Source: Eledone cirrhosa
Lineage: Eukaryota
Direction of reading: 5' to 3'
NCBI GenBank assembly: GCA_964016885.1
Contig: OZ024740.1
Location: 256,308,001 to 256,372,000, forward strand
Length of the DNA: 64,000 nt
In this document: one piece after another, positions 1 to 64,000 of the stretch
Position numbering within the stretch: the first letter of the stretch is position 1
How the letters are laid out: each line of letters opens with the position of its first letter
Notes under the pieces: generated by a model
Database searches by the model: none
What the model was told of the DNA's origin: nothing
Seen by the model: only the letters and a program-made list of their open reading frames with translations
Made by a program: the position numbers and the translations under genes

Positions 1-169
1 AGCAAGACATACCCTTTTCAAAGACCTCCCTGTATAGTTAAGAAATGTATAATCTGTAAATTAAGCCCCCCTATTAACTGTAAAACTAGAAATGTAGTAT
101 ATAGCATAAGATGTACTGAAGGACAATGTAGAGATAAAAATATAGTGTACATAGGTGAGACAGCTCGTA
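1..169 (+). mobile_element. Fragment of a diverged Penelope-like element (GIY-YIG region), cut by the window edge
   Basis: Aligns by eye to 1882-2050 (SKTYPF..C...KC..CK....NCKTRNVVYSIRCTEG.C......YIGETAR) with many substitutions. It breaks just after YIGETAR. Confidence 0.8.
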
Positions 170-2620
170 ATGCTATCTATTGACATCCTACCAGACTTAT
201 CCGTGGGTAGCATGCCGAGCTACATCAAGGCTATGCAGTCCCACATCACCACCACGAGCGAAATTGCACATCAAACATATGATGGGAGAGAGAAAATCTT
301 CAACGCTCACATGATGTGGACCGACATCCTAAAGCCAAACAGACGCACTGCCAACAACTTCCAGGCGTCTCACACTGGCATACCACCCTTGTATGGGCTC
401 CGCAAAGACCACAAGACAGTCGACGACCCGACAACAGGACCACAGACAAGACCTGTATGCGGAGCAAATATAGCTAGCAACTACAGGATCTCCTACTTCC
501 TCTCAATGGTTATACGCCCCATAATCAAGATGTCCCCAAATGTATGTGACAGTACAGAGGACCTCGTCAGCAGCATTAGTGAGTGCAACAAAAACAGGAA
601 CCTATCCAACTGCATAATAGGCAGCATGGATGTGGTATCACTGTACCCATCCATTAACATTGATTTTGCTGTGGAAAAATATGTTGAGATGATCATTGAG
701 AGTGAGGTGGAGTTCTGCGACGTCGACACAGACGAACTGGGCCTCCTACTTAGACTTACCTACGACACTGACTACCTAGACAGCCATGACCTTAGACGCT
801 TCTGCCCCAGTAGACCCATAAGAGGTAGACCCCCCCCCCCCCACACACACACACACTAACCTCAATGGCTAAAAAGACTCCCATGGGAAGGTGGATTGGG
901 TGGACCAAAGCTATACGGACCCCGCAAAACAATGATCAGGTAAGAAAAATGGTTGCACATGCAATAGGGGCTAGTATCAAAACTACCCTAAAGGGCCACA
1001 TATTCAAGTTCAACGAGAAGATCTACACCCAAAATGAGGGAGCAGCCATTGGCGTCAGCATAGCTGGTGATGTTGCCAACCTTTTTATGGTATAGTGGGA
1101 AAGCAGACTTAAAGATCTCCTTAATGAGAGCTCCATAGACCTCATCATGTACTCTCGTTACGTAGACGATATCAATATAGTTATAAGAACATCCCCACTA
1201 GAGAGCACTAACAAGTTTGATTTAGAACGTAGCACAATGGAAAGCATCCAGCAGATAGCTAATTCCATACACCAGAGTATAACTGTAACTATCGACTACC
1301 CTTCCAAACACCCCAACAATAGACTGCCTGTATTAGACACGGAATTCTGGATTAACAATATAGACGAGAGAGCCCAAATTCTCCACTCACTCTATTCTAA
1401 ACCCATGGCCTCCAAATACCTGATACTCAAAAACTCAACAATGTCCTGTATTGTTAAGTTTAATATTCTGATCGCAGATTTGGTACGAGTGATGAAGAAT
1501 GTGTCCCGCATGTGCGACCCAACAGAAATGGTAAGACACATCAAACACTTCATCAACCGCATGCAGTTCTCTGGCTACAACCAAAGAGACAGAGTCAGAG
1601 TATACGAAGGAGCCATGGAGAAGTATAAGACCCTCATAGAACTGGATAGGAAAGGAATTTGCCCATTATACAGGAGCAAATCATGGAATAGCTTAGATAG
1701 GGCTAGACATAAGATAGGGAAAGCCACCTCATGGTACGACAACCAGAGATACAAGAGTGTCATGTTTGTGGACGCTACCCCTGGAGGGAAATTAGCTAAC
1801 CAGTGTAGAAAGGCCCTGAGAAAGACCCACTTAAAGATTAAGGTGGTAGAAAAGCCAGGAACCACCATAAAATCCCTGATCAGCAAAACCTACCCTTTTA
1901 AGAAAACCCACTGTACTAATAGGAAATGTATCATATGTAAGGTAAACCCCCGAATAAACTGTAAAACTAGAAACGTAGTCTATAGCATAAGATGTACAGA
2001 GGGTACTTGCAGAAACATGACAACAACATACATAGGTGAGACAGCTCGTAGCATAGGTGAGAGGATAGACCAACAATGGGGGGAACTAAAAGGACGAAAA
2101 AACGGTTCAGTACTATACGAACATGCCAGACAACAACACGATGGTAACATAGACAACATAGAAATTAGAATAATATCTAAACATAGAAATGACCCAGCAG
2201 ATAGGCAAATCAGAGAGGCCAGTGAAATAGAACTTAGAAGGCCAAGGCTAAACAGAAAGAATGAATGGAATAACAACAACACCCAAACAAACAACACTGA
2301 CCTAAGAGAAGTATAAATAAATAAATAGATAAATAAATAAATAAATACATACACAAGCACAGTAACAACAAACACATATAAACACACACTAGTAAAGATA
2401 GAATACATTAGCCAATACACAGTCACCCAATCACGAACACACATCAAACAAAACACTATACACACACGCAAACGCATGCGCAAAGTAGACAAAATAAAAT
2501 AAACAAATAAATAAATATATAAACAGACTAAATAAAGATGGCGTAGAAAAAACAATGCAACGGGAGGAAACAATAGCACCACTGACGATGTTGCAGATGT
2601 GCAACGAAAGAACTTTGATA
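170..2620 (+). mobile_element. Penelope-like retroelement (RT + GIY-YIG endonuclease), 5'-truncated and pseudogenised, with 3' UTR
   Basis: ORFs 155-859, 865-1095 and 1147-2316 carry PLE RT motifs (LYGLRKDHK, RPV, SMDVVSLYPSI, Q.EG.AIG, RYVDD, LPVLD) and GIY-YIG motifs (VVYSIRC...YIGETARS..ER, R.I.EA..I...P.LNRKNE). Frameshift at poly-C ~830-842 and TAG at 1093-1095. Confidence 0.9.
2577..2620 (+). ncRNA. Degenerate hammerhead ribozyme at the 3' end of the PLE
   Basis: CTGACGA(2582)-T-GTTGCA-gatg-TGCAAC-GAAA-GaaC-TT. Stem I is weak. Confidence 0.55.
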
Positions 2621-2876
2621 AACTATATATATGTGTATGTGTCTATATTGTATCTGTATTATTTTTGACCGTTGGTCAGTCAATGGCAACATTGAGGACC
2701 GAATAAATTAGATTACCGATATAAAAGACACAGAAGCGAAAAGCGAAAACCAACCAAACAGTGAGTGTGTTCTGTTATTAATTCTGGCAATATCACACAA
2801 ATATGACCCTCTCCAAATATAACAATATTTGTTTCGACACACGATTTCATATAAAAAACCTCGCAAAACTAATTCA

Positions 2877-3060
2877 TCGCCGTTGAATTGGCAGTAACGG
2901 TAGAGGGTCGGACATGCTTTCTAGCATAGTTACGTCCCTTTACGATCTGAGTTCAAATCCTTCCGAGGTTAACTTTGCCTTTCATCCTTACAGGGTCGAT
3001 AAAATAAAGTACCAGTATTGTACTGGATAATTGCTGGCCTTGTGCCTAAAATAGAAACAG

Positions 3061-3062
<2 letters not shown>
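2877..3062 (+). mobile_element. tRNA-derived SINE (octopus-type)
   Basis: B-box GAGTTCAAATC and body ccgaggttaactttgcctttcatcc...gtcgataaaataaagtaccagt. Six copies in the window. Confidence 0.85.
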
Positions 3063-3118
<56 letters not shown>

Positions 3119-3154
3119 GTATATACATACATACATATATATCTATATATATGG

Positions 3155-3757
3155 TGGCTGCCAACTCGTTTTCGAGTACGGCCAATACTTTATATCCATC
3201 TAGGAGAACCCCTACCGATGCGCTGAACGAATATGACTTTTTAGTCCAGCCAGCGACTTGAAAACTCTGGTACAAACACTACACCTGTGACAATTATTGA
3301 CACATAGTGCTGGGCCCATGGTACCATGTAACGACAAGTGCAGGAAGATCTCCAGATATAAAGCAATGCCTGTGCCGTGAAGCTTTTATAGTGAGCAAAG
3401 GCACTGCACAAAGCCAGTCCCACTCTCTTAACCAAGATGATATTTACCAAAAAGAAGAACAAGTCAACATCATTGGATACCATCAGGGCTGCAGGTGTTA
3501 TATCAGAGTTTTCCTTCTCCTAGAATTCTGCCTTGACAAAGGCTAAGCGGTCATCTCTCCCGGTGATTTTGGATGGCCATTGAATCTTAAGAGCTCCTTT
3601 GCCCTTTGACAGGTTTTGTTTTTAGTCCTGCAGGATGTCCAAAGTCACCCTCCTCACCAAGAAACCTTGGTGGGGTTGCCAGTTTAGTCGCCAACGACCA
3701 TGAGACAGGTTGTACTGGGATACATGTTACCAGTAGCACCAACTGGTGACCTGACAC
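3155..3757 (-). mobile_element. 5' fragment of an RTE-like LINE
   Basis: The minus strand has ctaggagaaggaaaactctga, a motif I associate with RTE 5' regions. A related copy lies at ~51440-51775. Confidence 0.45.
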
Positions 3758-3787
3758 AACATATATATATATATATATACATACATT

Positions 3788-3883
<96 letters not shown>

Positions 3884-3898
3884 CATATATATATATAT

Positions 3899-3970
<72 letters not shown>

Positions 3971-3975
<5 letters not shown>

Positions 3976-4265
3976 AACCAGTAAGACCCCGACAGCTGAG
4001 CTCAAGCCGTTTCGACGGCTAATTCTGGACTAAATGAAAATTTATCCTGGTATTTAAATAGCCGATCTTCTCAAGGAATTACCCCTTGAGAAGATCGGCT
4101 ATTTAAATACCAGGATAAATTTTCATTTAGTCCAGAATTAACCGTCGAAACGGCTTGAGCTCAGCTGTCGGGGTCTTACTGGTTCCTATTACCCACTCTA
4201 CTACCTCAAGTATTGAGTACTTTGGTGCGTTATGGTCCACCTGGTTCCTTACCACATTTCCTTCG

Positions 4266-4268
<3 letters not shown>
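3971..4268 (+). mobile_element. Small HHR-bearing element with a 106-bp fold-back, inserted in (TA)n
   Basis: Arms 3971-4076 and 4084-4189 are reverse complements with 1 mismatch. Relatives at 62015-62193 and 62783-62975. Confidence 0.8.
4081..4174 (+). ncRNA. Type I hammerhead ribozyme, U3-A8 core variant, long stem II
   Basis: ACCCC-TTGAGAA-GATCGGCTA...TAACCGTC-GAAA-CGGCT-tgagctc-AGCTG-TC-GGGGT. Predicted cut after 4169. Mirror copy on the minus strand at 3987-4078. Confidence 0.65.
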
Positions 4269-4310
<42 letters not shown>

Positions 4311-4317
4311 TATATAC

Positions 4318-4366
<49 letters not shown>

Positions 4367-4367
4367 C

Positions 4368-5059
<692 letters not shown>

Positions 5060-5744
5060 AGTATGTATACATATTTATATGTAAGTCACTGCCGTACTAA
5101 GAGTGAGAAATGAAATCTCGTTTCATTTTTACACCGAATATTATATTAAATCCATACGGCGAATCCATACGTACATACATATATGTCTGCATGTATGTAT
5201 ATATATACATACTACTGTACGTCTGTATACATATATGTATGTACGTGTACATACTTATATTTAAGTAACAGCCGTACTAAGAGTGAGAAATGAAATTTCG
5301 TTTCATTTTTTTCCGTTTATCGTTTTCGGTGCGCCCGGCCGATTAAGTCACTCGATATGCAAATTAGGCTGCTCAGCCGTTAATATGCATAAGGAAAGTA
5401 TATACTTTCAGATGTTGAATCATCTGGCAGGAAGGTATACGTTGCTGACGATAGCTAATAAGCTTGAAACTAGTACAGCGTTCCTTTGTCAGTGTTGAAC
5501 AAACGAGCAACGATGGTTGCTAGACACTGTACGGCTTAATTTGGGATGTTTGTTTACAAACAGACCGAGCATTATAATAAATGTTCGGCGAATCCATACG
5601 CACATATATATATATGTGTGCATGTATGTATATATATATATATACATACTACTGTACGTCTATATACATATATGTATGTACGTATACATACTTATATTTA
5701 AGTACTAAGAATGGGAAATGAAATTTCGTTTCATTTTTTCCGTT

Positions 5745-5745
<1 letters not shown>
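5060..5745 (+). mobile_element. HHR-bearing element (family B), more than one unit of a ~430-bp monomer; HHR at 5439-5481
   Basis: ACGTTG-CTGACGA-TAGCT-aata-AGCTT-GAAA-CTAG-TA-CAGCGT. ggcgaatccatacg recurs at 5158 and 5588; tactaaga..g.gaaatgaaat recurs at 5095, 5275 and 5703. Confidence 0.8.
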
Positions 5746-5775
<30 letters not shown>

Positions 5776-5794
5776 CATTATTATCATTTAGAAG

Positions 5795-5837
<43 letters not shown>

Positions 5838-6701
5838 GCATTATTATCATTTAGAAGTAACGCTAAAATAGCGCTATTCATAACACAGTTGTATATTAAG
5901 CCAATTCAGAATCTTTATATATAATAAATATAAGTTTCGCTATGGGTATGTTAAGCTGTATAATATTACTGCTTCTGAGTAACAACTATTAGACACGATA
6001 TTAACTGTACCCGTGTGTTTTTATGGTGGCTGTGATAATAACTGTGACAGTCCTGGACAGTGGTATATAGAGAGGAATGCCAAATATAGCTCACTCGCAT
6101 GCCGCGTAGCAATTCTACAGATATATAGAAAAATCAGTAGTAGAAATATACAAATGAATTATAATTTATATATAAAATATTGTCTCGCTGTACCACAATC
6201 GCTCAATGTAACTTTGGCGCGAAATTACCAAAAACAGAGAGCTGTCCGATGTGCACTTGCCACTACAACTTCAATGAACATCTAGCGCATTAGACAGCTC
6301 GTGATCAGGATAATTGTTAATTTTATTAAATAATCCCTCTAACTTTGTTCATGTTTCCTTATCACCTTCCCTTCCACGCAAAATCTAATCAGTCCACTCT
6401 GATTCAAGAATCTATATTTTTTTCTTATCTACTGATTGGGGATAATATGGAATTAATACCATTTGCGTTGCCGCCTCGGAAAACAACATCTGTTGATTTC
6501 AAAATTATTATTATTATTTTTCCTTTTCCTTCAGTACTGTTTCCAATATATGCCTAGTGTCTTCCTGACACCTATGGCAATTAAACTCACTGTATACATT
6601 GGTAAACCAGTTAACACACCACATTGAATATAATTTGCAGCCTAAAAGACCCCCCCCCCCAAAAAAAAAGAAAAGAAGCACATATATATATATATATACA
6701 T

Positions 6702-7795
6702 ACTAACTGCAGTAATCTGTAATACCCAGGAAAGGTGGGTTTATTCGCAAGGGAATTCCTCAGGCGGCTAATCTTCTCATTGGTATGAGTAACCGCCTTC
6801 GTTTTTGTTACTGAGAACAACCCGAACGAAGTTTCACCTCAAAAACGGCCGCAAACAATTAATATACAGGTAGCATGAATATATGCCAACATACGACTTG
6901 ATATTAATTCTTCTAAACAATGTCATAGTGAGTCAATTTCCAGGTCGTCGGTCATCGCATTGAATGTTATCAGCAGACCTCGTTTGGTTACCGACTGCTG
7001 AAAGCTCCTGAACTACCCTAAATCGTCACCCTACGTCATTTTTGCTTGATATAAATAAGTTGGGTGATAGGAAAACCGAAAGATTTTAAATGTTAGTTCC
7101 GTAGGTAACTGCAAAAACAGCGCAAAGTGACGATTCAGCGCCCTTCAGAAGCTTGACAGTAGTAGTTAACCAAGGAGGGATGGGGGTGGGTGTCATCTGA
7201 TGAGCTGTGTGGCTAGGAAAATAAGCAACGATACCGTTAATCGCTAATGACTCTGTTGGCTTTCTGCATCCTGTCATTGTAAGTGTAAGCGCCCACTACA
7301 TGTAGCTAGTTTTGTGTAATGCTAAGTTAGTAAGTTCAAAACTTGGAGTTTAAGTGTTAAGAAATTGAATTGTTTTGATATAGTACTCTAACATAAAGGC
7401 ATAAAACATGGGTTTTATTGAAAATCTAATGTGGGCTTGCCTAGTAGTGTTGAGGTCGCAAGGAAAAAGACTGTTAAGTGAAAACGAATGGAGTTACTTA
7501 CGTTTAAAAGGACAATTCGTGTAATGTAAATTCAATAGAGAACGCACGCGTTTGTAAACCAAGAACAATCTTTCCACGATCCGACACCTCAAAATATGGA
7601 CAAAATAAACTCATTTCTAATTGTAAAGATGTCCTAGTGTTTCCATTATTGATTTTTATTGAAATCCAATTAGGCAGTCCTGTTTCTGAATATTAGCTTA
7701 ACATGTGTGTTAATGAGGATCGGATCACTGGTGTAGGCGCCAACTGGTTACACACAGATACACAGACAGACAGAAATTGCCATTTATATAGTAGA
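6702..7795 (-). mobile_element. Probable non-autonomous Helitron; left boundary uncertain
   Basis: Minus-strand 5' end aTCTACTATATAAAT matches the end of the element at 44909-45996. No clean CTAG 3' end seen. Confidence 0.4.
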
Positions 7796-7889
7796 TATAT
7801 ACACACACATATATATACATATATATATACTCACATGCACATACACACACACGTATGTATATATTCGTACACACACAGACACACACACG

Positions 7890-7937
<48 letters not shown>

Positions 7938-8069
7938 CATACACACACATACAAATGCATACACATACCCATACACATATACACATACATAGACATACAT
8001 ATAAATAAACGATATCCATGCACGCACACACAGACACAGACACACACTCATCCCCACATACATACATGG

Positions 8070-9000
8070 AGGGTTATCATTCTCACAGAGATAGTGCTCT
8101 TCTCAATACATGTCAAGTACAAATCAAAGCAATTTTTTGCACCTCTTGCAGAGAGGGTAAACCAGGGATCATTCTCAAATACTGTTCTGTCCCTTTCTTG
8201 ATCATTCCCAGTGCTCCTACAATCACTAGTATTGTAACAGCCTTGAAGTGCCATATCTTTTCGATTTCAATAAGCAGATCTCATATTTTCTTACCAAGAC
8301 AAATTCTTTTGCTGCGATATTGTGATCACATGGGATTCTCATATCAATCAATAAACAGAGCTTGCTATGTTAGTATGTTACAATGATATTTGATCTATTA
8401 GCTTTTATGGTTCGGTCAGTATGTACAGGAAAGTCCCAAAGAATTGTTACTTTTTCTTCTTCAGTTACAGCTTCAGGGTGATGATTGTACCACTTGTCAG
8501 CAGTTTTGATTTTATAATGCCGATATATTACCCAGTGTAGATATTGGCCAACTCTCTCATGTCTAGATTTGTACTCTACTGGTGCTAAAAGTTTACATGC
8601 AGAAACTAAATGGTCTACTGTTTCAACCTCAACATTGTAGAATCGGCACTTTGGATTTGTTCCATTTCTCATCACATTGGCGTGGTGTCAGGAAGCTTGG
8701 GCAGCTAAGATGAAGCCTTCACTCTCTGCCTTTAGCCCTGAGCTACGTAGCCACTGATGGATGAGCGTTTGGTCAACATCAGCTTCTTTGCTACGGGCCA
8801 CGTGTTTGATATACAGAGGTTTCTGCTCCTAGATGCATAACAGCCTCAGTTGTAACAGTTTCCTTGGCCTTTCCAATCTGGGTATCAAACATGAGATAGG
8901 TAGCGTATTTTTGCTACACTTCAAGATAGAATGAAGCTTCTTACTTCTCTGATATTTTTCAACAAGTTTCAGCACACAGTCATTTGTTGTTTCAAGGTAT
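8070..9000 (-). mobile_element. Dong/R4-clade non-LTR retrotransposon, 3' fragment (CCHC + restriction-like endonuclease)
   Basis: CRF....ETVDHLVSAC..LA..EYKSRH..V...LHW, ILWDFPVHTDRTIKANR, upstream WLRSSGLKAESEGFILAAQ, and terminal VIVGALG. Confidence 0.8.
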
Positions 9001-9012
9001 TATTATTATTAA

Positions 9013-9202
9013 AGGGCGGTGGATTGGCAGTATCGGTAGAGGGTCAGCCGCCATGCTTTCCAGCATAGTTACGTCCCTTTACGATCTGAGTTCAAATCTC
9101 GCCGAGGTTGACTTTGCCTTTCATCCTTATGGGGTCGATAAAATAAAGTACCAGTAACGTACTGAGATAATTACTGGCCTTGTGCCAAAAGTAGAAACAA
9201 TT
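9013..9202 (+). mobile_element. tRNA-derived SINE
   Basis: Same family as 2877-3062, with B-box GAGTTCAAATC. Confidence 0.85.
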
Positions 9203-9205
9203 ATT

Positions 9206-10206
9206 AGCGCTTGGAGACTGGAATGTCTTCAGGCCCTCAAAGCCCTCGACCAGTCGGGCAATGTGATCGGTGGAAACTCCATCTTGGCGTTCTATAGAGG
9301 ATGGGTGGAGGGGAAGAGCGACGACGTACTTGGGGAAACTCTAGGCCTCGACGAAAATCAACTAGCCAATCTATTCGGAAGAACTTTCGGGCCGCGGCCT
9401 ATGGACAACTTCCAGAAATCCCTGGCCTGGCAGTGCTACCGAGGAGCTTTGCCAGTTCGGGATAAACTTTACAGGCATGGAAGTGCCGTCAGCCGGGCAT
9501 GTCCGAGATGCGCGCAGGGCTCGAAACCGTCCTGCACACACTCGTCCAGTGTCCGAGCATTTCTGAATTGTGGGTTCATGTGGAACACCTGCTGTCACGT
9601 GTAGGACGGATCCGGCTATCAGCTGAGTCCATCGTGAGGATTGCCCCGCCCTCCTCCTTTAGCCGGGAACGGCAGGCAGTTTTTATCTGTCTGGTGACCA
9701 TGGCGAAAGAGATAGTATGGTGGACGCGTTTGACAGGGCTGAAGACGAGCACTTACCTCTTAGGTGATGCCCTGATTAACTTTTTCAAATTTCATTTGAA
9801 AAGGAAAATCAGGGTAGAGAGGGAGGTGCTCTCTTCCCAGCATTTTGTTGAAAGATGGGTGAGAGAAGCAAGTATGGCCCGAGTGAATAGGCCAGGCCTA
9901 CTCTGAGTATGTGCCTGTAAATTAAAGGTGGAAAACTGGGAGAGGGCACTTGCCCTGGTGGTCAGGGTCACCGTGGCTTTTTTAATGGGATTCTCTACGA
10001 ATGTCCCTCGGAAGTCTCCCCCCCCCCCCCCCACACCTATTGGGGAATTTTTCATTGTTTCTTTTTTGTTACATCCTTTGTTTTTGTTTTTAGACGCAGA
10101 AATGCCCATTTGTACCGTCCTGTATTGTCTTGTATTGTCCTTAATTTCGTACTTTGTGTAAACCCTTGTGGTTAATAAAGAAAGCATTATTATTATTATT
10201 ATTATT
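9206..10206 (+). mobile_element. Tx1/L1-clade LINE copy A (5'-truncated, ORF2 C-terminus + 3' UTR + (ATT)n tail)
   Basis: Closely matches 24816-25821. AATAAA followed by (ATT)n. Confidence 0.9.
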
Positions 10207-13200
10207 GAAGGTGAAGCCACGCTTCTTATCGGCTCCAGTTTTTTTCAACAGTATTACCTCGTTTTCAACCGTTCTTAACCTTTTATTCAAGTTTTAAACT
10301 TGATAAAAGTTTAGAAGAAGTGACCCACCTAATACAGGGGTTCACTCGTAAATAATACGTCACCCCTTTATTATTTGAAAAACTAAATTTCTTTCAACAT
10401 GGATAACACAAGAGAGAGACCGCTGTCAGACAACACAGAGAGAGGGAGTCTCTGTCAACATATCAATAGGACAGCGTTCTAGCGAAGGTGAATATAAAAG
10501 AAAATATTACGAAGGAAAAGAGGAACAATATCATTTTTAATGATATTGTTACAGATTTAAAATTACCAAATATTTCTAATACAAACAACACCAACAATAA
10601 CACCAACAACAACACCATCAATAACAGCAGCAACAACAAAAATAACAGCGGTAAGGTCGAGAACGACAATAACAATGACAATAATAACAGCCACAACAAC
10701 AATAATAGTAGGAACAGTATCAACAAAAACAACAATAATAACAACAGCCACAATAACAGTAACAACAGCAACAGTATCAACAATAACAGCAACAACATCA
10801 ACATTGACATCGATACCTGTAACGATCTTAGTACCACCAGCAGAGACCAGTAGCGGCAGTAATAGTGGTGCCGCTGAAAAAGGAACCACTTCTTTTACAG
10901 GTGGGGCACGAAATATCGAAACAGTGCTAGTCACAGAGGAGGAGATGGCAATCGCAAGGGCCATGGTGACAAGAAACGCCAATAGAGTTTCCCTGAAACC
11001 TCCACCCGATTTTTTCAAGGACCAGCAGCTATGGACGGTGATTTACCGCACCGTAAGCAAGATGTCACATCGGGTGGAGAGAGCCACGGAGGCTCAAATA
11101 CAAAAGGCCTTGGGGTGCGTCTGAGCACGCAAAACCCACATTACCCGAGGCAGAAGGTACGCCGCACTAGACGTACTTTTCGCCACCCCCCACAAGACGC
11201 GAAGTCTCACACTTTGGAAACCCTAAAGAGTGAAGAGATAGTCTTGGTGCCCTCCTACTGCGTGCAGAAAATTGTGAGGGTCAAAGTGACCCAGGTCCCA
11301 CCCGACGTGCCCATACCTTGGGTGGCCGCATCTGTCCTTGCTGGAATCGAGGACAGGATGACCATGTTGCAAGTGGAGAAAATAGGGAGAGAGAACTGGT
11401 CAGGTATAGACATGAAAATTCTTATACAAACTGACCAGGTGTGTATCGAGGTTAACCCCGATATCATAGACATCGAGGAAGGACTCCAACTCCCTATAAG
11501 TGTAGAAGGAAGTGGGCTAAAATGTTATCTCTGTGGGTCGAAGGGTCACCTCGGGGGCTTTTTCCCGCAGAAGACAGCGAAGAAAAAGGCTCCCCCTCCT
11601 TCTAATGCCGGGTCCGCTGCCCCCAAGTCCAAGACAGGCAACAAAAACAGGCAACAAATGGTGAGTAGAAGAGCAATGTCCGTAGCACCCGTACCAAGGC
11701 CACGGACAACTGAAGCAGCAGCATCAGTAGCGGCAACATCAGTAGCTACATTTGAAGTAGCTACACCAGCAACAAAATCGCCGGAGAGGGCTCTACTACC
11801 ACCTCCAACAGTCGTGGAGCACATACCCCTCCCGGACGCCACGGAATCCGACATGGAGTTTGAGGCGGGAGTGAAGTGGCAAACGGCCTGCCACTAAAAA
11901 ACAAAAAGAAAAAAACCCTTAGCTTAACCTTCCAAAAGCGAAGGCAAACAAAAAGGGGTAAAGGCTGCAATGCGACTCGCAGCAACGCCACCACCATCAC
12001 CACCAACAACCACCACACCACCACCACCGGCATCACCACAAACATCAACTTCGCAAACTCAACAAGACAAACATACCCAACAGCAGCAACAAGAAGACAG
12101 CAACAAAACCAAACCACCCCCAAAACATTACACAACCATAAACATGGCAAATAAAGAATCTTAGAACATATAAAGCAGCACACAGACATTACGGATAAAA
12201 TTACTACACCCCACCAACACCAAGAACTCTCCCGAAAAATATAAACATTATTGAAATTAAAATAGAACATTACAAACATTTAAAAGAAAAATTCTCCAAT
12301 GCAGTTGGAGACTTCAGGGGGTCAGTTACCAAGAGGATATACACCGACATCATCAAGGAGACACCCATGATCAGCCAAAGGGACGGTTCAACTGTCCCTT
12401 CCCCACACGATCAGGGTAGGTGATCCTTTTTCACTTACTCCATTCCTCACCGAACATGGCCTTACTTAGAATAGGCAGTATAAATGTATGTTACATGGGG
12501 TCATCTTGGAAGCAGGGCCACCTGGTTAACGATCTCAGGTCACTAAACATAGATGTGGTGGCCATCTGCGAGACCAGAATTTCCGAAGCACGAGATTTCG
12601 CACCAATCTTCGGCGGCTACGATGTGTACGCATCTCCCAGCCGTCCTTGATAGGGGGAAGGAGTTGATGTGCTTTTTCGGAGAGGCTTGGAATCGCCATA
12701 CGGGCCATCTTCCTGGACCCAGAAGCTAAGTCGGTGGTGCTGGACGTGACCGGCAGCGAAGGCAGGACGGCTAGATTTCTTCAGACGTCTAGAGACCTTT
12801 CTTGGAACGTCCCGCTCTTTAGTGTTAGTGGGTGACTGGAACGCTGGTATTATGTGGGGGCTAGTAAATAAGGGAGGAGGATGTAAAAGCCTCACCAACC
12901 TGCTCAGACGTTTTCAACTGTCTGACAGGTATCGACTGGGTTATCCGGATGTGCCAATGTGGTCATGTGCAAACCGTAACGGGTCACCCAGATCGTATCT
13001 AGATAGAGTATTGTGTAGGGAAACAGATAAGGCTAGCGTAGGATGTCCACAATTTAAAGTAGTTGGCTACTCGGACCACAAATTTGTGATCTGTGAAGTT
13101 GACTTAAATAGACTTCATAGCAAGACCTGGTTACTGAAGCTGAACGCGTCTTTCCCGGCGCGCAGAGCTTACAGAGACCGGATAAGCGAATTAGTTAAGC

Positions 13201-13962
13201 GTACGTTGACGGGTGCGATCGTCAACAACAGGTTGTGGTTTACCCTGAAAAGGGCAATTAGAGTAGAATCAATGAGGTTTAGCAAAGGGGTAAAGATAGA
13301 GGAAAATAGGAGAGCTAGTTAGAAAGCTAGAAGAGGCGTTTAGGACAGGCATCGCATCCGACGTGTTTGGGGCGAGATTGGCACTCGATGGATCCGGTTA
13401 TCGACTGAGTACATTGTGCAGATAGTCCCGCCATCCTCCTTTGAGGAGGGGGAAGGGCAGGCAATTTTTATCTGCCTGGTGGCCATGGTGAAAGAGATTG
13501 TATGGTTGACAAGGTTGAAAGTATTGAAGCCGGACACTTTCCTCCTTCGGTGAATCCCTGATTAACTTTTTCAAATTTCACTTGAAGAGGAAAATCAGAG
13601 TGGAGAGACAAGTGCTGTCTTCAAATAAGCTTGTTGAAAGGTGGGTGAAAGTGACGAGTCTGGTCCGAGTGAACGGGCCCGCTCTGAGTATGCGCCTGTA
13701 GACTAAGGAGTGGAAAACTGAGAGAGGGCGCTTGCCCTGGTGGTCAGGGTGGCCATGGTCTTTTGTGTGGTTTTCGCCACGAGTGACTCTCGGAAGTTTC
13801 CCCCCATTGGGAAATTTTTTGTTGTTTGAATTTTTGATATTTCTATCTTCTTGTTATAACCTTTTTTATACGGCCAAAACCCACTTTGTATCGTCCTGTA
13901 CCGTTCTGTGCCGTCTGTAATGTTTTGTGGCCAATAAATAAACCATTATTATTATTATTATT
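10207..13962 (+). mobile_element. Tx1/L1-clade LINE copy B (broken ORF1, APE endonuclease; RT removed by a ~2.1 kb internal deletion at ~13388)
   Basis: ORF1 homology including CYLCGSKGH. APE motifs RIGSIN, VGDWN, YLDR, SDH. The sequence jumps from the linker to the ORF2 C-terminus. (ATT)n tail. Confidence 0.88.
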
Positions 13963-14549
13963 GAATGCCATGGTTGACGGAGGCTCGGCTCTGTAAGGTA
14001 TTGTAATTTTTAACCGTTATAACAATTGTACATTTTTAAAACTTGAACTAAATTGTAGATAAAGACACCCTCCTCCTCGTGAGATGGGTCTTTCTGCCCG
14101 TTATTTGGCCCTTCGGGGTTAAATAACCAGTTATTGGGGATTTGTGCCTAATATTCATTAAACCGTAAAAAAAACATGGCTACAAAAAAGAATTTTCACA
14201 AGTCACTCCCACTCCTTCCGTCTTCTTTTTCCCCAATCGTCATTACGTCAGAGAAAATATTGTCTCTCTCCCTCCCTTCTCTAAATGTTGTGTCGCCTCT
14301 GACGCCTCTTTCGCAAGCGACGCCATTAAAGAAAAAGAAAAATCTAGTTTCTCGTAGCGTTCTTCATCAAGAGAACGCGCGTACCGTGGAACATTTCTCC
14401 ACGACGACGGCAACAACGAAAGATGTGTGCGGTAAATACGGAAAGCCATTTCATTCGTCTGACGTCATGACGAATAGCAGCAGCAGCCGCAACAGTGGCG
14501 AGGAAAATACTAGTAGCAGCTGCAACAAGATCAGCAGCAGCATAAACAA

Positions 14550-14591
<42 letters not shown>

Positions 14592-17500
14592 CAACAGCAG
14601 CAGCAGCAGCAGCAGCAACATCAACAACAACAACAACAGCAACAGCGGCGGCGGTCGTAGTACCAGCAGCAACAACAAAAGTAACAGCAGCTCTGACGAC
14701 GACAACAAAAAGAAAGAAAAACCAATCTCGTTTGCAGGTATCGCAAAGAACCTGGAAACCATCCTTATAACAAATGAGGAATTACAGGACACCGAGACAC
14801 CGAGCAATCTGCAAGGCAGCCGAAGAATTTTTCGAAACCCAACAGCACTGTACGGTCAAGTACCGTACAGTAAGCACAAAATCACGCAGGGTTGAAAGAT
14901 CCACAGAGGCTCAAATACAAAAAGCCTTAGAGTCTGTGTGGCAGCGGAAAACGCATATCACCCGAGACAAGAAATATGCCACCATGGATGTGCTTTTTGC
15001 CACACCCCAGGAGACAAAGGCTTAGTAACCCTGAAGAGCTCTCGTACTGCGGGCAAAAAATTGTGAGGGTCAAACTGACCCAATTCCCCCCTCCCTCCGG
15101 GATGGCCCCTTCTTGGCTGGCCGCGTCTGTCCTTGTCGGAATCGAGGACAAAACAACCGTACTGCAAGTACAGAAAAAAGTACGAGAGGATTGGGTCGGT
15201 GCCTCCATTGAGATGTTAATCCAAACCAACCAGGAGTGCATCGAAGCTATCCCGGATGTGATAGACTTCTATAACGGCACTCAACTTCCCATAAGTGTTG
15301 AGGGCAAACGCCTGAAATGATTTCGCTGTGGGTCGAAGACTCACCTCAGGGCCTTCTGCAATGAGAAGACCCTGAGAAAGGAAAAAAAACCCTCCTTCCG
15401 AAACCGGCTCCACTGCTACCAGCAACAGGGCAGGCGGCAAGCAGGAAGGATAGGTATGTGCCACCCATACCCACGACACGGAAATCAAGAACAGCAGCAG
15501 CAGTGGAAGTATTAACAACAACAACAGTAATACCAACTGCAGCTGCAACAGAGACTCCACTGCAAACATCACCAACAACAACAAGTGAAAGAGTGGAGCT
15601 GGTACCCCTCCCCGACGTCACAGAATCGGACATGGAGTGTGAGGTGGGAGAGGGATGGCAAAAGGTCGCAAGAAAGCACAAACGCAGAAGCAGCACATCG
15701 TCGCCTTTGAAAAGGGAGGGAAGAAATGAAAAAAGGTGAAGGCTACTGCAAAAAGACTTACAGCAGCAACACCACCAACACCATCACCACCCATACTAGC
15801 ACTACCATCACCACCGGCGGCAACTCCACTGCCAACAACAACGACACCTTCAACAACGACACCACCACAAGCACCAACATCGCAAACACAACAACAAACA
15901 CACACACCCAGCAACAACGACAAGAAAATAGCAGAACCACACCCCACCCCCAGAAAAAGAAATGCACAGCAATAAATACACAAGAAACTAATGACTTACA
16001 TAATTGAACACAGACATTTCACAGCACGACTACATAATACCAGCACCAATCAAAACACCAACGAACATAAGACTGGTAAGAATATCACAGAAACAATACA
16101 CAAACATTAAAATGAAATTCCCCAACGCAGTTGGTGATTTCAGAGACCTAGGAGGGACACTCAACCGGAGAGTATACTCGGATATACTCACAGATGAGCC
16201 GACGACCAGCCAAAGGGACGATTCAATGGTCCCTTCACCAGACGATCAAGGTAAGTGATCCTTTCTCACTTGCCCCGTTCCTCATCCAACATGGCCGTAT
16301 TCAGGATCGGAAGTGTAAACATGCGTCACTTGAGCTCGGTTTGGAAGCAGGGTCACCTGCTTAACGATCTTAGGTCACTAAACATAGATGTGGTGGCCAT
16401 CAGCGAGACGAGAATCTCCGAAACGCAAGCTTTCGGACCGATCGTCAACGGTTACGAGGTGTACGCATCTCCGAGCCGTCCGGGGGCGGGGGCGGAGTGA
16501 CTGCGTTGTTTCGGAAAGGCTTGGGTCTCGCCATACGGACCATCTTCCTGGACCCAGAAGGTAAGTCGGTGGTGCTGGACGTAAGCGGCACCGAAGGCAA
16601 CGCTTTCAGGCTAGTAGCCGTCTATGCCCCGACAGGGACAGGACGGCCAGATTTCTTTAGACGTCTAGAGACCTCTCTTGGAACGTCCCGCTCTTTAGTG
16701 TTAGTGGACGACTTGAACAGTATCTTGGATGCACACTGGGATTGTGTGGGATAGTGGATAGGGGAGGAGGGTGCAAGAGACTCACCAACCTGCTCAGACG
16801 TTTTGAACTGTCTGACAGGTATCGACTGGATCACCCGAATGTACCAATGTGGACATGGTAAACCGCATCGGGTCATCCAGATCGTATCTCGATAGGGTAT
16901 TCTGAAGAGAACTAGATAAGGTTAGTATAAGTTGTCCACAATTTAAAATAGTCGACTACACATACCACAGATTTGTGATCTGTGAGATAGACATAGACAG
17001 ACTTCATAGACAAGGACCCGGTTACTGGAAGCTGAACGCGTCTTTACTGGGCGCGCAAAGCCTACAGAGACCGGATTAGCGTATTAGTTAAGCGGGCGTT
17101 GACGGGAGCGGTCGCCAACAACAGGTGGTGGTTGGCTCTGAAAAGGGCAATTAAAGTAGAGTCGATTAGGTTTAGCAAAGGACTAGTGATAGAGGAAAAT
17201 AGAGTAGAGGGAGAGCTAGTCAGAAAGCTAGAAGAGGCGTTTAGGACAGGCATCGCCACCGACGTGCTTGCGGCGAGATTGGCACTCGACCAATTCGTCA
17301 ACGCAAAACACGAAGGCTGCATTGTCAGAGCTAAAGCGCGTGCTCTGAAACACGAGGGGACAAAAGCCGTCCAATGGGCCCGCGTGGCAGGGGCGCGACG
17401 TGGCAACAAAGCCACAATTCGGTCTTTATCTGATCAAAACGGGCGCGTGTTGCTCGAACCCGAGCAGATACTTGAAGCTATTCAGCAGCACTTTGTGAGC

Positions 17501-19910
17501 CGGGAAGAGGTGGCACTGCTGAGAAAAAACTCGAACAAGGGGGATGTTATCGATAACTTCAGACCCATAACGCTGTTAAACCGCAGAGCTCAAGATTTTG
17601 GCCAAGGTGTTAGCAACGAGGTAGGCGCTTGTTGTCAAGAGTCTGGTGGGAGAGGAGCAGACATGCGCCATTCCGGACAGATCCATACACGACAACCTCC
17701 ACTTCATGCAATACATCATAGAGAGGGTGGTTAAGGAACCTGGCACGGGTGGGGCGCTGATCAACTTGGATCAATCCAAAGCATTCGATAGGGTCGACCA
17801 TCGGTACCTGGCGGCAGTCCTAGAGGCGGCCCGTTTCGGGGCCGTTTTCAGGGGTTGGATCGCTGCCATGTACAGCGACATCTGCTCAGTCGTGAGGGTG
17901 AACGGTCACCTGTCGTAGCCGTTCAGCATCATGCGCTCGGTCCGCCAGATTTGTCCCCTCTCGTCCCTCTTGTACGTATTGGCTCTCGATCCGTTACTGC
18001 ACAAACTTGGGGCGATGAGGGGCGTCCCACGCGAACTAGGATGTGGGAAATCCTAGTCGGCTTACGCCGACGATATCACCGTGGTGGTGTCGAGCACCAA
18101 ACACGTCCAGATGCTCAGCACCGCTCTCAAGGAATACGAAGCGGTGACAGGAGCAAAGATAAACCAGGAAAAGTCGGTGGGCTCGGCAGCTCGGTACCTG
18201 GAAAGACATGTCCATGCCGTCCGACAGCGTTGTGGGGCGTTGGACGGACGGATCGGTTAAATTGCTCGATGTCTGGTTCTGACCGGGCCTCCAGATGGAG
18301 AAAAACTGGAGCGAGGTGACGAGCAAGGGGGCCTCCCTCACTCAGAAATGGGCCGAGAGGAAGCTGTCCCTGAAAGGCCTGGTGGAGGTGGCGAATGCAT
18401 ACATCGCATCCGTCATCTACTACCGCTTCACCGTCGTCCCTTGCCCCGGCCCAACCCTCACCAAAATGGAGCGCCTTCTCTTCCGCTTTTTGTGGAATGG
18501 ACGCGCTCCAATGGTCGCGCTCCATCTGCTGTCAACACCCGTTGCGTGGAGGACTGGGCATGCCATGGCTGATGATGCGCAAACACGCGCTGAGGCTGCG
18601 ACATCTCTAGTGCTTCCTTGACGGTGAGCAGGTGTGGTCGCCGTTCGCCAGGCTCGTTTTCCCACAGCTCGTCTCCTTGACAGAACTGCAGTCCTGGGTC
18701 AGGAAAAGACCAGGGATAGCGCTTGGAAACTGAAATGTCTCCAGGCGCTCACTGCCCTCTGCCAGCTGGGCACCAGTATCGGTGGAACATCCACCTCGGC
18801 GTTCTATAGAGGACTAGTGGAGGGGAAGAGCGACGACGTTCTCGGAGAGATCCTGTGCGTCGAAGACGATCAGCTGTTTGCTCTCTTCCGGGGGACTTTC
18901 AGCCCAGGGCCTATGGATAACTTCCCAAAATCCCTGGCCTGGCAGTGCTACTGCGGACCGTTGCCGGTTCGAGATAAGCTCTACAGGCACGTAAGTGGCG
19001 TCAGCCAAGCCTGTCCGAGATGCGCACAGAGCGATGAAACCGTCGTCCACGCACTCGTTCATTGCCCGAGGATTGCTGACTTGTGGAGCTACGTCGAACA
19101 GTTGCTGTCGCGTGTAGGACTGCTCCGGTTATCGACTGAGTCCATTGTGCAGATGATCTCGCCGTCTTCCTTCGAGGAGGAAGGGCAGGCGGTTTTCATC
19201 TGCCTCGTGGCCATGGCGAAAGAGATTGTGTGGCGGACGAGGTTGAAAGGGTTAAAGACAGACACTTTCCTCTTCGACGAATCCCTGATTAACCTTTGCA
19301 AGTTTCACTTGAAGAGGTAAATCAGGGTGGAGAGGCATGTGCTGTCTTCTAGCAAGTTTGTTGAAAGGTGGGTGAATGTAGCCAGAATGGTCCGAGTGAA
19401 TGGGACCGCTCTGAATATACGCTTGTAGTTTGAGGAATGTGAAAAATTGGTGGTCAGGGTGGCCCTGGTCTTCTGTGTGGTTTTCGCCACGAGTAACCCT
19501 CGGCGGTTTCGATCCTATTGGGGAATTTTTAACTGTTTCAATTTTCATTTTTATTGTTTATACATATGTTTCTATGTCATTTTTTTCTTTCCTTATATAA
19601 ATAATTGTTTCTACGTTAGACACAAGGCCAGCAATTATCCAGTGCATTACTGGTACTTTATTTTATCGACCCCGTAAGGATGAAAGGCAAAGTTAACCTC
19701 GGCGGGATTTGAACTCAGAATGGCAAGGGCCGTAACTCTATGCGTCAAAGCATGGCGTCCGACCCTCTACCGATACTGCCAGTCCACCTTTTCTTATATA
19801 AATAATAAAAAAATCTTTACACGCACAAAACCTACATCGTACCGTCCTGTACCGTCCTGTGCCGTCTGTAATGTTTTTCTTGATGTCAGTCCTTGTGGCC
19901 AATAAAGAAA

Positions 19911-19942
<32 letters not shown>
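13963..19942 (+). mobile_element. Tx1/L1-clade LINE copy C (near full length, many stops and frameshifts, SINE in 3' UTR)
   Basis: ORF1 remnants, APE, NFRPITLLN, LDQSKAFDRVDH, YADD, CPRC...HALVHC, (ATT)n tail. ~280 bp deletion at ~17495. Confidence 0.9.
19603..19788 (-). mobile_element. SINE inserted in the 3' UTR of LINE copy C
   Basis: Reverse complement of the SINE. ttatataaataat on both sides is a likely target-site duplication. Confidence 0.85.
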
Positions 19943-20098
19943 GGCGACCTACGTAGTAAATCGTATCATCGTGAGCTCCGCAAAGGTTTGTTATTTCCGT
20001 TTGTTAAAAATTGCCATTTATGGAAAATTTTTATTGTTAACTATATATAAGCGCACATACTTTGTTTTCCGAAAAGGACACCCAAAAAGATTGGGGCC

Positions 20099-22077
20099 TT
20101 GTGCCCAAAATTTAAACTTCCTCACAAATTAACACCTCACACCGACACCACCATTGTCAATATTACTACGTTTGCCAACACTACAAAAAATATAAGCAGT
20201 AGCAATATTTTAAATTTGTCTCAGGCAGACATTCATTTCCCGCCATTACCAATGACTGCAGGTGTTAAAGCCTCCACCACCACCACCACCACCGCGACAA
20301 CCACCACCCCCACCACCACCGCGATAACAGAAACAAAAGGAAAAAATAAATCAACTCGTGATGTCGAAATAATTTCAACCAAGATGGACTCTTCCACTTC
20401 CACACCGAAAACCACTGACGTCACCACCACCACAACTGAAACTAAAATTAATAACAAAAATAACGATAGCAACAACAACAACAATGACATAAAAAAAACC
20501 ACCCTGAGTTTTGCCAGAGTAGCAAAACAGTTCGAAGCATTTACGGTAACTCAGGAGGATTTAGAAAATGCCAAACAAATGGTAAAGAAAGATGGGTACA
20601 GGGTCAGCCTCACCTTCCCCCACCTAATAAAATGGAGCATCGGCGCCTATGCACCGTGTCGTATCGAACAATAAATGTAAAATCACGCCGAGTGGAACGG
20701 GCATCCGAGTCCCAAATCCAAAAAGCTTTGGGACATGTGTGGGCAATAAAAACCCACACCAGACGTGGGCAAAAGTATGGAACCGTGGACGTGTTCTTTG
20801 AAAAACCAGAGGAGGCTAGAGAACACTCCATGGCCCCGTTAAGAAGTGACGACTTCACACTCGTCCCAAGCTATTGTGGCCAGAGACTCGTAAAGATCAG
20901 GGTGACCCACGTTCCACCGGCCATCGAAATTCCCTGGCTAATAGCGGCCGTCCTCGCCGGCATCGAAGCCAACACCAAGATAATCGAAATAGCAAAAGAA
21001 AAGCAGGAGAACTGGTCCGGATCTGGGATGGAGCTCCTGATCCAAGCAGACCAAAAAAGCATTGAGGAGATCCCAGAGGTAATAGACCTCACTGACGGCA
21101 GCCACCTCATCGTAATTGTCGAGGGCAGAAGGCCTAGGTGTGTCGTTTGTGGTGAAGGAACCCACCTAAGGGCTTTCTGCCCTCAGGCTAAAAGGTTGAG
21201 GCCACCTCTCCTACCCACCCCAGTGACACAACCATCAACACCACCAGTAGCAGATATGGCAGCAACAACTGTAGCAGCAACAACAGAAGCAACCATAACA
21301 GCAACAACCCCAGCATCAGTAGCAAAAACAACACCACCACCACCAGCAAAAGCAACACCACCACCACCCAACGCTTCAGAACTAGCACCAGCGCCTACAC
21401 CATCCACCACGCCACAACCAAAACTAACGCCTGTGGAGGATTTTCCACTCCCCGGCCTATCACAACTGGAGACAGATTGTGAAGACGAGGAGTGGGAAAC
21501 GGTATCAGGAAAAAAAAAAAGAAATCAAAAAAGAAAAAATTCTCTTCCTTCCCCTTCCAAAAACAAAATACAGAGGGAAACAAATAAATTAACAAACAAA
21601 AAAGTTAGGACAGATATGCCACCATCCACACCAGCATCACCAACCCCATCAACCCAAACACCAACACCATCACCATCATTAACCCCAACACCACCATCAC
21701 CTACACCACAAAAGTCACCAAAATGCGAAACAGAAACAAACCCACAACAAACGCAAACAAAACAAAACAACCAAAACGATACACACTACACAGCATTAAC
21801 TTTGAACAACAAGCAATTATTACACTACATCCAACACAACACCAGCATCACAGAAAAAGACTACACAACAACCCCAAAATTCACACCACCTCCACACATA
21901 CAAATCACTCGCATCACACAGAAAACGTACATGACACTAAAACAAAAATTCCCCAAAGACATCGGAGACTTCCGACAAGCACTCTCCAGGAGGATTTATA
22001 AGGACATCCTTCCTGAGGAGGCCACAAGAAGTGAAAAGGATGGAAAAACCGTCCTTCCCCTACGAAAAGTAAGGTAA
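20099..22077 (+). pseudogene. LINE ORF1 (gag-like, CCHC zinc knuckle, Thr/Pro-rich), one frameshift near 20620
   Basis: CVVCGEGTHLRAFC = CX2CX4HX4C. ORFs 20099-20674 and 20632-22077 join to match ORF1 of the other copies. The start codon is uncertain. Confidence 0.8.
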
Positions 22078-22110
22078 GTGGTCTTTCCATCTTTTCCACT
22101 CCTTTTCAAC

Positions 22111-25100
22111 ATGACCTCACTCAGAATAGGCAGCATAAATGCGCGTGGCTTGGGGTCGTCATGGAAGCAGGCCACCTGCTTTACGACCTCAGGTCACTAA
22201 ACATAGATGTAGTGGCCATCAGCGAGACCAGAATCTCCGAAGCACGGGCCTTCGCACCGATCTAAGGCGGCTACGATGTGTACGCATCTCCCAGCCGTCC
22301 GGGATCGGGGGGAGGACTTGCTGTGCTTTTTCGGAGAGGTTTGGATCTTGCCATACGGGCCATCTTCCTGGACCCAGAAGGTAAGTTGGTGGTGCTGGAC
22401 GTGACCAGCGGAGAAGGGCAAGCTTTCAGGTTAGTGGCCGTCTATGCCCCGACAGGAGCAGGGCGGCCTGATTTCTTCCGGCGTCTTGAGACCTTTTTTG
22501 GAACGTCCCGCTCTTTAGTGTTAGTGGGCGACTGGAACGGGATCTTAGATGCACGCTGGAGTTGTGTGGGATTAGCGGATAGGGGAGGAGGGTGCAAGAG
22601 TCTCACCAACCTGCTCGGGCGTTTTGAACTGTCTGACAGGTACCGATTGGATTTCCCGAATGTGCCAATGTGGACTTGGACAAATCGCATAGGGTCATCC
22701 AGATCATATCTGGATAGAGTATTTTGTAGAGAAATAGATAGGTCTAGCATAGGCTGTCCACAATTCAAGATAGTCAGCTACACGGACCACAAATTCGTGA
22801 TCTGTGTGCTTCACTTAGATAGGCTTCATAGACGAGGACCCGGCTACTGGAAGCTAAACGCGTCCTTACCAGCGCGCAAGGCCTACAGAGACCGGATTAG
22901 CGAACTAGTTAAGCGGGCGTTGACGGGGGCCATCGTCAACAACAAGTGGTGGTTTACTCTGAAAAGAGCAATTAGAATAGAGTCCATTAGGTTTAGTAAG
23001 GCTTTAGCAATAGAGAAAAATAGAGCAGAGGGAGAATTAGTTAAAAAATTAGACGAGGCGCTTAGCAAAGGCATCGCGACCGACGTACTTGCGGCGAAAT
23101 TGGCCCTTGACCAATTCTTCAATGCAAAGCACGAAGGCTGCGTTGTCAGAGCTAGGGTGCGTGCTCTCCGACACGAGGGGACGAAAGCCGTTCAATGGGC
23201 CCGAGTGGCGGAGGCGCGTCGAGACAATAAAGCCACGATCCGGTCTTTGGTGGACCACGACGGGCGCATGCTACTCGATCCCGGGCAAAAGTGTGAAGCT
23301 TTTCAGCGACACTTCGCTCAACTGTTCGGGGGCAGTGGTGGGCCGGATCGAGGGATGGACTTTAGTGTCTACCTCGACGGACTGCCGCGGCTTTCGGCCA
23401 CTGAGGCGGAGTGCGAAAAGCCGATAACAACCGCTGAAGTACGGGAGGCAATGACTGGCTGCACAAGGGGTAAATCGCGTGGTTTGGATGGTCTGCCCTA
23501 TGAACTTTACGTACAAATGCCAGACTTGTTCGGAGGCCTCTTGGCGGACGTCTACTGCAACTGGCAACAGAACGGGAGAATTCACAGCTCTGTGAGACGA
23601 GGAGCGGTGGTGCTGCTGAGAAAGGATCCGAACAAGGGGGATAACATAGATAATTTTAGGCCCATAACTCTGCTAAACACAGTGTTCAAGATTTTGGCCA
23701 AGGTGCAAGCAAAGAGGTTGGCGATTGTCGTTGGTGATCTGGTAGGAGAGACGCAGACATGCGCCATTCCCGACAGATCCATCCACGACATCCTCCACCT
23801 CATGCGATACATCGTAGAGAGGGTAGCTAGGGAACCTGGCACGGGTGGATCTTTGATCAATTTAGATCAGTCGAAAGCCTTCGATAGGGTCGACCATAGT
23901 TACCTAGCGACAGTCCTGAGGGCGGCTGGCTTTGGGCCCGTCTTCAGAGGCTGGATCGCTGCCATGCACAGCGACATCTGCTCTGTTGTGAGAGTGAACG
24001 GTCACCTTTCGGAACCGTTCAACATCATGCGCTCGGTCCGCCAAGGATGTCCCCTCTCGTCCCTCTTGTACGTATTGACTCTCGAGCCATTACTGCACAA
24101 ACTGGAGACGTTGAGGGGCGTCCCGCGCGAACTAGGATGCGGAAGATCCGTGTCAGCATATGCGGACGATGTCACCGTAGTGGTGTCGAACGCCAAACAC
24201 ATCGAGGCGATCGGCACTACACTAAGAGAATACGAAGCGGTGACAGGAGCAATGATCAACCAGGAAAAGTCAGTGGGCCTGCAGCTCGGCACCTGGAGAG
24301 GCAGGTCCATGCCGTCCAACAGCATCGTCGGACGCTGGACGGACGGACCGGTTAAATTGCTAGGGGTCTGGTTCGGTCCGGACCTCCAGACGGACAAAAA
24401 CTGGGACGAGGTGACGAGCAGGGTGGCTTCTCTCACCCAGAAATGGGCGGAGTGGAAGCTATCCCTGAAAGGTCGAGCGGAGGTGGCTAACGCGTATATC
24501 GCCTCTGTCATCTGCTACCGCCTGTCCGTCGTACCTTGTCCTAAGCCTCGCCTGACTGCGCTGGAGCGTTTGCTCTTTCGCTTTTTGTGGAAGGGACGTG
24601 CTCCGATGGTCAGGCGGTCCATCTGTTGTCAACACCTGCTACGTGGAGGGCTGGGCATGCCGTGGCTGATGATGCGCAGGCACGCGCTCAGGCTACGACA
24701 TCTCCACCTCTTCCTCGACGGTGATCAGGTGTGGTCGCCGTTTGCTAGACGCGTATTTCCCCAGCTCGTTTCCTTGACGGAGCTGCAGTCCTGGGTCAAG
24801 CGAAGACCGAGAGGGAGCGCCTGGAGACTGGAATGTCTTCAGGCGCTCACAGCCCTCGACCAATCGGGCAATGTGATCGGTGGAAACTCCACCTCGGCGT
24901 TCTATAGAGGATTAGTGGAGGGGAAGAGCGACGACGTACTTGGGGAAACTCTAGGCGTCGACGAAAATCAACTAGCCAATCTCTTCGGAAGAACTTTCGG
25001 GCCGGGGCCTATGGACAACTTCCAGAAATCTCTGGCCTGGCAGTGCTACCGAGGAGCCTTGCCAGTTCGGGATAAACTCTACAGGCATGGAGGTGCCGTC

Positions 25101-25526
25101 AGCCGGGCATGTTCGAGATGCGCGCAGGGCGACGAAACTGTCCTGCACGCACTCGTCCAGTGTCCGAAAATTGCTGACTTGTGGGTTTATGTCGAACACC
25201 TGCTGTCGCGTTTAGGACGGATCCGGCTATCATCTGAGTCCATCGTGAGGATTGCCCCGCCCTCCTCCTTTAGCCGGGAAGGGCAGGCAGTTTTTATCTG
25301 TCTGGTGGCCATGGCGAAAGAGATAGTATGGTGGACACGTTTGAAAGGGCTGAAGACGAGCACTTACCTCTTCGGTGATGCTCTGATTGACTTTTTCAAA
25401 TTTCATTTGAAAAGGAAAATCAGAGTAGAGAGGGAAGTGCTCTCTTCCCAGCATTTTGTTGAGAGATGGGTGAGAGAAGCAAGAATGGCCCGAGTGAATG
25501 GGCCTACTCTGAGCATATATCTGTAA
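22111..25526 (+). CDS. LINE ORF2: APE endonuclease - reverse transcriptase - C-terminal zinc finger (open 22278-25526; frameshift ~22170 and TAA ~22263 in the N-terminus)
   Basis: MTSLRIGSINARG, VGDWN, YLDR, TDH, GPGYWKLN, GLDGLPYE, NFRPITLLN, LDQSKAFDRV, VRQGCPLS, YADD, GGLG, CSRC...HALVQC. Confidence 0.93.
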
Positions 25527-25774
25527 ATTAAAGGTGGAAAACTGGGAGAGGGCACTTGCCTTGGTGGTCAGGGTCATTGTGGCTTTTTACTGGGCTTTCT
25601 CCACAAATGTCCCTCCGAAGTCTCCCCCCTATTGGGGAATTTTTCATTGTTATTTTTTGTTACATCCTCTGTTTTTGTTTTTTACACGCAGAAATGCCCA
25701 TTTGTACCGTCCTGCATTGTCCTGCACTGTCCTTAATGTCTACTTTATGTAAACCCTTGTGGTTAATAAAGAAA

Positions 25775-25821
<47 letters not shown>

Positions 25822-28800
25822 GGCGACTTACTTGTGAAAACGTGTTGTCGTGAGCTCCGAAAGTTTTGTTGTTTTAAGTTGTTTTGAATTGATAGATGTA
25901 GAAACTTTTAGTTGTTACCTGTTGATAAATTCATATATATTGCTTTCTGAAAAGGACCTTTTATAATATTGGGGCCTTGAGCCCAAATTTGAACTTTATT
26001 TTGTCAAAACAAGCAAGATTATTTGTCAAAAACAAAGACGGAATACGCCCCCCCCCCCCCCAATTTAAGCCAGCTTTCATGTGATAGTGGCTTTAACAAT
26101 GAAACTACTCCCACCACTACCATTGCGAACCTTTCCATAATTGCCAATACGGAAGTCGGAACCGCTAACAACATGAGCAGCAGCTGCGATAGCAGTCGCC
26201 AGATATTGTCACATGTAGCAGAGGTGGCTTATCCACCCATGCCACTGTCTACCGATGTGAAAGTCGCCATTCTCACCGCCACAATCTAACACAACTGATA
26301 TCTCCAACAACTGAAACAAATAAATTATCTCGTGATAACAAAATGGATTCTCCCAATTTATTAACATCATTCACCAATGGGGACACCGCCATCCCCACAA
26401 CCACAATGTCGACAGTCACGTCAAACACCACTGACACCAACAGCAGCACTACCAGCAGTAGCACCACGACCACCATCACCACCACCACAGCAACAACTGA
26501 AACAAAAAATAATAATAACAAGAACAACAACAGCGCAAAACCAAATGTGTCTTTTACAAAAGCGAGGAACAAGAGCGAAACGATTAAGGTAAGCCAAGAA
26601 CAACGGAATGAGACCAGTTGTATGGTGAAGAAAAATGGCTACAAGGTCAGCCTAACTCCTCCATCAAACACCATGGAACATCGGCGGCTATGTACGGTAT
26701 CATATAATTAGCACAAAAACACGCCGAGTGGAGCAGGCATCCGAGTCCCAGATCCAAAAGACTTTAGGACATGTGTAGGCTCAGAAAACCAACATCAGAC
26801 GTGTACAAAGATATGGGACCGTGGATGTGTCCTCTGGAACCCCACAGGAAGCCACTCCATAGCTCCACTAAAGAGTGACGAGTTCACAGTAGTCAAATGT
26901 TACTGCAGAGAAAGTCTCGTGAGAGTGAGGGTAACCCAGGTTCCACCGGCCATAGAAATTCCCTGGCTGATTGCTGCCGTCTCGTTGACATGGAGGACGA
27001 CACAAAATTCATCGAGGTCATAAGAATAAAACAAGAGAACTGGTCCCTATCTAGAATGGAGCTCCTGATCCAAGCAGAACAGAAAAACATCCAGGCGATA
27101 CCAGAGGTGATAGGCCTAAATGACGGCAGCCACTGTAATTATCGAAGGTAGAAGGCCAAGGTGTGACACCTGTGGCGATGGAATCCACCTAAAGGCTTTC
27201 TGCCGTCAGGGGATGGCCAAACATTTAAGACCCCCTCTCCTGCCTACCCTTCTGGCTCAACCAGCAAAAAAAGCATCAACTGTAGCACGCCAGAAGTAGC
27301 ACTAAGCCCAAAACCATCCACCACAACACAACCAGCATTAACGCCTATAGAGGACATTCCACTCCCCGACCTCTCACAAGTGGAGACAGATTGTGACGAC
27401 GAGGAGGGGTGGAAAACTGTATCTATAAAAAATAGAAACCAGAAAATATAAAACCCTCTTCCTTCGCCTCCATAAAAATAGAGGTCGAAAAAAAAACAAG
27501 AAACTTAAGACAACTACGCCACCACCACCACCCACACCAGCATCACCAGCGCCATTACCATAAATCCCAACACCATCACCATCATCAACAACAATACCAG
27601 CACCACCAACACCACAAACAATACCAACAAGTGAAACAGAAAGAAACCCACAACAAACTCAAACAAAACAAAACGACCAAACTGAAACACACTTACAGCA
27701 ATTCACACACCCACACATACAAATTACTCGTATCATACAGAAAACATACACAAACCTAAAAGAAAAGTTCCCCAAGGACATTGGAGATTTCCAGCAAACA
27801 CTTTCCAGGAGGATATATAAAGACATCCTCCCGGAGAGGGCCACAGCCAGTCAGAAAGACAGAGGAACCATCCTTCCTCCACAAGAACTGATTTAAGTGG
27901 TCTTTCCCATCTTTTTCCACTCCTTTTCAAGATGACCTTACTCAGAATAGGCAGCATAAATGCACGTGGCCTTGGGTCGTCATGGAAACAGGGCCACCTG
28001 CTGAACGACATCAGGTCAATGAACATAGATGTGGTGGACATTAGCGAGACTAGAATTTCCGAGGAACATGTCTTTGCACTCATCTTCGGTGCTTATGTTG
28101 TGTACGCATCTCCAAAGCGCCCGGGATCGGAAGGTCGCTGTGCTGTTTCGGAATACCTGGATCTCATGATACGGACGATTTTCCTAGACCCAGAAGGTAA
28201 GTCGGTGGTGGCGGGCGTGACAAGCAGCGAAGGCTATGTTTTTAGGCTAGTGGCTGTTTATGCCCAGACATGAGGCAGGATGGCCTGATTTCTTCAGACG
28301 ACTGGAGAACTTCCTATGAACGTCCTGCTCTTTAATGTTAATGGGATATTGGAACAGGATCTTGGATGCAAACTGGGATTGTGTAGGATTAGCGGATAGG
28401 GGAGGAGGATGTAAAAGCCTCGCAAACCTGCTCAGACGTTTCTAACTGTCTAACAGGTACTGACTGGATTTCCCAAATATGCCAATGTGGACATGGACAA
28501 ACCGCATCGGGTCATCCAGATCGTGTCTAGATTGAGTATTTTGTTAGGAAGTAGATAGTTATAGCACAGATTGTCTACAATCCAAGATAGTCGATTAGAA
28601 TAGAGTCCATTAGCTTAGTAAGGCGTTAGCAATAGAGAAACATAGAGCTGAGGGAGAACTAGTTATAAAACTAGTCGAGGTGCTTAGTAAAAGCATCGCG
28701 ACCGACGTGCTTGCGGCGAGATTGGCCCTCGACCAATTCTTCAACGCAAAGCACGAAGGCTGCGTTGTCAGAACTATGGCACGTACTCTCAGACACGAGG

Positions 28801-31188
28801 GAACGAAAGCCTTTCGATGGGCTCATGTGGAGGAGGTGCATCGTGGCAACAATGTCATGATCCGGTCTTTGAAGAACCACGATGGTCACATGTTACTCGC
28901 ACCCGGGCAAATGAGTACGGCTCTTCAGCAGCACTTTGCTCAGCTGTTCGGGGGGAAGAAGTGGGTCGGATCGCAGGATGGACTTTAGCGCCTATCTCGA
29001 TGGCCTCCCGCGGATCTCGGCCACATAGACGGAGTGGTACGAAAAGCCGATAACAGCCGCTGAAGTATGGTAGGCAATGACTGACTGCACGATGGGTAAA
29101 TCGCCTGGTTTGGATGGTCTGCTCTACGAGCTTTACGTACACATGACAGACTTGTTCGCCGACCTCTTGGCGGATGTTTGCTGCATCTGGCAGATGAATG
29201 AGAGAGTTCCTAGCTCTGTGAACCGGGGAGAGGTGGCCTTGCTAAGAAAGGGCACTAACAAGGGGGATAACATACATAATTTCAGGCTCATCACTCTGCT
29301 AAACGCAGAGTTCAAGATTTTGAACAATGTGCTACCAAAGAGGTTGGCACTTATCGTCGGTGGTCTGGTGGGAGAGGCGCAGACATGCGCTATTCTAGAC
29401 ATCCATCCACGACAATCTCCACATCATGCGATATATCGTGCAGAGGGTGAGGCCCTGATCAATTTAGATCAATTGAGGCGCTGCCATGCACAGCGAAATC
29501 TGCTCTGTGCTGTGAATGAACGGTCACCTTTTCGAACCTTTCAACATAATGCCCCCTGTCCGCCAAGGTTGTCCCATCTCGTAGTTGTTATATGTATTGA
29601 AACTCGAGCCATTACTGCACAAACTGGAGACGTTGAGGGGCATCCCACATGAACTGGGATGCGGGAGAACCGTGCCAGCATATGCCGATGACGTCACCGC
29701 AGTGGTGTCGAATGCTAAACATATCCAGGTGATCGGCACCACACTAAGAGAATACGAGACGGTGACTGGAGCAATGATCAACCAGGAAAAGTCGGTACGC
29801 CTGCAGACCGCCACCTGGAGAGGCTGGTCAATGCAGTCCAACTGCATCGTCGGGCGCTGGACAGCCGGACCGGTTAAATTGCTATGGGTCTGGTTTGGTC
29901 CAGACCTCCAGATAGACAGAAACTGGGACGTGACGCACAAGATCGCGTCTCTCACCCAGAAATGGGCCGAAAGACGGTTGTCCCTGAAAAGTCGAGCGGA
30001 GGTGGCGGATTCGTACTCCGCGTCCGGCATTTACTACCACATGACCTAAGTCTACTACCACCTGCCTTGTCCTAAGCCTCGTCTGACTGCCCTGGAGCGC
30101 TTGCTCTTTCGCTTTTTGTAGAAGGGACGCACTCCGACAATCATGCGTTTCATCGGCTGTCAACACCCGCTACATGGAGGGCTGGGCATGCTGTGGCTGA
30201 TGATACGCAAAATTCGCTGAGACTACGGCATCCCCATCTCTTCAATGACGGAGAACAGGTGTAGTCGCCGTTTAGTAGACACGTTTTCCTCAGGTCACCT
30301 CCTTGACGGAGCTGCAGTCCTGGTTCAAGCGCCTGGAGACTGGAATGTCTTCAGGTTATCCATTCCTCGACCAGTCGGGCGATGCGATCGGTGAAAGATC
30401 CACCTTGGCGTTCTATAGAGGGTTAGTGGACTGAAAGAGCGGCGACATCCTTGGGAAAACTCAGGGTGTCGACGAACGCCAACTAGTTATAATCTTCCGG
30501 AGGTCTTTTGGTCCAGGACCAATGGATAACTTCCAGAAATCCCTGGCCTGGCAGTGCTACCGGTGAGCGTTGCCGGTTCGAGATGAACTCTACAGGCATC
30601 GAATTGCCGCCACCCTGGCCTCTTCGAGATGTGCGCATTGTGGCCAGACCGTCCTGCACGCATTCCTCCAGTGTCCGAGTATCACTGATTAGTGGGTTTA
30701 TGTCGAACATCTGCTGTTGCCTATAGGATGGATCCGACTATCAGCTGTGTCCATCATGAAGAAGTTTTTACCTGCCTTGTGGCCTTGGTGAAAGAGATCG
30801 TATGGTAGACGCGTCTAAAATGGTTGAAAGCTAGCACTTACCTTTTTGGCAACGCTCTCACTAATTTTTTCAGGTTTCACCTGAAAAGGAAAACCAATTT
30901 GTTGAAATGTGGGTGAAAGAGGCAAGAATAGCCCGTGTAAATTGGCCTACTCTGAGCGTGAGGGGGGAATAACTGAGAGAGGGTGACCGTTGATTTTCTC
31001 CTCGAGTAACCCTTGAAGTCTCCTCACCCTTGGGGAAATGGTTATGTTTGTTTTTTTAAATATTTATTTTCTCAATCTGTTATAAATTCTATTTTACACA
31101 AAAAGCATGCACACTGTATCGTCCTGTAACGTCTTTAATTTCTCCTTAGTGTTAGCCTTGTGTGATTAATAAAGAAATCATTATTATT
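25822..31188 (+). mobile_element. Tx1/L1-clade LINE copy E (full length, heavily decayed)
   Basis: 5' end ggcgacttact...gtgagctccg resembles copy D. ORF1 and ORF2 remnants including YADD. AATAAA and a short ATT tail. Confidence 0.9.
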
Positions 31189-31198
31189 TTTTTTTTTT

Positions 31199-31655
31199 AG
31201 TCTCGGTCATTGATGATATTTAACTGGTAAGATTCTTCAAATGAACGTCAAGCTGCTACTTGAAGCCTCCGATATTCAGGACGTATCGGAGATTTCTTGC
31301 TGTTCCCAGCAAGCATGCCTTTTGAAGTATGCCAAACATGGGGGCTGGACTAATGTTCTTTAACTGTTCTTGAAAACTCTTCGAGATAGTACCTAGTACT
31401 CCTATGACAACCGGGATGACCTTGATCTCATGACAGTCCCAAAGCCTTTGTAATTCCCATTTTAAGACATGTTATCGGTTAATTTTCTCCTCCTTTTCTT
31501 GCATCCATGTGTCAAAGAAGCAGGCTATATCTACAATCATGCACGATCTTTTTTCTTTGTCAAAAACCACCAGGTCAGGCCTATTGTGTTCCAATTTCTT
31601 GTCTGTCTATATCCTGAAAGTCGATAGCAACTTCACTCGATCATTTTCTATCACC
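31199..31655 (-). mobile_element. Dong/R4-type LINE 3' fragment
   Basis: Minus strand encodes RPDLVVFDKEKRSCMIVDIAC, IKVIPVVIGVLG and LQKACLLGTA. Confidence 0.75.
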
Positions 31656-31679
31656 GTAAATGATTTAGTTTGCATCGCG

Positions 31680-31773
31680 CCAAGGTTAACTTGCCTTTCA
31701 TCATTACGGGGTTGATAAAATAAAATACCAGTAATGTACTGGGTAATTGCTGGCCTTATGCCAAAAGTAGAAA
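31680..31773 (+). mobile_element. SINE 3' half
   Basis: aggttaacttgcctttcatc...gataaaataaaataccagt...gctggccttatgccaaaagtagaaa. Confidence 0.75.
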
Positions 31774-31809
31774 TAATAATAATTATTATTATTGTTGTGT
31801 TATTTAGTT

Positions 31810-33830
31810 TAGCTCAGTTCTGTTTCTCTGTTGCCGGGTTCAAGCCTTGAACCAAGGGCAATAGATGTTTTATTGTAGAGAGAGAACTCGTCTGAGAATG
31901 TGTGCTGTTCCTAGTAGCCCAATTTTCTGTAGCTCATATTTGCTGATCTTGCAGGGGAAGGACGCTAAGGTGCAGGTCTGAGGATGTGAGTATTAATCCT
32001 AATGTTCCTATTTCCACAGGGATAATGTTTGTGGTCATCTTCCACATGCGGTTGATCTCTATTTCTAGGTCTTTGCATGTTCACAGTTTTTCTAATGTTT
32101 TCACAGTTGTATTTTTGTCAGTTGGTACAGAAATATTTATAAGGCTACATGTCCGATCTGGTTTTTTCTTTTTTTTTGATGATGTTATCTGGTCTGTTGG
32201 CAGCGATTTCTCGGTCGGTTATCACAGGCATATCCCACAAGATGGATGTTGCCCTTTTCTATGACTTTTTTTGGTTGATGTTCATACCATTTGTCAGAGG
32301 TTTGGATGTCATGAGAGCGGCAGAGCATCCAGTGCGCATATTTGGCAATGAGGTTGTGTCTCTCTATATAGTGAGCTTTTGCCAGCTCTGGACATCCGGA
32401 TATAACATTATCTACTGTTTCCTTATGTTTGTAGCATATTCTGCATAGAGGGATAGTCCCATCTTTCACTATTCTGTCTATAGGCCCGTATGTTTAGAGA
32501 TTGGTCTTGTGCAGCAACTAAGAGTCCCCCAGTCTCTGTTTTCAAACCAGCACTTCTGAGCCAGGATAGTGAGCCATGCTGATCAATATCATTGTCAGAA
32601 AGACGTTCTGGAAATCTACCATGTAGTGGTTTTGACTTCCATGGTTTAGTTACTCTGTTTGAAGTTTCTTTGCTTTGATCTTCACAGTCATAGCTGTACA
32701 GCCATCTGTTGTTGATTTTCCATGGGTATGTCTTGTTCCATGTTCAGCTTTTGCCTAAATTATCTTGCCTCTTTTCTTATTGAATGTAGTTTTTTAATTC
32801 GTTCATGCTTGAGTACAGGCTTGAGTTTATCTCGAGTCTGGTGGAGGTAGCTATCCAATCCAATGGTTGCTGTTTTGTATGCAGCCTCCAGTTGTCAGAG
32901 CCCCCTTCCACCTTCTCTCCTTGAGATATACAGCCTATGTACATCGTCTTTAGGGTGGTGCATTTCTTCCCTTGTCAAAAGTTTCCTTGTCACAGTGTCC
33001 AACCTTTGTAGTTCTTGCAGGTTCCAGTTTACGATATTAAAGCTCTATGTTACAAATTATACTGCTAGACTGTTAATGGCTTTGAACTTGTTGCAGGAGT
33101 TTAGCTCACTTTTTATTACCAGTCTCACTCTCCTTATGTACTCCTACCGTATCTTTTCCTTCATACTTGCATGCTGGATTCCATCTCCTTCATTAACGCC
33201 AATATATTTGTAGAACTCTTCATTGTTAAGTTACTTTGTGGTAGTTTGTTGGTCTATGACAATATCTTTATGGTTAGAGAGCAACCCTCTCTTGAATGTA
33301 GCTTTTGCACACTTGTCCAGTCCATATTCTATATGGATGTCCTCACTGAATTATTTCACTGTGTGCAGTAAACCTTCCAACTGCCCATCATTGTTTCCAA
33401 ATAGCTTGATATCATCCATAAAACGAGGGTACTGTAGTGTCTGATATCTATTTTATATCCATAGCATGTCCTCTGTAACTGACAATGAGTCACCTTCAAT
33501 ATTCCACGATCAATCTTGATCTATCTAGATTCCAGTGGTCCGTTTTGGTGTTGAGGACCATCGTAGTTTTCCAGTGTGTCATCATTGCCTTCAGGAAATA
33601 TGTTATCCCCGGTGTCCTGTGATACATTTCTAGTGTCTTTATGATCCATGAATGAGGTACGCTGTCGAATGCCTTCTTGTAGTCTCTCAATCCATTGACA
33701 GGTTTTTCTTTTTCTGTTCGCAGTTTTCCGATAAGAGTCTATTTATCAGTAGCTGATCTTTGCACCCATAACTCCCTCGTTTACAGCCTTTTTGTTCAGG
33801 TGGCAATAGATCTTCACAGACGAGGTAATT
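31810..33830 (-). mobile_element. Dong/R4-type LINE remnant (RT, CCHC, RLE)
   Basis: DYKKAFDSVPHSWI, MDDIKLF, YKYIG, EGGRGL, WLRSAGLKTETGG, LCRIC....ETVDNVISGCPELA...Y.ERHN. Confidence 0.85.
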
Positions 33831-34395
33831 GCATTAATAATAATAATAATAATTATTATTATTATTAATATTATATAGTTTATATGTAGACACACGTATA
33901 AACACACAAACTCACGCAGGCACGCACACACACACACACACACACACATACACACACACACACACACATACACACACACATCTACACACACAAACACAAG
34001 GTGCTGTTGGGTTACTAATAAAGAGTATTTAGAAATGTAATGGAAACACAAACATAAGACAATTCCCCTCTTCAGTTGTTTGCTGTGGGTCTCTGATGTT
34101 TCGACGCATTAAAGACAATACATCTATCCATAGTGCGTTAATAACTTCAGTTAGTTATTAGGGAAGGAAAAGACAAAATAGAAAAAAAAGAGACCATAGT
34201 GAGAGAAAGAAAATAAACAGAAGAAAAAAAAATTACCGATAGAGAGGAGGATAAAGGGTATAGATGGTGGGAGAGAAAGAGGATAAGTGTATGCATTCAT
34301 ACACACCTCTGTTATGAAACACGCTGTACTAGTGCTACTACTAATATGTATATATATTTTCTACACACACGCACACTTACACACACACATGTATG

Positions 34396-34470
<75 letters not shown>

Positions 34471-34475
<5 letters not shown>

Positions 34476-35534
34476 TATAGACATAGAATATTCGAAAATA
34501 TTCTGTATGTTTATAATAAACATTTTGAAGACCTAATCGCTATAGAATAGAATACGTCACGTATTACAATTAGATTCTCGATAAAAGCAAGGGAAGTAAT
34601 CTACGCGTTTCATTCTCGTTAGAAATCATCAGGACTACATATCCAGTGCTTTTATCGAGAATGACACAGCTAGAGACTTATAGAATACTTAGCTGTGTAC
34701 AGGAACTGGTTTGAAAGAGCGGTTGCCGGTCCGGCAGAAATTAGAAATTGGAATAAATGCTCTGAAATAGCGATATATATGTGAATATAGACATAGAATA
34801 TTCGAAAATATTCTGTATGTTTATAATAAACATTTTGAAGACCTAATCGCTATAGAATAGAATACGTCACGTATTACAATTAGATTCTCGATAAAAGCAA
34901 GGGAAGTAATCTACGCGTTTCATTCTCGTTAGAAATCATCAGGACTACATATCCAGTGCTTTTATCGAGAATGACACAGCTAGAGACTTATAGAATACTT
35001 AGCTGTGTACAGGAACTGGTTTGAAAGAGCGGTTGCCGGTCCGGCAGAAATTAGAAATTGGAATAAATGCTCTGAAATAGCGATATATATGTGAATATAG
35101 ACATAGAATATTCGAAAATATTCTGTATGTTTATAATAAACATTTTGAAGACCTAATCGCTATAGAATAGAATACGTCACGTATTACAATTAGATTCTCG
35201 ATAAAAGCAAGGGAAGTAATCTACGCGTTTCATTCTCGTTAGAAATCATCAGGACTACATATCCAGTGCTTTTATCGAGAATGACACAGCTAGAGACTTA
35301 TAGAATACTTAGCTGTGTACAGGAACTGGTTTGAAAGAGCGGTTGCCGGTCCGGCAGAAATTAGAAATTGGAATAAATGCTCTGAAATAGCGATATATAT
35401 GTGAATATAGACATAGAATATTCGAAAATATTCTGTATGTTTATAATAAACATTTTGAAGACCTAATCGCTATAGAATAGAATACGTCACGTATTACAAT
35501 TAGATTCTCGATAAAAGCAAGGGAAGTAATCTAC
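34471..35534 (-). repeat. 310-bp retrozyme-like tandem array, left arm (~3.4 units; HHRs at 34596-34638, 34906-34948, 35216-35258)
   Basis: tgaatatagacatag recurs at 34472, 34782, 35092 and 35402. Exact reverse complement of the right-arm unit. Confidence 0.95.
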
Positions 35535-35536
35535 CC

Positions 35537-38500
35537 CCCTTGCTTTTATCGAGAATCTAATTGTAATACGTGACGTATTCTATTCTATAGCGATTAGGTC
35601 TTCAAAATGTTTATTATAAACATACAGAATATTTTCGAATATTCTATGTCTATATTCACATATATATCGCTATTTCAGAGCATTTATTCCAATTTCTAAT
35701 TTCTGCCGGACCGGCAACCGCTCTTTCAAACCAGTTCCTGTACACAGCTAAGTATTCTATAAGTCTCTAGCTGTGTCATTCTCGATAAAAGCACTGGATA
35801 TGTAGTCCTGATGATTTCTAACGAGAATGAAACGCGTAGATTACTTCCCTTGCTTTTATCGAGAATCTAATTGTAATACGTGACGTATTCTATTCTATAG
35901 CGATTAGGTCTTCAAAATGTTTATTATAAACATACAGAATATTTTCGAATATTCTATGTCTATATTCACATATATATCGCTATTTCAGAGCATTTATTCC
36001 AATTTCTAATTTCTGCCGGACCGGCAACCGCTCTTTCAAACCAGTTCCTGTACACAGCTAAGTATTCTATAAGTCTCTAGCTGTGTCATTCTCGATAAAA
36101 GCACTGGATATGTAGTCCTGATGATTTCTAACGAGAATGAAACGCGTAGATTACTTCCCTTGCTTTTATCGAGAATCTAATTGTAATACGTGACGTATTC
36201 TATTCTATAGCGATTAGGTCTTCAAAATGTTTATTATAAACATACAGAATATTTTCGAATATTCTATGTCTATATTCACATATATATCGCTATTTCAGAG
36301 CATTTATTCCAATTTCTAATTTCTGCCGGACCGGCAACCGCTCTTTCAAACCAGTTCCTGTACACAGCTAAGTATTCTATAAGTCTCTAGCTGTGTCATT
36401 CTCGATAAAAGCACTGGATATGTAGTCCTGATGATTTCTAACGAGAATGAAACGCGTAGATTACTTCCCTTGCTTTTATCGAGAATCTAATTGTAATACG
36501 TGACGTATTCTATTCTATAGCGATTAGGTCTTCAAAATGTTTATTATAAACATACAGAATATTTTCGAATATTCTATGTCTATATTCACATATATATCGC
36601 TATTTCAGAGCATTTATTCCAATTTCTAATTTCTGCCGGACCGGCAACCGCTCTTTCAAACCAGTTCCTGTACACAGCTAAGTATTCTATAAGTCTCTAG
36701 CTGTGTCATTCTCGATAAAAGCACTGGATATGTAGTCCTGATGATTTCTAACGAGAATGAAACGCGTAGATTACTTCCCTTGCTTTTATCGAGAATCTAA
36801 TTGTAATACGTGACGTATTCTATTCTATAGCGATTAGGTCTTCAAAATGTTTATTATAAACATACAGAATATTTTCGAATATTCTATGTCTATATTCACA
36901 TATATATCGCTATTTCAGAGCATTTATTCCAATTTCTAATTTCTGCCGGACCGGCAACCGCTCTTTCAAACCAGTTCCTGTACACAGCTAAGTATTCTAT
37001 AAGTCTCTAGCTGTGTCATTCTCGATAAAAGCACTGGATATGTAGTCCTGATGATTTCTAACGAGAATGAAACGCGTAGATTACTTCCCTTGCTTTTATC
37101 GAGAATCTAATTGTAATACGTGACGTATTCTATTCTATAGCGATTAGGTCTTCAAAATGTTTATTATAAACATACAGAATATTTTCGAATATTCTATGTC
37201 TATATTCACATATATATCGCTATTTCAGAGCATTTATTCCAATTTCTAATTTCTGCCGGACCGGCAACCGCTCTTTCAAACCAGTTCCTGTACACAGCTA
37301 AGTATTCTATAAGTCTCTAGCTGTGTCATTCTCGATAAAAGCACTGGATATGTAGTCCTGATGATTTCTAACGAGAATGAAACGCGTAGATTACTTCCCT
37401 TGCTTTTATCGAGAATCTAATTGTAATACGTGACGTATTCTATTCTATAGCGATTAGGTCTTCAAAATGTTTATTATAAACATACAGAATATTTTCGAAT
37501 ATTCTATGTCTATATTCACATATATATCGCTATTTCAGAGCATTTATTCCAATTTCTAATTTCTGCCGGACCGGCAACCGCTCTTTCAAACCAGTTCCTG
37601 TACACAGCTAAGTATTCTATAAGTCTCTAGCTGTGTCATTCTCGATAAAAGCACTGGATATGTAGTCCTGATGATTTCTAACGAGAATGAAACGCGTAGA
37701 TTACTTCCCTTGCTTTTATCGAGAATCTAATTGTAATACGTGACGTATTCTATTCTATAGCGATTAGGTCTTCAAAATGTTTATTATAAACATACAGAAT
37801 ATTTTCGAATATTCTATGTCTATATTCACATATATATCGCTATTTCAGAGCATTTATTCCAATTTCTAATTTCTGCCGGACCGGCAACCGCTCTTTCAAA
37901 CCAGTTCCTGTACACAGCTAAGTATTCTATAAGTCTCTAGCTGTGTCATTCTCGATAAAAGCACTGGATATGTAGTCCTGATGATTTCTAACGAGAATGA
38001 AACGCGTAGATTACTTCCCTTGCTTTTATCGAGAATCTAATTGTAATACGTGACGTATTCTATTCTATAGCGATTAGGTCTTCAAAATGTTTATTATAAA
38101 CATACAGAATATTTTCGAATATTCTATGTCTATATTCACATATATATCGCTATTTCAGAGCATTTATTCCAATTTCTAATTTCTGCCGGACCGGCAACCG
38201 CTCTTTCAAACCAGTTCCTGTACACAGCTAAGTATTCTATAAGTCTCTAGCTGTGTCATTCTCGATAAAAGCACTGGATATGTAGTCCTGATGATTTCTA
38301 ACGAGAATGAAACGCGTAGATTACTTCCCTTGCTTTTATCGAGAATCTAATTGTAATACGTGACGTATTCTATTCTATAGCGATTAGGTCTTCAAAATGT
38401 TTATTATAAACATACAGAATATTTTCGAATATTCTATGTCTATATTCACATATATATCGCTATTTCAGAGCATTTATTCCAATTTCTAATTTCTGCCGGA

Positions 38501-40027
38501 CCGGCAACCGCTCTTTCAAACCAGTTCCTGTACACAGCTAAGTATTCTATAAGTCTCTAGCTGTGTCATTCTCGATAAAAGCACTGGATATGTAGTCCTG
38601 ATGATTTCTAACGAGAATGAAACGCGTAGATTACTTCCCTTGCTTTTATCGAGAATCTAATTGTAATACGTGACGTATTCTATTCTATAGCGATTAGGTC
38701 TTCAAAATGTTTATTATAAACATACAGAATATTTTCGAATATTCTATGTCTATATTCACATATATATCGCTATTTCAGAGCATTTATTCCAATTTCTAAT
38801 TTCTGCCGGACCGGCAACCGCTCTTTCAAACCAGTTCCTGTACACAGCTAAGTATTCTATAAGTCTCTAGCTGTGTCATTCTCGATAAAAGCACTGGATA
38901 TGTAGTCCTGATGATTTCTAACGAGAATGAAACGCGTAGATTACTTCCCTTGCTTTTATCGAGAATCTAATTGTAATACGTGACGTATTCTATTCTATAG
39001 CGATTAGGTCTTCAAAATGTTTATTATAAACATACAGAATATTTTCGAATATTCTATGTCTATATTCACATATATATCGCTATTTAAGAGCATTTATTCC
39101 AATTTCTAATTTCTGCCGGACCGGCAACCGCTCTTTCAAACCAGTTCCTGTACACAGCTAAGTATTCTATAAGTCTCTAGCTGTGTCATTCTCGATAAAA
39201 GCACTGGATATGTAGTCCTGATGATTTCTAACGAGAATGAAACGCGTAGATTACTTTCCTTGCTTTTATCGAGAATCTAATTGTAATACGTGACGTATTC
39301 TATTCTATAGCGATTAGGTCTTCAAAATGTTTATTATAAACATACAGAATATTTTCGAATATTCTATGTCTATATTCACATATATATCGCTATTTCAGAG
39401 CATTTATTCCAATTTCTAATTTCTGCCGGACCGGCAACCGCTCTTTCAAACCAGTTCCTGTACACAGCTAAGTATTCTATAAGTCTCTAGCTGTGTCATT
39501 CTCGATAAAAGCACTGGATATGTAGTCCTGATGATTTCTAACGAGAATGAAACGCGTAGATTACTTCCCTTGCTTTTATCGAGAATCTAATTGTAATACG
39601 TGACGTATTCTATTCTATAGCGATTAGGTCTTCAAAATGTTTATTATAAACATACAGAATATTTTCGAATATTCTATGTCTATATTCACATATATATCGC
39701 TATTTCAGAGCATTTATTCCAATTTCTAATTTCTGCCGGACCGGCAACCGCTCTTTCAAACCAGTTCCTGTACACAGCTAAGTATTCTATAAGTCTCTAG
39801 CTGTGTCATTCTCGATAAAAGCACTGGATATGTAGTCCTGATGATTTCTAACGATAATGAAACGCGTAGATTACTTCCCTTGCTTTTATCGAGAATCTAA
39901 TTGTAATACGTGACGTATTCTATTCTATAGCGATTAGGTCTTCAAAATGTTTATTATAAACATACAGAATATTTTCGAATATTCTATGTCTATATTCACA
40001 TATATATCGCTATTTCAGAGCATTTAT

Positions 40028-40033
<6 letters not shown>
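35537..40033 (+). repeat. 310-bp retrozyme-like tandem array, right arm (~14.5 units; 14 HHRs at 35802+310k, k=0-13)
   Basis: Period is exactly 310. I saw only 3 substitutions (39086, 39257, 39855). Confidence 0.95.
35802..35844 (+). ncRNA. Type I hammerhead ribozyme (representative copy in the array)
   Basis: GTAGTC-CTGATGA-T-TTCT-aacg-AGAA-T-GAAA-CGCG-TA-GATTAC, predicted cut after 35838. Stem I continues past an internal loop with 16 perfect pairs (35778-35793 / 35851-35866). Confidence 0.9.
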
Positions 40034-40060
<27 letters not shown>

Positions 40061-40063
<3 letters not shown>

Positions 40064-40556
40064 AAAGTGTGTGTTCCTACATGTAATTAATACACACAGG
40101 GATACAAGTATAGTCCGACCATATGCCAGTGTGGTTCAATGGCAAGTTAATAAATTAACAAGCCAGAACATACACGGTACCATGACAAAACTGCTTTATC
40201 ATTCATTTGCTCTCATTCAAAGGCAGTTTCGAATGGCGCCAGTTTAAAATTTTTAACACCGGAATTTTATATTCTCCGAGAGAAAAATGCCTTCTGACCA
40301 TAATCTCTTTCTTAATGGAAATCCGCCTGGATTATCTATTCTTTTAGGATTTGAAACCGCGGTAAGGGCACATATAGTAAGTGCAGTGAATTTTTTAAAA
40401 TTTATCTTGGAATTTTTTCCATATTTGCTTTCCTTTGATTTTATATGTTCTGGCTTGTTAATTTAATAACTTGCCATTGAACCACACAGGCATCTGGTCG
40501 GACTATACTTGTGTCCCTGTGTGTATTAATTACATGTAGGAACACATATTTTTATT
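40061..40556. repeat. ~110-bp inverted repeats (40061-40171 / 40444-40556) enclosing a family-C monomer
   Basis: gtgttcctacatgtaattaatacacacaggga...aagccagaacata and its reverse complement. Confidence 0.8.
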
Positions 40557-40916
40557 ATTATTCTCCCCAATGGTAGAGAAAACTTTGGTCGTTTGAGTGG
40601 CTGCTATTTTTAGCAGTACAGGAGTGACTTGTCCACCGTGCTTCGACTTTGCACACGGTACCATGACATAACTGCTTTATCACTAATTTGCTCTCATTCT
40701 GAAGCTGTTTCGAATGGCGCCAGTTTGAAAATTTTAACTCAGGAATTTTATATTCCCCGAGAGAGAAATGCCTTCTGACGATGATCTCTTTCTCAATGTT
40801 AATTGTCTATTCGTTTGGGATTTGAAACCGCGGTAAGGGCAAATATAGTAAGTACAGTGAATTTAAAAAAATTTATTCTGTAATTTTTTCTATTTTTGCT
40901 TTCCCTTGATTTTATA
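40172..40916 (+). mobile_element. Two diverged direct copies (40172-40445, 40653-40916) of a ~270-bp HHR-bearing element (family C)
   Basis: HHR at 40769-40841: TGCCTT-CTGACGA-TGATCTC...GGGATTT-GAAA-CCGCGG-TA-AGGGCA. The copy at 40288-40370 has CTGACCA (G8C). Confidence 0.8.
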
Positions 40917-41008
40917 TATATATATATAAATCAAGGGAAAGCAAAAATAGAAAAATTCCAAAATAAATTTTTTAAAATCCCAAACGCATAGACAATTAAC
41001 ATTGAGAA

Positions 41009-41071
<63 letters not shown>

Positions 41072-41177
41072 TATTGAAGTTTCCGTTGAAAACAGAAAAA
41101 TCATAGGAGTGAAGAGTGCTCTATGTAAGTACCAGAGCAAAATTTAATGTATAAAAAACAACAATACAATATAATTA

Positions 41178-41247
41178 CCTCATTACCAGAGGTTTCCTGA
41201 ATAAGGCGAATACGAAAGAAACGTCTTCATTCGTTCGTCGGACGAGG
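41178..41247 (-). ncRNA. Degenerate hammerhead downstream of the minus-strand PLE
   Basis: CCTCGT-CCGACGA-...-GAAA-CC-tct-GG-TA-ATGAGG (U4C change, ragged stem II). Confidence 0.55.
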
Positions 41248-42374
41248 CAATATAAAACATAGCTAAATATTTGGAAAGTCTCCTCAAGAAATGCAAAAAA
41301 AATTATGTGAATATAGGTGAAGGTAATACAATAGACATATAAAACATATAAAAAATGTTTTTAAGAAATATAGTTAGGTGTGTGTATATGTATATACACT
41401 CACTGATGTACATATGTATGTATGTACAAATGTGTGTGTATAGTGAAAATGTCTGCGTAAATATATATATGAGGGTAAGTATCTACAGACACAGACGTGA
41501 ATGTCCAGTTGACAGATACACAGAAAAACACGGTATTAGATACATTATAAGAATATGAAGGCACACGTATAAACACACACACGCGCGCGTACACTTATAT
41601 GCGGAAGAAAAAGAGGTAAGGGAGTGTAATAGTAAAAAGAAAGTATCATTCTCGATATATTTATAAAAATGGAACAATAATTTAGAAAGAAAATTGCGAA
41701 GTAAAGAAAACAAACAAGGTACACGCGTACATACACACATATATCTACAAGAAACGTATATCTATAAAATATATATATATGTATACACGCAAAACGTGCA
41801 GACAAAAGTGCATGTAAGTATACATACACACATAGGATGCACACATATACATACATACACCTCGCCCCATGTATTTCTAATCACGCGTACGTACGCGACT
41901 GTATACTCACACACACATAAATATATACATACGTATATACATACGCACACTTACACATCCATACATTCAGTACATACACTCACGCACGTTGACCCGCTTA
42001 CATGCGCACACATAAAAATAAGAATGTAAAAAAATAGATGTAAAAACACAGATATAAAAACACACACACATACACATATATATATACACGCACGCGCGCG
42101 CACATACGGAGGCGTTCGTGTACATATACAGAAAGTATACACACATAAAGACGCTCAGACACATAGATACAGGGTGTAAAAACGGCCTTGTGAATAAGTG
42201 AGTACAAATATAAAAAAATATAAGAATGGCTGCAAAATAACAGAAAATATCTGGAGTGGAAAACGCAAGTGACTGGTGTAATCAGGTAGTGAAGAAAATA
42301 GGGAAAAAGTGGAAAGTGAAGGTATTAGGTAAGTGAATCAGAGAATAAAGAGGGGGGTTAGTGGTGGATGTGAA

Positions 42375-42622
42375 GTAAAAATAAAAATAAAAATAAAAAT
42401 AAAAATAAAAATAAAAATAAAAATAAAAATAAAAATAAAAATAAAAATAAAAATAAAAATAAAAATAAAAATAAAAATAAAAATAAAAATAAAAATAAAA
42501 ATAAAAATAAAAATAAAAATAAAAATAAAAATAAAAATAAAATTAAAAATAAAAATAAAAAATAAAAATAAAAATAAAAATAAAAATAAAAATAAAAATA
42601 AAAATAAAAATAAAAATAAAAA
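42375..42622. repeat. (TAAAAA)n hexanucleotide repeat
   Basis: Direct reading of the sequence. Confidence 0.95.
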
Positions 42623-42725
42623 TGAAATTAATAATAAGGTTAAAAATTAAAGTAAATCAGAAAAGGTAGTCTTAAAGAGAATAATAAGAGCTTATGGAGG
42701 ATAAGTATCTGAAAGTGTGTTAAGT

Positions 42726-43680
42726 TTATATGAGCAGGTGTGATTTCATGTGTGGGCAACTGGTGAAAATTTCTGTCTTTGTGTTTAGGCAGGTCTTTGG
42801 TGATTTAAGGTTTTGCAAAATCCAATATTTTTCATTTATACAGAGCGTGCATTTTCTTGTTCCTCTTGCATATTCTTTAGATTGGTTCAAAATTGACCAA
42901 TCCAATTTATATTGGATACCTTGGTCTTTCAAATCCCATATTCTGCTAGCCAGAGCTGTTGTAAATCTTTTTTCTGGATGTCGAAAGGATGCGACATGTG
43001 AGTAATAACGCGTTTTGAATTTGTCTTGCGTCATACCCACATATCGTTCACTGGTGGCTGGTTGGTTGTTGCTGGTGGTTTTCACTTTAGCCGCATATAC
43101 AATGGCTTTGGTGTTGCATTTACCTTGTAATGGGCATTCACTTTTGATTCTACAGGAGCAATTTTGATGTTCTCTAGGTGATTTTTTGTTGATGATATAG
43201 GATTTAATAGGGGGACCGCATGAGTAGCTAATTTTGACACAGTTTCTATTAAAGATCTTATAGTATCTATGTGTTCTAGGAAATGTTTATCTAAGAGCTC
43301 TAGGAATTGTTTGCCTCCATTAGTTTTAACTGCTAGAGAGTAGGAAGGTGTGAACCAGATTATTTTTCCTTTTCCTGTTTTTATGTTTAATAGAGTTAGT
43401 ATAGTTGGGTATGTATTTAATCGGTTCGCTAAAACCGCTATTTTGGAGGGCTTTATTATAGTAGGGGGGATGCCTTATTGAAAATAGCTTCTGAGGAAAA
43501 GAGGGTGGAGATCCTACGGCTAATATTAGGGATAAGGTTTTTAAAACCTATAGGAGGATGGCAAGAGCCTTTATTTATATATTTTAAGTTTTCATTAGGT
43601 TTATGGTCTGGTTTATAAGAAGCAGTAGGCAAATCTAGGTTTATATCTAGGAAATTTACATTGGAAAGGTTAGTGTCAAT
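42726..43680 (-). mobile_element. Penelope-like element 3' part (RT thumb, linker, GIY-YIG), possibly Naiad-type; 3' UTR probably runs to ~41150
   Basis: VNFLDINLDL...YKP..KPN...YI...S.HPP, IIWFTPSYS..VKT, CSCRIKSECPLQGKC, IVYAA...YVGMT...FKTRY..H..SF, CTLCINEK..I, LNTKTEI...CPH. The clade label is from memory. Confidence 0.85.
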
Positions 43681-43748
43681 AATATATATATACTTAACAG
43701 CCACCAGCTTCAAGCACCGATTATTAGCTGAATATTATATATACAATG

Positions 43749-43810
<62 letters not shown>

Positions 43811-43993
43811 GTTATATAGTAAGGTGCATTATTGGTTGTGTAAAATGGTCCAATAACTTTATGTTAGCAATATTAAGTTCTCCACGCTTTTGTATATCTC
43901 CAATTTCATTCAAGGGAACAGCTAGATGATGTAAAACGGAGTATAAGTATCAAAATGAAAATCCGAAGGCAAGGTAAAATTCCAATCATTTAA

Positions 43994-44067
43994 TCACGAC
44001 ACATGTTTCAATAAGAGATAGATCGATTGTGAAGCCATGATCGATTATCACTGATCTCATCAGGTGA
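43994..44067 (-). ncRNA. Type I hammerhead ribozyme with long stem II
   Basis: TCAC-CTGATGA-GAT..GATA.ATCGAT...ATCGAT.TATC..ATT-GAAA-CAtgTG-TC-GTGA. Confidence 0.7.
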
Positions 44068-44497
44068 AAATGAATTGTCTTCAAATTCTTGATATGAGGG
44101 AGAAGAAATAACGATGTTCTCTCACAGAATTCATTCCCTCATTATATATACATATATATACTTCGTTTTTGCATTTATTTTGCAAGATTTTTTATCTGAA
44201 ATCGTGTGTTGAAACATATATTCTTATATTTCGGGAGGGTCATGCTTCCAAGAAAAACACACGCACCTGCTGGTTTTCACTTCAATTTATTATAGATTTC
44301 CGGTTGGTTGGTTCGATAACCGGATGGCTGCTTATATATTGTCAAAGCTCTTTCGTCACATATTCTGTGACCTCCTCAGTGACTAGGTTTTTATTTTGTG
44401 TCCTTTGTTCTGTCCTACACCATCTTGCTTTTTATGTAATTAAATAGCTCTGTACTATATCTAGAGCACTCTTCTTTCCTTTACCTTTTCTACGGAA

Positions 44498-44610
<113 letters not shown>

Positions 44611-44908
44611 ATATAAGTTAAAATATAATTTTGTTGGGATATAAGCCAAATCGGCTAAAAAGCCGGCTTTAACTTATATAATACCCCGACAATGATTTCT
44701 GAAACTCAAGATACAACATCAGGAACTCCAAGACATTGGAAGAATTTAAGTTTCTTCATCTGGAGGTAAATTTTTCTTAGACATAACGGGACAAGTTCAA
44801 CATATATCATACGTACCATTTCGTTGCTAGAGCATATGGTGAACAAGGTGTTGAATCCTTGAATTACTATATATTCAACCTAAAGGGACAAGTTGAATAT
44901 ATATCATA

Positions 44909-45996
44909 CTAGCAGAGGTACCCGGCGCTGCTCGGATATTAAATAGCAATTGTGTATACCATTTACGTCAATACTTCAGTGCTGCTTCGAAAACTATACT
45001 TTTACAAAATCATCGGCTTTTTCCAAAAGGGGTTTCCTGCCCCCAGAGGTCCCCTACCCAATATGTGCCAATTCTGAGAGAGTTCACATTCATCTGTAGG
45101 ACAGACGTAGCTCATGTGTCAAGTTTTGTGAAAATCGGTTACGAACTCCAGAAGTTATGATGTGTTGTTGCATTGCACTGCAGTGCTGCAGTCGACTCCA
45201 AGGAAGTGGTTAAAGTGGTTAAAGGGTTTTTTTGCCGGGGGGGGGGGGGGTGCTATAATCAATATCTGGGAAAATGACAGTGCCCATGACCATCCGGAGT
45301 ACATAAGTAGCCTATGTCTTAAGTTTGGTGAAAATACTGTAGAAATGCATAAGGTTTATAAATACGCGCGTGGGTTCGTGTGTGCGCGTGTGTGTGGGGC
45401 GGGGGGGGGTATGCATTTGTGTGTGCGTATATGTGTATGTCTGTCGGGGCATACGTATATACTGGCGTAAATCTTCACTATTTACTTTTACTATTTTAAT
45501 AACCTCTGTCATTTTCGTTTTCAATTTTATTTCCATCATTCTTAAACTCCGGGGCTGGAAATCATTCTATTATTTTAAATAGAATATTAGTCTAACTACC
45601 CCATTTATACCATAAACTTGGTCTTGTCTTTGCATGAAATTGTTCTTCACGCTCCACATAACGACGTATTATCCTCGCTTTTTTCCCGTTCATTGCCAGG
45701 GAACGTCTTCACGAACCAAAATATCGTCTTCCTGTTTTCGTTCGGTTGCAACGTTTCTCGAAATAATTATTTCTGCGTTCATAGATTACTCTCAGTTCAA
45801 TTTGAATGGGAAATTCCTGTTTCATCGATTTTCTCCGTAACCATAGAATATTATAGCTTGAAAGTCGAGCCAACGACTCCTCGGGTCATTCTGCATAACT
45901 GTGTAAATTTTCGCTGCATTCCACCAAGCCGTCTCGACGTTTATCCGACTACACCTACATATACAACGTCCGACCACTTCCAATTTATATAGTAGA
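44909..45996 (-). mobile_element. Non-autonomous Helitron
   Basis: Minus strand: a|TCTACTATATAAA ... ccgagcagcgccgg hairpin ... CTAG|t. Confidence 0.7.
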
Positions 45997-46106
45997 TTTG
46001 TTTATATATGAATGACAAAAAGAAAAAGTACAAAACTATACATGAATTGTTTCTACTAAACCTTCAATTTAAGACACAACCTACATATTTAATAGGACTC
46101 CAGCTC

Positions 46107-46137
<31 letters not shown>

Positions 46138-46689
46138 CTTCTTCTTCTTCTGCTCCCCCTGGAACATTGGGCTGCGAACCACCCCACACAACGCCATGTT
46201 CTGAGTCTGCTTTTCAACTCCACCGTGATGCACGGTGCGTCATGGTGTATCTAACCATTTTTTTAGGTCTAACTACGGCTGATTTATTCCAGAGAGAAAG
46301 AAAGAGATGGAAAAATGCAGAGAAGATTCATCCCCGGAGGAATAATAAAAAATGTTTACACTGCACATTTCATTTTTTCAAAGCTAAAGCTGCCGATCCA
46401 AAATCAGTAATTCAACTCCCTGAAAACTTTCAAATGTATGCTGTTCTAGCATGAATATTATGCTAAGTATAAGCTGTCCACAAAGTAAGATTTACTTGCA
46501 TATCCCCGCTCATATAAACACATAAATACATGCATACATACATTACAATTGATTTTTTTTTTTTTATTAAAGCGTTTTCATATTATATATATATATATAT
46601 ATATATATAGTGACGAAACATAAGTCAATTGCATGAACTCATAATCCTTTATTTATTGCTTTATTTGTATGAAATTGTAAATAAGACAA

Positions 46690-47732
46690 AAGTATTAGAA
46701 CAGGGGGAAATAACTCACCGAACGCGATAGTTTTGGGGCCCCAGGGACCACATTTTTCAAGTTAGAGATTTGAAACCTCGTCTATTTCCTTCCTTGGCAC
46801 TTTTTACATGGGTGTGTAAATTTTCATGTCAGTCCGACGACGTCTACTACCATTTAACCGTGCACATCTGAATTTCAACCACCACCCATTTCACAAATGT
46901 ATATTAGACTAGCAGCTGAGCCCGGTTGCACCCGGGGCCACTTTGTTATTAAGTTAATAATTTGAAAAATATTATTGAAAGTTTATTATAAAGAAGCAGT
47001 TTCATGAAAAAAATAGAAATATGCACTTGGGGCTGGACGGCGTACAATGAGAAGTGGAGCGACGTGAAAAGCGTTGTTTATTAACAGCGAAATAGCAATG
47101 TCGATGATATGCAATTTGAAAAATACTATTTACTGTTAGAGGTGGTTAACATGTATTAGAATTAAAATAAAAACACGCGTCCCTTCTTCGCAATTTAAGG
47201 GTTTTATTTCTTTTGATGGAAAACAGTGACCGTACTGCAGAATCGATTTCATAAAACGGTATTGTATGATCGTTAAATGTAGAAGGATGATAGTTTATTA
47301 ACAGCGAAATAGCAATGTCGATGATATGCAAGTTTAAAAATGCATATTATGAAGGTTTGTATGATAGTTTACACTTTTTCCTGAAACTGCTTCTTTATAA
47401 TAAACTTTCAATAATATTTTTCAAATTATTGGTACTGTATGTTAACAGCGAAAGAACGTTGATGAGTTTAAAAATTTGTATAAAATTGTAAATAACTCAG
47501 CTAAGTATTAGAACAGGGGGAAATAACTCACCGAACGCGATAGTAAATAGACCGTTTGTAGGCCCTAGGGACCACATTTTTCAAGTTAGAGATTTGAAAC
47601 CTCGTCTATTTGCTTCCTTGGCACTTTTTACATAGGTGTGTAAGTGTTCATGTCCGTCCGACCACGTCTACTACCATTTAACCGTGCACATCTGAATTTC
47701 AACCACCACCCATTTCACAAATATATATTAGA
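46690..47732 (-). mobile_element. Non-autonomous Helitron (46909-47732) followed head-to-tail by a partial second copy (46690-46908)
   Basis: 5' TCTAATATA, 3' hairpin cccgggtgcaaccggg and CTAG. 46690-46908 duplicates ~47503-47732. Confidence 0.7.
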
Positions 47733-48129
47733 TATACCATGCCATTAGTAGACCGCATCGTGAAGCAACGTGATGCAACGCTGGATTACTGTATGAATAT
47801 GTTCTACTTAATGTATTAGGACAATATGACGGGCATATATTGACGTTGGAAATAGCAGCCCAAACCGTCTAAATAAGCTCAACAAAGACGGAGCAGTCAA
47901 TATTAATTTATAACTCTATAAAGTCAACTGTCGCTAATACGTAAACATCTCAATGAAAGGACAAAATGTATTAATAAATTATCCATTAAGAGAAGTATTG
48001 AAATATATTAAACTTAAGTCAAAATCTAAAGTCGGCTTTAACTTATATAATACCCCGACAATTGTGGTGGTGGTGCTGGTTGTAGTGCAGAAATAGAATT
48101 GGTGGTAGTGTTGGTAGTGGTGGTGAGGT

Positions 48130-48620
48130 GCTGGTTGTAATGTAGAGATTGGTAGTGGTGGTGATGTGATGCTGGTTGTAGTGTAGAGATGGTAGTGCTT
48201 GTTGTTGTGGCGGTGGTGTGATATTGGTTGTAGTGACAAGATGGTAATGGTGGTGGTGGTGGTGGTTGTGGCGTGATGCTGGTTGTAGTGTAGAGATGGT
48301 AGTGCTTGTTGTTGTGGCGGTGGTGTGATATTGGTTGTAGTGACAAGATGGTAATGGTGGTGGTGGTGGTGGTGGTGGCGTGATGCTGGTTGTAGTGTAG
48401 AGATGGTAGTGCTTGTTGTTGTGGCGGTGGTGTGATATTGGTTGTAGTGACAAGATGGTAATGGTGGTGGTGGTGGTGGTTGTGGCGTGATGCTGGTTGT
48501 AGTGTAGAGATGGTAGTGCTTGTTGTTGTGGCGGTGGTGTGATATTGGTTGTAGTGACAAGATGGTAATGTTGGTGGTGGTGGTGGTTGTGGTGTGATGC
48601 TGGTTTTAGTGTAGAGATGA
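48130..48620. repeat. 107-bp G/T-rich minisatellite (~4.5 copies), followed by mixed trinucleotide tracts to ~49030
   Basis: gtgatattggttgtagtgacaagatggtaatg recurs every 107 bp. Confidence 0.9.
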
Positions 48621-48877
48621 TAGTGGTGGTGGTGGTGGTGTGTAGTTTGTTGTAAAGATGGTGTGATGCCGGTTGTAGTAATTTTAATAGTTTTGGTGCT
48701 GTTAATGATGGTGGTGGCCATGCTGGTTGTTACTATTATTATTACCACCACAACCAATGCTATAACCACCACAAACATCATCATCACTACTAACACCGTA
48801 ACCACTGCGACTACTACCACAACCACTACTATCATCACCATTTCTACTACCGCCATCGGCGTTGCTGCTGCTGCTGT

Positions 48878-48948
<71 letters not shown>

Positions 48949-48952
48949 TTGC

Positions 48953-48988
<36 letters not shown>

Positions 48989-50176
48989 CAACAATAATAA
49001 CAACAATAATTGCTGTTGTTGTGGTGGTGGTGGAAGTGGTGTGGCATTGATTAATTTTCTGAACTTGCAATTACAATATATTGCAGAGAATTAGGGTCCG
49101 TTGGAAGAGATTGTGTCTGTTATAGAGAGATAAGGGACCCTAGTACCCCCACCTACCCCTTTTTCTCTCTCTCGAACGCCTCGCTCCACCACTTCCCTCG
49201 TCGTTCAGATAGGCAGACAGACAGACGATTATTGCCTAGATAGCTATCTCTTAAAAGGACAGAGACTAGTTGGTTGGTCTAAGGTTTTCTTTTGTCTAAA
49301 GAACCTGGGTGCTGATTGTATATAGCTTTATGTATGTCGATCTATCTATCTATCTCACTATTCATCAATCTTTCATTCCCCCCTCTCTTCCTCCACCCAT
49401 CCATTCACCCATCCATCTATCTATCCATCTCCCCCCCTCTCTCTCTCTGTCTATATATATATATTGATATATATATATATATAAAAACTTTGAGAATGTG
49501 CTGGTTGTTTGCCGACACCTCAGTACGCACTTTGGTGCACTCGACGGGGTACGCAGTTTGGTTTGTTACCTCCGGAGTAACGTAAAATAATATGTGTAAG
49601 TCAAATATGTTAAAGTTGGCTTCGTTTATTTCGTTGGCTTCGTTAATTCGCTGCTATATATATTTCAGTGACAGCCCTTATTGGCTGTGACCTCACCAGG
49701 CAGTAAGAATTAATATAGAAAACACAGGTAAACATGGTGTTGTAATGTGTTCTACCCTGTTAATTCATCGATATGTCCAGCTCCTGGGTTGTGATGTTAG
49801 TCCTCAAAGGAACTGGAAACATATTATTCCAGTTCCTTTATATATGTATAAACTATATTTAGAATAACAAAGGCAGTAAAAGTTCTATAGACAGGTCCAT
49901 TCAGCGGGTGCTCTTCCTTATTGATATGGTTCGCTTAAGCTAACCATGCTTTGGTGAGTTGTCTGCAGGCACATTCACACACACACACATATAGAGCCTC
50001 CGGTCCCCCACATTTGCAAAAACACACACTTATATATATATATATGTAAAGGTTATATTTAATTTGTTGGGATACAACAACCAAAATATTTTTATAACTG
50101 GTATAAAGCACTCAACCAGAATGGTTGCATCTTTTTAGGGTATGTCAATATTTATTTATAAAACTAACCTATATTA

Positions 50177-50242
50177 TATTTTATCTGATGGAAGCGCACC
50201 ATAATTTGCCTTGGTGGCCCTTGAAATATGTATAATGAAATA
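50177..50242 (+). ncRNA. Hammerhead-like motif (A9G)
   Basis: TATTTTAT-CTGATGG-AAG..CACCA...TGGTG..CTT-GAAA-TAtgTA-TA-ATGAAATA. Confidence 0.55.
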
Positions 50243-50313
50243 AATATGATTTTATAAATATAGTTTCCATTTGTTAATATATTGTATATATATGTATATA
50301 TATATATATATAT

Positions 50314-50362
50314 GATTCCTGATGATTTCTAAAGAATGAAACAGTTCTAGTCCTGTAGAATC
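50314..50362 (+). ncRNA. Type I hammerhead ribozyme (family D)
   Basis: GATTC-CTGATGA-TTTCT-aa-AGAAT-GAAA-CAG-ttctagtc-CTG-TA-GAATC. Confidence 0.75.
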
Positions 50363-51070
50363 TCATCTATATTAAAACTTTTATACTCTGCTATGTATTG
50401 AGTACCTTACTTACTGTGGTTACCTCCGATTCAACCCGGAATAACGTATATACATATATATATATATACATATACATATGTATACACACATATATACACA
50501 GATACATACATATAAATACACACACAATATATATATATATATATACATGATGATGGGTGCCCCCTCGTTATCGAGTATGTCCATTGCACGATATACCATT
50601 ATGTGTATATATATATATACTTATGTATATATGTGTGTATGTGTATATATGTATATATGTATATATGCATATATATAAAAATGTGTGTACATATACACAC
50701 ACACACACGCATATATATGTATATGTATGCATGTGTATATATGTATGCATGTGTATATATGTATGCATGTGTATATGTATGCATGTGTATATATGTGTAT
50801 ATATGTGTATATATATATATATATGTATATATGTGTGTGTATACATATGTACATGTATATATATATATATATATATGCACATATACACATATACATAAGT
50901 ATATATATATATATATACACGTACATACGTATACATACATATACACACATACATATATCCACACATATATACACAGATACATACATATAAATACACACAC
51001 ACACACAATATATACATATATACATGATGATGGCTGCCCCCTCATTATCGAGTGTGGCCATTGTACGATA

Positions 51071-51268
51071 TACCATTATTAATTGTTTCTACTTTAGGGA
51101 CAAGGCCAGCAAATACCCAGTACATTACTGGTACTTTATTTTATCGACCCCGTAAGGATGAAAGGCAAAGTTAACCTCTGCGGGATTTGAACTCAGACGG
51201 TAAAAGGACGTGACTATGCTAGAAAGCATGGCGTCCAACCCTCTACCGATACTGCCAATTCACCGCCC
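51071..51268 (-). mobile_element. tRNA-derived SINE
   Basis: Reverse complement of the SINE family. Confidence 0.85.
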
Positions 51269-51439
51269 TAAATTATACCATTATTAATAATTATTAATTA
51301 ATTTTATCGTGCAATACCTGTGCGTGTAGATAATTTTTAAAGTGAGGAAAGAGTGGGCACTGAGCCAATCCCACTCTCTGAGCGACAGTAGCTATAGCTC
51401 GAAGAGAAGAAAAGATCAACATCATCGGTAACTACTGAG

Positions 51440-51775
51440 TCACAGGTTTTATATCGGCCTGATCCCAGTTTCCTGAGTTGTCTTCTCCTAGAAGAATGTC
51501 CTGACAAAGGCTAGGGGTCCTTCTCTCCCAGTGGTTGAACCGCGCGGTACATGTCTATATACATATTTACACACTTTCGGATGGCCGTGACTCTTATCAG
51601 TTCTTCCGCCCTTTGTCAGGTTTTGTTTTTTGTCCTGCAGGGTGTCCAAAATCCTCCTCTTCGCCAAGTAAACTTGGTTTGGGTTGCTGGTTTAGTTGCC
51701 GACGACCCGACCATGCGACAGGTTTTACTAGGTTACATGTTACCAGTAGCACTCAAGAGTGACCCGACATAACAC
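51440..51775 (-). mobile_element. Relative of the 3480-3757 repeat (RTE-like 5' fragment)
   Basis: Shared tacatgttaccagtagcac and cctttg.caggttttgttttt.gtcctgcagg.tgtccaaa. Confidence 0.55.
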
Positions 51776-51865
51776 ATATACATACATACATACACACACA
51801 TATACCTACATATACATATATATATACATACATACATACACACACACACACATATATATATATAC

Positions 51866-51896
<31 letters not shown>

Positions 51897-52018
51897 CAGA
51901 CGCACACATACACACATATATATATTTATATATATATACAGATATATATATATATACATATATATACATACATACACACTTACACACACACATATATATA
52001 TACATACACACACACACG

Positions 52019-52063
<45 letters not shown>

Positions 52064-52134
52064 GCGTACATATATACATACACATACACCAACATATACA
52101 TACACATACACACATATACATGCATATATACATA

Positions 52135-52922
52135 TCTGTATATATATAAAATTAAGTATGTCTGTGTATTACCTATAGGGGCCTACATCTTACGTCCGAT
52201 TTTCATGAAACTTTACAGTCACATAGATTAGTCATCGGAGATTGTTTTCTATATTTCAGCGTATCGTTTTTTTTTATTCCGAGGTCATTCTGCAGATAAA
52301 AATCGATAGGGGGTCACCTTTTTTTAGGTATCGAAAAATAAGATTTTGGGCTCTCGCTCCCACATTTTACCACCGATTTCGTTCACATTTTAAAGCAAAA
52401 TAGAATTTATCAGTGCACATCCTGTAATGTCTTTATATTTTGCATTTGTTGTTCAGAGAAGGCGTGGCAGCCGCTTAAATATTAAAAAGAAAACACTTTT
52501 AGACTCAAATTTTCGGCTCTAGTTCCCACATTAATCAACCTACTTTGTTCAAATTTTACACTACACTATATCTGATTACTTCACATCTTGAAGTGGCTTT
52601 ACATTTTGGAGTTTTTGTTCAGTAACAGCGTGGCAGCCGCTTAAATATTCGAAAATCCCACCTTTTCGCTCAAATTTCCGCCTTTTCGGCTCTAGCTCCC
52701 ACATTTTTCAACCGATTTCGTTCAAATTCGAAACTCCCTCCCTCAGCATGCCCCTTCGTCAGTCACCCGCGTTTCTCAGTGATAGAGCTCATCACCACCC
52801 TCCCCCGCATGATCTGTGTGTGGCCAAAGATGAGTCATCCAGAAGCAATAGCTAAGATCAACACTTTTCATTAAAGCAGATATTATTTTACCTACCCAGG
52901 CGACGCTGGGTACTGCTGCTAG
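52135..52922 (+). mobile_element. Non-autonomous Helitron
   Basis: a|TCTGTATATATATAAAA ... ACCCAGgcgacgCTGGGT hairpin ... CTAG|t. Confidence 0.75.
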
Positions 52923-53018
52923 TATATATATATACATACACACATATATATGCATATATATATACACATACAGACACACATATATATATATATACACATA
53001 CACACACACACACCCACG

Positions 53019-53064
<46 letters not shown>

Positions 53065-53107
53065 TGTACATACATATATATACACACACACGTACACACC
53101 CATATAT

Positions 53108-53138
<31 letters not shown>

Positions 53139-53262
53139 CCCCCACCCACATACATAGAGGGCGGCCGACCGGGGTAGAAGCTGCTAAATGTTCGGCAGCC
53201 TTCATGTCTCTGATTTTCAGCCCCAAGGATTTTGTCTATTATATTTCTTTGCTAAATTTCGA

Positions 53263-53320
53263 ATACCTGATGATGTCACCGGATTCATGCTGAACCCGGT
53301 CATTGAAATGATCATAGTAT
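53263..53320 (+). ncRNA. Type I hammerhead ribozyme
   Basis: ATAC-CTGATGA-TG.ACCGG.TTCA-tgc-TGAA.CCGGT.CA..-GAAA-TGATCA-TA-GTAT, with palindromic stem III. Confidence 0.7.
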
Positions 53321-53485
53321 AATAAACCAGCCTCCTGTTATTTTATAATAATTAACTCCGTACAACACAACAACACAAACGAAGCCGGGTGAGTTGCATT
53401 ACGTCGAGTGCTCTCCCTAATATTACATCAAGGTTGAATATACGGAATGACCAGTTCTATCCAGTGGTGAACCAACAAACCTAAG

Positions 53486-53551
<66 letters not shown>

Positions 53552-53851
53552 TATAAATATATATATACAGATATATATATATACATATACATACACATAC
53601 ACACATACATATACACATATACATATACATATATATATATATATATTTATATATACACATATATACATTATACATACGCATACACACACACATATATATA
53701 CATACACACACGCACACATATATATCCATATGTGTGTATACACATATATATATGCATACATATACACATACGAACATACATATATATATATATATATATT
53801 TATATATACACATATATACATTATACACACACACATATATATATATACATA

Positions 53852-54770
53852 TCATTATCTATAAAAGGCAGATTGTTGTTGTGTGTGTGTGTGTGTGCAT
53901 GTTCCATGTTTATACATTTGCAGAATTTCAAACCGATTCGAGTCAAAGTCTGTAAGATTGTTGTAAATGATTTAACTTAGGTCTTCGACTATTTACTTCC
54001 TTAAGACTCACCCAGAATTACGGAAATAATCGATAAAACAAAATACATGACGCTTTATCCCTCTAATACAATTTGATTTACTCTCTCTACTCCCCTCAAA
54101 ATTCGATAAAACTTACATACATGCTTACAAACTTCCTTTAGGAACGCCAAAGAGAGAGAGAAGAGAGTGAGAGGGTGAGAGAGAGAGAACGTTTGTTTTT
54201 GAATGTGGAACGGTCAAACGTTTATTTACTTCAATGACAAAGAGAACTTATTACATTTCATATGAAACAACAATTATTCAAAAGCAACAGATAAGTTTAT
54301 TCAACAACAACAACAAAAAATAGCGATAAATCTTTTTTAAAACCTCTCAAACAACGTGGAAGAAAGAAGTATCAGTGTATTTACTATACACAATAATATT
54401 CTCTATGAGGTCACTAAACCTGCTAGAAACAGCAGCTAACTCTGCCCCATATTACACCACTCCCTACTGTCTTAAATTTAGAAAACACACGTTAGACAAC
54501 CATGAAGAACAACTCCATCGCAGCTCTGTTGTTCGGCTGGCATCGTCTACGCGCGTGTTGTGCAAGTACTGTGAAACAATACATTTCAACACTTCTTTGC
54601 ACAGAGATAATATCCATAGGCGAAACTACAATTGTCACTGTTGGCGCAGCTCCTGATTCGGCTGTCCAGGTCTGCAATTCTTTCACCCAGTGCCTGGCAG
54701 ACAAAAAAAGTGGTGCCATAATATGGGTGGTAACTTACTGACCCCGAGCAACGCCGGGCTTTAATGCTAG
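53852..54770 (+). mobile_element. Non-autonomous Helitron
   Basis: 5' TC...TATAAAAGG and 3' CCCGagcaacgcCGGG hairpin followed by CTAG|t. Confidence 0.7.
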
Positions 54771-54935
54771 TATATATATATATATACATATATGTGTGTA
54801 TACATACACATATATATACATACAAATACACGCACACATACATATATATATATATACACACACACACTCACATATACATATATACACATACACACATACA
54901 TATACATGCACAAATATATATACATACATATACAC

Positions 54936-54976
<41 letters not shown>

Positions 54977-55022
54977 TATATAGATACATATATATATATA
55001 CATATATATATATACATATATA

Positions 55023-55084
<62 letters not shown>

Positions 55085-55101
55085 TATATATATATATATA
55101 C

Positions 55102-55146
<45 letters not shown>

Positions 55147-55251
55147 TGTGTGTGTGTGTGTATATGTATGTAAAAGGTAAACAGAAATAACAGCACAATC
55201 GGTACAGTATATGGAAGGTATATATTAGGTTAACGCTTAATAGGAAGAGTG

Positions 55252-55287
55252 TCTTAACGTTTCGGACGCTAGTCCTTCATCAAAAGA
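55252..55287 (-). ncRNA. Minimal PLE-type hammerhead (C3U change)
   Basis: TCTT-TTGATGA-A-GGAC-tagc-GTCC-GAAA-CG-TT-AAGA. Confidence 0.65.
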
Positions 55288-55494
55288 AACAATGAGAAAT
55301 AAAATAGATTAAGGGGACAGGCGCGATAGAATTGGAAAAAAATGTCTTTAGATAAAAATAATAGGTCCATTCATGTTGACATCTCTTGCAAAACTGTTGG
55401 TGCTGGCGTTTTGTCTGCCTGAAATGGAAAAAGAAAACGTTTAGTATAAAGAGCTAGACTTGAGCTCGTGTGTAAGCATGAGTTTATGTGTGTG

Positions 55495-55556
<62 letters not shown>

Positions 55557-55779
55557 AGGTCCGTACGAAGCTAAGAAGAATTGTGTGTGTATATGTGAGT
55601 AAAAGGGTGTGTGTGCATGTAAGTACAAAGCTATGAACAAAAGTATGTTAATATAAGGGTGTATAAGGGTGTATACAGAGCAGTGAAGGGAACAGTGGAG
55701 TGAGCATATATAGTCGGCATGTATTAGTTGTAAGAGAAGATGCTAATAATGGACGGAGTATTAGAGAAATTGGGGAGGT

Positions 55780-56095
55780 GAGTTGAGTCCAAGAGGGGAA
55801 TAGGACCCAAGGCGGTAAATCTTGGTGTTCAATCCTGGTGCGCGAGGCCTGTGATCCATGATGTAAAAGGACACCCAGGACTGAAACATGTAGGGAAGAA
55901 TGACCAGGAGAACAGAAATGACGGGCGACAGGAGTATCCAAACCGAGTCGTCTGTCCCTCAAATGTTCGGCAAAATGGTCCGCCATACGGCGTCCCATTT
56001 GTCCGTATATAAAGACCCGCAAAGGGAACACCGGAAGGCATAGATAACGCGGGTGGATGTGCAGGTGAAGGAATGTCGGATACGGAAAGACCCGT
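55780..56095 (-). mobile_element. Penelope-like GIY-YIG endonuclease remnant; 3' UTR extends to the HHR at ~55250
   Basis: GSFRIRHSFTCTSTRVIYAFRCSLCG.LY / GQMGRRMADHFAEHLRD...PVARHF...GHS (frameshifted). Confidence 0.8.
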
Positions 56096-56181
<86 letters not shown>

Positions 56182-56601
56182 CACGTACACAAACATACAA
56201 CATATATACACATACACACAGACATATATATACACACATAGAGGCACAATTCAAGTACGTTACACATGTGGAAAAAGCATATAGGCAAGAAGTACTTACA
56301 TAACCATAGTACCGTGAGGCGGGTCGAGATGTGGGTAGAGGTAGGGTAGGATTGAAGTGGAGGGGATATTTTATCGAGTGGGATTTTTAAAAAAATATTT
56401 ATCCATCTGGCTTCAACACTGGCTTCAGATATTTGAAAGTTGCAAAGCTTTTGTTCATGCAATTAGGACAGTGTTCAGAGAATCTGTTCAGGGTCGGTTC
56501 TTTGGCAAATAGTATTTCGTAGCTCTCTGAAATGACCTCCATCCATCCCAATCACATCCCTCTCCTACCACAAGAAAAGATATAAATTACTTGGAAAGCC
56601 G

Positions 56602-56645
56602 GCTTCCTGATGATTTTTCCTGAATGAAACAGTTCTAGTCTTGTA
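56602..56645 (+). ncRNA. Family-D hammerhead truncated at its cleavage site
   Basis: CTGATGA-TTTTTCCTGAAT-GAAA-CAG-ttctagtc-TTG-TA then (TA)n. Matches 50314-50357. Confidence 0.65.
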
Positions 56646-56717
56646 TATATATATTTCAATGGCGGTGCCCCAGTATGGCCTCAGCCGGATGGCTGGAACA
56701 GGTAAAAGAGTGAAAGA

Positions 56718-56771
<54 letters not shown>

Positions 56772-57393
56772 GGGGAGAGAGAGAGAAAGAGAGAAAGAGA
56801 GAAAGAGAGAGAGAGAGAAAGTAGGATGGGAAACAGCGCGGAAAATATATTTAAAGAATCTTTTTTTTTTTTTTTTATTCATCTAAGTGACATTATTTAA
56901 AGAATGAGAAGAATTATTATTTATTTTTTAAAATGAGTTTTAAAAGAAATGTTCTCATTTTTTCAATAATGTCACCTAAATCTAAAACTACTGCTAGGGA
57001 TGGAATTCATATTTCAATAACTCAAAATCTTCTTTGTGGCAAAAAAACAAGGTCAATGTTGATGATTTCTTCTAAGAAAAAATACCAAGATAGACATTTT
57101 TAGAAGCAGCCCCCCCCCCCCCCCCCCCCCCGGTCAACTCTAAGGTCACCTAGCCTTTCAAACCAATCCCAGCCAACCTTGTATCCACTATTCAAAGGGT
57201 CCCACATAACAGTCTGCAACCACCACAACAACCTTCCCCTACCTCCTTCCCCTCCTTCTTCTTCTCCCCCCCCCCTGCTTCTACCCTCTCCAGTCACAAC
57301 AAAGCCATTAGCAGAGAAGGATGGACTGACAAAATGACATTCTTCTCTGAAGGACTACGTATGTGGAAATTAACTTTTCTTCCCTTCTTTATA

Positions 57394-57424
<31 letters not shown>

Positions 57425-57473
57425 ATTTTCACTATTTGTACAAATATGTAACTTAATAATATTCTGCATATCC

Positions 57474-57511
57474 GCAATTGACAATGCATTTAATGCTGAA
57501 ACCGGTATTGT
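57474..57511 (+). ncRNA. Minimal hammerhead, U3-A8 core
   Basis: GCAA-TTGACAA-T-GCAT-tta-ATGC-T-GAAA-CCGG-TA-TTGT. Confidence 0.65.
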
Positions 57512-57692
57512 AAATATATTAATGCTTTCAAATTTCACTAAAAATATCTCTTCAACATTTTCTACAGAAAGAAACCCTTTTTCCTTTCTACTATTTGTTG
57601 ATATATATATATAATGGCTGTGCGATGAGTCATGTTACTCCGCAGTTTGACCTTTGTACTCACATGGCCATCAGATATGTTTGTATATATAT

Positions 57693-57763
<71 letters not shown>

Positions 57764-57789
57764 AAGAAAAATCTTTGTCCAATTGAGTT

Positions 57790-57874
57790 TGTTTCCTGAT
57801 GATTTCGAAACTCGTGAATTTATCCATGATCGGATATTTCCAAAAAGCGAATGAAATCTCATGGGGTAGAAACA
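57790..57874 (+). ncRNA. Type I hammerhead with long stem II
   Basis: TGTTTC-CTGATGA-T-TTCG...CGAA-T-GAAA-TCT-catg-GGG-TA-GAAACA. Confidence 0.7.
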
Positions 57875-58165
57875 TAATTTTGGTATGTTTGTGTACATTT
57901 TTTCTTCTAACTTTGATTTTGTACCTAATTGTGTATGGTTGGCTATATGTCTAATCAATTTCTACGTGCTATTAGAAATACTAGGTAAATCTTCTGTGGC
58001 TGTGGATCGCGGATAAAATAGGTATCATTTATTTATCTATTGTTTCTTCATAGGTACATTTTAAACTTATAGTATCGTTTAATTGATTTTTTGTGTGGTT
58101 AATTATGCTGATTGGGAGAAGAAATACTGTATATATTTTATCAAATGATTCTATTGACTTACTTT

Positions 58166-58224
<59 letters not shown>

Positions 58225-59233
58225 TTAAAAGGCTTATAGAATTATAGGAAACAGAAAACGCGGAAGAGACAAGACGGGGACAATTCCCGCTTATCGGCTG
58301 TCTTTCTGGGGATTATTAAAGTTTCAGGTGCTTTATAGATTATGTTGCTATTTCGACGATCAGTGTTCTAATCTAATCAGTGTTTATTAAAGCCTTTTAT
58401 ATACTGCTTTATAGTGTTTAGTACACTTTACAAACAGAAGCTATACAATGTTGGAAATGTTAAAAAAAGATAAAATCAAAATTAAGTAATGAAAAAACAG
58501 GGTGGATAGGTTAAACAAGGGCGGATTTGGCTGCAGAGGAAAGGAATATAAATGCTATAAATTTGAAGAAAGGGAGGGAAAGGACAAGGGATATTAGGTA
58601 ACTGATTGATAATATTGATAATATTACTCTTGGTCAGATTCAACGCGACACACTTAATTTGCACACGTATTGTTGGCTTAAATCTATATTATTTTTCTTG
58701 GGTACATTACATCAATCCACTTTTCCCTTATCTCTTTAGAGTGTGAGTGCTGCATAGTGGAGAACTCTACCACAGTACTCCATCTAACTTGCGCATAGTA
58801 CTTTATTCTATGTTGCTTTAGTAAAAAAAAAAAAAGAGAGTAAAAAATAAAAAAAAAATAAATATGTGTGCCAGTAGGATCTGAGGGTTAACACGACAAA
58901 CTGTCGTCCTATCCAGGATGGAGGATTGTAAATTTAGTCACATAAAACTAATGAATCTGATATAAAATGGATCTGCTGAGCCTCATAGGTAAAACCGTTG
59001 GTCTTCTCGTGATCAGTCAATTAGCTGTGAAATAGTCTTAGAACGTTTATCTGTATACGAAGAGAATAGAATGTTTTTCATATCCGTTTACATTTCCAGT
59101 CCAATATTCATAAGCATTAGTTATACCCACATAAAATACGTCTTGCATTTTCTCATTTACACCGTGCCGTGCATATATATATGTGTGTCTGTGTGTGTGT
59201 AAGGATGCATACGTACACATACACAAACGCGCG

Positions 59234-59344
<111 letters not shown>

Positions 59345-59620
59345 GTATGGGTTATATCGAATATTGATAATGATATTCGATTCGTTTGCAAGCAAACGGC
59401 CCGATAAAGCTGTGCTGTGCCGATGACCAATCACCATCCGTTTATTCGACACTGGCTTTGGGGAACAATCAACATGTTTCTGGGTCCTTACCTTTTATCA
59501 GGACTGTATATCTCTCTGCCAATATGTTGAACAGTTCAAAATGTATAGTATTTTCTGAAGTATACATCAGCTGATTAGCCTCATTTGCATACCGAGCGTG
59601 TTACGGATGGCCTTGCCGAA
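59345..59620 (-). mobile_element. HHR-bearing element related to family B; HHR at 59465-59507
   Basis: ACAGTC-CTGATAA-aaGGT-aagg-ACCca-GAAA-CATG-TT-GATTGT. Shares gtatgcaaatgaggctaatcagc with the copy at ~60445. Confidence 0.65.
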
Positions 59621-60217
59621 AATAAAAAATAAGATTAGAATTTTATTTCTCGCTCTAGTACAGATGATACATAAATGTAAGTATGTGTGTGTGTTTACGT
59701 ATGCATACTTACATTTATGTATCAGCTGTGTTAGATCGAGAAATACAATTCTAATTTTATTTATTTATTTATATATATAAACAAAGTTTGTTTCCGCTCT
59801 TAACGTGATGGATGCCTAAGTGTTTTAGTGAGTGAATAACAATAATATTATAATAATCTATTTATAAATTTCTTCGATTCTATCACAACATTTAAAGAGA
59901 GGGGAGTTGTTTGTCTTCCTCATACTACTCCTTACTCTTTACGTCTGTTGCCTACATGACTCTTTGTGTTTATAAAAGGAAGGAAGGTTTTGTAAGTGCG
60001 TCTGTGTTTGTGCATTTATATTTATATAGTCATACATATAAATGTATGCATACGTACATACACACAGGGACACACATATACACATTCGCGTCAGCTTATG
60101 GAAAAAATTCTAATATCATATCGGTTTGTTTACAAGTAAACAGCTTCATAAAACACCACCTGGTAGAGGAACAACTTCATCCTAATGTTCCAGCGGTATC
60201 ATATTATTGTAAAATTA

Positions 60218-60387
60218 ATTGTTTCTACTATAGGCACAAGGCCAGCAATTGCCCAGTGCATTACAGGTACTTTATTTTATCGACCCCGTAAGGATGAAAG
60301 GCAAAGTCAACCTCGGCGGGATTTGAACTCAGATCGTAAAGGGACGTAACTATACTGGAAAGCATGGCGACCGACCCTCTACCGTAC
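60218..60387 (-). mobile_element. tRNA-derived SINE
   Basis: Reverse complement of the SINE family. Confidence 0.85.
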
Positions 60388-60444
60388 TCACGAATACACT
60401 TAGGTATCCACGTTAAGAGCGAAACCAAATTTTGTTTCTAGTTT

Positions 60445-60720
60445 TCGGCAAAGCCGGCCGTAATATCGCTCGGTATGCAAATGAGGCTAATCAGCCGATG
60501 TATACATTTGAGAATACTGTGTATTTTTATCAGTCCCAGGGGATGGCAGACGAGAATACACATCTTGATAAGGAGCAAAACACTCCGAAACAATTGTCGA
60601 TTGTTTTCTCTCGGCTACCGCTGGAACAAAAAGGATGAAGTTGTTCATCTACCACGTGGTGTCTTATGCGGCTGTTTACAGGTAAACAAACCGAATATTA
60701 AAAACATTATGATATTATAA
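60445..60720 (+). mobile_element. HHR-bearing element related to family B; HHR at 60562-60601 with U3-A8 core
   Basis: ATC-TTGATAA-GGAG-caaaaca-CTCC-GAAA-CAATTG-TC-GAT. Stem I extended by ACA/TGT and GAGAA/TTCTC. Confidence 0.7.
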
Positions 60721-60735
60721 TAATATTGTTGTTAT

Positions 60736-60807
<72 letters not shown>

Positions 60808-61691
60808 GTAGACGATCTCAGAACTTGTCATCACTGGAGCGTTCAAGGAGGCATAGAAGTTGTAATGGCTGGAACTATGTTCAAACAATGGCTAGGTGTC
60901 GTTTTCGAGTGTCGGCTCAAAAATTCATTGGCTGACCAAGATACTCTCATGAAATGACCAAATGAAGTCCCTGTAAAAACGATGCAGTTATTAATAAGAA
61001 TTGAAATTAATGCATGCATGATTTCTCAGCTTTAGCATCACCCTTTCATAGCCAGCCCGTGAACTGTTTAGCCCACCTTCGTATGTGTTGGATTTCCGTT
61101 GGTTTCGAAAAATAGTGTTCTATTTGTTTGACCAAGTGAACAATCTGCGGGTGAAATGAAAATAAAAGTGCCTCAGTGTTCCACAGACACGTGCACCCAT
61201 GGCGTAATATTCTATTAGATACAGCATCACACAATGTGTGACGAGGCTGGCCCTTTGAATTACAGGTACAACTCATTTTTGCTGCTTCTTCCTGAGTGGA
61301 CTAGAGAGACCGGATTATAAATTGTCTTGCTCAATGATATATACCGTCGTCAGGAATCGAACTGAGGACATTACAATGACGGGTATTCTAAACTTTAAAC
61401 CATGCATCTTCAGATAGGTGAGTGTTTGCTATGTCTATTAACATGCATGTTACTGCACATGTCCGGAGGAGCTTGTCATGTAAATCTCGGCGTTAAGAGA
61501 TTCGTAGCTGCACATATGTATGCCATTATCTGATGGTGCACAAGATAATAATAGGTTACCACAGTTGTTACAGCAGTCAAACACTACATCACACTGCCTT
61601 CCAACTCCACCACCACTACAACCTCTTCTTTATCTATAGATATTACATTTTAGTAATGTCTTCATTAATATATATATATATATATACGCGC

Positions 61692-61771
<80 letters not shown>

Positions 61772-61839
61772 ACTATATATACTTACGAACGTATATATAT
61801 ATGTATGTATGTGTTTGTGCACTATATATACTTACGAAC

Positions 61840-61889
<50 letters not shown>

Positions 61890-62014
61890 TGTATAAACTG
61901 GCAACTGCCTCTCTTCTCCCTGTCTCCTCCCATCCATACATTAAGTTAGACATGGCTTGGCCTGGGCTAATACTGGCTGAAACCTATTAAAGTTATATAT
62001 ATATATATATATAA

Positions 62015-62193
62015 ATCAGGACGGGTTCAGTTTGAAACTAGTTAGAACATTACTCACCAGAGTACTTGATACTTGGGGTAGTAGAGTATGGTTAAGTTAT
62101 AAAGAATCGGGACCCCGACGGCTGAACTCTTGCCGTTTCAACAGCTTTTTGAAACGGCAAGAGCTTAGCCGTCTGGGTCGCGACTCTTTATAA
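62015..62193 (-). mobile_element. Diverged relative of the 3971 element, with fold-back at 62097-62193
   Basis: actctactaccccaagtatcaagtact on the minus strand. Palindrome of GAAACGGC...GCCGTC.GGGTC. Confidence 0.7.
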
Positions 62194-62269
62194 TATATAT
62201 ATATATATATATAAACATATACACACACACACTCACATATATATATACATACACACACACACACACACA

Positions 62270-62345
<76 letters not shown>

Positions 62346-62707
62346 CATATATATATATATATATAGGTGTGTATGTGTGTGTGTGTTGCAATGATATATA
62401 CGCTTTCCAGCTGTGACGACTAACACCAGCATACCGCGTCTCTGTGAATAGACACATAGATGCAGAGATACGCACACACAAATATATATCATATTAATAA
62501 AACAAATGAGTCACGTGTAATCGACTTTCTGCAGGACTTGTTTGTTAATTTGAGCTTGTATATGCTTTGATGTCATTCTACTTACCAGGCTCACAGTGTT
62601 GGCAAAATGAAGAGCAACAGCAAAGCAGCTATCTAGAGATACCTATGTATTTTCCTGCAAGAGAATTAGTATCTATATATCTATCTATCTATTTTAGTGT
62701 TATATAT

Positions 62708-62782
<75 letters not shown>

Positions 62783-62785
<3 letters not shown>

Positions 62786-62972
62786 CGAGTAGGACCCCGA
62801 CGGCTGAGCTCAAGCAGTTTCGACGGCTAATTCTGGACATAAAATTAGCCGTCGAAACGGCTTGAGCTCAGCCGTCGGGGTCCTACTCGTTCCTATTACC
62901 CACTCTACTACCCTAAGTATTGAGTACTTTGGTGCGTTATGGTCCATCTGGTTCTTTACCACATTTCCATCG

Positions 62973-62975
<3 letters not shown>
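62783..62975 (+). mobile_element. Copy of the 3971 element with a shorter fold-back (62783-62892), lacking the UUGAGAA box
   Basis: Near-identical to 4136-4268. Confidence 0.85.
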
Positions 62976-63065
<90 letters not shown>

Positions 63066-63101
63066 TGGTTACACAACAGTTAGTTCACCATACCGTGATA
63101 T

Positions 63102-63430
63102 TATATTTGATAATATACTGTATATTTATTTTAAAACACTTTGAAGACCATTCGCTATGAGTTTTAAAGTAGTGAATATGTCACTTACTTAGTTTAGGCA
63201 AAAACAACGGGAACCGACAGCTGTTTCTCGCTCGTTAACGGTTATCAAGATTGCATATCCCTTCGCTTCTGTCGAGACTTACAGAAGCTGGATTCTTATA
63301 GAATTCCAGTAATGTTTAAGAGCTGATTAAGCAGAGCAGTTGCCGGTCCAGCAAAATTATGAATTAGTATCAGTACTATGAAATAACGATGTATGAATGA
63401 AATGTATGTATAGTATATTTGATAATATAC
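63102..63430 (-). mobile_element. Diverged 312-bp monomer of the 310-bp array family; HHR at 63212-63252
   Basis: Shared blocks aaaca.tttgaagacc..tcgctat, catatcc, cttatagaat, gagc.gttgccggtcc.gca and tgaaata.cgat. Terminal redundancy atatttgataatatac at 63103 and 63415. Confidence 0.8.
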
Positions 63431-63432
63431 GT

Positions 63433-64000
63433 TGTGATCGGTGGAAACTCCAGCTTCCAGCTTGGGTTTGTGCAGGGGAAGAGCGACGACGTCCTTGGGG
63501 AGACTCTGGGTGTCGAGGAAGATCAACTAGCCATTCTTTTCGGGAGAACTTTCGGACCAGGGCCCATGGACAACTTTCAGAAATCCCTGGCCTGGCAGTG
63601 CTACCGGTGAGCGTTGTCAGTTCGGGATGAACTCTACAGGCATGGAAGTCCCACCCGCCTAGGCTGTCCGAGATGCGCGCAGGGCAACGAAACCGCCCTG
63701 CACGCATTCGTCCAGTGTCCGAGCATTGCTGACTTGTGCTTTATGTCGAACATCTGCTGTCACGTGTAGGACGGATCCGGCTATCAGCTGAGTCCATCAT
63801 GAGGATTGCCCCGCTGTCTTCCTTTAGCCAGGAAGGTCAGGCAGTTTTTATCTGTCTGGTGGCCATGGCGAAAGAGATAGTATGGTGGACACGTTTGAAA
63901 GGGCTGAAGACGAGCACTTACCTCTTCGGTGATGCCCTGATTAACTTTTCAAATTTCATTTGAAAAGGAAAATAAGGGTGGAGAGGGAAGTGCTCTTTTC
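63433..64000 (+). mobile_element. 5'-truncated Tx1/L1 ORF2 C-terminal fragment, runs off the window
   Basis: GKSDDVLGETLGV...FGPGPMDNFQKSLAWQCYR matches 24873-25446. Confidence 0.9.

Follow-up and report, generated by a model that had tools for sequence, protein, structure and literature searches.

Paired end sites in the arrays of a hammerhead retrozyme family point to probable Penelope-like insertion in Eledone cirrhosa

In the 64,000-nucleotide stretch of Eledone cirrhosa DNA that we analysed (the window), a 312-bp unit near one edge is, with high probability, a decayed copy from a lineage with a U3-A8 core pair. This lineage belongs to the same retrozyme family as a tandem array in the window, and the family likely spread as self-cleaved circular RNA that was likely copied into (TA)n by a Penelope-like reverse transcriptase-endonuclease. 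The main interest lies in the family's insertion rule and not in the monomer. On balance we favour, with less assurance, a model in which each array is one insertion by a dimeric Penelope enzyme that would prime both strands at mutually exclusive sites, A and B, on one circular RNA and travel up to about fifteen turns, so that arrays would record double-primed rolling-circle reverse transcription. The model treats the A-B segment as a cis signal that would have persisted through 24% divergence and the change from C3-G8 to U3-A8, and it includes a U3-A8 lineage that standard hammerhead descriptors would have missed. Such a strict end rule makes the question testable, with a 310-nt circle as template, two start sites predicted to the nucleotide, and (TA)n as target.

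The window copy (63098..63430, minus strand) spans 1.07 units, a 312-bp period plus 21 bp, with a terminal redundancy of 21 bp (20/21 identical). It is collinear over its whole length with the array unit of 310 bp (BLAST E 3.6e-37). In local alignment 239 of 316 aligned bases are identical (76%), and the score of 228 compares with no more than 52 in any of 200 dinucleotide shuffles. We rejected the redundancy as an LTR or target duplication, as the insert is 1.07 units and the 5′ breaks of sister copies differ. Units of the family measure 310-316 bp, are non-coding, contain all type I hammerhead core bases, and lie in DNA with a GC content of about 0.34-0.37 in the window around them. The family has no LTR and no protein, and its ends are breakpoints within a circularly permutable unit; by sequence it classifies as a non-LTR retrozyme with a type I hammerhead. 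At the monomer and array loci we found neither an ORF of at least 250 aa nor an autonomous Penelope-like ORF (RT plus GIY-YIG).

The predicted type I hammerhead of the window copy lies at 63209..63254 on the minus strand, with core, stems, and cut site drawn from the sequence. It consists of the stem I 5′ strand (63249-63254), core U3 to A9 (63242-63248), stem II (63229-63240), GAAA (63224-63227), and an 8-nt stem III palindrome (63217-63224), and the predicted cut falls between 63216 and 63215. Stem II pairs as C-G, G-C, U-G, and U-A. A long stem that extends stem I, with its 5′ arm at 63264..63277 and 3′ arm at 63193..63206 (both minus strand), covaries between lineages. An Rfam scan of the whole window returned 0 matches at gathering thresholds, so the hammerhead identification rests on the core consensus and on covariation. 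Hammerheads with U3-A8 keep activity in the mutagenesis literature. As a natural variant of the core, U3-A8 has been reported for the Penelope hammerheads of Schistosoma (PMC4209133).

These results bear out much of the original prediction, which described a terminally redundant 312-bp unit collinear with the array unit and carrying a minus-strand hammerhead with U3-A8, a paired stem II, and a stem III palindrome. Its statement that loop AACG is kept applies to the window copy but not as a family trait, since loop II varies across the family and AACA is commoner. Its description of the family as old and dispersed, and not a local satellite, is upheld for dispersal and for the existence of successive lineages, with age read relative to the array lineage.

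Homologues gathered from the 3.0-Gb genome place the U3-A8 lineage throughout it. Searching with the window copy gave 104 matches from the best 40 of 2811 candidates, the full-length ones 85-91% identical. Because both U3 and A8 occur in 30/30 aligned copies, U3-A8 is a lineage trait. A relaxed pattern that retrieves mainly U3-A8 subfamilies matched 183 times, with 0 matches for reversed-pattern controls; the first 100 of these fall into several subfamilies that differ in stem II and stem III sequences, a few of them having C3-G8 or a mismatched 3-8 pair. For the C3-G8 lineage of the array, we counted 4033 exact array-type 43-mers and 14,208 matches to a relaxed C3-G8 pattern (reversed-pattern controls, 0), and array units are near identical both within loci and between distant loci. 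From these sequence data, the C3-G8 lineage appears much larger and younger than the U3-A8 lineage. The family comprises tandem and dispersed copies, and the U3-A8 lineage was seen solely as arms of <2 units.

Helix changes between the lineages are compensatory far beyond a random-substitution null. Comparison of the array with the U3-A8 majority covered 24 pairs (stem I, 3-8, stem II, and the 13-bp stem continuing stem I), of which 12 differ, one by a gap. All 11 ungapped changed pairs still pair, 7 having changed on both sides. When 19 substitutions were placed at random, all pairs stayed intact in 0, 1, and 6 of 200,000 trials under three transition biases; the long stem had been chosen from folds of the same sequences, a choice that favours covariation. 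Across 49 hammerhead regions, which leave out 3 damaged-core copies, 8 duplicate loci, and the unrelated locus L066, 92.5% of cells pair and 11/15 pairs have two-sided changes (0/500 shuffles as high; slid-partner controls at most 4), although the sequences are related, so that counts of covarying cells overstate independent events, and were in part gathered by core pattern, so that the shuffle figure should not be read as a probability. The compensatory changes are located in stems I and II, the 3-8 core pair, and the long flanking stem, which lies outside the ribozyme core and does not figure in the original prediction. Among singleton changes within the family, 16/24 break pairing, and among shared changes 3/6 are unpaired C-A states, typical of CpG decay. 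The proposal that covariation reflects selection on RNA structure is supported between lineages, but not for the window monomer itself.

The young C3-G8 array in the window has two arms in opposite orientation. The left arm (34463..35534, minus strand) holds 3.5 units and its outer end is at site A in (TA)n, while the right arm (35537..40033, plus strand) holds 14.5 units and ends at site B in (TA)n. We compared it with 10 arrays from elsewhere in the genome. In 10 of these 11, a minus arm is followed by a plus arm, such that both outer ends are RNA 3′ ends, and 10/10 two-armed arrays, lying in sequence of (TA)n type, pair an end at site A (about 25-39 in the unit) with an end at site B (63-70). 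The pairing was predicted beforehand for further arrays of other variants, and all eight two-armed ones obeyed it (chance at most 0.5^8); three single-arm loci gathered with them are uninformative on the rule. In total, 18/18 two-armed arrays have A/B ends, the two sites being about 30 nt apart in the unit, and lie mostly in (TA)n. The inverted junctions fall at varied positions, with 1-16 nt of overlap in 14/18 arrays; of the other four, three contain filler and one is joined bluntly. The two arms carry the same unit variant in 11/11 comparable arrays, including a variant with 4 differences. One array, L204, is in a non-TA site and has one clear 15-bp target duplication; elsewhere duplications are unreadable because the flanks are microsatellite. 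This array and a separate one, L199, have the same inversion junction, which has a 16-nt overlap and falls inside the long stem beside the ribozyme. One array unit in the window (35629-35960) also appears, 100% identical, as a single closed 340-nt contig in each of two sequencing runs of unrecorded type, where trace host DNA and a free circle would look alike.

The U3-A8 lineage uses homologous sites. Among 50 loci we found 21 two-armed insertions, comprising 16 A/B, 1 A/A, 1 B/B, and 3 unclassifiable, so that exceptions number 2/18 classifiable insertions. In none of the 50 loci does a U3-A8 arm reach two full units, whereas C3-G8 arms extend up to 14.5. The short U3-A8 arms need an extra assumption, either later array collapse or shorter synthesis.

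Since the arms cross the predicted cleavage site many times, the template was presumably circular or multimeric. In the mechanism we propose, multimeric transcripts would self-cleave as a double hammerhead via the palindromic stem III, and the cleaved units would be ligated into circles. A dimeric Penelope protein would then nick both target strands, with one cDNA starting at A and the other at B; each would run round the circular RNA one to fifteen times before the two were joined by microhomology. The end rule also sharpens the picture of Penelope mobilisation, since the choice of one end of an insertion is tied to that of the other. The combination of A/B ends with an inverted junction matches the Penelope signature of a tail plus an inversion, and arrays are therefore likely to be single rolling-circle insertions and not the product of satellite expansion.

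We think it very unlikely that a satellite grew at the DNA level from single Penelope ends, by unequal crossover or circular-DNA reinsertion, with the monomer as a stray unit. That history would account for near-identical units in tandem and resembles the DNA-level amplification proposed for vertebrate retrozymes (10.64898/2026.07.22.740005), and slippage or collapse after insertion may still change copy number. However, it does not predict that 18/19 multi-unit arrays examined have fixed complementary ends and one inversion, with variable junctions, nor that distant loci are near identical, and it leaves the compensatory RNA helices unexplained.

Rolling-circle insertion by a Penelope enzyme draws on known properties of these elements. 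Hallmarks of Penelope insertions are a 5′ copy in inverted orientation and, at one end, a tail of 30-40 bp (10.1101/2021.04.23.441226, PMC3846280), and some clades target (TA)n (Craig et al., 10.1101/2021.04.23.441226; PMC3846280). One Penelope protein, predicted to be dimeric, cuts and extends both strands, and its reverse transcriptase initiates at two neighbouring positions inside the RNA, which delimit the tail (PMC11167929). Both U3-A8 and C3-G8 insertions show an inverted 5′ copy, a tail at one end, and an AT-rich target. By analogy, the segment between sites A (unit about 25-41) and B (about 62-74) would be the equivalent of the Penelope tail; in the window copy it is internal, at 63366..63405 (minus strand, limits approximate). 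A point against strict A/B pairing is that in vitro the anole Penelope protein showed no start-site difference between the two strands (PMC11167929).

Long/short end pairing also occurs in Penelope-like elements of the same genome, in 10/11 pairs of a GIY-YIG-coding family and 15/18 pairs of a second Penelope-type element, one pair of which joins two separate insertions. A LINE or other non-Penelope reverse transcriptase might instead have spread the RNA, with the inversions arising from twin priming, which is known for L1. LINEs are abundant, one adjoins the window copy, and none of 8 terminal regions compared revealed a Penelope partner that shares sequence. We nevertheless give this explanation slightly less weight than satellite growth, because the family lacks its own poly(A) or simple-repeat tail, because a pair of fixed internal end sites spaced by about 30 nt has been described as a feature of Penelope-like elements alone (PMC11167929), and because paired end sites recur in the GIY-YIG family.

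The genome contains 10,596 GIY-YIG candidates, and our partner screen covered a small sample of them, 8 terminal regions plus the downstream sequence of 37 GIY-YIG loci. None of the 8 terminal regions aligned convincingly with the retrozyme (scores 37-72 versus shuffle maxima of 35-60). The best resemblance is centred on the ribozyme (66-70% over about 95 nt) and is to an element that we could not link to an ORF. The element seen at L105, L108, L112, L121-L155, and about 50319 in the window, which has 7717 exact 31-mer matches, combines a long stem III with a hammerhead core and stem II that are nearly those of the array; its two ends lie about 70 nt from each other. Neither five long loci nor the downstream screen tied an ORF to it. 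On sequence resemblance, this element is the best candidate relative of the array lineage. An intact-looking Penelope-like element (L101:2773-8815, minus strand) encodes a 937-aa ORF with RT and GIY-YIG and ends in (TA)n. Its direct repeats (1071 bp, 97.8% alike) each contain a U3-A8 hammerhead, outside which we found no similarity to the retrozyme. At L113:8568-9562, three hammerheads spaced about 500 bp apart lie downstream of a Penelope ORF and may mark a terminal repeat that is becoming a tandem retrozyme-like unit. Hammerhead matches of another Penelope-type family are present in the window at about 44379 and 49699 (minus strand).

The retrozyme class is already known. Like other animal non-LTR retrozymes (PMC7229834; 10.64898/2026.07.22.740005), this family, described here from genome sequence, has low-GC non-coding units of about 300 bp with one type I hammerhead, occurs from monomers to multimers, includes several related families per genome, and co-occurs with Penelope-like elements. 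It differs in that a whole lineage uses U3-A8 and that its two-armed arrays combine an inversion with fixed complementary ends, on which the consulted text of those sources is silent. Both sources pose as open which enzyme moves animal retrozymes and whether arrays originate by enzyme or by satellite growth. The second argues for a Penelope origin from co-occurrence and sequence, and for arrays by local amplification; its main text makes no mention of tails, junctions, or target sites. Our literature search found no report of two-ended array architecture in retrozymes, a point on which subscription literature and supplements could bear.

Endonuclease-positive Penelope-like elements (Craig et al. 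2021; PMC3846280; PMC11167929) share with the family the inverted 5′ copy, a one-end tail of 30-40 nt, (TA)n or AT-rich targets, a hammerhead with palindromic stem III, and U3-A8 cores in their repeats (PMC4209133; locus L101 here). In contrast to them, the retrozyme lacks an ORF and has many-unit arms where they have partial tandems, and the small sample of resident Penelope terminal repeats compared gave no convincing homology to it beyond the ribozyme. Newt satellite 2 and related hammerhead satellites likewise have tandem units, of about 330 bp, and a weak palindromic stem III, with dimers cleaving better (PMC7229834), but the arrays described here are many small dispersed insertions with defined ends. 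Dimer-dependent cleavage through a palindromic stem III is described in PMC4209133 and PMC7229834.

The window copy is best read as a neutral relic, an ordinary decayed copy. The period of the U3-A8 family is 316 bp; the 312-bp period and 4-bp stem I of the window copy result from a private 4-nt deletion in the stem I 3′ strand, found in full form in 0/29 other aligned copies. Seven of 24 helix pairs are broken or gapped, including 3 breaks among the 13 counted long-stem pairs, and both normal family ends are missing. Folding of the ribozyme region gives a z of -1.3, compared with -8.2 for the natural copy L003 and -5.0 for the array. The copy is 6.3% from the family majority, against a median of 5.2% for U3-A8 copies picked by likeness to it. 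No contig from the sequencing runs was found to bridge the monomer junctions. The structural and sequence evidence suggests that inserted copies decay neutrally, with selection acting on the replicating RNA, and the window copy is therefore probably inactive. Its compensatory changes were inherited from the lineage and its private changes break structure, so the idea that this monomer displays selection or would make a good assay variant is not supported. That it is a working ribozyme kept by selection at its locus is the least credible of the alternatives: the core and stems II and III remain intact, and stem I could still form with 4 bp, but the stem I deletion and long-stem breaks, a fold no better than shuffles, and above-median divergence argue otherwise, as does its single copy, since hammerheads with a short palindromic stem III act mainly as dimers (PMC4209133).

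On its 3′ side, the window copy is fused to the last 35 nt, the short end, of the GIY-YIG-coding Penelope-like family (63063..63097, minus strand; 4095 exact 31-mer matches), followed by a (TA)45 microsatellite (62974..63063), the usual target type of the retrozyme family. Because the 31-mer of this stub has so many exact copies while the retrozyme is 6% diverged, we consider the stub probably a later insertion. The same contrast in divergence disfavours a template switch from stub to retrozyme in one event, although a stub of about 33-35 nt is too short to settle the matter. A further stub, at 62783-62973 with related matches near 3990-4170, is an inverted Penelope-type sequence between two (TA)n tracts that contains the 3′ half of a hammerhead and has unequal ends.

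The 5′ break of the window copy meets, head to head, a 5′-truncated LINE (63433..64000, plus strand) that is 86% identical to the RT/zf-RVT element at 22266-25526. We found no remaining retrozyme sequence past this LINE within 8.4 kb beyond the window. The LINE at 20488-25526 (plus strand), also present at L166:4133-7944, has two ORFs, one of 529 aa and one of 1086 aa that encodes endonuclease-RT-zf-RVT. Just outside the window there is a copy with 96.8% identity, and the region from 9 to 31 kb is filled with many older copies. The window also contains a (TAAAAA)n tract at 42376-42656 and, at 48150-48625, a 107-bp minisatellite that falls within a minus-strand open frame of 350 aa.
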